DNA of 64,000 bases, taken from Vicugna vicugna. Its lineage: Eukaryota. Of the stretch, positions 1-64,000 are shown piece by piece. The stretch covers positions 4,944,066 through 5,008,065 of the forward strand of contig MU058221.1 in NCBI GenBank assembly GCA_013265495.1, written 5' to 3'. How positions within the stretch are numbered: the stretch's first letter is position 1; the number at the start of each line of letters is the position of its first letter. A model generated the notes under the pieces. It was not told where the DNA came from. It saw only the letters and a program-made list of their open reading frames with translations, and searched no databases. The translations under genes were made by a program, and so were the position numbers.

Positions 1-1592
1 TGACAGGCCCTGCGCCCTCGGGTCAACGGCGGAAAGGCTCTCCTCCTCCACTCAGTCGTTTGTTCCAGCAGCAAATGATTATTAGGTTCCTGCTGTATAC
101 CAAGAACAGTGGCAGCGGCCCGGGGGTGGAGATTCCATGTAGGACACGGGCCCTATTCACAGAGAGTCCGTAAGCCGGTGGGGAAGAAAGGGCAGCACAC
201 AGACGACTCCACTCCGAGTCCTTTGTGTCCCTGGAGGGGTGTTGGGGGGAGGGGTGTTGGGGGAGGGGCGGGGCTGCAGGAGCACATTGCGGTGCGGGGA
301 GGGTTAGAGCCTTAGCTGGGGTCTATCTTCCAGGTCCTGCGGGAAGGGCTGGAGCAAAAAAGGCTAGAAACAGTGACAGGGCAAGCGGGAGCGTGGCTTT
401 GGAGCCAGGTCAGGGTTTGAACCTCAGCCGCCACCGAATGAACTGGACTCTTTCATTTCCTCCGAAATGCAGATGACGGCAGCTCTGAGGGTGGGGGATT
501 CAATGCAGCATTTTACCCAGAACGTCGCACGTGTGTGTTGTAGGAACTGAGCCCTCGCGCACGGCTGTGGGCACTGCTCCGGGGTCTTCTACATTCAGCA
601 CTAATTTATGGATTGCCTTCAAGAGCCAGCCCCTGTTCTAGGATCTGAGACAGGCTAGGTCTCCGCCCTCGGGGACATCACATTCTATTGGTGGAGACGG
701 ACATCGAACATATAAAACACCGCCAGCAGTAAGGATGTGCTGGGCAGAGAACTGAAACAGAGTGTGGGGGGGTGTTTGAGGTGCTACTTTGGGTTGGGCA
801 GAAGGCGGTGGAGGGGAGAGGGGTTGAGGAGACAACAAAGCTGAGATGATGGGAGTGACAAGGAGATCCAGGGAAGGGTGGTGTCCCTGGCAGTGGGAAC
901 AGTCAAAAAGGCTGTGGGGTGGGGAGGGAGTAGGAGACAAAATCAGAGTGGATGACGGAAGCCAGATCAAACTGTCGAGTGTGGGTTTGACTGCATGTGC
1001 ACAGGGGTTGACTGGAGGGTTTTAAGCAGAGGGGTTATGACTTCATCTGATATAAATTTTTAAATCTCCAACGACTGTGTCAAAAAGGAATGGAAGGAAG
1101 GAACAGGTGTTGGGTCTATGGGGGTGCCTTTTTTGGAGGTATGTGCACCCCACCTTCTTTGCTGGACCCAGCTGCCAGGCTGAGGTCCCCCTGCCACCCC
1201 TGTGCAAGCTCCCCCAGGCAGGCAGTCAGGGCTCGCCCTCCCTGAGGTCCGTGTACCCTTTTCTCCCTGCCGCTGGGAGGGTTGAAGCCCTTGCACAGGA
1301 TATAGATGGCCAGGTAGCATCCTTCACGTCTTTCCTGGGCACAATACAGACCATTTCACATCTGTATGTCAGGCTCTGCCCCTAGTTCCTCAAGCGCTGG
1401 GAAACTATGCCAAAAAGCAGTAGGAGCAGTGGGGTTAGCCCCGGTGTGCCCCTGGCCCGATGGGTGACTTTGCACTGACCCCTCTAGGGCAATGCTGTCC
1501 AATAAAAATAAAATGTGAGCCCTGGAGATAATTTAAAATTTTCTAGTACCCACATTAAAAACAAATGAAAAGGAAACAATGAAATTAGTTTT

Positions 1593-2035
1593 TTAATTGA
1601 TGTATACTTGATTTACAATGTTGTGTTAGTTTTAGATGTACAGCAAAGTGATTCGGTTGTACATACATACATCCTTTTTCAGATTCTTTTCCACTATAGG
1701 TTATTACAAGATATTGAATATAGTTCCCTGAGCTGTCAGTAGTTCCTTGTTGCTTACCTGTTTTATATATAGTTATGTGTGTCTGTTAATCCCAAACACC
1801 TAATTCATCTCTCCCTACCCTTTTCCCTTTGGTAACCATAAGTTTGTTTTCTGTGTCTGAATCTATTTCTGCTTTGTAAATAAGTTCATTTGTATCATTT
1901 TTCTAGATTCCACATGTAAGTGATATATGGTATTTTTTTCTCTGTCTGACCTACTTCACTTAGTATGATAATCTCTAGGTCCATCCCTGTTTGTGCAAAT
2001 GGTATTCATTCTTTTTTATGGTTGAGTAGTATTCC

Positions 2036-2080
<45 letters not shown>

Positions 2081-2789
2081 ACACCACATCTTCTTTATCC
2101 AGTCACCTGTCGATGGACATTTAGATTGTTTCCATGTCTTTACTGTTGGTAAATAATGCTGCTGTGAACATTGGGGCGCATGTGTCTTTTCAAAGTAGGA
2201 TTTTGGTCTTTTCTAGATATATGCTCAGGAATGGGATTACTGGATCATATGGTAACTTTAATTTTAGTTTTTTAAGGAACCTCCATACTATTCTCCATAG
2301 TGGCTACACCAATTTACATTCTCACCAGCAGTGCAGGAGGGCTCCCTTTTCTCCACACCCTCTCCAGCATTTATTACTTACAGACTTTTGGGTGCTGGCC
2401 ATTCTCATTGTAGTTTTGATTTGCATTTCTCGCTAATAATTAGTGATGTTGAGCATCTTTCCATGTGCCTGTTGGCCATCTGTATGTCTTCTCTGGAGCA
2501 ATGTCTGTTTGGTCTTCTGCCCATTTTTTGATTGGCTTGTTTGTTTTTTTTGATATTGAGCTGTATGAGCAGTTTGTGAATTTTGGAGGTTAATCCCTTG
2601 TCGTTTGCATTGTTGGCAAATATTTTCTCCCATTCCATAGGCTGTCTTTTCATTTTGTTTATGATTTCCTTTGCTATGCGAAAGGTTTTAAGTTTAATTA
2701 GGTCCCGTTTGTTTGTTTTTGCTTCTATTTCCATTACTCTAGGAGATGGATCCAAAGAAAATATTACCGTGATTTATGTCAAAGAGCAC
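1593..2789 (-). mobile_element. 5'-truncated LINE-1 (ORF2 C-terminus plus 3'UTR)
   Basis: Minus-strand ORF 2405..2755 reads DLIKLKTF...KRQPMEWEKIFAN, typical of L1 ORF2; T-rich 3' end at the left; degenerate TSD aaattagtttt/aaactaatttt. Confidence 0.92.
2038..2078. repeat. (TG)~20 microsatellite inside the L1
   Basis: Perfect dinucleotide run. Confidence 0.97.
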
Positions 2790-3898
2790 TTAAACTAATT
2801 TTAGTAATGAATTTTACTTAACCCAGTTTATCAGCAATATTATCATTTCAACATGCACTCAGTATAAAAAGTTATTCTTGAGGTGCTGTATATTCTACTT
2901 CCGTGCTAAGTTTTTGATGTGTGTTTTACGCGTGCAGCACCGTCATTTCAGTGCTCAGAAATCACGCATGGCGAGTGGCCACCGTGCTGCAGAGTGGCCC
3001 TGGGAGCCTCCCTTTCCTCATCTGCACGGTGGAGAGGATGGCGTCCCTGCACCTCCCTCACTCACGAGGCTGTTGTGAATACAGAGGAGAGGAAGCCGGA
3101 GATGGAGATTGAGGCTCTTGTAAAAGTTCGGTGGCTACCATCCCAGAAGGTGTTGATGGGAAAACCGGGGTGGGAGTAAAAGGGCTGATGTGGGAATGTT
3201 CCTCCTGTTTCTAAGTCACTGTGCTACAGCAAGAGATAACGGAAACACGCACAGACAATTAAATACCATAAATCTACAAAAATAGCGCCTAGACTGATGG
3301 ACTAAATTATGCGGGGGCAGAATTTAGTGTCTCACTGAAATTTGAAAAAGTCATCTTTCAGCAAAAAAAAAAAAGAGAGAGAAAGAGAAATGTATTTTTT
3401 CCTTAAGCCTCTGGTAACAGTGAACACATGTGATGCTTTTTGTGAAGTGGCATTTTAATGGAAATATTAAATCTGTGGCTTTTGTTTTTGTTTTTAAGGA
3501 AATGGAGAAAGGAAGGAAGCTGGAGGGTTTAAATTCGTTCTGCTAGCTTTGGATTCTGCAGAATCAGGAAATCAGAAAGTACAAGTTCTCAGAGCAGTGA
3601 CATTTAACTTGATTGGGAAGGGCACGCCCAAGGTCACCCTTTTGAAGGGTTTGTCTTCCTTTTCAACAATTTTCACAGCATGTCTTTTGAAGCTCAGCAT
3701 TTTTCGGTCTTTCTTTTTCAGTGTGGGAACAGAAGTTGGAAGGCTAGAGTTTGCTCACTTGACTCTGCTAGTGCCCTGGCTTCTGTGCCTTCTGCATGAT
3801 AGCACTCAGTGGAAGTTTGTTGATTGACTCATAGACCAAGTTTCAAGGATGGGGAGCAGTGGGGAGGATGCTTTTTCAGTGGAGAGGGAGCATTTTTT

Positions 3899-4159
3899 CT
3901 TTTGTTTTTTTTCTATTCTTTTTTTAATTGAAGTATAGTCAGTTTACAATGTGTCAATTTCTGGTGTACAGCATAATGTTTCATTTATACATGAACATAC
4001 ATATATTCCTTTTCATATTCTTTCTCATTATAGGTTACTACAAGAGAGCAAATATAGTTTGCTGTGCTATAGAATAGAAACTTGTTGTTGATCTGTTTCA
4101 TATATAGTAGTTAGTATCTGCAGATTTTGAATCCAAATTTATTCTTCCCACCCCTGGAT
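3899..4159 (-). mobile_element. Short L1 3'-end insertion
   Basis: ttaattgaagtatagtcagtttacaatg L1 terminus; TSD GCATTTTTT at 3890-3898 and 4160-4168. Confidence 0.85.
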
Positions 4160-6289
4160 GCATTTTTTAAGCAGTCCTTGTTCATGTGAAGTCATTCAGG
4201 TCCCAGGTATATTTTTATTATATTATTGGCTCCCTTAGAAACATAAAAAGAAGTTAAATACAGTCACTGTTTATTTTTAGTATTTTAACTGAACTCTCCT
4301 CAGTTTAGGAGCTGGACAACTACGTGGGTCTAGGAATACTTTGTTTCTGTTTCTCCATAAATATTCCTTTCAGGTTTCTTTCTGCTTTCTTTCTCTTTTA
4401 TAGCCAGGGAAGTTTTTTAATTACCCAGACTCTGAAAACATCTAGCTTTAGAAACTGATGGGAACTTCTTTCACTGTCTGGATCACTTCAAATCAAACAT
4501 TTGCCTACAGGACCCTGGGGGGGGGGCTTAGGTGTCCCCCAGCAGGTCTTTTCCATCTCTTGACGTTTACGATCCCCTAGTTCTTCCATGGGTACCGCGA
4601 GGCTTGGAAGCCTTGGCTACTGGCTTTCCCAGGGCACCCCTGCCAGCCCTGGGCTGCCAACTACCAGCATGGAACCCACATCACGAAATGCACACGCTCA
4701 GTACGGTGCTAGCATCTGGCCAAATACACACTTGACTGTTCGTGAACACATGGCATGTCAGCATTTCTTTCCCTTGTGTTTCTGCGGGGGAAGAATGGTC
4801 CTACGTTGCCTTAGGTTTTGGTCAGCTTAACTTTCTCATCCAAACCTGACCGTGCCGTTATCACACCACAGACCCAAACCCCATCTCTCTGGACCTCAGA
4901 AGCTGCACTCTGCCTGTGTCTTCCTTCCTGAATGGGCTCCCTGCCGCGGTTCGCAGTGAATGAGTATAGATGGCAAGTGTGAGGGCTTGTCCCCAGGCTC
5001 GTGCTTCTTGGAGACATTTCCCTTGAGCCCCCTGCATGGAGCTCCCCTCTGCGCAGGCGTCTCCCTTCCATGTGGGGTGTGTTGCTGCCTCCCATTTCTT
5101 CTCTTTGCAAATCTCTAGTTTTCTGTCTCCTGCGAAAAATCTCCCCTAACACCTCTGTCTCCCTCTTTCTCAGCCTCCCTATTGTTAGAAGCAACTATTT
5201 TGCCTCTTTTTTTTTTCTTTTACATTCCTGGTATGCCGCTGCATTTTTTTTTTAAAGCTCTTGAATGAAAGGGCATGTTTTTCTTTCTCCTTTTAGATGA
5301 CAGACCTCTCAAGGTGCAGCCTCCAACAAGCCTGAGACCTCAGTGCAGCCAAGTACCAGCCATAGTGGTTACTCGACGATAAATAACTCGAATTGGCTTC
5401 TAGCTGAACATCACGTATCTTGGTTACCACGTGCAAAACTGGGATGCGTTCAGCTCCAGTTTTTCTACCCTCAGCCTATTTTTGAAGTTGATTCATCGTC
5501 CTTGGGCATACTATCTCAAAAAGGCTAATTCTGTAAAGTGCTGTGGCTGCTCCTCAGCGTCATTAAGGGCTTGAGATCCCCCTGCTGTCTGTCTGTGTTC
5601 TGATGAAGGAAGCATCTCCAAGCTCTGACCTCGAGGCGGGTACAGAAGACTGAGCTTTTGTAGCTTCATGCCGGGAATGATGAAGCTGAGTGGAGGCTTT
5701 TAACCACTCAGATGAGGCTCCCGCACTTTGTTTTGAGTTCCTCAAGGTCCATCTTGTCCCTCACTCACCAGGAGGCACATGTGACTTAGTGCCCATCTCT
5801 GCGCCAGGTCTGAGGAGAAAGCGATGTAGGGCCACGTGCAGGGACTCTGCACAGGGAAGCAGTGCTTACATGGTATTCACAGGGGACCCAGTGGTTTGAA
5901 ACGAAACAGAGGGATGACTCATTTCTCCTGTGAAACCACTGTCTGTGTCTAAACAGCAGAAGAGGTACAGGTCTGTGGGGCCGAGAGGGCAGGATTCTCG
6001 TCCTGTGAAGTGTGAGGCCGCGTTTGGGTCATTCATTCATTCAGGAGATACACGCTGGGCCACCCACTCTGTGCCTTGCACCAAGTATACCTGTCATGAC
6101 GCACAAGATGCGCCGTCCCTGTTCTCGGGGGAGACAGGCCAGCAGAGTCGGCCTTCAGAGACAGACCCCTGCCAGGCACGGACCACACAGCATCCCCTGC
6201 ATGTGTGAGCTGTCGGGGGGTCCCTGCGCCCCAGGGGGCTTCCAGGCAGAGCCGCCAGTTGAACAACTATTTACTGAAGGTCTCACTGG

Positions 6290-7430
6290 GGGGTGACTTT
6301 TTAGTCAAGAGTGAAGGGAGCTGACTGTGTGGACACGTGGGAGGAAGAGCGTTCCAGGCACAGGGAGGGAAGAGCAAGTGCAAAGGTCCTCAGGCAGGAT
6401 GGCGATGGCTTGTTTGAGGAAGGGAGGGAGCCTGCGTGGCTCGAGCAGAGGACAGGTGCAAGCGGGTACAGTCAGGAGGGCAGCTGGGAGCCGGGCACAG
6501 AGGCTCTTTTTCCTCAAGACCCAGGTGAGAAGGGGAGTGTTGGAGGGTTTGAGCAGAGGGGTGATATGATCTGATCTAGGTTTTAACAGAGCTCTAGGGC
6601 CACTGTGATAAAAATAGACCAAGGCGGGGTGAGGGTAGGAAACTTGGAGTCAAGTTGGGGCGGAGGTCAATGTGGTTTGGATGGTGGAGAGGGAGAGTTG
6701 TTGGATCCTGGGTCCGTTTTGTTTGGTTTGGGGTTGGGGGGAGGTAATTAGGTTTATTGTTTATTTATTTGTTGCCTTTTTTTTTTTAATGGAGGTACTG
6801 GGGATTGAACCCAAGACCTCGTGCGTGCTAAGCACATGCTCTGCTACTGAGCTCTACCCTCCCCACCCCCTCACCCCGATCCGTTTTGAAGGGGAAGTGG
6901 CAGAATTTGCTGGTGGGGTATAAGAAGAAGAAAAGAGTCAGAAATACCTCCTGAGCAGCAGGAAGGAGGGAGGGAAGTGGTGCCGAAATGGGAAAGACTG
7001 TGAGGCGAGCGGATCTGGGGGGGATCACCAGGACCTGTTTGGGACATGCGGCATGGGAGCTGCGTTTAGGACATCCGGTGCGGTAGTGATGGGCAGTAGG
7101 GCAACTGATTTCAGGGAAGAGGTCTGGACTAAAGAGAGAGACCTTAGAGTCATGGGCTCGCGGGTGGTACCCAGACAGGAGATCCCTGCGGGATGAGGGC
7201 TGCGAAGAAGGAGGTGAAGGGCCGAGTCCTGACACCGCAGCTTTCAGAGATGGGAGAGAAGAGTAAGAACTGACGAAGGAGACTGAAAGGGGCAGAACCG
7301 GGAAGGTACAGGGTCCCTGAAGCCGAGGAAGAGAGTGTATGAAGGGGTCACCCGAGTCAGGTGCTGCTGAAGGGCCAAGTAAGGTGACGGGTGAGCTAAT
7401 GGGGGTCATTGCTGTCCTCAGAAGCGTGGT
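6290..7430 (-). mobile_element. Old LINE-2 relic, interrupted by a SINE
   Basis: Purine-rich L2-like motifs (gttccaggcacagggaggg...gcaagtgcaaaggtcct; gtgatatgatctgatcta); boundaries approximate. Confidence 0.6.
6722..6879 (-). mobile_element. tRNA-derived SINE, camelid Vic-1-like
   Basis: ggaggtactggggattgaacccaagacc...gctactgagct (reverse B and A boxes); TSD TCCGTTTTG at 6713-6721 and 6880-6888. Confidence 0.9.
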
Positions 7431-10079
7431 TGCCATGGAGCTGCCAAGACGGACATGGCATTCTGCTGGAGAGCAGGGCAGATTCCAGAGTGGGGAGTCG
7501 AGGCAGGTACTGGGCAAACGGGGCTCCTCTCCAATATCCTGGGCACGCCTGGCCCCTGAGGAGCCTCAGGAGAGCTCTCGGAATCCGTGCTGGACTCCTG
7601 ACCTGGGGAGGTTGGTGGAATCAGTGGGTTGATGTGATGTTGGGGGTTCCAGGGTGAAAAGGACCGAAGCTCCCTATGGCTCAAGAATGACTTCAGAGCA
7701 TGAGACCTAACGGGCTCCTTGGAGTCGAGGGCCTCCCCGCCAGGCCTCGGTCCCCATTGCTTCATCACCTTAGATGGAGTGAGGGGCTGAAGAGGCTGCC
7801 GGCTGTGCTCAGCACAAACAAGGAGCCCTGGGTGGGTGACTAGGAACCATGGTGGGGAGTCTTCGAGCTCCAGGATCAGGCCCAGGGCTTCTAAAACAAA
7901 CAACCAGCTGCTTGTGCCCTGAAAGGGGTTTGCTCAATGGACATGTTAGAGGGCAGCCTCGCCCCTCCTGGGCAGCGCGGCACAGGCTTCAGTTCTTGAG
8001 TGACGGGCCAGCCGTCCTTGCCACAGGAGGATCTCTGTCTGAGTGGCAGCCAAGTGTTCCTTCAGACCAGTGGCTCAGGGCGGGACCGTCCGCACTGCGG
8101 ACGCGATACGGTGGTGGTGTTTATGCTCCCACGAGCCGTGGAGGCTGGCTGGGCCCTGGGCTCCAGAGGTCGCGGAGCCGTCCAGGGAGCCGAAGTCACA
8201 TCAGGAAGAAACCTGATGACGGACAGCTCGACCCGAGTGAGTCGGGTGGAGTGTCAACTTCTGATTACGCGTGAGGTTCACAGGCCTAGAGGACCCTTAA
8301 GCTGCCCTCAGAGGACACACTTTTAAATCAGAACTGGATTTTGTTGCTTAATGAATTCTGAATGTGTTAAAATTTAAAAAGCTTGCTTAGGGGCCTGGGA
8401 GGGGGAAGTATGAGTGTCACATGCCTCTTACGACATTGAAGAAGGAAGCTTACCCCTGACACACCCAGCCCCGCCCACGGACGTCCCGCATTATAGCCCG
8501 TATGCCTGGGTTATTGGCTGATCGACACACTTAGGGACTCACATCCATTATCTCATTTGATCCTCAAAATAGTTCTAAGAATTAAGCGAAGCTGCTATAA
8601 TCGCTCCTATTTAATAGACATGAGCTGAGGCTTATCGAGGTGATGGATTTGCCCCTGGCAGGTCCGGCCTCTCAACCCAGGGCCCCCGATTTCCACATCT
8701 GGCCGTTGTCCCTGGCGGGACAGGGAGATGGGGAGGAAGCAGCCCCTCTGACAAGTGTACTCATGAATATTGCCACCGGCGTTTATTAATAACAGATGGG
8801 CCAAGGATTCCGCAGAGTCGCCGTCCTAAGGACTCCCACGCATTTAACTCTCAAGACATTTTTTTTTCTTATTTTGTAAAATCATGCCGTCTAGTCCTTA
8901 TCTGATAGGTGCACCCCAAAGGGTGCGTGAACCACGTCTGCCGAGTCGATGGGGTGACTGACAACCTTCCTTCCCTCTTGGCCATCGCAAAGGCCAGAGT
9001 GTTGCCCTGTGGCTGTGGTCCCCGTGGGTCCTGGCTCCCCATCATTCTCTGTAAAGTGTGGATGCCAGCCGCTTTCCGCGAGGTCTGTGCCGTGTGGGTG
9101 GGAGGATTTTGTAGCTTTTTCCCTCCTAACTGCAACGGTGACTTGATGATGCTCTTGCCAAGTTCTGCTTCTTTGCCCTACTGGGTTGGTGTCCTTCCAG
9201 GAGCCTCTTCTGTCTTTCTTCAGGTGTTTAATTAAGCAAGTCCACGTGCTACTCCATGTTCCTGGAGAAACTAACACAGTGAGCAAAGCTTCCCAGGACC
9301 TTGCTTCCTCCCAGGTGGCCAGGTTCCCACCCTGCCCGTTGTTACTGCAGTGTATCGTGTGACACATGTGTCCCGGTGCAGGTGGTGTGTTGTTACAGCA
9401 CGTGACTGCGATATAGCAGTATGGCTGCTGTTATTAACAGCCTCTTCCCCTACACACACGCGTTCCCTCCTATACATCCTATTTCAGAAGACTTACCTTC
9501 TTAAAGGCCCATGTACTTTACACTGAAATCAACTCGAGGAGACCAGAAAGCAGCAGCTAAGCTGGACCCTAGTCCTTAAGTCCCAGGGCCTTTTAAGAAG
9601 GTATCTCTCCCAATTTGACCTTTTTTTTCTTTCTCTCTTTCCTATGCCCAGGTGAATGAACTGCATCACATCTATTCAGATATTTTGTATTTAACTTACA
9701 AATCTTAAATGGAGTTTTTTTCTATTTGCACTGTTTCAGGATTCACAGAAAATCAAGTCCAGTCCAGCCTCCTCCTCAAGCAGCTTAATTTAAGTTTTAG
9801 GCAAAATCATGAGGGGTTGAAAATCGACTTTCAACCCAGAGCGTGTCCATGGGGAGGCTGTTGGTGAGTCCTGAGGCTCTGTGGAATTAAGCATTAGTGT
9901 GGCCGCCTGATTCTTTTCCTCTGTGGACTTGCAAATTAACATCTTCCGTGGCTGCCTCTGCCTGCGTACTTATATTCCAATCTCCAGATGCGTTGTTTGT
10001 TATTAAAGTCACCATGTTTGGGGGGGTGGGGGTGCAGTGACTGCCCCAGATGCGCTGACCTGCACTGTAACCAAACATG

Positions 10080-10570
10080 TTATTCAGACATACTGGAATA
10101 TATTCTTCCCCATCCTGGCTCGGCTCCGTCACTCCCTCCCTCCCTGGAGCCAGGGACTCCCCAGACTGGCAGGGAAGAGCAGGGCTGGGCAGGGACCTCT
10201 TTCAGAGGGGTCACGTCGAGGGCTCACACTGAGGCTGGGGTCAGGTGTAACAGAGGCAGGCGGGCAGTGCACACTCATTTTGTGCGGTCGGCCTGGGGAG
10301 CTGTCTGCATGTTCTAACAAGGGTGGAACTGCCTGTAACCGTGTATGTGAGTTCTCTAGAAGTCCTACAACTGTACAGGGGCCAGTTTCTACAGCTGCCA
10401 ATTCAGGCCCGTGGCCGAGGCTTCAGGAGAAGGGAGCGAGTGTTTCTCAGCTGAGAACCACTGGAAACCAGAGGCGCAGGCTGACCTGCGGAGAGGGGAG
10501 GGCCAGCCCAGGGCTCCCTGTGTCCCTGGGTGATCGTTCCCCACTTCGGTCCTTCCGTTGTGTTACGCTG
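10080..10570 (+). repeat. Left arm of a ~490-bp inverted repeat
   Basis: Reverse complement of ~13803-14295 by manual alignment; 10274-10493 is identical to the partner. Confidence 0.97.
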
Positions 10571-10571
10571 C

Positions 10572-10665
10572 CATGGGTCTGGAGTGGAGCCAGAGACTGC
10601 ATTTCTGACATCATCGCAAGTGGTACTGATGCTGCGGTCCGCGGAACACACTTTGAGTAGCAGGG
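10572..10665. mobile_element. MER5A-like fragment at the inner edge of the left inverted-repeat arm
   Basis: ggtctggagtggagcc...ctgcatttct...tgatgctgc...cacactttgagtagca. Confidence 0.65.
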
Positions 10666-13600
10666 AGCCACGTCAAAACGACCCGAGGCCGGAGGGTCAG
10701 GCCCCCAGAAGGCTGTTTCCGTCAGCCCTAGATTTTCCTAGCCTCTCCCCTTTAGCTCATACACATTTACATTTGTAGACAGAAAATAGTGAACATCTGA
10801 CAACATTTGTTTAATTGTGATTGTTGTGGGGCCCTTCGGGAGTTGGGGGAGAAGAGCGGCTCAGCCAAGCTGCCAGTCCCCACCCCAAAACCATCAAGAC
10901 TTAGCGTTGTGCCTGGATTTTTCCAAAAATGTGCATGATCGTGGCCGATCCACCCACTCTGGCCTTACGATAACAGAAACTGCTCCGCCAGAAGGGAGTG
11001 ATTGGTCCGGAATAAACCCACCCAGGGTGGCAGTCAGTTCTTTACTGCCCTGTTTAGAGCTGGCCTGAGGATTGACATTTCCTTGTACTGTCTCAAGTGA
11101 GAACTCTCCTGGGCTTCTTCCAGCAACCCGTGTCTCCTCCCAGACTCTGCAATCCTGTGGTCACTCCATAAATAGTTGTTGACTGGCTTGACTCATTCCC
11201 TGGGGGAAAAAAAAAAAAAAAAAAGCAGGAGGAAGTAGGGAAAAGGGGAGTGGGCTTGGTTTTCTGTCTCTCTTAAGTGTAAGGAGGAAAGGCCCAGCCT
11301 GCTGTCTGATTGTTTGCAGGATGTGGCTATTTCCATCATATGAAGTAGCATGAAGAAACGCAATTTTTGTTGTTCACGACCTGCAGTCTCTTTGGAGGCT
11401 TAAAGGCAGAAAGCAGTTCCCTCCAGAATTTCCAGCTGGGAAGCCCAGCAGGAGAACCAGCCGCCGCCACCGCCGCCCTGACTGCTTGGAAAACACGGCC
11501 CCTCGTCGTCCCGTGATGCTGTGGGCCCTGTTTCGTGTGCAGTTACCCTTGTGGGGGTGAGCAGAGACCTTCGGGTGTTTGCTCTGGTGACAGCCAGGTT
11601 CTCGATGCTTTTAAGGCCTGGGGTTTTCCCTCGCGGTTCAGCTGTGAGACTCTTGAGGATGTGTTTGTCCTCTCATGATTGCGTTCTGTGCCTCCTTCCA
11701 TTTCTCTCCTCCAGAAATGGAGGGGGTTTCCCTGGCTTGACAAAGGGAGAGAAGGGGGCTGTGTTCCAAGGGGCCTGTTGTAGGCAAACACCCCTCTTCT
11801 CAAGCTGGCCTGAACTGCCACTCCACTGCCTTTCCTGGGGTCTCTGGAACCTTCCTTACAGCTCACACGGATTTTGTCGCTTCCAAGAATGCTCTCTGGC
11901 CCTTCGCCTCCGTAAAATCATCTGCGTTGGGGTCTGAGCTCTGGTGGAGCATTGCTCTGGGGTTTTTTTTTGATTTGCACGTGGGCTACACCCAGGCCTT
12001 TCCATGGGTTGGTAGAAAATGCCTGGACTCCAGGAATGGGGAAGGGCCCCCAGTTTCCTTATCTGTGAAAAGGAGCTGGTAAGAAAATAGAGAGTCTGTA
12101 CGCGCAGTGTTGGCATGAGGGCTGAGTGAGTTTGCATCTGCAAAGACTTAGGGCGGTGCTAGACGCAGAGTGAGTTGACTGTTGTTTTTGTGTTTCTGTG
12201 TGGCATCCACATTGTGGGTTTTTTGGGTTTTTTTGTTTTTCCCTGTATCATGAGCTTATTCAGCTCAACTTTGGGCTCCAGGGTCGAATGTAGGAGATTG
12301 TCCGCTCAATAAATGCTTCTTTTAAATTAATGGTGGGGGAACGGGGCGCAAGCATGTTGTGCGAGGAGACACTTAACAGCCTGCCCTGGGGGTGGGGGGG
12401 TGCCCCGCTTTGGGGTGCTTGTCCTTTTCCATGGTGTAAAGGCTCCCACCCACAACCGATTTCAAACTCCCGGTGGGGCCACAGTGACCGCCGGGTTCAG
12501 AAGAGACGCTCATAAACCAGGACCAGCTGGCCCGACTGCACCGCTGGGAGGCTTCTGTGATGGAAACCACAAGGCTGCGGCCACCCCCGGCCTCCTCCCC
12601 CTACCCCGCTTAAGAATTGGTAATTTGGCCTTTTTAAAAAGCACTCAATAATAAGATCTTAAATACAGCCTAGGTTAAAAGTGGGATTTTAATAAGCCTG
12701 TGCAGCGCTGTATTACACCACTTTGTGTTGCGCATGTTGAACGCGCTCGGGTTGTGCTGTCCCCTCCAAAGGAAGCCCTGAGTGCAGGGAATGGGGCTCG
12801 TCTGGGGGACAGAGAGATGACCTTTAAAAGACCTTTCAGAGCCACTCAGAAAAGGGAAAGCAGAAACTAGAGGCCCTGGAGGATACTTAATGTTCTGTCT
12901 GAGCAGCAAAAGAAGGTGGTAAAGAAGTAATTAGCACGCTTCTGAACAGCAGCTAAGAGTCAGGGGCCAAATGCAGAGAACACGGCCTGAGGCCACCGTA
13001 GCAGGAGAGCGCCGCCACCAGCCCTGCGCGGCGGGGAAACAGATGTTAGCACCGAGGTCTTACTTTGTACTTAGGAGGTTTGTGTGGTTTATTTGTTTTG
13101 GGCTTGGGTCTAATTTAACAGTTTGGGAGTGGAAAGAAAAATTAAGCACTTTATCGTGCCGTCTGAATAATGTTTTGGAATAACCAAGAATAGGTTCGTG
13201 TAACGAGGGGGTAGGTCATTGCCCCGCGTAATGACCCGTATCTGGATAGTGTTATTGTCCAGAGTGATGACTGGCCCTCCTTCTCATCACACACAAAGAG
13301 AAGCCTTACGGGGAAGAAATAAAAAGCCTCGGCCTTCTATTGTACACAGTATATAGTGTAAACAGTGGGTGCTTAATACGTGTTTGTTTCAATAAAGGCT
13401 TTCTCTAGCAGCTGTGCTCAGCGCAGGGCGGGACCTGCCTGAGGTCTCGCTGCTCAGTCAGACCCAGGTCTCTGGCCCCGGCCTGATGCTGTGGACTTCT
13501 CTCAGTGCCTTGGAAGGGACCAGCTGGACATAAGAGCCAGTGGGGGAGAGGCCCTGACAACAGCTTCGTATTAGATGCCCGAGTTTTGTCTCTAGGGTCC

Positions 13601-13718
13601 CTCTGGCAAGTCTCTGCTTCTAGATTGTTCCCTGTGACTGATGTCTGTGTTGGCTTGCCCTTAAACTAGTGGACAGAGTGCACTTAAGAGAAATGTAGAA
13701 ACTTTCCTGCTGGAGATG

Positions 13719-13721
<3 letters not shown>

Positions 13722-13754
<33 letters not shown>
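13722..13754. repeat. (TG)16 microsatellite
   Basis: Perfect dinucleotide run about 50 bp inside the right inverted-repeat arm boundary. Confidence 0.97.
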
Positions 13755-13755
<1 letters not shown>

Positions 13756-13802
13756 GCAAGTGTGTTGCAGGGAGAGGGTAGTGACAGGAGGGCCAGAAGG
13801 CT

Positions 13803-14295
13803 ATAGTATAACATAACCAAAGGACTGAAGGGGGAATGATCACCCAGGGACACAGGGAGTCCTGGGCTGGCCCTCCCCCCTCCGCAGGTCAGCCTGCGCC
13901 TCTGGTTTCCAGTGGTTCTCAGCTGAGAAACACTCGCTCCCTTCTCCTGAAGCCTCGGCCACGGGCCTGAATTGGCAGCTGTAGAAACTGGCCCCTGTAC
14001 AGTTGTAGGACTTCTAGAGAACTCACATACACGGTTACAGGCAGTTCCACCCTTGTTAGAACATGCAGACAGCTCCCCAGGCCGACCGCACAAAATGAGC
14101 GTGCACTGCCCACCTGCCTCTGTTACACCTGACCCCAGCCTCAGTGTGAGTCCTCGACATGACCCCTCTGAAAGAGGTCCCTGCCCAGCCCTGCTCTTCC
14201 CTGCCAGTCTGGGGAGTCCCTGGCTCCAGGGAGGAAGGGAGTGATGGAGCAGAGCCAGGAGAGGGAAGAAAAAGGCCACGAGAGAGTATGTCTGT
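13803..14295 (-). repeat. Right arm of the ~490-bp inverted repeat
   Basis: Reverse complement of ~10080-10570; also visible as shared translations in ORFs 10129..10401(-) and 13972..14244(+). Confidence 0.97.
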
Positions 14296-17200
14296 AACAG
14301 AGCCCCTACTCCCCACAGCCCATTTTGAGGGGAGAGTTCCAGAAATGTCTGCACACGAACAGTGTCATCTGAATACACATGTGATTCCGAGCAGCCTGCA
14401 CCATGCGCTCCCCTAGGACCCTGGGCCCCACCCACCCGGCCCTGCCCCTACCCGTACGCACCAGCCGCAAGTACTCAGCTTTCCTTGGAGCTAATCCTGC
14501 CCCTCCTGAGGCCCAGAAGGGCAGGCTGAAACTTCTAGGCTGAATAGACGACAGCTCAAGCAAATGGAAGTGCTTACTGATGTGAAAACCTAAAAACTTC
14601 CATCTTTGTTGCCTACTATCGGAAATTAAGGCCAGGGTAACAGCGCAGCAGTTTCTCTGAAGGCCTAAAATTAGACCAACACCACCCCAAAAGAGATGGT
14701 CCGGTCCAACCAAAGTATGCCACAGCCTGGAAGAAGGTGGCCCCTGACCTTGTGACCCATTTATGTGAAAGCAAGGTCGTGTATAGCGACAGGCCACTGA
14801 GCAAGGCATTCTGAGCCTGCATCACACTGAATATAAACACTCCGCATCTGTGCTTTTGAAGCAGCAGCAGGCCTCTGAAACTGCAGGCGTGTGTGATTGC
14901 TTGTTGTGTGATGACATTATTGTTCAGTGTTTGATTTTTTTGAAAAATAGAGTGTTGGTGGTCATTTTCATGAAGTGTTTGGCACCAGATCAGGAGGTCC
15001 TGTTTTATGGTTTTTCCTAAGGACAGAAATATCACCTGCTTACGGTGGGAGGGAGGTCTGGTCTGCGCTGCCGCCAGACCCACCTGGTTACGGCGTCCGT
15101 GCGTAGTTCTGTGTTGGCCGGTTCTTGCCGGAAAATCAGTGCAGCAGCTACTGACCAGCTTCCTGCTGATCGCAAGCAAGCATTGGGTTGAGCATTGCAG
15201 GAAGGTCAAAGATGAGTAGGACCGTGACCTTGGACTTCCCACCTGCCCGTCTGGCAGGGCAACAAGACTAACAGCTGGACTGACATGGCAGAGAAAGGTC
15301 AGTGTGTTAAGAGAACAATGTGCTTTGGAGCCTCAGAGAAGGAGGGATGTTAGACCATCTCCCCCGGTCTAAAAAAAGTTCCCATCTTTAAATTACCATT
15401 ACAAGAGCTTACCTAGTCTAGACCCTATACTTGTTACGTATTAACTCAGTTCAGCCTCAGCACAACCTTATGAACTGAGTTATACCTTTTGAACAAGTGG
15501 GAACCGAGGGTAACTTTAGACCAAGGTAATACAATTCATGTGGGTGCAGTCGGGATTCAGCCCTGGCTCAGCCGGACCCTGCCACGGTCTGTGGCCTCGC
15601 AGCGGGGCCGAGAGGCAGCAAAAGTCCTGGGGTCTTTGGGACAATTTAGCCTGTAGAAGCTCCGGGCCGTATTGCTGTGTGGAGCCTGGCAGATGAGTGG
15701 TGGCCTGGAGCAGGTGGAAGGGCGGGGAGCCCAGCCGAGCCCTGGGCGGCCGGATGAGCCCTTTCTTTGAGGTAGCTCTTACATCATCTCGTTTGGGATA
15801 ATCATTTGTAGACTTGCTGCCGCTGCAGACCGTAAGCCCCGCTCAAATTTCCTCTGCGGCAATGACCGTGAAGTGGTTCCCTTTGCAGGACACAGGGGCC
15901 CAGGCAGCACTGCCTGAAAACACGGTTGTTTCAGTCTCAGGGGGGACGTCGGTGTGAGTTAGGGAGTCTTCTCAATTACAAAAACCTTTCTAAAGGAGCA
16001 CAGGTTTATTGCATCTGAGCTTCACCAGGAATTTCAACCAGAGTGGCAGAGAGCTCCCAGAGCAAGGGTCAGCGGCGCTCCCCCTGCATCTGGGGGCGTC
16101 GAGGTGGTTTCACAGCCTTTTGAGTAGCCCCCATTGCAGTCTTGTTTGCAATTAATTTGTACTATCTGTAAAGGAAGGGGATGCCCAGTCAAGGTAAACG
16201 CCACCACCCTGTCCCACACTAATGAGCTTCGCCTGTGTAAACCCCATTAATTGTGGCTGTTGGCTTTTTAATTGTCCTTAAATTTCTTGTACGTTAACTG
16301 CCCCGGGGCTGGAACTCTGGTTTCTGTTTCCGTTAGAGGCTCTCTTTCCATCCCAACCCCCAAAAGTCTCGCCAGTCTGCACCCCGCCCCCACCCACCCC
16401 CTGTCCCCTATTAGTGCTATGAGCAGAAGGAAGGTCAGAGAAATGGTCCCATTGGCCCAGACTAGGAGCCACGGGCGTGCGGGGAAAGGAGGTGCGGAAG
16501 CCAGATGGTTTTTTCATGAGGGCCCGGAACCTCAGGTCAAGAGAAGAGGGACTTGAGATTGTCACGGGGTCATCTCAGTGTGATGAAGGATTCCAGCAGG
16601 GCTGTGTGCAGCTGGGGCGGCCGCCTTAAGAAAAGGGCTCGAGCTGAGGCCAGGCAGCCTCTCCGTGCAGGGAGGGTGCAGCCTCCCGATGAACGATGGA
16701 CGGGACAGACTGAGTGCCCCTTGTACGCAAAGCGGGGTCCTTGGACAAGCATCTTTCAGGAGCTCGTTAGACATGCAGCATCTCAGGTCCCACCTCAGAC
16801 CTGTTGACCCAGGGTCTGCATTTAATGAGGTCCCAGGCCGATTCATAGGGACGGTGGCTCTGCTTTTTAGGACAGAACTGCACTGGAATCACCTGGAGGA
16901 GAATTTTGACATGCTAACACCAAGGCATTCATCCTGCAGCAGCAGCAGCTGCGAAGCCACTGGTCTGGGACGTGTAAGAGCCATTTCCACACCTGAGATT
17001 CTGGTTCTCTCGCCTTTCCCTCCCTCACCCGCTGCTGCTTTTCCAAGTCCACGCAAGTGTGCGCACCTGCACACGAGAGAGAAAGAAAATAGCATTGCGT
17101 GGAGTAATACCTACCCGTGATGTGGGTCAGGCTTGCAGAGAGAACGGGCCACTTTGCCTGGGAGCCTCGAGGCGGGGGCCAGAGTCACCTGCTGCCTGTT

Positions 17201-20200
17201 GTATCCCCTGGGAAGCCAATTTTGCCAGAAGAAGGGGATGGGTGGGCCAGGCCTGCCCTAGTGCTCCCCAGCCCAGCACTCTGGTCCCTGGTTCCTGCAG
17301 GTCTCGTCTGGGACCTGTGGGTTACTTTCGGGCCTGAACTCAGTCACCGTGAGGCCAGGACGTCCAGATTGGAGTGGGTGGGGGTGGATTCCAGTTCCTC
17401 AGGCCCCTGTGATGGGAGCACACCCAGCCCTCTGGAGTCCCACGCAGGGCCGGGGCTGGGAGCCCCACCCGTGCGTGCGGGCAGTGGTGACTGCGCAGTG
17501 ACGGACGGCGCCCAGAGCCCGGGTCCTTTGTCTGAGCCCTTGTCCGAGCCTTTTGCATCCCTCCCCCGGAGACCATTGTCTGGCTTGGGGGGTGTTAATC
17601 CACAGCCCCTGAGAAGCTGCCTGGCAAATGGAAGGGAGTGTTGTCAGCGTGTGAGGCTGGACAGCAAGTGGGAGGGAAACAGTTAAACCTCCTCTTCATG
17701 GTCCAGGAGAGGAGGGAGGAGTGGGCTCAGGAGCAGGCCCAGGCCTTGTGCTAATCTGGCTGGAATGTAACCAGTTCGGGCAGTTTCTGGCTTAGGCGTG
17801 CCCCCCAGGCCCCTCTACCTGGTGTAGGCCCTGCAGCCCGGGCCGCTCTTTGTCTGCAGCAGCCGCACTTCAGCGGGGTCCAGGCTAAACGGCTCTAAGA
17901 CGAGAGGATGGGGAGAGGTCCCCCCACCTGGTCCTCACCGCGCCCCACGCTACGGGAGGCAGCTGTGCCGTCCTGGGTGCAGGAATCACAGGCTCTCCGC
18001 CTGCTGCAGGAATTGGATGGGGGTGGGGCGGGCAGGAGCGAATGTTCTAGGAGAAAGACCCCAAACCTGTTTTGTCAGGCAGCTTTAATGCCTGAAGGCC
18101 TGGGAGCTCTGAGGGGGGAGGCCTGGCTTCCGGACACACTGAATTATAACAGTGGGGCCTTGTGTGTGTAGAGAGATGCTAGGAGGGGGGGTCGTGGGGG
18201 GTCAGCTTGCATGTCCTGTGTGAATGCTTCACCAGGAGAATGTGTTCATGTGTTACTTCTGCAATTCTCAGTCCGTTTGTAAAACATTCTCTGTCTTGGT
18301 CTGGGTGGTGGTCACATAATGCGGACGTATTTAAAATTCATCCAGCTGCACAAAAATTCGTGCGCTTCCCGATGTAAAAATGTATGCCTTAGTTTAAAAA
18401 GTTTACAAAAACTCAATTTTGAAAAAAGAAACGAAAAAAAAATCCACCTTCTTGACCCGCAGGGCCTTGCCCGGCTCTCACAGCTGCAGGGAGGGCGGGC
18501 AAGGGCTCTGGGCCTGGCGCGCGGGCATCTCTGAGCGCCCGGAGTGGCGTGGGCTCTGGGCCCCCACACCGACCCTTGGAGACAGAATGAAGCTGCACGG
18601 TATCCCAAATGCATCCCGCCGCCTTGCTCTCGGGGTTTGGAGAAAGCATCAAAGCAGTGGTTTTCAGAAGGACTCCCAGGGTCCTGCTCACCAAGGGCCA
18701 TGGGGATGGCTCTGGGCAGGACACGCCTGCCGGGCACCCCGGCCACCTGCCTGTCCCCTGGTGGCGTCCCCTACCCTCCCCGGGAGCCTGTGCCCACCGC
18801 GCAGAAGGGATGGTGGTCCGCAGGCAGGACCCTGGATTCCTCCCCTGCACAGCCCACCAGCAGATCCACACTGGGTGGGTTGGATGTAATGAATTTCATG
18901 GTTCCTTCTGGCTCTGAGTCCATGATTCAGGACCAGGAAATGATTTTCCTCTGCGTTTTTCGGCCGCAAGGCTGTCTTAACATTGGAACCCTGGCTCTGC
19001 CACCTCTAGTTGGGTGGCCTTGGTTACATTAAGATCTCTCTAATCGTAGTGTCCTCGTATGTGAAGTGGGCAGACCAACGATCCAGAGCTCACAGGCTTG
19101 GCCGGGGGATTTGGTGCAAACTCACATTGTTGTATTCATTGTCTGGGATAAAGGTTAGCCGCCAGCATCATCGCCGCCATCCAGGCCACACGGCACTGTG
19201 TCTCATCGCCCAGCAAATCGAATTCTTCCGTGGACTCGGTGTCACCCCCAGGCTGAGCAGGAGCCCCCCCCACCAAGTTTAGGAGGCCCAGTCTGCCACC
19301 CTTGGTCCTGCCTTCCTCCAACGATAGAGCACTCGTGGGCCCAGGAGCCAGGGAACAGGGTTCTGAGTCCAGGGCTGGTGCTCATTTCTTCCTCCGTCCA
19401 TCCTCCGGGCGTAGACGGAGCCCTGGTGTGCGCACCCCTAGAAGGGGCGGTCCAGGGGGCTGCTTGCTTGCCTGGGGCTGAGGGGTGTGGCCTGTTCCCA
19501 TGTGTGGTCCTGAGACCCCGTGGTGCAGAATGGAGCTGGGGATGGAAGAGAAAGGAGGGGTCCTGGGTCAGGCTCCCCCCACCCCACATCTGGTCTGGCG
19601 CTCTGAAGTCTAGGAATTCTAAATTTGAACCCAGCCTTTTTGTACCAATTAGACAGGAGGGTAGAAGATTCAACAGTTTGTTAGTGTGCGTTTTAACTTT
19701 TCAATATGTCAGCACGTGGGCTTTTCATCTGTACTCTTGTCCCAGGACCTGCAGAGCTTAGGGGTGGGCCAGTCACAGCCACTGACCTCTGACACCTCCT
19801 CCCTAGCTGTCTTTAGGAACACATTGTCCCAGATCCCTTCTGTTCAGAACCTCTGTGTATTTATAATCGCACCGGTTCTAGACTAGAGCCCTGCTCCGTG
19901 TAAACTGTCCAGGTGGGCGACTGGGCTCTCAAGTTCTTCAAAGTCTAGGTCAAATCCCACCTCTCCGCCCGCTCTACACACTCACATGCTCCGGGGCGTT
20001 TGCCACACGGGGCACAAGTCTGTCCTCATCAGGCAGAGGCCACCCGGAGCCACCTTGCATTCTGTCCCCGGGTCACCACACGCAGTGCTGGAGTGCAGGA
20101 GACGCACCGGGAGTATGCGTGGCAGGAAAGGTGAGCTCCCTGCGGACGAATTAGTGTTCTCAGCCTTTGCTGATTTTTCTCGAACTGCTATGTCAGTGAG

Positions 20201-21944
20201 CTCCCCCCGCCCCGTGTAAACACATTCAGACCCTAAAGAAAATCAGGCACCCAGCCTTTAACAAGCCCACAAACCCAGCCCTCCTTTCATTGTCTTTGGG
20301 GTGGGTTTGCTGGGGAATCTGTATCTGTCTAAAATCTTAGCGTTCGCTGCTGTGAGGCAAATTTTTTGCATTCATTTATTCTTTCAGTGGTTTGGCCCCA
20401 GAAAGCAGAGGGCCAGCCTGAGGGGAAATTGTGAAAGAATCCCGGTTTGTCTTTGGTGGCAGGAGTTAAACAGCTTCGCTAGGCCTTGCCCTCAAACTTC
20501 AGCCCAGTTTACTATTGAAAACTGTGTCTCAAGGGGTAAAGAGAGCCGTGGGATAATGGAGCCTGAAAAACTTTGAGATGTAGCCATTTTGTTTTTTCCT
20601 CGGAGAATAATCTTTGGGGAAAAACTTGGATGGAGACCCTTAGAATCACACAGTTGTTTTTTTTTTTTTCAGTTGAATTCAAACCTCAAGTCATGGCTTG
20701 ATTCATTTTTGTCTGAACAATGGACAATCAATGCTGGTGGAGAGCTGTGAAGTGCGGGAAAAGAAGGGGCGGGGGTTGGCCAGAAGCGCCCCTGGGCACA
20801 GACATTGTGCATGTGTGAGGGAGGGTGTAGCCCCTGGAACTAAGACGCCCCGTGGGCAGGCCTTGCAAACTCACTCTTATTCATTAAGGCGAGAACGCAG
20901 CTCTGTCCACAGTGTGACAATAACACCAACAAGGAGAAATGATGGTGATTACTGAGTGCTTAAAGGAACCAGCACCTGAACTTGACATTTCCTTGTGGAA
21001 TCCTCTGTACAGCCTTATCAGCAGGGTGTTGCCCTGCCTTGTTTTACAGGTAGGGAGGCCGGAAGTTAACCTGAAGAAGCGATATCATTGTTTCCGATTC
21101 ATCATTTAAAGACACCTCGTCTGTGCAGGGCCTGGCCGTTTGTCCACGCCTGTGTGGCAGCTGTCTCAGTGGTCACCTGATGAATGCATGTTGAGCATCA
21201 TGGCCTGACCTGCAACACAGATACTGGTACAGCCAAGTAGTGAAACCCCAAGACAGCGGCCCTCCACTCTAGCGTGTCCACGGGGTTCCGCGAGGGCCTA
21301 GGGATTTGTTACAGTGACTTAGCATTTCTCACCCTCAGTCATCGTGTCTTCCTGCGACAGGCCCTGAATGTGTCTTCTGAGTTCCTTCTTGCCGATAACC
21401 TTTCTGCCGTTTCTAACTAGTATCTTTGTGGTTTGCAGTTACTATGCAGTAGCTGAATGTGACCTCAGGAGCGTTATGGTTCTTGACTACTTGACGGAAT
21501 TACTGCTGGGGTGTGTGTATGTGTATGCGGTGGGGGGGAGCTGTATTCCAAAGCCAAAGCAATAAAAGTTACTTCTGATAGTATTAGTAGAATTATTCAA
21601 TCTCCTCAAACCCACCATGAAAGTTAACTATAAGACGAGAAGGCTTGCAGGCCTGGATGTGAAGGCATTTGGTTTCTTCTGAGATGCATCACACTGGCCA
21701 GACCTCTGGGTCCCACATCCCGGTGGCCGCTTGCAATGCAGGCGTTCAAGTAAAGGGCGTTTTCAGTGGGTTTGAGGTTATGAAGCACGTGAGCTCAGGA
21801 CCATGGAACCAGCCTGCCGAAGAGTCTGCCATCAACACCTCCCTGCCGGCCTAGAGAAATGGGGATCGTATGTGACTCCACCAGCACCCGTGGAGTTAGG
21901 AAGGACAGGAAGATGTGCTTTAGCTGTGACCGAAAGCCAACCCA

Positions 21945-22502
21945 GCAACACTGTTTCCAACAGCCAAGACACAGAAACAATCTAAATGTCCATTGACAGG
22001 TGACTGGATAAGGACTTTGTGGTATATATATACAATGGAATACTACTCAGCCATAAAAAAGAATAAAATAATGCCATCTGCAGCAACATGGATGGACCTG
22101 GAGATCATCATTCTAAGTGAAGTAAGCCAGAAAGAGAACGAGAAATACCATGTATCAGTCATATGTGGAATCTAGAAAAGGAACACAAATTGACTTATTT
22201 ATAAAATAGAAACAGACTCATGAACGTAGAAGACAAACTTATGGTTACCAAAGAGGAAAAGAAGGGAGGGATAAATTGGGAGTTGGAGATTTGCAAATAA
22301 AACCTACGATATATAAAATAGATAAACAACATGTTTCTACTGTACTGCACAGGGAACTACATTCAGTATCTTATATAACTTATAATGACAAGAATATGAA
22401 AAGGAATATGTGTATGTATACGTATGACTGAAACTTTCTGCTGTCCACCAGAAATTGACACAACATTGTAAACTGACTATACTTCAATTAAAAAAAAAAA
22501 AA
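21945..22502 (+). mobile_element. 5'-truncated LINE-1 3' end with poly(A)
   Basis: ORF 21993..22175 DWIRTLWYIYTMEYYSAIKK is the L1 ORF2 C-terminus; A-tail at ~22490-22502. Confidence 0.92.
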
Positions 22503-23099
22503 GCCAGCCTAAGCCATCAGGGTGAGTAGATGTCAAAGCTTTTAAAAAGAATATGCCGCAGGCCCAGGGCTTCCTCTCCAGAGGAAATCTCTCAGTTCCC
22601 TCGGGCCTCTGATAAGCCAAGCGGAGTAAGGGGGAAGGCAGCCTGCAGCCCTCAGAGACGTGGCTTGGAAGAAGTTGAGTGCCTCGAGCCCTCGGTCCAG
22701 ATATGGGCACTTTCATCAAGGCCTTGTGAGAGATTCAGTTTCAAAGACTCCTCGGGAGATTTTCCCCCCAAGTTGCCAGAAGAGAATGGGAATAAAGTGC
22801 AAATGAATGAGCCTTTATACACGCAGGGGGTGCCTGGCAACCTTAGGCTCTCTTGGGATCCCTGAAGGCCATGAGGGAGCAAGGGTAAGGGTTGTGGTCC
22901 CCGAGCAGGTTCCCTTTGGATTCCCGCTGAGCATTACTCCCAAGGACAGGGACCTGGAGAGGAACGCTAGGATTTTGTAACTGATGGGATCTGATCCCCT
23001 GTCCTCACCCCAAACTTGAAACTCCAGAAATAACAGGGGCCACTATGAGGCCTTGTTTGCTATGTAACATGGGTCTCAGTCTCTCTCTCTCATGGACAT

Positions 23100-23411
23100 C
23101 TGAAGGCTGACGGACCCAAGGCTCAGAAGAGCTGGTGTTTCAGCTTGAGTCCAAGGTCAGGGAAGATGCTGATGTCCCAGTTCAAAGGTCATCAGAGGAA
23201 AAATCCTCTTATTCAGGAGAGGGTCAACCGTTTCCTTCAACTCAAGCCTTTAACTGATTAAACAGGGCCCACCTCCCTTCAGAGGGGGATCTGCTTTAGT
23301 CAGTCTACCGATTCAAATGTTAATCTCACCCCGTAACACCCAGAATGATGCTGACCAAATATCTGGGCACTCTGTGGTCCAGTCAAGTTGATACAGAAAG
23401 TAACCATCACA
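23100..23411 (-). mobile_element. MLT2-like (ERVL) LTR fragment
   Basis: Ends ccagtcaagttgatacagaaagtaaccatcaca, resembling the reverse complement of the MLT2 start. Confidence 0.7.
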
Positions 23412-23463
23412 ACTGGCCGAACTGTTAAAAGTGTTCCCCTTTGCTTTCAAAAGAGTCCTGGCT

Positions 23464-23533
23464 TGCTGAACACTGGAATTTGACACAACATTGTAAAATG
23501 ATTATAAATCAATAAAAAATGTTAAAAAAAAAA
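23464..23533 (+). mobile_element. Very short (~70 bp) young L1 3'-end insertion
   Basis: Perfect 15-bp TSD AAAAGAGTCCTGGCT at 23449-23463 and 23534-23548; body nearly identical to the terminus of the L1 at 49104. Confidence 0.9.
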
Positions 23534-25729
23534 AAAAGAGTCCTGGCTGTAGGATGCTAGGAAATTGGATCGGTGCCGGGTTTTGATGAGTAGCTGGGGG
23601 GTTGAGCTGCCTGTGCCAAGATGGAGAGGAGGCCATTGGAAGTGCGGGGTGAGGGGTTCGGGAGTGAGACTGGGGCCAGCCAGAGGGGTGCTCGCCATGT
23701 GGGCACTGACAGCCCTGGGGGCACGGCCTTGCACTGGGAGGATGGAGAAAGGCCTTGAGAAGTGGTGGGAGGGGAAGGGGGCAGCCAGCTGATAAGGGTG
23801 CCCCCGAGATGAGGGCCCTCTTGGGGAAGAGACCTGGGAGATGACGGTGAACCCGGAGGCAGGTGTCCGCAGCAGCCATGCCGGAGCGGCGTCAGTGATA
23901 GGAAAGCCAGGCTGCAGTGGGACGGGGTGTCAGGAGTGGAAGGGACAGTGTGGGGTGTTTGGGGTTCTTGTAAAAAGACTACAAGGGGGAGAGGATGGCA
24001 GCAGCCCAGGGGCCCACCCAGTTGTGGGGGGGCTGGCCAGCTGCACTGGTTTTCCTTCTTCAGGAAGAAAAATGGAAATTGAGGAGGAAGAAATTAATGA
24101 CCCATTCAAACCATGACTTCAAGTTTAATTCAGCATGTCTGAGTACCCTGACCTCAAGGAATTGATAAGTCGTGTGAGACGCTTAAGAATGTAACATAGA
24201 AAATTAAGGTGGATCGAATAGAGAATTTGGCTTGTAACTTGCCAAAAGCGTTCAGATGAGCCACACCTGGGACGTGGAGAGGGACTTGTCACTCAATTCA
24301 GTGATTGCCTTTCAGAGTCAGTGGATGGGAACCAGGGCCGCAGGAAGGAAGTGGCAGAAATGTGGAATCTCGCGGTCATCAGATGCAGGCCCTGAGCAAG
24401 GCCTGATCCCCTCCCATCCCTACTCCCCAAACAGCTGCTTGTGAAGATTCAGTTCTGTAACCGGCCTCATGCACGGGGCTGTGCCTGGAGTCGGTGTGCT
24501 ACCGGGTCACTTGGGAGATGACATGAGATTCGAGAAATGTTTTCAGGGCTTCTGTGCTCTGAAATGTTTCCCCCGTCCCCAGCCCAACGAGCCTAGCCCA
24601 GATGCTTGAAATTCCATAAAGACCAAGCCCTGGACTTGGTTGGAGAGGCCCGGGAATGCGCTGCAGCCCCTCTCCCAGCCCCAGAAGTAAGGCGTGTCCT
24701 GTGCTGACGCCAGTAGGAATGTTAAAGGAATACTGGTTGTGACGGTGAACTTGCCCAGGAGCGGCAGCAGGAGTTGCGGTGCAGGGCTTCCCTGTCTAAC
24801 CAACCTCCTGACGGTTCATTTGTGGACTCTGCCAAGGATGCTTTCAGGTTGTGGATTCTCCGTGTTTACTAGAAACTTCCACTTTGAGCCTTATCCATGT
24901 CATGACTCCTCTGTAATAAAGATAGTATTCCAGGTAAGGATTTAGACAGGGGCGAGACGTGGTACTTGGCATACAGTAGGTGGCAGTGAGAAAATGTTTA
25001 AAGGGTAAGTGGGTGGATGCTGGCTTTGGGGGATGAGACCATAAAAGGGACAGGACCATAGATCCGCAGGGATCATTTTTGAACAAGAAGCCCAGTGGGT
25101 AGAAACTGCCGAACGCTATTAGGGGACAGGGGTTGTTATCTCAGTTTAGCATCACTTGGGGAGCTTTTTTTAAAACAAGGACGCTCAAGCCCTCCCCTAG
25201 AGCAGTTAGATCCTGACCAGGAGTCAGTGTCTTCAGGCTCCTCCCGGCAGCGCTGATGCCCAGGGAGGGCTGAGCTGCAACAGGCTGGGTTATCTCCACA
25301 GCCCATGCCTTCTGGTCGAAAGGGCACCCCAACTTGCCCCCTTTAGGGCACCCTCCTGTGTCCAGCCTGGAAAGGAAAGGATCTGGAGGAGCGTGTCAAA
25401 GGGCAGGGTCTGCAGAGCGGACCTTCCTCAGCTGTCAGTCACCGCACTGCGGGCCCAGCTCATCTTGCCCAGGGACAAGTGGAAATTCCCATGGGGCTGT
25501 CACCCTTTTTCAGACCCTAATGGGGATGATTGGATAGAGTTGTCAGGGGCAGGACACTATTCAAGGAAAAATAACACTTAGAAATTCAGGAATAGGAGAC
25601 TGGAGGTTTGAATATAAATTTCACTGATATTTTTTTCTAATTGGTTTTACCTGTCTTTAAAATTTCTGATTAAAAAGCGATTCCTTTTGCATATATTTGT
25701 TTTTACATTTTAAAAGCAATGTAAGTGTA

Positions 25730-25845
25730 GGGGGCTGGGGGCAGAGCTCAGGGGCAGAGCATGTGTTTAGCATGCACAAGGTCCTGGGTCCAATCCCCAG
25801 CACTTCCATTTAAAAAAAAAAAAGGATAAAAAAAAATAAAATGAA
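25730..25845 (+). mobile_element. tRNA-derived SINE, Vic-1-like
   Basis: gagctcaggggcagagcatgtg...gtcctgggtccaatccccagcac followed by an A-rich tail. Confidence 0.85.
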
Positions 25846-26604
25846 AACAATATATGTGTAACTAAAAGAAGAAGATAAAAACACCTGTAATCGTGTCGTC
25901 CAGAGAAAAGTTCAGCTCGCCTCTCGATGTGTAGCCTTTCAGATCTCTCTTCAACACAGACATAAAAATGTTTCAAAAGTGGGATGCTAAACGTGTTTGT
26001 ATCTTGCTTTGTCCCATTTTAACAGTTTATATGCTTCTCCACGCCTGTAAATATTCACCTGCTTTGTAAGTTAAGTTATCATGTTCGTAGCATAAGGTAC
26101 TTAATATCTTTTAGCTCTTAGAAACAGCTCTTCAGTGCGCATTCTTGAGCTATATTTTGCTCACATCCTTAATTATTTCCTTAGGATGCATTCCTGGGAG
26201 TGGTAAGCCTTTGGAAGGCTTGATACATACCTCCAAATTGCACAAGAAAGCTTTTACTAATTTACTTTCCCACCAACAGGGTATGAAAAAGTGCCCGTGG
26301 TAATTAAAGAGGAGGAAAGCCTCAGCCAGTTTGACAGGCTGAAAGCATTTAACTCATTACCGAGTTCATAACTTCTTTACCTCAAATTCTGCACACAAAT
26401 GGAGGTGGAGCCCAGAGATTTCCCTTAACTGTCTCGGTAAGTACCTAGCCCAGAGGATCTTTACTGTCTGACCCTCCAGGTCACGGCCCCTGGGATTTCT
26501 GAGGCTTTTCCCTGATGTGGTTTCCAGCATCGATGGTCTCTACCCTCATCCAAAGCCTTTGTTCAGGCTCCTCACTCTTCGGGCCTGCTCCCGTGTGTGC
26601 ATAG

Positions 26605-26623
26605 GGACCACCAGGGGGCAGTG
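26605..26623 (+). promoter_or_regulatory. Predicted CTCF site, forward
   Basis: GGACCACCAGGGGGCAGTG is a close match to the CTCF core consensus. Confidence 0.7.
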
Positions 26624-26964
26624 TGGAGCTATGGCCACGCTCGGGTCTTTTGGTTTCTCCATAACAAAATCTTGACTAGTGCATTTCTTTATTATGTGTT
26701 ATATGACTTCTGCTGATTGGTATTCATAATATTGATTTGCTCAGAGTAATATTTCATCCCCTTCCAGTTATTTTTATATTTTTTTCTATAGGTTATATCT
26801 TGGCTGAAAAAAAAATAACCTGATTCTCTTCTGCCACTGGGGGCCTGGGTGCCCGGCTTGTTCCAGTCCCAGCCCTGCCAGTGGCCTGAGGGCCCTTGTC
26901 TGAGAAACGCCAGGATGGGCTGGAGGAGTGTGGCTTATTTCTCTTTCAACACTAGGAGGAAAGG

Positions 26965-27145
26965 GTTAAGAGTGTGGCCTTTGAGGGAGCAGGACTTGGG
27001 CAAGTTACTTAACCTCTCTGCTGTGTTCCTCTGTTAAATGGCATGACAGCAGCATCGGCTGGCAAGGCTGTGAGGGTTAAATGAAACAACGCATGGAAAC
27101 AGCTTGGTACAGTGCGTGTGTAAGGCGATTAGTCAGTAAACGTTG
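26965..27145 (+). mobile_element. MIR fragment
   Basis: gacttgggcaagttacttaacctctctg...gtgagggttaaatga MIR core. Other MIR pieces lie near 8540-8700, 12050-12180, 40350-40540, 43560-43760 and 51840-52000. Confidence 0.75.
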
Positions 27146-30100
27146 TCTGCAAAGACACCTGTTATTTGTCTGTGCAGTTTGCTGTCCTTGGCCTTGGCAC
27201 CTGCTTCTCCGCTTACCTGAATGACAATATCAGACAGAACATGACTTTCAGAAATGCTGTATCTTACAGTAGCAACGAGTGGCACAATCATAGGGCCGTG
27301 CCCCCTAACCCCCCACTATAGGAGAACTAAGATAGATCAGGTTATTTTTTGTAATCAATATATAAACGATAGGGGGAGATACTAAAACCACTGGAAGCAG
27401 ATAGGACACCAGTGAGTGTTCGATTTGATCAGCCTTACTTTGTTAAGTAAGCGGAGACTTTATCAGCTGGTGGACCACCCGTTGGCAGTGGACAGGCCAC
27501 TGGCTCTATCCATTGCCTCCTCAAGGGCTGTGGTTGTCACTGCTCTCACCCTAGGCCAGTGAGATTAGGGTCTCTGGGGAGCATGGCCACTGATTGCCTT
27601 TGCCCTTTGGATGCATTTCCACCTAGAACTGGCTGGGAAGCAACACGCAGAGGGAGAAGCACTTGTGTCTCTGATTCGGTTAAGTCTGACACACCCTGCG
27701 ATAGTCATCAAGCACCTCTCAAATGATGTACTGGGCCAGGGGCTGTGGGGACCCACGGCACGAATGAGTTTTGGTTCCTGGGCCATGAAGCTTCAGGGGA
27801 GATGACGGAGGATCCGTGAGTCTTGAGTATGAGCAGGGATGTCCATGGGGCAGCAGAGTGTGTGCATGACTTGCAGGAGGGACTGAGTCAAGGGCGGGAG
27901 GGGTTAGGAAGCCATTGAAGGTCAAGAGATGGAAAAAATACTGGGGCAGCCCATGAACAGGACATAGCCAGCAAACAGTGAGGAAGAGGGTGAAGCGAAA
28001 TGTTTCTTGAGGTTTTGACCTGGGAGAACACAAGAGGATGGTGGGTCTGGGTGAGAAGCATTTGGAAAGAAAACAGTAGTGTGTCTTTGGACATGTTGAC
28101 TTTAGGTTTTGTGTGTAGACCTCTTCTGCCTCCTGAGGATATGGCCCATAATTTGCTGTAGCCTCTGGGGGCCCCTCAAATGTCCCTTATTTATATAATC
28201 TTTGCCACAGAGTACCTATGCTATTTGCTTAATAGTTTTCTTTGAATTGACTCACTTTATGTCTACTTTTAGAAGATGGAACTTTATTGAAAGTAGCCTT
28301 GTCTAAGAAACCAGTTTTATAAATATATAGATACACTAATGCCTATTAAAATGAATATTTTAAATACTAAAAAAAAGCTGTTATTTAATAGATGGGCAGC
28401 TACTGAATGTTGTTTTAGAGATGGGAACTGGGGATGAGGTGCAACACCCGTTTATGAAGTGGGAGGCGGAGGCATGAGTCCGGTGGTGTGATAATGCATA
28501 TAAAATACCTACATGCAGTTCACGCGCTGTCAGGGTTAATTTCTTAGCCCTTCTGCCATCCTGTCCTGATTTCCCGCAGCCTCGCTTCCCTGTAAATGCA
28601 CAGGCCTTTTGTGGTTCCCTCTGAGTGAGTAACCCAATGTGCGTGCACACGCATTTGCACACACACCAGGATACTAGGATGCAGGACCCTAGGCTTCCGG
28701 CTCCCCAGTCAGGAGTGATGGTCGCGTGTAGAGGTGGCTGGCGTGGCCTTATTCTCAGCACCCTCTCTCACCGGTGGGTCCGAGATCTCTCGCAGAACTG
28801 CCCACCGACTGAGGGCCCTCCTCAGACGTTTCCCCTTTCCTGGTGCCCGGGACTTGTTGATTTTGGCCAGCCGCAGAGGGGTCCTGAAGAGAGGCACGGG
28901 GAGGCAGCTCCAGGCCGCCTGGCTGTTCTTTTGTGTTGTGTGTTTCACTGGCCCGAGATAAGCGCTTCCTGTTCCCCATTGATTATCCACAGATCTGCTT
29001 CCTTTCTCCTCAATACCTGGGATGCCTTCCAGCTTCTCCTCCCACAGGGAAAATCCATCAGCTTCAGAGTTCCCAGGCCTGCTCTTGGTCAATGGGCTTT
29101 GCAGTCGTTCCTGGTTTTGCTATGGAGTGGCGTTCTGTGTGGCTCCCTCCCCTCTGTCTAGGAACTTAGCTCCTCATTGTGTGCCAGCAGGAGGGAAATG
29201 TTCCTGAGGCCTGGCCTCACCTCTCTTTCTCACCAGCCAGAATTTCTGTATCTACCCGCAGGCTTGAGTCAGAGAGAACAAACAGACTGCACCTCACAGA
29301 TCAGTGGTAACCTGCTTGGTGTACTGGGTTGAGGGTTCTGAAGTCTTAGCCAGCACTAATTGAGAATAGTGCCACGATCTATTAGCAGTGTCTGCCACGG
29401 GTCCACGAGGGGCAGCACCCAGGCACCGTATGTGCCATCCCAAGATTCCAAGACGAAACTGAAGCTTCTGGAAGACAAAGAGCATCCCTTGGACCCTGTG
29501 GGTCATACCGTGAAAGTCCAAAGCCCCGTGTTCTCATGCCAACTGGAACATCAACTAGTTGAAGACCTTGGGCAAATCCAGGAGATTCCAGCAGGCTCAG
29601 TTTCCCCATTTTTAAAATCAGGGTGGTAATAGCTGCTTTGTCCATAGCTAGGGGTCAGTAAGATCAAATGAGATCAGTAATTTAAGATGGTTTCAAAAGT
29701 AAAAATGACCACAGAAGTGGATGTTGCCTGCATGGCCCAGCTCAGAGGCCACCTCCTCTATGAAGTGTTCTAGTTTTCCCACGAGAATCCTGCCCACCGC
29801 GGTCCCTCTCTTCTCTGGACCTGTCATTTGCTGACTTACATTCTACATTATTTATACACCTTAAAAAAAATATACCCCCTGTGGCATATCATGCACATAA
29901 ACAGCCACCTGATAGAGGAGATACCCATTAAACGTTTATGGCGTGCTCTGCACAGAGCTTTCACTGCATCTCAGTTATTTTAGAAGTCTAAGTAGGCAGT
30001 TCTGTAAGAATGGGAAGCCACCTGCGAGCTCTCAGTAGTGTGGTTTTATGTTTCAGAAAGATGTTTCTGGAGGTGAGTGAAGGGCAGCCTGGAAGAGATG

Positions 30101-30524
30101 GGGAGAGAGACAGAAGCAGTGGGGACACTGTGGAAGAGGATTTGGGACCCCGTAATCTCCTTCCACCACCCTGTTCTTTGATCTGGACAGCAGACATTTT
30201 GTCAGTCTGAGGCAAAATGACCTGCAGCCCATTCCCCAGCCCCTTCGAACCGAGTTGCCATCCCCAGGGGCCTCCTGGATGGAGAGTCTGGAGCAGACAC
30301 AGGAGCCAGGAGACCAGAGGCGGGCACTGCAGTGGCCCAGCCTTGAAGTAGGGAGGGCCTGGATCGCTAGAGTTTAGAAAGATGCCTAGAATCCATGGAA
30401 CTTGGTGGCTCACAGGAGGGAAGGGAGGTGGCTAAAGACATTAAGGTGGTGCACTTTGAGGTTTCTAGTTGGGGAAACCGAAGGCATGGGTTTGGGAGAT
30501 GAAAATAATGCATCTAGGGGTGAT

Positions 30525-30675
30525 GTTATTTTATTTTATTTTATTTTTTAATTTTGTGTAGGAGAGGTAATTAGGTTTACTTACTTGTTTTTAGAGGCGG
30601 TGCTGGGGATTGAACCCAGGGCCATGTGCATGCTAAGCACGCGCTCCACCACCTGAGCTATACCCTCCCCCACTT
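30525..30675 (-). mobile_element. tRNA-derived SINE, Vic-1-like
   Basis: gaggtaattaggtt...ggggattgaacccaggg...cctgagctataccc. Confidence 0.88.
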
Positions 30676-31709
30676 AGGGTTTCTATCACTTTAATAGCTT
30701 TGCCTCCTGTTGGGACAGTACGTTATATGGTCATTGTAAAAATTTCAAATGAAGAAGAAAAGCGCAAAGAAGTAAGAAAATTGCCCGCACTCTGCCATTC
30801 ACCAGAAACTAACACAACACTGTAAATCACCTAGACTTCGATTATCCCCCCCCCAAAAAAATTGCTCAAAATGCTGAAACCCAGTGTAAACATTTTGGTG
30901 ACTAGCTTTCTGGGGTCCGTAACTGGCTTTTCTCACTGAACGGCTTGTCCAAGACATTTATGTGGGTCAGTAAATGTGGATCAACCAGAGGGCACACAGA
31001 GCCTGGAACCCAGGCGAGACGGTGTTGGGGGAGGGCTTCTGGGCAGCAAACGTGTTTCCCCAGAGCCACCAAGGAAGATGAGGCCCGTGAGATGCCCATA
31101 GGATTTGGCAGATAAAACGCCAGCTGCCTTTATTTTCTTTCTCAAGTCGTGGGAGGCAGCAGAGTGACTGGAACAGCAGCCAGGCTGTAAAGTGAGGAGG
31201 GGGCAGGTGGGAGGTGGGGAGGAAGAGCAAACCTGGACGCAGCGACCTGGGCAGGGGAGGAGGGGGAAGCAGAACGTGGTTGTGCACCAGCCGCCCTGCT
31301 CACCAGCCCTGAGCGGCAGCGTCCTGGGCTCCCCTCTGTCTCCGCCCAGAGGCGCACCCCGCAGCCCGTGCCCTCGGCTCCCACCAGATCGGCCCCCTCC
31401 CCACCCGGTGAAGGTGCCACAGAGGTTGCACAGTCCGCCATCACTGAGAGGAACCCCAGAGACCCCCTCCTGTGTCTCTCCCACACCTGCCTCTACACCT
31501 GCACACTTCAGACTCACTCCCACCCTTTCCCTGACCCCCGCCCCCACCCCAGATTGTAAGCCCTCTCCCTGCTGACCACACACAGCTTTATTCTGTCCTT
31601 CCAATCAGTACCTGTGCACGTGACATGTGTTCCCAGCCTCACTTCCACCTAGAAGACTGCGGACCAAAACTACAGTGAGTTACTGTTTCTCACCTGTCTG
31701 TCTGGCAGA

Positions 31710-32130
31710 GGTCGTTAAGCTTAGTAACACTGTGTGGACAAGGGTTTGGGGAAATGAGCTGTCTCGTGGGCTGCTGCCTCCAGTGCAGACTGAGAGGCAG
31801 TTGGTCACACTTCTCAGAAAATCTCAACGTGCGTACCTTTGACCTACCGATTCCGTCGCGACTGGAGATGGATCCCACAGCTGTATTCAGACACGAGCAA
31901 AGTGATGAGGGTGGATGTTCGTTGCAGCAAAAGTCTGGAAGCACCCGTCCGTCTGTGACCACGCGGCTTTATTTAACAGTCGGCGGCACCTCCAGGTTGC
32001 GGATCCTGAGGGGCCGTTACCGGGGGAGGCGGCTGTCTGGGTGCCGATGTGGGATGCGCTCGAACACGTTGCTCAGGGAACAAGGTGGGAGGCGTGGGTG
32101 CGGCCAGAGCACCACAGAAAGCTGTACGTG
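31710..32130 (+). mobile_element. Highly diverged, GC-enriched old L1 (L1M-type) ORF2-end relic
   Basis: cctttgacctaccgattcc and MFVAAKVWKHPSVC resemble L1 MFIAALFTIAKTWKQPKC; motif order is collinear with the L1 3' region. Confidence 0.55.
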
Positions 32131-34039
32131 GGCAGAGGCCGCCGCGGGGCCAGGACAGACGCTCGGCCCTGACCGCAGGGGCGCGTGGTCAGTATGCACT
32201 AGACGTGGCCACAGCAAGGCAGCAAGAGGAGTGGGGTCAGGCAGGGCTCTGCCCGGAGAAGGGGGCGCCAGGGTCCAAGGTCAGTTCCCGCGAAGAAGCT
32301 TCTCTGTGGTGTGTCCATTGTCGGGCAGCGAGCACAGAAACTGCCCGGGGCCCAGGAAGCCCGAGGTCAAAGCCAGTGCAGGGCTCAGGAGGCGTGAGGC
32401 TCTGGGCTTCAAAAATGAGGGCCCAAAAGCAGTTTGTTTGACTTTCTCGGCAAGCCCAGGTCTCTGCCCCAGAGGTCCCCTTATCACAGAGTAGCTGTAC
32501 CCAGAGCTCTGGAGACAGAGTTCCCCTGCCCCTTCTGAAAGGGCACATGGCGGCCAGTGCCCTGCCAAGTGTCTAGCTCTCCCTTAAGACCACTTCAGCC
32601 AAGGACCCTGGGTGTCAGCCTCCCAGCCATCTGTGAACACAGCCAGCAGTCCCAGCGAGTCGGGGCAGACCTGAGACCCCGCGGGCTCCTGCCCCAGGCA
32701 GTGGTGTCGCCCCTGCCAGCCACTCCCCAGCCGGTTAGAAGCATCTCTTTCCAGCACTGCCGTCGGCAACTCATCGTGGGAGCTTGCGGTCAGCCAGGGT
32801 GGGGATACCGGCAAACCCTGCAAAGCAGGGCTTATCTTTTTGTTTCTGCTTCGAGAGCCAGTTGTTGAACATTCATCCATATGGGACGTCTCCCCACGAA
32901 GCACCCGGAGATGAGTGAGGGGCCCGACTCCGGTGATCAGCTCTTCCCCGTCCCTGGGTAAAGTGCAGGCGATGGGCACATCGAACAAAAGTAACTAGTG
33001 ACTAAAGACGTATTTCCCAAGAGCTGCTGGTCCTTTCCCAAGTGACTGACTGCCCCTCTAGGTAAAAAAGCCGTCCGGGTAGTAGGTGCTGTTAGTCCCC
33101 CGTTACAGGTGAGAACACAGGCGTTCCGAAAGGGGAGGCAGCCCCCTCAGGTCCCCAGCTTGTGTGTGGTGATCAGCCAGGACTCCTGGTTCTGTTCACT
33201 GAGCACCCGGACCCAGTCTCCACTCCCAGGCACCTGCTGTGCTTTAGACGGACCTGCACTGGATTTTCCTCCCATAGGAGGCCGTCTGGTCCAGGTCCCT
33301 GCCTTCAGGCTGATGAAGTCAACTTCATTTTAAAGGTGAGACAGAATCTCGTCCAGAGGTTAGGAAGAGCCTGGAACCCTGGCCTCTGGCATCTCGGGTG
33401 CTCTGTCTTTCCACCACTGGAAACTGGCCTCTGAGGGGAGCCAGCTTTTAAAAACAAGCCTTTCATCAAACCTGGTGGGCAAAATGGCCAGATTCTCTGA
33501 ACTGGGAGGGGAAGGGCACCGTTCGAGGCCAACCAGCGTAGAATAGGAGGTTACAGGGAAAAGGGCAGGAACAGGCACTTGCGGGGGAGCTGAAGCCCGC
33601 GCGCCCACTCTTGCCGCAGAGCTTACTCTTCCGTCGGGACGTATCCTCGGAGCCCGTCTGCTCCCAGTGCTCGGACGGTCTGCAGAAATATCTGTTGACA
33701 AAACTGCTGTGACAGGTGCTAGAGAGAGAAGGTTCACTTTGTTGGTTTAAAGCACTTCAGAAAGGTCGTTCTAAGCAACTTTTCCAAGGGAAACTGTGCC
33801 TGGCATATCAAGTGGAAAGAGTCGCTTATGTTAGGGCTTCCTGGGTTTATTAATTGGATGTCTTTGTCGCAACTCACCCTTCGGCAAAGCCTCGAGAAGG
33901 AACCGAACCAAACCTTGCACACTTGAGCGAAACAGAGGGCGTTTGTGTTTGCAATTTAGTGCCATTCACAAAACTAAGCAAATGCAGAAACTACTCCTCT
34001 TTAGGAAAGGAAATAAGGGGTAAGAGTGGAAACCTGGTT

Positions 34040-34180
34040 GGGTTTTTTGTTTGTTTGTTTTGGTGAGGGGAGGTAATTAGGTTCATTTATTTATCCTTGG
34101 AGGAGGTGCGGGGGACTGAACCCAGGACCTCATGCATGCCAAGCAGGTGATCTACCACTGAGCTGCGCCGTCCTTCCTAC
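34040..34180 (-). mobile_element. tRNA-derived SINE, Vic-1-like
   Basis: ggggaggtaattaggtt...gactgaacccaggacctcatgcatgc...ctaccactgagct. Confidence 0.88.
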
Positions 34181-37100
34181 ACCTTGTTTTATACTTTTGC
34201 TCCTGGAATTTTGTCTGATCCATCGTGTTCGGGAACCAGGTCTTCTGGTACTTCCGTTTTCTCTTCTTCGGTGACTCCTGAAAGCTAAACGTTTGTTTCC
34301 ACTTGGGAAAGCTGTTCTGTCTCCTCACTAATGAGTTCATTGCTCAGTTTTGAAATTTAGATAAACTTAATGTCCATTTTGATAGATGGTATTGGACCTT
34401 AAATAGGCCTCCAGGAACTGGCAGGGTCGGGTGTCACAGCCTGCAGGCTACATTTCCAGATTCTTGGCAACACTAAGCCAACTGATGTGAGAACCAATCG
34501 CTCAAGAGTGAAGGGGGCTCCGTTACATTATGTGCGACTTGTGTTGCTAAAGGATCCAGGAAGAGGCTGGAGAGCCCAGTGTTCCAGATGTGGGAGCTGG
34601 GGCTTACGAGGCTGGCAGCTCGCGGAAGCTCGAGTTGGGCAGGGTCTGGACGTCATGAAATCTGGCTTCTGGGCAAGGGACTGGGGCTGCAGACGTGACC
34701 GTTGTGGAGTTTCCAGTCCCAAGGACAGACAGAATTTGCAAATGGCTGCCAACAGCAGCATGCTGAGTGCCAGAGGGGAAGTGACTGACTCTCGTGGGCA
34801 CCTGGAAAAGGCTCGTCTGGGCAGGGGACCTTGATGCTGGGTTTTGAAGAAGACAATAGAGATTCCCACGTGTAAAGGACACAGCAGGCTGGGGACCAGC
34901 TGAGCAACACGGCACTTTCAGAGTCTATTAAGAACTTTAGTGTGGCTGGTTTTGCGGGGGGAGAGCGGGGTGCAGGGACCCTGAGGGTTGAAACCAGAAG
35001 GATAGTTGGCTGTAGATTGCCGGTGAGTGTCCCCTGACCCAGCAGCCGACCAGGGAAGGCATTTCAGCAGGGATGGGATCTAATGGGTTGATTTTTAGAC
35101 ATCTAAACTCTTGTAGACTCTAGGAAACCATTGCAGTCATCCCGATAAATGATTTTGTCCCCAGTTGTGGCGGAGTGGAGAGTAATGAAAAAATGATAGA
35201 TTGTTCACGTTTTTCATTTATAGTATGACTCTTGATGTTAAAAAAAAATCACCTTTAAAAGGAGATGGAGAACGTTTGCACAGCGTCCTTGTCGCTGTGT
35301 GGTGGCTGGTCTTCTGCCTGCAGGATCAGGTTTCTAGCCTGCGCTCCTGGGTGGCTGAGCCGTACCATCTCCTGGAAGGGAGGCCTGGGAAGGGCTCTTC
35401 TCTGTTAAAGGGGCCCCACCTCTGGCATCCCAGAGTCTCCGTTCACCACTGCGGACCAGAAGGGCAAGAAAGACTGGTCACCTAAACTGGTAAGCTGCTT
35501 CTATGAAGCACAAACACCACGAGACAGGAAAGCCAGAGAAAGGAGCCCTTTCTTTCTGCACCAGGCTGTGCCTCCCGCCCAGAAGCAGCAGAAGGGATTC
35601 TGTGGAATGCTGTGTTCTCACCTGCGAAGCTTCTGGAGAGAACTTGCTTCTTGGCTCCCAGCTGTAGGGCGCCCCCCTCTGGGGACACTGCAGTTGGTTG
35701 CGTAACAGGAAGCCTTTTGCTTCCTCTCTTGCCTGGGCCCTGCTTAAAGGGTCTTCTGTGAGAACGTGTGACTGGGGAGAATGTGGGCGTTCCCAAGAGT
35801 CCCGTGGAGTCCTGTCCACGCCAAAGCAAGCTTGGAACAGGGGGGCCTGGCTGGGGGAGGGGGCGCCCCGACCTTCTGGGAGGCGGAGGGTTAATCTCCG
35901 TAGCTCATTGGCAGTGGTGCCTCTGCACGGGGCATGCTGGGATTTCCTCCCAGCTGTTTTACATCATGAAGATTTGTATGTTGGGGAAATTCCAGGGCAC
36001 AGCTGCAGTTAATCTGCTGCAGGCTCCACGCTAAGCAGGATTCGGTGGGCCCCGGGCTCCGCCTCCCCGCAGGAAGGGAGCTCTGGCGCTCCGGGGAGAG
36101 ACCCTTCAGAGGGACCCTTCCCTGGGCCGAGCTGAGCGGAAACAGCCCACCTGGCCGAGTGACTTCCTCCCCCACCAAGGAGGGTGCTGGGGAGGGGCCC
36201 AAGATGCAGAAAGGGGCCTTAAACGAGCAGCGGCATCCCTTGTAAGTAATAAGGCCAACATAACAGGGATGCAACATTTGATAAAGACGTCACCCCCAAA
36301 AAGAAAGCTTTCTCACTCTGACTTAGGGATGAGTGCAAATCTTAAAACACCCGTGGCTAGCATTCCACGACGTGGTACAAGCGTGGACACGCCACCACGC
36401 ACCCGGTGAGCACAAGAGTGCGTCCGTGTAAGAAAACCCGTTACTACGTCTATGTTTCATAACTGAGTCAAGTACGAGAAACCGCACGGCTGTTCTGATA
36501 GATTCTAAGAATTCAGCAACTACCCCAGTGATGACGATTTAAAAAGAGGAATAGAACCCTCCTTCCTTAACAAGGTAAAGGCAGGGTCCAAGGCACAGCC
36601 TCACTCTACTTAACTGTGAACCACAATAGCAGAATTGCCCCAAGTGGGTTCCACGGAACCCCCCCAACAAAGAGTTCCCCAGATTCAGTAAGGTTGGGAA
36701 ATTGCCTATCTGGCCCGTCTCCGAGAGTCACCGCACGCAGCAGCAGGTTCAGTAGCGTTTGCACATCGCGGGTTCGCAGTACTCACCATTTGAGTTTGGT
36801 TTTGTCTTTCTGAGTTTTGAATAGTGGAAGAGAGTGCTTGTCCCGTAAGTGGTGGCTGTGGCTGTTGCATAGCCGTCGGTGTGCTGCCGGCACACAGGCC
36901 CCATGTGGTCCATTCCGAAGAGCATCCCCCAGGAGGGAGGTGGTTGGACCAGCTTCTCTACGTGCTGAAGTCTGGCCATGATACACTGGTCAGGAGCCAG
37001 TGTGGCCAGTTGGATGGAGCCTTGCCTGGGCTTGGAGAAAGCAGCAGTTTTCATTTGCCCACATGCCATCACTGTGCAGAGTTTAGGCTCAGCCATACAT

Positions 37101-37954
37101 CTCTTAATCCCCAAGAACACGCTCCCCGCCAATGAGCGATTAGCCCCATGGGACTGGCCTCACAAGAGAATTATAGCCAGGAAAGATTTATTTCCACTCA
37201 ACGCTGGGCTGAGCCTGACCTGGGAATTCAGAACTGCACAGCCACCTCCAAATTTCTGGTGATGAGGTTGGGCAGGGTGACAAGGGGTGTTGCTGGCTCC
37301 CTCTGCCTGAGGTCGTGGTTCTGAGAAGCTTAGCTGTCCCTTTAGAACGCTCTTTTCCTCCGAATTCTAGAGGCATCCCCTGGCTAAGCTGCAGAGGCTC
37401 TGACTCTTCCCCCACCCTTACCCCCACCACTTGTTTCAAATTTTTTTTTTTTAAAAAGAGGCAGAAAAGTGGAAAGGGGAAATTGACAGTCTTCCTTTCC
37501 CCTCCCTCCTGGAATGAAGTCCCCTCTGAACACCCACGTGTCACCACCCCGTAACCCCCATGATGGGCTGGAAGATGCAGGCTATTTCCAGAACCACCTC
37601 TCTACGCTTGTCTGACTTACCTGGAAGGAGCCAGACTCCGTGGTGGCCAGGGCTGAAGATTTTCACCCACCCTTCAAGCTCCCGGGTTTCAGTGAAAGTC
37701 AGTGAATGAGAGTGGATTCCAAGGAGAGCAGAGGCCAGTGCGGTTCCTCCCACCAGAAGCCCAGACATCCTGGTAGCAGGTGAAACGCTAACCACACGAC
37801 AGGCAGTCACGAATAGTGGCTACTGCCGACAGCCCTTACTGTGCCTGTGTGTGTGTTTCTAAGTATGTTTGTACCTTGATCGCCTCGGGACCAAGCAGAT
37901 GGACGACCCTCATGCATCTCATAGTGTAATGGGTACCAGCTCCTCAACCACGGA

Positions 37955-38883
37955 GCAGCGGTTCTCATGAAGGGGCCGGTTTTATCCCTCCAGGAGACAT
38001 TTGGTAAAGTCTGGAGACCTTTTTGGTTATCACAACTGGGCAGGAGAGTGAGGGCTATTGGCATTTAGTAGGTAGAAGCTAGGAATGCTGCTAAACATCC
38101 CAAAATACACAGGACATCCCCACAACAAAGAATTATCTGGCCCATAAACGCTGGAGAGCGTGTGGAGAAGGGACCCTCCTGCACTGCTGGTGGGAATGTA
38201 AAATTGGTGCAGCCACTGTGGAGAACAGCATGGAGGTCCCTTAAAAAACTAAAATGGACTTACCATGTGATCCAGCAATCCCACTCCTGGACATATATTG
38301 GGAGGAAACTCTCAACAAGAGACATGCACCCCAGTGTTCACAGCAGCACTGTTTCCAATAGCCAAGACATGGAAGCGACCTAAATGTCCATCGACAGATG
38401 ACTGGATAAAGAAGTTGTGGGGTGTGTGCGTATATAGATAAATGGACTACTACTCAGCCATAAAAAAGAATGAAACAATACCATTTGCAGCAACATGCAT
38501 GGACCTACAGATTCTCATTCTAAGTGAAGTAAGCCAGAAAGAAAAAAGACAAATACCATATAGTACCACTTATATGTGGAATCTTTTTTTTTAAAAAATG
38601 ACACAAATGAACTTACTTACAAAACAGAAAAAGACTCACAGACATAGAAAACGAACTTATGGTTACCAGGAGGGACAGGGGAGGGTGGAAAGATGAACTG
38701 GAAGTTTGGGATGTGCAGTTCCTGACCGCTATGTATAGAACAGATCAACAACGAGGTCCTGCTGTACACAGCACAGGGAACTATCCTCTGTGTCTTGTAG
38801 TAACCTGTAATGAAAAAGAATATGAAAAAGAAACAGACTTCTCTAGCCCCAAATGTCAGTAGTGCCAGGGCGGAGAAGCCCTG
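37955..38883. mobile_element. MER20 split by an L1 (pieces ~37955-38144 and ~38835-38883)
   Basis: cagcggttctca...gacatttgg...tgctgctaaacatcc...aaagaattatctggccca, resuming ccccaaatgtcagtagtgcc...gagaagccctg. Confidence 0.85.
38145..38834 (+). mobile_element. 5'-truncated LINE-1 nested in MER20
   Basis: ggtgggaatgtaaaattggtgcagccact...gatccagcaatcccactcctgg L1 ORF2 end plus 3'UTR; degenerate TSD aaagaattatctggccca/acagacttctctagcccc. Confidence 0.92.
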
Positions 38884-41182
38884 TGCTGGAGTCCTACGAG
38901 CCTGCTGTTCCTAACAACCTGGGGGTCAGCTGTGTATTCTTAAAGAGCCAAGCTCCACACTGTCCCAAACTAGGATGCAGGTAGATTCCTTTGGGTCACC
39001 CCAACATTGACCCAAGAACACCCCTGGTAAGCAAGAAGAGTCAAGTGTGTTCGGCATGGGTCTTTGTAACTCTAAAGAGGGAATCGGATGCGGGTAGAGT
39101 TGATGGATTTTAGGAACCCTTATTGTGTTTCATGTTGGGGGGTGTAAATTTGGGCCAGTTCTCTTTGGCACTGGTTATTTGTGACTGCAGAGAAGCAAAT
39201 TCCACTTGCATGGAAGCTCCAGCCACCTCCAGGGCCCCCCAGGAGAACGCTGCTGTGTGTGTATATTCATTCAGCTTCCGGGTGGCCAGCCCCAAGTGAG
39301 GCAGAAAAGGAGAGAGAAAAAGCCATCAGAGCAAAGAAAAGGCTGAGGGTGGGGGTGGGGGTGGAGGGCGGGAGCGTGGAATGTTCAGGAAGGCGATGCT
39401 ATGAAAAGCCTTCTGACTCATATTGCGGTGAAGAGTGGGGTGTGAAGGCAGGAGGCCTTAGCTCCAGCTCCTCATAGAGTGGGCAGGTCATTTACCCTGA
39501 ATCTGCCTCCACTAGCGCCTCTGAAAATTGGGACGGTCACTCCAACCTGCCGTGGCAGCGTTGCGCTGAAGCTTAAACTGGGTTTAACGATACCAGTGTT
39601 TGTCCGGTGCTGTTAACCTGCCACAGGCGTTTAAATCCCAGTCAGTTCATCTAGGAAGCGTGGGCTCTGGGAAGGGAAATGGATGAGTAGGAGGGTGAAG
39701 GAAGGAAGCAGTCAGCAGAGGACGGGGACAGAGGTGACACTCAGTGGGGGGGAGGGCAGGGTACCGGGGGCCCGGAGTGGAACTGTCCTTGTTCAAGGGC
39801 CCCCGCGAAGGCCCGCTGTCTTTCCCACCTCCCAGGCCTCCCACAGCCAGGCCAGCTCACCCCGTCCCGCTGCTCTCTGTGCCCCTCGCCGGCCCTTGGC
39901 AGGTGTGCCCTCGGGTTACTGTTCCTGCCTGTGGACACCCTTTTTGAAAGCCCCGCTCCTGCCCCCTCAGTCAATTTTTGTGGCTGATGAAGAGCAAAGG
40001 GGCACTGCCCACCTTCCTTTTCTGATCCTGTGCACAGACCTCAAGACCAAATCATGATTTCCACCACCCTTACCGCCCCCCATCCCCACCCAAATTGAAT
40101 GACCAGAGCAAGAGATTATTCAAGGACTTCCTTCTGTCTCCCTGTGAAATTCTTCCTGGAGCCACCACTTCCCCTGAGAGCGTTAATTTTCAGAGGAGCC
40201 TCAAAAATTCTGCAAAGAGGCTGCATCTCTGGTCTGCTGCCCCAGAAGCACCGTGTCAGTGCTGACAGAGCCGACACGGTGTGTTTTGCTCCTGGCAAAG
40301 ACTCGTGGTTCACTTACGAAAATAAAAGCTGCTGTTTTTCAAGTGTCTTCCACCTGCAAAGCACTCACTGTGTTCAGTCCTTGACGTTGTCCCCAATCCT
40401 TCCAACAACCTGTAGAGTTAGTGATAAGAGTCTTGCTTTATGGATGAAGAAACAGAGACTCAGAGTTGTTAAGACACTTATCCAGGGTCACACAGCCTAC
40501 CTTGGCAGAGTGAGGACCCGAACCCATGAGCACTCGACCCCCAGGCCCAGGCGGCTCACCCGGGGCCTCTCACTGTCTCTCCACCCTCTCTCTCCCAGCC
40601 TTTTGCCCGAGACTGGTTTGGGTTTTCTGCAGCGATACATGGGAGAGGGCAGGTACCAGGTAATTTTTTTCAAGGTTTGAGAAACACTGTCACGAAGTAA
40701 AGATCCACAGCCTTGAATATGGACAGTTATTGCCCATGACCCTGCAAGTGTCAAGCAGGTGGTTTTTATTCATTCACTCACTAGAAATTTCTGGAGAGGC
40801 TGTTGCCTGGGGGCGGGCGCTGTGTGTGAAGCTATAAGAGATGGCAATGAACAGGCGGGGTCACCATATGGGAGTCCTGGATCCCTGGATGAGCCCCGCT
40901 TGTAATGCAACCAGAGCAGGGGTCTTGGCCCTCCCCAGCAGGGTCTTTGAACACTTTGATCGGCTCTGCTGTCATGTGTGTCCCCAAAGTGACGAAGGGG
41001 CTGGTGGCGGTAGAGGTCATAGATGCACGCCCTACCCTGTTCTGATCACTTGGGCGTTGACCCCGTGAGGAGCGTGCAGTTAAAACGAGCTGCGTGTTCC
41101 CACCTGTGGAGCACCCCCCTGCACACCTGGGGTGTCACGAGGCCTCCTCTAACCAGCCGCTTTGTTTTCTGTCCCTGTGCAG

Positions 41183-41266
41183 TACCTGCAGATGAAATGG
41201 CCCCTCCTCGATGTCCCCGCCAGCGCCACAGTCAAGGACACCAGATCGCCGTCCCCCGCACACTTG
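41183..41266 (+). CDS. TCF7L1: TCF7L1 coding exon 4 (84 nt), [28 protein letters not shown]
   Basis: Pyrimidine tract plus tgcag acceptor and TTG|gtaagt donor; peptide matches the TCF7L1/TCF7L2 exon-4 block; phase 0-0. Confidence 0.96.
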
Positions 41267-42493
41267 GTAAGTCTGTTTTGCCTGAAGGCGCCGCAGTGGC
41301 ACCCTCGCCGGCCTCGTCCCATGTCATGCCTCCCCTCACCTTCCCAGAGGCCTAGCGGTGTTGCCGCGGGTGTGTGAGCTATACGGCCCGGGGTGAGGCA
41401 TGCAGCTGCTGCCTGTGCACGGCCTTACCACTGCCACCTCAGCACACACCGCCCGGGATGCTGTGGATGGGAGATGCCAGCCCTGACCCTGGCTGGTGAC
41501 CCCGGTCCTTCCCCGCCGTCCATCCGCCCCGGGCAGCTGTGTTCTCCTTTCTCTCCTGTTGGAGCTCGCTCAGCATGGCCTCTGCTTCCCCCTCGTAGCT
41601 GCAAGGCAGCAGTTGAAGAGGCTCTCCTGTACAGGATGTTACAGGAGTGGTTAATTAAAACCCGTGCAAACAGAAATCCCAGCGGGCAACATGCCGCCAA
41701 GGAAGGTCTGGAGGGTCCTGGGAAGAGGGGCGGTGGGATCTGACAGGCCTCCTCGCCTCCGGGGCTTCCAATGGACTGAAACTGGACTGAAATTGATATG
41801 ATAGGAGACGTGCCCGGGACCCCGCGTTCCTCCGTCCTGGACTTTTCTTAGGAGCTTGGGGCCGGCTCCCCACAAGCACATATCCCACCAGCTAACTGGT
41901 ATTGTCCTTTGCGCAGTGGGTCTCAGAACCAAAGAGGGTGCAGCCAGAAGGAACCCCAGCTGGCGTGACCTATCCATTTCACAGACAGGGAGCTCCTGGG
42001 AGACCTGATGCTTCTTAAACATTATGGAAAATTTTGGTGGTTCCCTTCACACACATTCCCCTTTCCACCACACTGGGTTGTTTGAAAGCAAATCCCAGAC
42101 ATTATTTCCTCTCGTTTCAGGACGTTTTAAGATATCCAATAGTCCTTTTCATTACAAGTTTAGAGTCCAGGTGAGGAGAAGGAAGTTCTGTGCAAATAAG
42201 TAACGGCACAGTGAGCCTGCAGGATTTCCAGTCATGAGAGCAGCTTACAGTGACAGAGCCCTCGATGGTTGTCAAAGCAATGCCACATGTAGTTCTTAGG
42301 TGACCAGCACAGCCATCTGCTGGGGAGACAGGTGGGGACTGAGTGAGCAGCAGGGCCAGCCGTCCAGTGCAGGCTGCCCTGAGGGGTTCTGTGGTGAGCA
42401 TCCTGTTGAACAAGCACCCCAGGGGGCAGGCGGGGGCGGTACCTCTGGCCCTCCTGACTCCAGAATGGCCGTGGATGGCCGGGTGCAAGGCGC

Positions 42494-42512
42494 TGGTGCC
42501 CTCTAGTGGTCA
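42494..42512 (-). promoter_or_regulatory. Predicted CTCF site, reverse
   Basis: Minus strand reads TGACCACTAGAGGGCACCA. Confidence 0.65.
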
Positions 42513-45269
42513 GTCACGGTGGAGGACTTGGCCACCCTGCCACAAAGCTGGCTTGTCCCCTCCCAGCACAGCTGTCTCTCTTTAACTGCTTCAAGTCTTT
42601 GCTTGCCCACCACTCATCCTGTAGCGTCCCCTAGCCCACCCCAGCAGACCCTGCATCTCTTCTTGCTTCCTTCCACATGCTGTCTCTCTACGTATCATCC
42701 AAAATCTCCATCTACGTTTCGAGGAAGTGAGTTCCCTTTAAAACTAGCACATATACTCTAAGTTTCCCAGAGTAATCCATCTCTGAAAAACCAAATGAAA
42801 AGCCTTCGTCCCGCCCTCCTCCTCCTGTGATACATTATCCTATTTCCCTTCCAACGTTCACCACCCAGTTTCACACAAGGACTAGAATGTCCACCCACCC
42901 ATCCCTGAATCATTTATTCTTCCAGTTCATTCGCCATCTAATACCTGAGCCCAGTCATTTGCCCTACTTCTTCTCAACCCTCTGGTTCTTAGAATTCTCC
43001 TTTCCTTGGCTCTGGGAGACCGTATTAATATACATTATCAAGTTTTTCTTTTCCTTCTAGACTCTTTTCCTCAAATAAATCAGCTACTCATCCTCATTTA
43101 TGATCTCAGTGGAAATGACATGAAACACACAGAAGCCCTGAGCTGTCCACAAGGTTCTGTGCCCATAGCTCCCACTGCCAAGCAAACCCCCAGCTGTTGC
43201 AGGTGTGTGTTGTGCGGATGCTGGCCCAGCACCGTGATGGAGCAGGGACTCCTTGTTTCTCTGAGAGTGGAGAAGCAGGAACAGTGGATACATTACATTG
43301 TAGAAAGCACAATGGATGCTTGTCTAGTAAGTATCATAGTCTGTACTCTAGTATAATAGAAAAGCAGACACTGGCCTTAGAAGCTTAAAGAACGTTTATG
43401 GGAGAAAACCTTAAGTAGCTTGAAATTCTGTACACCATCTTCAATTTTTGAGTCAGAGCTTCTCATTCTGACTTCTGAGATAAATAACACGTATTGGCAG
43501 GAGCCAAACCTCAGATGCCTGGTGAGGATGCTCCGCGTGCGGGAGGTTGCGTCTTATAGCGGGTTTCAGCCCCAGCTCCACCTCTTCCCACTTGTGCGGC
43601 TTCAGGAGATGGCGTCGTCTCTCCTTGCCTCGGTTTCCTCACCTATAAAACGGGAATTAGAAGAGGACGTGGCCTCCGAGATGTGAGAAAATGGGCCCGT
43701 GCATTGTGATGCGTCTAGAACAGTGCTCACTTGCCCGAAGTGAGCCTCCGTAACTGTTAGCTTGCTCCAACCTTCCTGCCATCACCACCCCTAGCACTGC
43801 TATCATCATTAAGAGATGGAAAGAACAATTAAAGTACTGTTTAATCAGCAGGTGAAGAGGTGATGAGGGCCTGATTTAGGTGCCAGGTCAAACAGGCGCA
43901 TTGCAAAGTAATAGAGATAATGAGCTGTAAAATCTGGCATCTAATCTGCCCAGGATATGATTTAACTGGTCTGGGGCAGGGCTGTTTGTTTTTTAAGCAC
44001 CCCAGGAGATTCTAAGGGGCAGCCAGAGCTGAGAATCACTGCCCTCACTGCAAATCAGAGGCAGAAGCGAGGGAGCCAGGGATCATCCCGGTTTCCTAGA
44101 TGCTGGGTTCTCTAGGCTGGAGGCAGGAGCAGGTAAGCAGGTGACTGGAAGTAGTCAGAGGTTTGGACACTGGCTTTTTTTCTTAGAAAAATGGAAACAC
44201 TTGATTATGAAATTCCTTTTGGGCATCATGAGCAAACTATTTTAAGATGAGGTTTGCCCTGGGAGAAGGGCAAATGAAGGAAACAGCCTGCATGCTTGCA
44301 GAGATGTGAGTCATGTGGAAGCTGCCTGTCAGGGAAATGTGTATAAACAAGCCGTAACTGGGCCGGGGCCGGGATGGAGTTAAGTGTTATTGCTGCTTGA
44401 ATTTTTATGCCTTCAAAACAAGCTCTAAAAAGTAAGTAGCAGTGATGTTTCTCATGTCAGTATCTGTAGTGTCTGATCACTGCACGGAGACTGCGATCCA
44501 GATCCCTCCCCCTGGCCCCTGTCATTCCCCGCACCTGCCCCCTGGAAGGCTGTGCCCAACCACACAAAACAAATATATGCACTTCCAGAGTTTAACTGGC
44601 TGGAAGATAGGAATCTTGTCTGTTTTGTTCACCTTTGTTTATTTCACACCTGTCCGAGTGCCGGGCCCAGAATAGGCTCAAAGGAGCATTTGTGAATGGA
44701 CGGAGGATCAGTGATCTGGGGATCCGCTTCTGAGCCCCTCTGCCCCTGAGTCCAGTTCCTCTCCTCATTCAGGAGCTTTAATTAAATGAAATCATTTTTT
44801 GAAATCAGAAAAGAACGCTTGGGAAAATGCCAAAGCCCACAGAAGAAACCCTGTACTCCCACAGCCGCCAAACGTTTTGTTAATGTAGCATTTTGGTCTC
44901 GTTTCTGTGTGTGTCCCCCTGTAACTTGCTTTCTAGATAATGGCTGAGGTGCTTCCTTTGATCAGGTGAACACCCTGTTTTAGCCTTAAGCTTTGGGCTG
45001 CGCTCGGAGCTTCGTGTCCAAGCCAGGGCCTGGAAGCCCTCCTAAAGGGTGGCGGTCTCACCGCTGCGGCTTTGAGCTGAGAAGCCTGACTTTCCCAACA
45101 TGCCAGTTCCCGAGTAAAAACATTCATCGAGGTTTCCTTTTTTAAATGGTAGTTTCTCCATCGTCCCACCAGTGGTCCCGTGTAGACCCTAAAACCCATT
45201 ACGCAGTCTGTGGCTGCTCTGTACCGACTTCCAGTACTGGTTCCAATTCTTATTACACAGTAGTCACTT

Positions 45270-46200
45270 TGTATTTGGATATGAGTTTAAACTTCTAGAA
45301 AAATTGCAAGACTGATACAAGGAACTCCCATATACTCTTTATCCAGATTCAGAAAATTTGCCCCAGTCTTTGTCTCTCTCTCTCTCACTGTATGTGTGTA
45401 TATACACACACGTATATATGAGGGTTTTTTTTTTAACAATTTGTCAGTAAGTTGGAGACATTGTGACCCTATACCCCCAAATGCTTTAGATGTATTTCTT
45501 ATTTTTTTTTCTTTTTTTAATGGAAGTGCTGGGGATTGAACCTAGGGCTTCATGCATACTAAGCATGCGCTCTACTACTGAGCTATACCCTACCCCTCCA
45601 GATGTATTTCTTAAGATCAAAGGTAATATCTTACAATGACTGCAGTACAGGTATCAAAATCAATTATTATCTAAATCCACATATATGTTCCAATTTTGGT
45701 AATTGTCCCAGTAATGTCTGTTAAGCGGGGTGTGTTTCCTTGGCCCAGAGTGCAACCCAGGATCACACATTACATTTAGTTGTCATGTCCTTTAAGTCTC
45801 CTTTAGTCTCACGGACTTGCTCAGCCTTTGTCTTTTCCTGACCATGACATCTCTGGAGAAGCACAGACCAGCTGTTTTGTAGAATGTCCCTCAGTTTGGG
45901 TTTGTCCAAGGTTTCCTCGTGACTGATTTCGGGTGGTGTGTTTTTGGCAAGGACACCATCACACTGATGGGTCCCTCTCCCTGCATCACATCGGGGGACA
46001 GGCCTGCGATGTCCATTTGTCCCAGTGTCAGTGATGCTGGCTTCGATCATTTGGTTCAGGGGGTGTCTGACGTGTTTCCTCTGAAGTTACTCCTTCCCTT
46101 TGTAAGTAATCAGCGCTCTGTAGGGAGAGGCTTTGAAGCTACGTAAATGCCCAGTTTCTCATCAGACTTTCGCGCACTCTCCATGGCAGGCATTGACGAT
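45270..46200 (-). mobile_element. Old L1M-type 3'UTR relic containing a SINE
   Basis: agaaaaattgcaag...gaactcccatatac and ccagctgttttgtagaatgtccctcagtttgggtttgtc resemble L1MC/MD 3' ends. Confidence 0.65.
45502..45599 (-). mobile_element. tRNA-derived SINE, Vic-1-like short form
   Basis: Perfect 14-bp TSD AGATGTATTTCTTA at 45488-45501 and 45600-45613. Confidence 0.92.
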
Positions 46201-49065
46201 CATGTCATTCATTCATTAGTTTCTGCTACTGAGATTTAGCTTCGGGGAATCCTTCCTCATATCTCCCAGCTCATTAATCTGAATTAAGAGCAGAATGCAC
46301 ATCGTGACAAGTCAAATCTGTGCATTGAAGACACAGATGGAAAGGATGATGATGGAGAGAGGAGAGAAACTGAAAAACCAGTCCACAGACAGTGTTCCTG
46401 AAGAAGAGACCACAGCCAATGGGAAGAAAGACAACGGACAGTAAGAGAAGAAAGTGGAACTGGGCTTTGAAAACAAAACTTGCGTGTATAGCTTGAAAGA
46501 GCTCACTTGGATTTTACAAAGTAAATGAAAGTTGACATTCACCTAAACACATCCTGGCAACAATCTGAATTGCGAGGGTTAAAAACATTTTTTTCCTACA
46601 AGCATCTAATGCAGTGGTGGGGGGAAGACTGGTGTGAAAGGACCAAAAATAAAAATAATCTCAGGGCTCTCTTTTGCGTCTTTCATGCCAGCAAACAGCA
46701 GAAAAGGGGGCATTTTGATAAAGGAAGATGTATCCCAAGAGGTTTGTGCCTCGTCCAGTCTGCGAAGACCTCAGAAATGGGCCACTGCTTCCAAGAAGGA
46801 CCTGGGCATTTTCTCTTGCCGCTGCCCTCCAGAGGCCCTGGATTTACCGTGACATCTTTCAGAGCCTGCAGTGCCCTGCTTTTTAGGATGGCAGAATTGG
46901 CGAAGAGCTTACATTTTGCCTTTAAAGTGATATTAGTTAGAGACGGGTGTGCGTGGCACACACAGAGGGAGACTTGGGTTTTTTCCCCGGTTTTAATTAA
47001 GTTCCTATTTGCCCCTGCTTCTGTTCCATGTAAACCCACCGCTGTGAGGGGACTCACATTTTAGGAACAATTTCAGTTTCCTTCCCAAGTCCTATGTTTA
47101 AGTATAGTCTCTTGAAAACAGTTCTGGGCCCCAAAAGAGAAGGTTTCCTCAGTCAGTAAGCAGACTATTGACTGTGGCTACAGGATGTTTCTTAACTACT
47201 TAAAATCAGGTATGCTTAGCGACCCAGTGCAACTCTGAGGATCTTTCCTGGGCAGCCCTTGGCTGCTCTGTGACTGCTTTGTGTGTGATAAGCACAGAGT
47301 TTGGGCTTCTCTTTGCCTGAAACCTTACTATCCTTCCTATCTCTGAAGTTGGGATCAGGAGGAGAAGATAGTGAGTGAACACTAGGAGGTGGGGGCTCTG
47401 TGAAGGCCTCAAACCAGCTACTGAGAGAAGCAGCCGGACAGGAGCGGCAGGGCCATGTGGAGGGATGGTCTGTAGAGAAGTGGCTGGTCTGTCTGGGGTG
47501 GAGCTCTGTGGTGTGGCTTTACTTAGAGCTTGGAAGTAAGTCATGAACAGTAAGAGAGAGGATGCACTGCTTACTTTGGACCAGAAATTTCAAGGAGAAC
47601 TTTGGTTTGGCCCAACTCTAGAAACAGACTGAAATAGATGAGAAACACTTGAGCTAGGAAGGGGTCGGGTCTGTGTGACTGGACGGAAGGATTCAGATCC
47701 AAAGTGGCTCTGAGATGCTCTTCTTTGGGTAAAGCTGGATGCGGCTACTTTGCCAAGGGAACACCTGTGCCCTGGTTTGCAATGCCCTTTGTACCGAACA
47801 GGGGGTTACCTGCTGAGAGGTGTTCAGTGGTTCCCAGCATTCCTACCCCTGGCCTGGGCTTATGCTCCGGACATCCTGCCCCCAGGGGCAGCCAAGGAGC
47901 CAAGAAGCGGGAACTTTTCTTGAGACGCCACCTCCAAGGAGAGCTTTCCCTGGGTCAGCCCCAGGGGCCAGATCTTCCCAGCCTGACCAAGGAAACGTTC
48001 ACCTTCCTTTCTCTTTCTGTGAACCCGCCACCTTCCCATTCATCTTCTGGACAATGATGCCTCCTAATGGGAACCAGTAATGCCTCACAGAATGTTTAAG
48101 TGAGGACACCTGCATTTTCAAATATAATTCACATTTCCCTTCTTTGTGCTTAACTCTGCCACCCGTTCGGTGCTGTTTGCCAGTTTCTGATGAAGCCAAA
48201 TGCAACAGCACATGACCAGTCATGGTTTCATAATGCTAGTATTTTAAGATGACTATATGTGCATGTACCAAACCATCACACAGGACACGTGAAATATATT
48301 ACAGTCTTACTTGTTGATTATACCTCAACAAAGCCAAAAGAAATTAATTTTTAAAAGATGGTTCTAAATGACGTAAATAAAAAACAGATGCACAAGAGGC
48401 CTGAATGAACGGAGATGTGCCAAATGATGGTAATGACTGGGTTGAGCTAGTGTCGTTTTTTTCTAAATGTTTTAAAGTATAATTTGTATTTCTTTCTTAG
48501 GGAATTTGTATTTATCATAAGTATATTTTATACTTATTATAAATAAATTTTATATTTATCATATGTATATTTTTAAGTAGGTAATAATTAAAGTTGGAAA
48601 ATACAGAAAGAGAAACAAGAAAAACAAAAGGCACCATAGTTCCACCACTCAGACATACCTACTGTTGACATTTTGGTGTGCTTCTGATCTTTTTTTTTAA
48701 ATCATAGAGTTTATGTGTTTTTTAAAAATTATAATCATTCTGTGTAATTCTTTTATCACTTACCATTACTTTAGTAATGATTCTATTGCTTTTATGGTAC
48801 TGAAAATCACCCTTTAGACAAAGCTGTTTCTAAGAAAGCTTGATGCATCAAGATCCTAGAAATCTGACCCTAAAATATTTTTTAATACTCTTATTTGTGT
48901 ATGTGCATGCACGTAGAGGCCTCTTCAAAAGCCAGTTAAGGGAACAGGTGAAAACAGTAAGAAGAAAATAATTCTAGAATTTCTCATGCAACGTCAGATG
49001 AGCCCAAAGAGGGAGGTGATAGGAAGTTGTACAATGGGAGGTACCAGCAGGGCTCGGCCGAGTGC

Positions 49066-49084
49066 CAGCGCCACCTAGTGGTCA
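49066..49084 (-). promoter_or_regulatory. Predicted CTCF site, reverse
   Basis: Minus strand reads TGACCACTAGGTGGCGCTG, a near-consensus match. Confidence 0.75.
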
Positions 49085-49103
49085 TGGTCAATTCTAAGTT
49101 CTT

Positions 49104-49787
49104 TTTTTTTTTTTTTTTACATTTTTTACTGATTTATAATCGTTTTACAATGTTGTGTCAAATTCCAGTGTAGAGCACAATTTTTCAGTTATACATGAAC
49201 ACATATATAGTCATTGTCACATTTTCTTCTCTGTGAGCTACCATAAGATCTTGTGTATATTTCCCTGTGCTGTACAGTATAATCTTGTTTATCTATTCTA
49301 CAATTTTGAAATCCCGTCTACCCCTTCCCACCCTCCGCCCCCTTGGCAACCACAAGTTTGTATCCTATGTCTATGAGTCTATTTCTGTTTTGTATTTATG
49401 CTTTTTTATTTTTGTTTTTGTCTTTTAGATTCCACATATGAGCGATCTCATATGGTATTTTTCTCTCTCTTTCTGGCTTACTTCACTTAGAATGACATTC
49501 TCCAGGAGCATCCATGTTGCTACAAATGGCGTTATGTTGTCAGTTTTTATGGCTGCATAGTATTCCATTGTATAAATATACCACATCTTCTTTATCCAGT
49601 CATCTGTTGATGGACATTTAGGCTGTTTCCATGTCTTGGCTATTGTAAATAGTGCTGCTATGAACATTGGGGTGCAGGTGTCATCCTGAAGTAGGGTTCC
49701 TTCTGGATATAAGCCCAGGAGTGGGATGACTGGGTCATATGGTAAGTCTATTCCTAGTCTTTTGAGGAATCTCCATACTGTTTTCCA
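49104..49787 (-). mobile_element. Young 5'-truncated LINE-1
   Basis: Perfect 16-bp TSD TCAATTCTAAGTTCTT at 49088-49103 and 49788-49803; pure poly(T); intact ORF2 C-terminus MFIAALFTIAKTWKQPKCPSTDDWIKKMWYIYTMEYY; TT/AAGAA endonuclease-like target. Confidence 0.95.
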
Positions 49788-51079
49788 TCAATTCTAAGTT
49801 CTTAAGCGTCTGAATTGTTGACCTCACATCTGTGGGTCTGGTTTCTGGACCCCTGGGCTCTGGACGCCTGGGCTCGTTGCCTGCTCCAATACTCTGCCTC
49901 TCATCTCTGCTTAGCCTGCTAAAATGGAGCCAGGCTACCATCAGCACACGAATACCTAGGAGATGTGCAGACTGTAGCTTGCATGATGAGCACCAAAGGG
50001 GCAACTGAGTAAAAGGAAAAAAGGGCTCAGGGAATCAGTGCAATTAAACATTCAGCCAGGAAGACAGCAGTTTGGAATTCTGGCCCCTGACATGCCTCCA
50101 AATCATTGTTTCTTTTTACAAATTTCTTTTTAAATAAATCTCTTCTCCATTTGTAACTCATTTACCTCATTATCCAATCCCCCCCGCCAAAAAAGTATCT
50201 TCAGTCCTTTCTCTGACAGATATGTTGTGATTAGACTGTTGGGAAGGGCGCCAGTGCTGGGAAAACACTATGGAAGGGCTGATATGAATCCATGTCTGCA
50301 CCTACTGGCTGTGTGTCCCAGGCTGTCACTTAATCGTCCCAAGCTCTGTTTCCTTGTTTGTCAAATGAAGCTAATCGTAGCTTTGCTAGGTTATAATAAG
50401 GATTGTAGCCATTTTTCAAAATTAATAAAAAGCCTTATTGTTAAGTCAGAATAGGTTAAAACAGTTTAAAAAATTAATTCAGTTTACTAATTTCCAGGAC
50501 ACGCAGGTTTTTCCCCTTTTTAACGTTTGTGAAATCAGGAAGGGTCAATGACCTGCTAGTGTTTTTTGCTTTCTTAACAGTTATATAAAATAATGGCATT
50601 CCTTAGGTTCAGGGGTATTTTAAATGAAATGTAGTCATTAGGTCAGCAGAGCGTTTGAAACACTCCAGGGAGAGCTGTTTCAGGTGCTCTTGGTGGTGTC
50701 TGCAAAGCCTGAACGTGACAGCTGGTCACGTGAGGTCTGATGGTGCCCGTTCCCTCGCTGCTCTGGTCCCAGCCTCAGACCTGCACCCGGGAGCTGCTAT
50801 GTCTGCGAAGCATATCTGGAGAGCATGTGTTGGACCTTTCGCTGGGGTTACCCAGAGCACGGTTTACAATTCGGCAGCCCGCAGCACCCCACAGTATACA
50901 TGCAGTCAATAGTGGTGGGTCGTTTCTGAAGCAGGTATGTAGGAGGGTGGGTGGAATCCCTCCTCTGATCCTGCTGTGTAGATGGCTGCTTTCTCGCAAG
51001 GACTCTGTGAGGACTGAACGGGATGCTGCGTGGAAAATACTTGGCATGCACGCGACTCAGTAAACAACCGCAGGTTTTA

Positions 51080-51582
51080 CAGGCAGACCTCGTTCTACCA
51101 CTCTTCGCTTTACTGCATTTCTCCGATAATTGTATTTTTTTACGGATTGAAGGTTTATGGCAACCCTGTGTCGACCAAGTCTGTCGGCCCTATTTTTCCA
51201 ACAGCATTTGCTCAGTTTGCATCCCTGTGTCACATTTTGGCAATTCTTACAGTATATCAAACTTTTTCATGATTATTATGTTTGTTGTGGTGATCTGTGG
51301 TCCCGTGATCTTTGATGTTACTATTGCAAAAGAGATTACAACGCGCTGAAGGCTCAGGTGATGGTTAGCACCTTTTAACAATAAAGTATTTTTTAGTTAG
51401 GGTATGTAGATTGCTTTAGGCAGAATGTCAGTGCACCCGTAACAGATGACAGTGTAGTGTCAACATAACTTTTTTTTTAACGTAACTTTTATATGTGCTG
51501 GGGAGCCAAAAAATTCATGTGATTTGTTCGCGTTATTGCTGTGCCCTGGACCCGAGCCCGCAGTATCTGCAGGCTCTGCCGG
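51080..51582. mobile_element. Internally deleted Tigger1 derivative (Tigger1a-like)
   Basis: TA-flanked; left TIR caggcagacctcg and degenerate right TIR gcaggctctgccgg; internal sequence matches recalled Tigger1 ends. Confidence 0.8.
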
Positions 51583-51633
51583 TACTTTCCATCTCCTTGG
51601 CAACCGTCCTTAGCCTTCCTCTCTGTCTTCCAG

Positions 51634-51766
51634 TCGAATAAAGTTCCTGTTGTTCAGCACCCGCATCACATGCACCCGTTGACACCTCTCATCACCTACA
51701 GCAATGACCACTTCTCCCCCGGCTCCCCTCCCGCACACCTGTCCCCAGAGATCGATCCAAAGACAG
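51634..51766 (+). CDS. TCF7L1: TCF7L1 coding exon 5 (133 nt), [44 protein letters not shown]
   Basis: ttccag acceptor and CAG|gtgagt donor; conserved TCF/LEF context-dependent (Groucho/TLE-interacting) region. Confidence 0.97.
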
Positions 51767-52604
51767 GTGAGTCGGCTGTGGCCCAGGCTGGGCCTGGCCC
51801 AGAGCTTGAGAGGGGGCAGGCTTCCTTCTCCATCTCAGCCCTGGAATCAGGCAGACCTGGGTTCAAACCATGTCTCCGACTCACAAGAGTCTGTAACCTT
51901 GCCCACTAACTTTAGCCTTTTCAGTTTTCTCAGCTGTCCCTTACCTGTCCCGTCTATGTAGGGTCACTGTGAGGATAAGGAAGAGAAATGAGATAACCCC
52001 TGGGGCCTGGTCCCACAGCACGCATTTGGTGCTGTTCGGCCGCTGTTTCTCTCACTTTAGGTTCTCAACGCTTTAGGAGTGGGATGAGCTGGAAGGGAAA
52101 AAACATCTCCTTTTTCATTGACTTTGAAGTCCAGCCCAGCTGCAGGCTGTGCCTCCCTAAACCCAGACCTGTGCCCTAAACCGAACATCCTCAAGTACAC
52201 TCGGTCCAGCCAGGTGCATATGTATAGCTACAAAGCAGTAAGGCTGAGCTGGCTTCTTTTTTCCACTTGCCCAAACTGTCCATCCCAGAGGGAGCCACAG
52301 TGTTTATCAATTCCCACCAAGTTGCCATGGCTCAAAGCATCTTCGGAGCCCCTCTTTAGAGAAAGCATAGTTCCTACCAGTTACAGATAATGAGGAGGAC
52401 AAATGTGGATGGGAGATCCAAAGTCTATTTTTCCGTGAACAAGGTGGGTTTTCTAGCTGACGACTCTGGGGATATCTTGGGTCTCTCAGTCCAAGATTGC
52501 TGCCTGTCTCTTAAACGACTCCTATGTAAGTAGCTGGGAGTTGCTGGTGTAAGGTGTTCAGGTAGAGCCAGGGAACCATCTGACATATCTCTCTTTGGAA
52601 GCAG

Positions 52605-52707
52605 GAATCCCTCGGCCCCCTCACCCATCTGAGCTGTCGCCATATTACCCACTGTCTCCCGGAGCTGTCGGACAAATCCCCCATCCCCTCGGCTGGCTCG
52701 TCCCACA
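52605..52707 (+). CDS. TCF7L1: TCF7L1 coding exon 6 (103 nt), [35 protein letters not shown]
   Basis: gcag acceptor and ACA|gtaagg donor; frame continues from exon 5; ends in the LVPQ motif. Confidence 0.96.
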
Positions 52708-52979
52708 GTAAGGAAACTTACAGCCTTTCTTAGCCTCCCTCCTTCCCTATGCTGAGCTCTGCCTTCCGGACCTCCAGCCTGCCCTGGGGTCCCACAGGCG
52801 CCCTTTCATCAAAGCCGGGGACGGACCTCCCTGCCCTCCCCAGGGCAGCTTCCTCCCAACTCCTACTTCCTGCCTTTTACTTAATCATCCTTTCTTCCCA
52901 ACCCCCCTCCTTCCCTGCCTTGGATGTTCCCATTTTAGCCAATCTGCTGACCGGATTTCCTTGCTCCTGGTCCCTGTAG

Positions 52980-53063
52980 GCAAGGACAGCCCATGTACTC
53001 CCTTCCTCCCGGTGGCTTCCGGCACCCCTACCCTGCCCTTGCCATGAACGCCTCGATGTCCAG
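52980..53063 (+). CDS. TCF7L1: TCF7L1 coding exon 7 (84 nt), [27 protein letters not shown]
   Basis: ctgtag acceptor and CAG|gtgagt donor; frame continuous. Confidence 0.96.
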
Positions 53064-53551
53064 GTGAGTCCTGGGGCTGGGGCTGTGAGCATGAAATGGC
53101 AGCATTGGGGATGGTCGTCTATTAGCATTCGTGCCAGTTGTGACCGTTACACAGCCTTCTCTGGGCAGGGGCTCACCTTCCGTCCTTCCCCACCTCTCTG
53201 ACGAGGCACCTCCTCACGCCCCTGGTGGGGACGGAGACCACAGGCTCAGCTCGCTCGTGCCTGCCTCTCTGAGAGAAGAATGGCAAAGCCCTCGCACCCA
53301 GCCCTTCTGCACCCAGTCCCCCCGTGGGCTGGGCTCTGTGGCCCTGAGCATTTTGTGTGCATCACACTGAAGCCAGAGACTGGGAGAGGATTAACTGTTC
53401 CTGAAATGACGTCAGGACGGGGGACAGTGTGGGGATTCTGTCTCAGGGGCCGATCTACCTGGCAACAGCACCTCCAGTGACAAAGGCCACGCATCGCACA
53501 GCACAGGCCCTTCCTTGCCCTCCGTGTGCCCTGGCCGCTGACCCGCTGCAC

Positions 53552-53680
53552 TTTCTTTTTTTTTTCTAGGAGGGGGAAGTATTAGGTTTGTTTGTTTGTT
53601 TAATGGAGGTACTGGGGGTTGAACCAAAGGACCTCATGCATGCTAAGCACCCCTGAGCTACACCCTCCCACCTCCGCCAC
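53552..53680 (-). mobile_element. tRNA-derived SINE, Vic-1-like, in intron 7
   Basis: taatggaggtactgggggttgaacc...catgcatgctaagc...ctgagctacaccc with T-tail. Confidence 0.88.
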
Positions 53681-53903
53681 ACCTTTTCTCTGTGTTTTTT
53701 GTCCTACCTGCTTTCTGCACCAGATGGAGGAATCTTGTGCGTTTGTGGGGGCGGGGAGGTTAGTCGGTGTCCCAAACTGGGTTCTGCCGCGGTCAGTGCG
53801 TGGCCTTCCATGCCCCAGCTCCGCCCCAGCAGGGGTGTCTACTGGTGGGTGACAGGCTGCAGCCTGACTCCGTCTGTTGTCTTTGTTTCCACCTGGCACG
53901 CAG

Positions 53904-54047
53904 CCTGGTTTCCAGTCGGTTCTCCCCTCACATGGTGGCTCCGGCCCATCCTGGTCTGCCCACCTCAGGGATCCCCCACCCCGCCATCGTCTCCCCCATC
54001 GTGAAGCAGGAACCGGCGCCCCCCAGCCTGAGCCCGGCAGTGAGCGC
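53904..54047 (+). CDS. TCF7L1: TCF7L1 coding exon 8 (144 nt), [49 protein letters not shown]
   Basis: cgcag acceptor and CGC|gtgagt donor; contains the SxxSS motif and a VKQE SUMO-consensus motif. Confidence 0.96.
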
Positions 54048-54739
54048 GTGAGTCCCGGGCAGCCGGGATGGGGGTGAGGGGTGAGGGGGAATTCAGCAGG
54101 GGGCCCGGCAGCCTCCCTCGGCCGCATCCTCTCCCTTGGGACTTGTTCCCTTTGACCCTCGGGGTTCCCCTCCTCTGAGACACCGCACAGCCTTTCTCAT
54201 GTTAAGGAATGTTTTACGATCAGGATTTTGAGACTGAAAGGGAACCTGAGGGAGTGTGTAGCTTCCTCCCCTCCACCCCCCATATACTTGACAGCTGCAA
54301 GGCCCAGAAAGGAACAGTTTCCCAGGGCCGTGTGGATGACCAGTGGCAGAGCCGAGACCAGCACTGAGGCCGTGCTTTGTCCACTATGCCATGAGACGGC
54401 AGGAGAGCCAAAGTCAGTGCCTCGTGGCCAAGGAGACCCCCGTCTTGTTTCTGCCTGAAGTGCCCTGCCCCCTTCCTCCTCCCCACCTGGGGCCGGTGCA
54501 TCCCAGATCTCACCACCCCGTTCTCCTTTGTCAGGAGATTGTCTTTTCCTAGAATGAGGCCTGAGGTCAGTCAGAGGCTGGGAACCGGATCCTCAGGCCC
54601 TGAAATCTCGGGGCCACCTGAATCGCATCCAAGCGGCTCATCTCCCTCCCCCTGCCCCCAGCCATCCCCTCCGCCTCCGTGGAAGGTGCCGGAAGGTGCC
54701 GGCCAACCCATGCTAACCCCCAGCCTTGTGACTTCCCAG

Positions 54740-54899
54740 GAAATCGCCAGTCCCAGTGAAAAAAGAGGAAGAAAAGAAACCCCACGTGAAGAAGCCTCTT
54801 AATGCCTTCATGTTGTACATGAAGGAGATGAGGGCCAAGGTGGTGGCCGAGTGCACCCTGAAGGAGAGTGCGGCCATCAACCAGATCCTGGGGAGAAAG
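54740..54899 (+). CDS. TCF7L1: TCF7L1 coding exon 9 (160 nt), N-terminal half of the HMG box
   Basis: cccag acceptor and AAG|gtaaag donor; encodes [42 protein letters not shown]. Confidence 0.98.
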
Positions 54900-54987
54900 G
54901 TAAAGTCCGTCCTTGCGCTCCGGGCCGCGCGGCTCGGCATCCCCCGTGCTCACCGCTCCCGGCCGTCCCCGGCCCTCTCTCCCGCAG

Positions 54988-55095
54988 TGGCACAACCTGT
55001 CCCGAGAAGAGCAGGCCAAGTACTACGAACTGGCCCGGAAGGAGCGGCAGCTTCACTCACAGCTCTACCCGACCTGGTCAGCCCGGGACAACTAC
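54988..55095 (+). CDS. TCF7L1: TCF7L1 coding exon 10 (108 nt), C-terminal half of the HMG box
   Basis: ccgcag acceptor and TAC|gtacgt donor; encodes [36 protein letters not shown]. Confidence 0.98.
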
Positions 55096-55825
55096 GTACG
55101 TAATGCCCACTCGGACCCCAGGATCAGCTTCTGCCAGAGGAAGAGGGGAGAAGGATGTTGACCCTGTTTGTAGAGGACCCAGGGAGAAATCTGTTTCCCT
55201 AGACGGAAGGAAGTCATTTTAATTCTCAGGAGATCAACAAGGTCTTGGTTTTGGTGTGCTGAGGACAGACTTAAATTTGTGCCCATCCCATTGGAAGCGG
55301 ACTCAACCTTTAGTTCTGTAATTCAGGGTGCCGTGTGAGCTGTGTGCTAGCTCTGCTGGTCACAGTGTCTCTGGCCAAGGCTTCCCACCCTGGGGTTTCA
55401 GAGACCAGCGTGCGAGCCGCTGCTGGCACTTCTGACAAACGCCCTGAAACTGGGCAGGTTGTTGAATGTACGTTCTTGCTTGCTTTTCTTCTGTGAAGAG
55501 TCTTCAGAGCTGTGTTAGATTTTCAGTGAGACCTGGGACCCCGTCCAAGAAGATCAGGAACCCCACACAGTTCTAGGGAGAGAAACAGAAAATAAGCCTG
55601 GAGGGCAAGGAAAGAAAGAGGCCTTCCAAGAAAGCCAGGACCCCCGAGCGGGAAGGCGGGTCGGAGTGAGGGCGGGAGGCGGCCTTCCGGGATGTCTCAC
55701 TCTGCCTCCCGTGGGGCCGCGCCTGGGATGAGCAGCTCCCATCTGCCTGCTTCGTAGCTGGGAGTCCCCCGGAAAAGCCAGGCATTCTGCCTCTGCTCAC
55801 CTCTCCCTTTGGCTGTATCTTCCAG

Positions 55826-55901
55826 GGTAAGAAAAAGAAGAGGAAGCGAGAAAAGCAGCTGTCGCAGACCCAGTCCCAGCCGCCAGCCCAGGAGGCAGAA
55901 G
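55826..55901 (+). CDS. TCF7L1: TCF7L1 coding exon 11 (76 nt), basic tail/NLS GKKKKRKREKQLSQTQSQPPAQEAE
   Basis: ttccag acceptor and AAG|gtaggt donor; basic NLS follows the HMG box. Confidence 0.96.
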
Positions 55902-56901
55902 GTAGGTCTTAAGGAGGCGCCGCATCTTGACTTCTTCCCGCCGTGCAGCTACACCTGCAGGGGCCCTGCCCTGGTCTCTGAAGGACACGGAGACAATGCT
56001 GTATGGTAATAACCGCCATTTCCAAGGCCTCCGCCCCAGGCCCACTCGGGTGGGTGTTACCGTCACCCCCTTTTTGGAGATGATCACTTCCGGGGCTCAG
56101 AGACGTGAAGGGATTTTCCCAGTCACGCCCCTTGTTGAAGGTGGCGGTGGGACTCAGTCCCAGCACTCTCTCACTTGGAAGACGAGGAGCTTTTCAGTGC
56201 AGCTGAGTTGCATCTCATTTGAGGGTTAGGTTCTGAAGTCAGTGCGCAAGGTAAAAACTGAATACAGCTGGAAGGATCCTTGAAATTGCCTTAGAAAACC
56301 GGCCCGTTAAGAGATTGATGCACCTCCTACCGGTGAATCCAATAGAATCAGATTTTCCTCCAGTGTCTGGGTGGTCGAATACCAGAAAGAGTTTGCTGGG
56401 GGCCCCTTTGTACCCCGAGTATGTACTGTATCTTTTCACACCAGAATCACCCAGCAGAGAGGCTCACACGGTGACCCATATTTTGATCACGCTTCCCACG
56501 TCCCAGGACACATACGGAACTGCTGGGTCCATCTGCTTTTTATTCCTCCTCCTTTCCTTTCTGTCTCTGTATCCTTCGTGTATTCATCTAAGTCTGGGTA
56601 CATGTAAGTAAACTTGTACGATGCAAAGCCCACCGTATACCATGCTGCTTGGCAGGTGCTACACTGTCTCCAGCAGTACTGTGAACCAAAGATTTCACCG
56701 CAAATTGAGTGGAGATCCAGCCCCAGAGTGATGAGATTTTTAGGCAGAGGAGACGACCTGGCAGGCTGAGCTGCCTCCCTCCAGGCAGACGCTGAACAGG
56801 CTTTGGCATTTGGGCCTTGCCCCTTCCCTGTGCTGTCAGTGTCTGGATCTTGAAAGCCTCAGTCATGATTTCAGATTCTCACTTCCCTCCTGGTAGGCAT
56901 T

Positions 56902-57045
56902 CTTTTTTTGGTGGGGTGGTGCAGCAGGGTAATTAAGTTTATTTATTTTTTAATGAAGGGACTGGGGATTGAACCCAGGACCTTGTGAATGCTAAGCGTG
57001 CACTCTACCACTGAGCTGTCCCCTCCTCCTCGCCCCCACCTCACC
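56902..57045 (-). mobile_element. tRNA-derived SINE, Vic-1-like, in intron 11
   Basis: actggggattgaacccaggaccttg...ctctaccactgagct. Confidence 0.88.
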
Positions 57046-57098
57046 CAGTGCCACTAGCTGCTGACTCTTTCATTTGTTTTGTTTGTTTTTTTCCCTAG

Positions 57099-57532
57099 GT
57101 GCTCTGGCCTCCAAAAGCAAGAAGCCATGTGTGCAGTACCTGCCGCCTGAGAAGCCCTGTGACAGCCCTGCCTCCTCCCACGGCAGCATGCTGGACTCCC
57201 CGGCCACCCCCTCCGCGGCCTTGGCCTCCCCGGCCGCCCCGGCCGCCACCCACTCAGAGCAAGCGCAGCCCCTCTCCCTCACCACCAAGCCAGAGACCCG
57301 GGCCCAGCTGGCGCTCCACTCTGCGGCCTTCCTGTCAGGGAAGGCGGCGGCCACCTCCTCTGGCCAGATGGGCAGCCAGCCCCCGCTCCTGTCCCGGCCT
57401 CTGCCCCTGGGGTCTGTGCCCGCAGCTCTGCTGACGTCCCCCCCGTCCTTCCCAGCCACGCTCCATGCCCACCAGGCCCTCCCTGTTCTCCAGGCCCAGC
57501 CTCTTTCCTTGGTCACCAAGTCTGCCCACTGA
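57099..57532 (+). CDS. TCF7L1: TCF7L1 last coding exon (12) up to the TGA stop; C-terminal tail with two CtBP-binding motifs
   Basis: T-rich tract plus ccctag acceptor; encodes [10 protein letters not shown]...PLSLT (57269-57283)...PLSLV (57500-57514)TKSAH-stop. Exons 4-12 sum to 1326 nt, a multiple of 3. Confidence 0.97.
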
Positions 57533-58505
57533 GCTGCCCCCTGACCCATGCAGGCTGTCACGTGACTCATCGAGTAGTAATGATGCAGAAGAAAAGACAA
57601 AAAGGAAACTTTATTGGTCAATATTTGACCACTCTGGACTGTTCTGTAAAGTGCTTAACGGCAGCACTTTACATTTTGTAGATGTAACCAGTAGCTGAAC
57701 TTAAGGCTTTTTTAAAAAACAAAACAAAACAAACAAAAAAAACTTAAAAAAAAAAAAACGAGAACTGAAAACTGAAAAGGAGTGTTCCTCTTCCTGTATG
57801 TGCAGTGGTGGCTGGACCTGGGCAGAAGACGCCTCTCTCTCTACCTCTTGGACTTTCTGCCCTCCTCCCTCTCCTCATCGTCCCGTGTGTCCCGGCTTCC
57901 CCCACCCAGTCTGCATGTGGCCAGCGCTGCCATTTCCAGCCCGCCGCCTCTCCATCTCCATCCCATTCCTGGGCATCATTCCCCTTCACCTGGCCCACGT
58001 GTCTCTCCTTTGCTGAACTCCATTGGTTCCTGCCTTCATCTTCTTCATCCTCTGCCCAGTGTAAGGCTGTGACCGTGTCAGAAGACACCTTGGCCTGGTT
58101 TGTCTCCACCAGCGTCCTTTCCATCAGTGGCCCTAACCCCGCCAGCCTCCAGCTCTCGGCAGGGGAAGAGGTCCTCTGAAATGGTTCTTCCCTGCATTTA
58201 AAGGGCCTCAAGGTGCCTGCCACTTCCTCAGTGAAGAAGCCTGTGTTCCACCCCCTCATCAGTCAAGATGTCCCCTCACAGCCCCAGAGTGGCAGAAAGG
58301 ACCTGGCTCCGAGGTCTGGCTTCTGTCACCTGGGCCAGTGCTAGCACAATCTGCCAAAGCTCTACAGACCCTCCTCCCTCCCCCATCACCTCACAAGCTT
58401 CTTCTGTGTGTATTTCCTTTTGTTTTTATGGGGGTTTTTTGGAGCAGTTTAAACTCCCAGTTGTTTATTTTCACAAAAGAAAATAAAATTGCAGTCGCAA
58501 GACCT
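57533..58505 (+). other. TCF7L1: TCF7L1 3'UTR (end approximate)
   Basis: Runs from the stop codon to about 20 nt past the AATAAA at 58482. Confidence 0.8.
58482..58487 (+). terminator. Polyadenylation signal AATAAA of TCF7L1
   Basis: Canonical hexamer with U-rich upstream sequence and T/GT-rich downstream sequence (ctttgagtattttagtccttttgttg). Confidence 0.8.
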
Positions 58506-58794
58506 CCTTTGAGTATTTTAGTCCTTTTGTTGAATTAAGCCCCCTTCCTCACACCAAGCCTGGGGTGAGGGTTTTGCAGACACACAGATAATTACTGCTA
58601 ATTGGAGGGGGATATAAATCTTGCCTGATTCAACCAGAAAAATCCAGCCGAGCTTCCAGTCTCGAATGTGCACAGACCAGTCTGTATCGATAACTGGGAT
58701 CCAGAGGGAGGGGTCTTTTTATTTCCATTTGTCCTGTAATTACCAAGAAGGGTGTCCTTGGATTGCTTTGCATATATCTTGCCCCACAGCTAAT

Positions 58795-61220
58795 TTTTCA
58801 TTGTTGTTACAGCCGTATTGAGATAGAATTCACATAACACAATTCACCCATTTAAAGTGTACAGTTTGATGGTTTTGAGTATGTTCAAAGTTGTGTACCC
58901 ATCATCACAGTCGATTTTAGAACATGTTCAAAATTCTCAAAAAGAAACCCTATACACTTTTAATACCCTCCACTTCCTCCTTCTCACCCCACTCCCACCC
59001 CAGCCCAGCCCAGCCCAGCCCTTGGCAAACATGAACCTCCTTTCTGTCTCTGGATGTGTCTTTTCTGGCTATTTCATTTAAATGGAATCATACATACAAT
59101 ATGGTCCTTTCTCACTCACTTCTTTCAGCATAATGCTTTCAAGATTCATCCATGTTGTATGTAACAGCACTTCATTTGGTTTTTTTTTTTTTTTGTGGAT
59201 GGTAAAACAGATAGAACAAAATTTGTCCTTTTAAACAATGTACAATTCAGTGGCATTAATTACATCCGTGGTATTATACAACCATCATCACTGTCTATTT
59301 CCAAAACTTCTCATCACCCTGAACAGAATCTCTGTAACCATTAAGCAGTAACTCCCTTAGTTCCCTCCCCCTAGCCCCTGGTAACTCTTCATCTACTTTC
59401 TCTTTCTAAATATTTCATATAAATGGACTCATAAAACATGTGTCCTTTTGTGCCTGACTTACTTAACTTAGCATGTTTTCCAGGTTCATCTACATTGTAA
59501 CATGTATCAGAGTTGCGTTTTTTGAGTCTTGATAAAATAATTTAGTCTTCTTTTACCTTTTTTTGAGTACTTGCCAGGTTTTTCACCCTACTCAGACACA
59601 CAGCTTTTTAAATTGTGGTAAAATATATAATCTAAAAAATATATATATGATATACTAAGTAGACAGTTTAGTGGCATCACGTACATTCATGATGTGCAAC
59701 CATAATTTCCAGAATTTTTTCATCATCCAAACAGAAACTGTACCCATTAAACATTGACTCCCCATTTCCCCCTTCCCTCAGACTTCAGGAACCTCTAATC
59801 TACTTTCTATCTTCATAAATTTGCCTCTTTTAGGTAACATATAGGAAGAATCATACAGTACTTGTCCTTTCGTGTCTGGCTTATTTCACTTAGCGTAATG
59901 TTTCCAAGGTTCATCCATATTGTAGCGTGAATCGGAGTTTCATTCCTTTTTATAACTGGGTAATATTCTATTGGACGTATAAATTACATTGTATTTACTC
60001 ATTCATCCATTCAGGAATACGTGGGCTGTTTCCACATTTTGACTCTTGTGAATAATGCTGCTGTCAACAGTCACATACAAATATAAGTCTGAGTCCCTGT
60101 TTTCAATTCTTTGGGGTTTATACCTGGACGCAGAATTGCTGGGTCATACGGTAATTCCGTGTTTAACTTTTTGAGGAATTGCCAAACTGTTTTCCAAAGC
60201 TCTGCAACATTTTGCATTGCAATCAGCAAAGTATGAGGGTTCTAATTTCTCCACATCCTTGCCTACATATTATTTTGGGTTTTTTTTATAGCCATCCTAC
60301 CACGTGTGAAGTGGTATCTCACTGTGATTTTGATTTGACTTACTCAACTAATACTAATGGCGTTGACCGTAAAAGTATAGGCTTAATTCCAGACTCTCAA
60401 TTCTATTCCATTTACCTCTGTCTTTATGCCGGTACCACACTGTCCTAATTACCGTCGCTCTGTAGTAAATCTTAAAATTGGGAAGTGAGAGTCTTCCAGT
60501 TTCGTTCTTTTTCAAAACTGCTTTGGCTATTACGGGTCTCTTGCATTTTCATGTGAATTTTAGGATCAGCTTGTCAACTTCTTCAGAGACACCCGCTGGG
60601 ACTGGAATAGGGATTGGGGAGCACAGCTATTCTAACAATCAAGTCTTCTAGTCCATGCACACGGGATGTCTTTTCATCTATCGAGGGCTTCTTCAGTTCC
60701 TTTCAATAATCTCTCATAAATTTTCACATTGTCAGTTTTGCACTTCATTTGGTAACTTTACTCCTAAGGATTGCATTCTTTTTCATACGATGGTAAATGA
60801 AATTGTTTTTTAATTTCATTGTTAGACTGTCCATTGCAAGTGTACAGAAATACAACCGATTTTTGTAGAATGCTTTTACAGCTTACAACCGTGCTGAACT
60901 CATCCTAATAAATTTTTAGAAAATCCTCAGAACTTTATACAAGGTCATGTTATCTGCAAATAGCAATAGTTTTATTTCTTCCTTTCCAATCTGGATGCTT
61001 TTTGTTCTGTTTTCTTGCTGAGCTGTCTCGGCTACTTCCAGTACAAAGCTGAACGGAAGTGGTGAGAACATACATCATTGTTCCTTATCCCAGCGGGAAA
61101 GCACCCAGTCTTTACCATTAAGTATGACCTTAGTTGTAAGGTTTCTGCACATGCTCCCTTCAGACTGAGGAAGTTCCCTTCTTTTCTGAGTTTGTTGAGT
61201 GTTTTCATCATGAAGAAGTG
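58795..61220 (-). mobile_element. Cluster of older L1 fragments (several stacked 3' ends plus ORF2 pieces)
   Basis: Recurring L1MA/MB-type termini (attcacccatttaaagtgtacag; aattgtggtaaaatatat) and ORF2-like sequence at ~60000-61220. Confidence 0.85.
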
Positions 61221-62799
61221 CAAGGCAATTTTAAGACTTATTCAAGTTACACCCTACCATTCCCTCAGACCGAAATTGGTGTGAGTTAGGAGTTAGTGCT
61301 AAGATCTGCTTCTATTCCAGGCAGAAGCACTGCCTGGAGAAAAACCACACAACTGAAGCAGGTGCCACAGTAGATCTGTGGTGCCTAACATAGCACAGGC
61401 CCTCAGCACCGCTCATCGGTTATTACACGTACCCTGTGTCAGCTCCTCTCTTAGTCCCCTCAACAACGTTTCTCTCCACCATCCTCAAGCCCCCAGTTTA
61501 ATCCCCACCCTCTTACTCTCAAAGACTGCCTTACCTCTCAGAGTATCAAGAAAATTGAGGCCAGCTCTAGTTTGATCTCCAACAGCCCTCCCTCAACATC
61601 CCCTCAGCCCCGGCCGTTCTAACCGCCTTTCCGCAGGTCTCAGTGTCAACCCCGGGTTCAACCCCGTGGGAACTGCACTGCTGCCCTCCAGACCTCGGCC
61701 CTTCGTCCTGGGTACCTTGTTCCACCAGTTGTCCAGCCGCTGTATCTGTCTTGTGATCTTGGCCTCATACTGTCTTCCTCTCAGTCAATAAAAAAACTTA
61801 ATCTTCTCCCACATTAGAAACCCTGTTTCTCATTCACACTTCCAGGAAAAGGTGGTTTCTACTTACCTTCCATTCACCACCTATCCCACTGCCACCGGGG
61901 TTTGCTCCCACTACTCTACTGAAATACCCAAGTCCTTATCTCACCTCAGCTCTGTGCTGTGTTTAAGACTGTTGATTTCATTTTCCTTCTGGAAACACTC
62001 GCTCCTGTGACAACTGTGAACCCTCAAAGGATGCTGAGTAAAAAATAGTGGAAAACAAGGAGAGGTTAGTGTCCCAAAAGACAAGTGACAAGACTAGTAG
62101 CACTAAAGCTACAAAGAGGTCTGCAAGGTAGGAACTGCACGTATGGTTTTGTAACTTGCTCTGTTTCCAGTTGATAACATATGCACACAGATGCCTATAG
62201 AAAAGGGAGAACCAACAAAATACTCATGATCATAGCTCTGGATTACAGGATAGTTCTATTTTGTTACTTTAGCTTATCTTTGTTTTTTTAACTTTTCTAT
62301 AATGAACACGCTAATTATAATAATAACAATTTGGGGGAACCTTAATTATATGCTAGATACTGTGTTAAATACTCTGTATGAATTACCTAACCCTCAACAC
62401 ATTGACTCCCATTTCATAATGAAGAACTTGATACTTAAAGCAATTAAGTAAATTCCCCAAAGTCATGTGAATTACTTGTTCAATACCTATTCAAGAATAA
62501 TAGTTAGTGACTATGTTTTTTTCTTATCAAATTAGCAGGTTAAGAATACTCACTGCTGTCCAAGGTTGGGTAAGATAATAGCACAACCTTAAGCAAGTTG
62601 CTTCATTTTTTTGAGGGTCTGTCTCATGCACTTAACCAGTCCCTGATTACAAATAATACTTACTAACAGTAGAAAACTGAAAATAATTCAGATCTCCAAT
62701 AATAAGGGAACTGTCACAAAAATTATGATAAACTCAAACTACTTTTTCTGAAACTATTAAGTCATATTTTCTAAACAATACTTTAGTTAGGGAAACAGT

Positions 62800-63300
62800 T
62801 CCTATATTTACCTTCGAACTCCATGCTCACATTTCCAACTACCTCCCTGACATCTCCACTTGACTGTCTCAAAGGCATCTTAAACACATGAGCAGGATGA
62901 ATTCATTTTCTATGCCCTACCCTTATTAAATCTGGTTTTCTACACCTTCCTCACCATCCCCCTCCCTCCCAAGTCCAGTCCACCTCCACAGTCTGTTGGT
63001 GTTGCCTCCCAAGTTTATCTCAAGTCCTACCACTTCCCTCTGTTCTCACTGTCCCTGTGTTGGTGCTGTTTGGACTACAGCGAGTCTCCTTACTGATTAA
63101 CTCCTAAATCCACTCTTCTCCCCCCACCACCCTGACAGCAGATTCTTCACCTGACAAGCAGACTAACCTTCAAAACTTCCCGTCTCTCATTATATCTTTC
63201 CCCTACCTACACCTCTTTAATGGCTTCTGGTTTACGTTAGGATAAAACATAAAACTCTGGACATGGCCCACGAACTCCGCATGATTTGGACCCTTATTTT
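62800..63300 (+). mobile_element. LINE-2 relic
   Basis: atttccaactacctccctgacatctccacttgactgtctcaaaggcatcttaaac, an L2-like motif. Confidence 0.6.
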
Positions 63301-64000
63301 CTCTCCTGCCTAGTAATGGGTCAGGCTTAATAATATGCCATTCTCCTATCTACACACACAAACACAAATGTGCACACATATGAGTGTGCTAAGCCAATAT
63401 CCTTTCTTTTAAATTGAAATATAGTTGACGGATGATATTATGTTAGTTTCACGTGGACTACATAGTGATCTGACATTTGCATGTATTACAAAATGATCAC
63501 CATGGTAAGTTTAGTAACCATTTGTCCTAGGCTGGTATTCTCTAAGGTTACTCAAGTATTTATTTAGGGGAGGTGGAGACAATTTTAGAAACATTCACTT
63601 ACCAATTCACTTCCTCTAGCCAGAGTCATGGTTCTGAAATAATTTGGCAAACAATTTCTCACTTCACTCTGATTCTTATTCTCTCGCCTTAGTGATGAGA
63701 GTGTGTGAGATTCCCTTACAACAGAAAAACACTGAGACGCATATTTAAGAGGTTTTAAATAACAAGGCACTTGTTCTTGAAAATTGTATGTATGCCATGT
63801 ACTAGTCCTTAAAACCCTTTAGAATTTGGACTAACTAGTACTGAATGCCGAGGAACCCGAATATTGTACTCAGACTGCAGGGGAGTGTTTATCTCCTGAC
63901 AGCTGTAGTCCTTTTCAGTGGGATTACATTTCAACCTGCGTTAACTGGCATAGTTTTTGATGTACTTTTGTGCCCCAAAGAGATTTATGTTCGGGACAAC

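Follow-up and report, generated by a model that had tools for sequence, protein, structure and literature searches.

A short inverted repeat with an identical core and decayed ends in a TCF/LEF intron of Vicugna vicugna, and the candidate invertible segment between its arms

An intron of Vicugna vicugna carries two short arms in opposite orientation that are identical at their centre and diverged at both ends. The locus raises the question of how a centre can stay identical while its edges decay, and whether the 3.2 kb enclosed by the arms can flip. All positions given here refer to the 64,000-nt stretch of DNA that was analyzed (the window).

Geometry of the arms and their host gene

Self-blastn recovered 10103-10565 versus 14270-13809, in opposite orientation, as the best self-match in the window, which agrees with the two arms described by the initial annotation. 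The arm-to-arm alignment had 463 columns and 96.3% identity, with 17 differences (16 substitutions and one 1-nt indel). The details that had been counted by hand were reproduced, namely five mismatches in 10141-10512 (at 10214, 10222, 10261, 10273, and 10494), three of them CpG transitions in the core (10214, 10261, and 10273), five mismatches in 10103-10152, and an unbroken identical tract of 220 nt. The features of the repeat are as follows.

10103..10565, + strand, left arm, possibly the later copy (self-blastn; the joint of arm and left flank is absent from the outgroup matches)
13809..14270, - strand, right arm; two distant animal groups have it next to the same outer flank, which points to an old orthologous position
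10274..10493, + strand, left copy of the identical core, 220 nt without a difference
13880..14099, - strand, right copy of the identical core, 220 nt without a difference
10078..10094, + strand, decayed outer remnant of the duplication, pairing with 14285-14299 (15 matches, 2-nt gap; P 0.0145, as 1.45% of 2,000 random window pairs score equal or better)
14285..14299, - strand, partner of the outer remnant at 10078-10094
10538..10569, + strand, decayed inner edge, 24/32 identical to 13805-13836 (0/2,000 random pairs as high)
10571..13802, no strand, spacer of 3,232 nt, the segment that crossing over within the core would invert; its G+T skew is that of the sense strand of the host intron
13722..13754, + strand, (TG)16 microsatellite, on the spacer side of the right arm and about 55 nt from it
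10439..10462, no strand, imperfect palindrome of 24 nt within the core, with a copy at 13911-13934

The drop in identity that had been noted at both ends was thus also found, with a gapped anchor on the outer side, 24 of 32 bases shared at the inner edge, and 14-20% difference in the edges. Six other flank comparisons gave no homology farther out than these anchors (P 0.06-0.66); a possible inner anchor at 10638-10653 was borderline (P 0.059) and was excluded from the homology counted. An anchored-extension test beyond the arms gave P 0.09 on the outer side and P 0.63 on the inner side, neither of them significant, and as it handled gaps poorly it was superseded by local alignment. No third copy of the arm was found within the window (blastn with word size 7, nhmmer), and no direct repeat of at least 6 nt was found flanking the arms. 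Both results bear on whether the arms are a pair of transposon copies, as does the old orthologous position of the right arm. Twenty public contig runs from eight studies contain 0.85-0.92 of the 736 words of 8500-16000, a figure that sets aside 4 runs with a share of 0.00. By this word share the region is real; the measure does not address the identity of the core. A tRNA-derived SINE of camelid type marks the DNA as camelid.

The host gene, on the + strand, belongs to the TCF/LEF family. We take it to be TCF7L1, and the repeat to lie in intron 3, from peptide motifs and exon order. Host exons 1-3 were not found in the 64-kb window, and the following parts were.

41183..41266 (approximate), + strand, first host exon found in the window, placed by a peptide motif, with no Pfam match alone; it follows the right arm at a distance of about 27 kb downstream
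51634..51765, + strand, host exon of the CTNNB1_binding family (Pfam, E 9.5e-20)
54732..54899, + strand, host frame at the start of the HMG box (Pfam HMG_box, E 2.4e-10)

Neither an exon nor an RNA family was found in the arms; Rfam gave no match at E<=1, Pfam gave no match for 11 frames, and a TCF/LEF motif was not found in the arms. A coding role for two open frames of 217 and 275 aa was considered and rejected, as the window holds 7 frames of at least 200 aa, these have no Pfam match, and their homologues shift frame.

Divergence between the arms and from outgroups

From the outer to the inner edge, the differences between the arms were 5/36, 4/135, 0/220, 2/42, and 6/30. The edges together hold 11 differences in 66 bases (17%) and differ from the centre at P 1e-4 (Fisher). 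With differences placed uniformly, the probability of an identical run of at least 220 nt was 0.0002 over the entire alignment, and 0.003, 0.03, and 0.07 after trimming to 10113-10554, 10129-10535, and 10139-10512, respectively; tenfold weighting of CpG sites changed these values little. The gradient is real, but its signal lies in some 35 bases at either end of a locus that was picked for its striking look. CpG sites hold 5 of the 11 edge differences, as expected of slow decay. In a toy model without conversion, the pattern arose in 0/20,000 runs at each of five divergence settings. With conversion, in a model that has edge protection built in, it arose in 16 of 24 settings (55/2,000 runs at best) and in 0 runs in the other 8.

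Spurious gene calls from three more distant animal groups serve as outgroup proxies at the protein level. The left arm is spanned by an open frame that arose by chance and that matches such calls, P0001 among them. A phmmer search of 1.84 billion proteins gave five matches, from which P0001, P0005, and P0007 were retained; the other two, P0006 and P0008, were discarded as noise from repeat proteins. In frameshift-aware alignment, P0001 and P0003 begin at 14404 and P0005 at 14368, in the outer flank of the right arm, and all continue through the arm. Arm and right flank are joined in two of the animal groups, and the third has the arm alone. Judged from these alignments, the junction of right arm and right flank is old and in orthologous position.

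The outgroup frames matched the core at 49/69, 53/69, 44/70, 32/52, 30/50, and 28/50 codons, which by simulation corresponds to about 12-22% nucleotide divergence, and matched the right flank at 23/35, 20/36, and 12/15. The core is therefore no better matched to the outgroups than the flank is. Since it evolves at about the flank rate, strong constraint does not explain 0/220 differences between the arms. Set against 11/66 in the edges and the outgroup divergence, the core makes the arms more alike than age and constraint together allow. Edge divergence of 17% is close to the divergence from the nearest outgroup, and the duplication may therefore be of similar age; dating by an assumed substitution rate was too loose to use.

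Twelve arm differences were compared with the outgroups; 5 are changes of the right arm and 3 of the left, with 10122 and 10128 ambiguous beside a gap and 10111 and 10112 outside coverage. The eight polarized differences are split across both arms, so both arms mutate. Among 15 substitutions, the left arm has G/C in excess, 12:3 (P 0.035 in a post hoc test). This had raised the idea that the left arm alone is constrained, and that idea is weakened by the mixed polarity (5 versus 3).

The joint of arm and left flank had no outgroup match in weak protein searches, where neither of two candidates passed; proteins of 30-38 aa gave no match either, but so narrow a size range is uninformative. With two groups joining the arm to the right flank and none joining it to the left, the left arm is possibly the later of the two. 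An anti-sense skew of the right arm (-0.087, P 0.07) would point the other way, to the left arm as the original, in which case both arms may be ancient. Gene calls running unbroken from flank into arm hint, given how such contigs would break, at outgroup animals that have no second near-identical arm. A 27-base core pattern had 0 matches in metagenome and viral contigs, and an alignment scan gave 132 pattern matches, 0 of them confirmed.

Explanations for the identical core

We lean, with modest confidence, towards an inverted duplication that is old and local, with a centre repeatedly overwritten by gene conversion between the arms, and in which a crossover in the core would flip the spacer. 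This is the origin that the initial annotation proposed, and it is supported by the non-random gradient, by a core that evolves at about the flank rate against the outgroups, and by the failure of the model without conversion in all 20,000 runs at each setting. Arm-to-arm gene conversion is likely the cause of the core identity. Template switching is the usual route for inverted local copying. About 490 bp of ordinary intron would have been duplicated in inverted orientation 3.2 kb upstream, at roughly the time of the split from the nearest outgroup. The nearby arms would then pair during break repair, and because conversion tracts would require homology on both sides, the centre would be covered and the ends spared. 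Conversion tracts are given as 50 to several hundred bp (PMC3924818).

A young duplication of about 3.7% divergence, free of conversion, with junction-associated errors at its edges and a core clean by chance, is rather unlikely. It draws on the interior-only P of 0.07, on the absence of the left arm from all outgroup matches, and on the prevalence of short inverted duplications, which are described as the commonest class of inversion in human long-read data, with a median of 284 bp and mostly replicative-type junctions (bioRxiv 10.1101/2024.04.18.590093). Against it stand the whole-alignment P of 2e-4 and the simulations without conversion, and also decay that is seen at both ends, is largely at CpG sites, and leaves a gapped remnant past the outer edge. 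That the repeat is real and its identical core an artefact of assembly or polishing, with one consensus serving both copies, is very unlikely. Such collapse is deemed a real risk for yeast repeats (PMC9731477), but four differences at 10214-10273 survive a 75-bp identical tract away from unique flank, and collapse would be expected to erase these too; the contig runs further show that the region itself is real.

Selection could also hold the arms alike, either for a long duplex in the pre-mRNA or for a pair of twin enhancers. The two arms share a single intron, the transcript could form a duplex of about 460 bp (predicted -1035 kcal/mol), and the host is presumably a developmental regulator. 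The strand-specific, G.U-preserving changes expected of a hairpin RNA or editing duplex were not seen, with G.U pairs arising from 6 transitions for the sense strand and from 7 for the antisense, and hence no wobble bias. The core is not constrained against the outgroups, and the Rfam and Pfam searches and the TCF/LEF motif search of the arms were negative, so that selection is given slightly less weight than even the artefact. No effect on the gene was found. Under duplication with conversion of the centre, the whole structure would be neutral and the spacer would sit in its ancestral orientation.

Orientation of the spacer and comparison with known systems

A G+T excess on the sense strand is a transcription-linked skew. 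In the spacer this skew was +0.081, alike in both halves, versus +0.045 +/- 0.042 in 10 other intron windows, corresponding to z +0.9 as assembled and -3.0 if flipped. As the spacer shares the sense-strand skew of the host, the assembled orientation is likely ancestral on this compositional evidence; a minor inverted allele would still be compatible.

An invertible 3.2-kb cassette is a possible candidate here. Mitotic recombination is reported to drop between 232 and 134 bp of identity, and meiotic MEPS is put at 300-500 bp (PMC2583991). The longest uninterrupted identity of the arms, 220 nt, lies at the edge of this efficient range. The same source describes NAHR on less than 50 bp of identity between close repeats, at alpha-globin. 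The 463-bp arms are shorter than the human NAHR repeats surveyed, which start at 654 bp among 24 NAHR inversions (20 NAHR table rows) (PMC6748972). The initial annotation had called recurrent NAHR inversion of such repeats established. Most of the human cases, 21 of the 24, have mixed haplotypes, but for repeats of this size the statement goes too far: the closest analogues, HsInv0040 (755-bp arms, 3.6 kb) and HsInv0061 (654 bp, 1.7 kb), have a single origin (PMC6748972).

It is accordingly unlikely, if less so than the readings weighed above, that a repeat of the same origin encloses a recurrent inversion polymorphism in the present day. The geometry of the arms is right, gene conversion implies the same pairing intermediate, most human NAHR inversions are mixed, and HsInv0030, for which no single origin is given as it is for three others, has only 559 bp in its most-identical area (PMC6748972); the short identity sufficient for close repeats also speaks for it. 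The single orientation seen, the skew, which indicates the ancestral orientation, the MEPS estimate, and the lower size limit and single-origin analogues of the human set speak against it. Least credible of all is an unusually small, long-lived flip-flop cassette, with arms that are older than the divergence of several mammalian orders and have stayed able to recombine, and with an orientation that moves intronic TCF7L1 enhancers and segregates in camelids.

Among the papers listed from the open-licence literature, none was found to report an inversion or inverted repeat at TCF7L1, and TCF7L1 is absent from the 12 of 18 supplement files of PMC6748972 that were searched; the locus may still have an entry in an inversion catalogue. 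An old duplication with conversion of its centre would give a clean single-locus picture of conversion holding the centre of a short repeat while the ends decay, at an arm size near the lower limit at which such conversion is expected to work. If both orientations exist, short reads would be missing a structural variant that lies hidden in a Wnt-pathway gene of domestic camelids, and the locus would add a data point on the shortest repeat still able to invert.

Among described systems, the proposed origin differs from inverted duplications made by staggered breaks at inversion breakpoints, in which non-repetitive sequence is likewise duplicated in inverted form around a segment. A spacer made in this way ends up inverted with respect to the ancestor (Ranz 2007, PMC1885836). 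The skew here indirectly indicates otherwise (z +0.9 assembled, -3.0 flipped), so a staggered-break origin is a poor fit unless the spacer was later flipped back. By analogy, the locus would work like a substrate of the HsInv0040 type and, in miniature, like the FLNA-EMD repeats and the yeast flip/flop repeats; with one assembled orientation known here, it is not classed as an inversion polymorphism. HsInv0040 and HsInv0061 have sub-kilobase inverted arms (755/756 and 654/656 bp) that are >90% identical around a 3.6- or 1.7-kb segment, and 8 of the 45 inversions in that human set are intronic (Giner-Delgado 2019, PMC6748972). Inverted repeats above this identity were likewise found at both ends of the vicugna spacer (96.3% over 463 nt). 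HsInv0040 and HsInv0061 are genotyped polymorphisms (PMC6748972), whereas the present arms span 463 bp, 220 of them in an identical tract, at another locus and in the assembled orientation alone. FLNA-EMD (HsInv0389) shares inverted arms around a spacer that recombination can flip (PMC3961182, Table 1; PMC8327919). Its arms are 11.3 kb, its spacer holds genes, and its repeats occur in 15 further mammals (PMC3961182; PMC8327919, citing Caceres 2007); the vicugna repeat has arms of 0.46 kb and a spacer in which no gene was found, the spacer being covered by window-wide motif and Rfam scans, and its second arm is absent from the outgroup matches. The flip/flop repeat of Saccharomyces chromosome XIV differs in its 4-kb gene-bearing arms and in being demonstrated by arm trees and by both orientations, and it is alike in what we propose here, as continual homogenization of the inverted repeat keeps re-inversion possible (PMC9731477).

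Base composition of the arms

The arms of the inverted repeat (left, 10103-10565, +; right, 13809-14270, -) differ at 15 strong/weak positions, 12 of which carry the G/C allele on the left arm, and CpG sites number 16 in the left arm vs 10 in the right. The polarity of the arm differences underlying this excess (which arm mutated, as judged from outgroup gene calls) was mixed, and weak GC-biased conversion is a possible cause. The base skew of the right arm was -0.087 (P 0.07), opposite in sign to that of the host intron. This anti-host skew is seen despite the place of the right arm at the old orthologous junction.

Open frames and public gene calls

Stop-free frames across the arms:
10007-10660, +, 217 codons, over the left arm
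13620-14447, -, 275 codons, over the right arm

Frames of at least 200 aa number 7 in the window, so the two arm frames are at chance level. Spurious public gene-call homologues of these frames were used as proxies for the DNA of other animals. Two public gene-call proteins, P0005 (an outgroup proxy) and P0009, form one cluster and differ in a few residues and in start and stop, which may reflect related species or possibly a second arm within one species.

Repeats in and around the arms

6790-6861, 25737-25808, 30595-30667, 45521-45590 and 56954-57025, Rfam tRNA matches (n = 5)
9489-9608, small inverted repeat whose two 25-nt arms show 80% complementarity across a 70-nt gap, located 500 bp 5' of the left arm of the main repeat
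13722-13754, (TG)16 microsatellite, a short way inward of the right arm
10439-10462 and 13911-13934, imperfect 24-nt palindrome (22/24 matching) in both copies of the core

The five Rfam-matched sites match one another and were rejected as tRNA genes, being copies of one tRNA-derived SINE. The microsatellite could be a break-prone site or could be there by chance. Spacer sequence at ~12050-12160 resembles the MIR consensus and is a candidate MIR remnant. The core palindrome resembles two abutting hAT/MER5-type terminal repeats, a candidate likeness.
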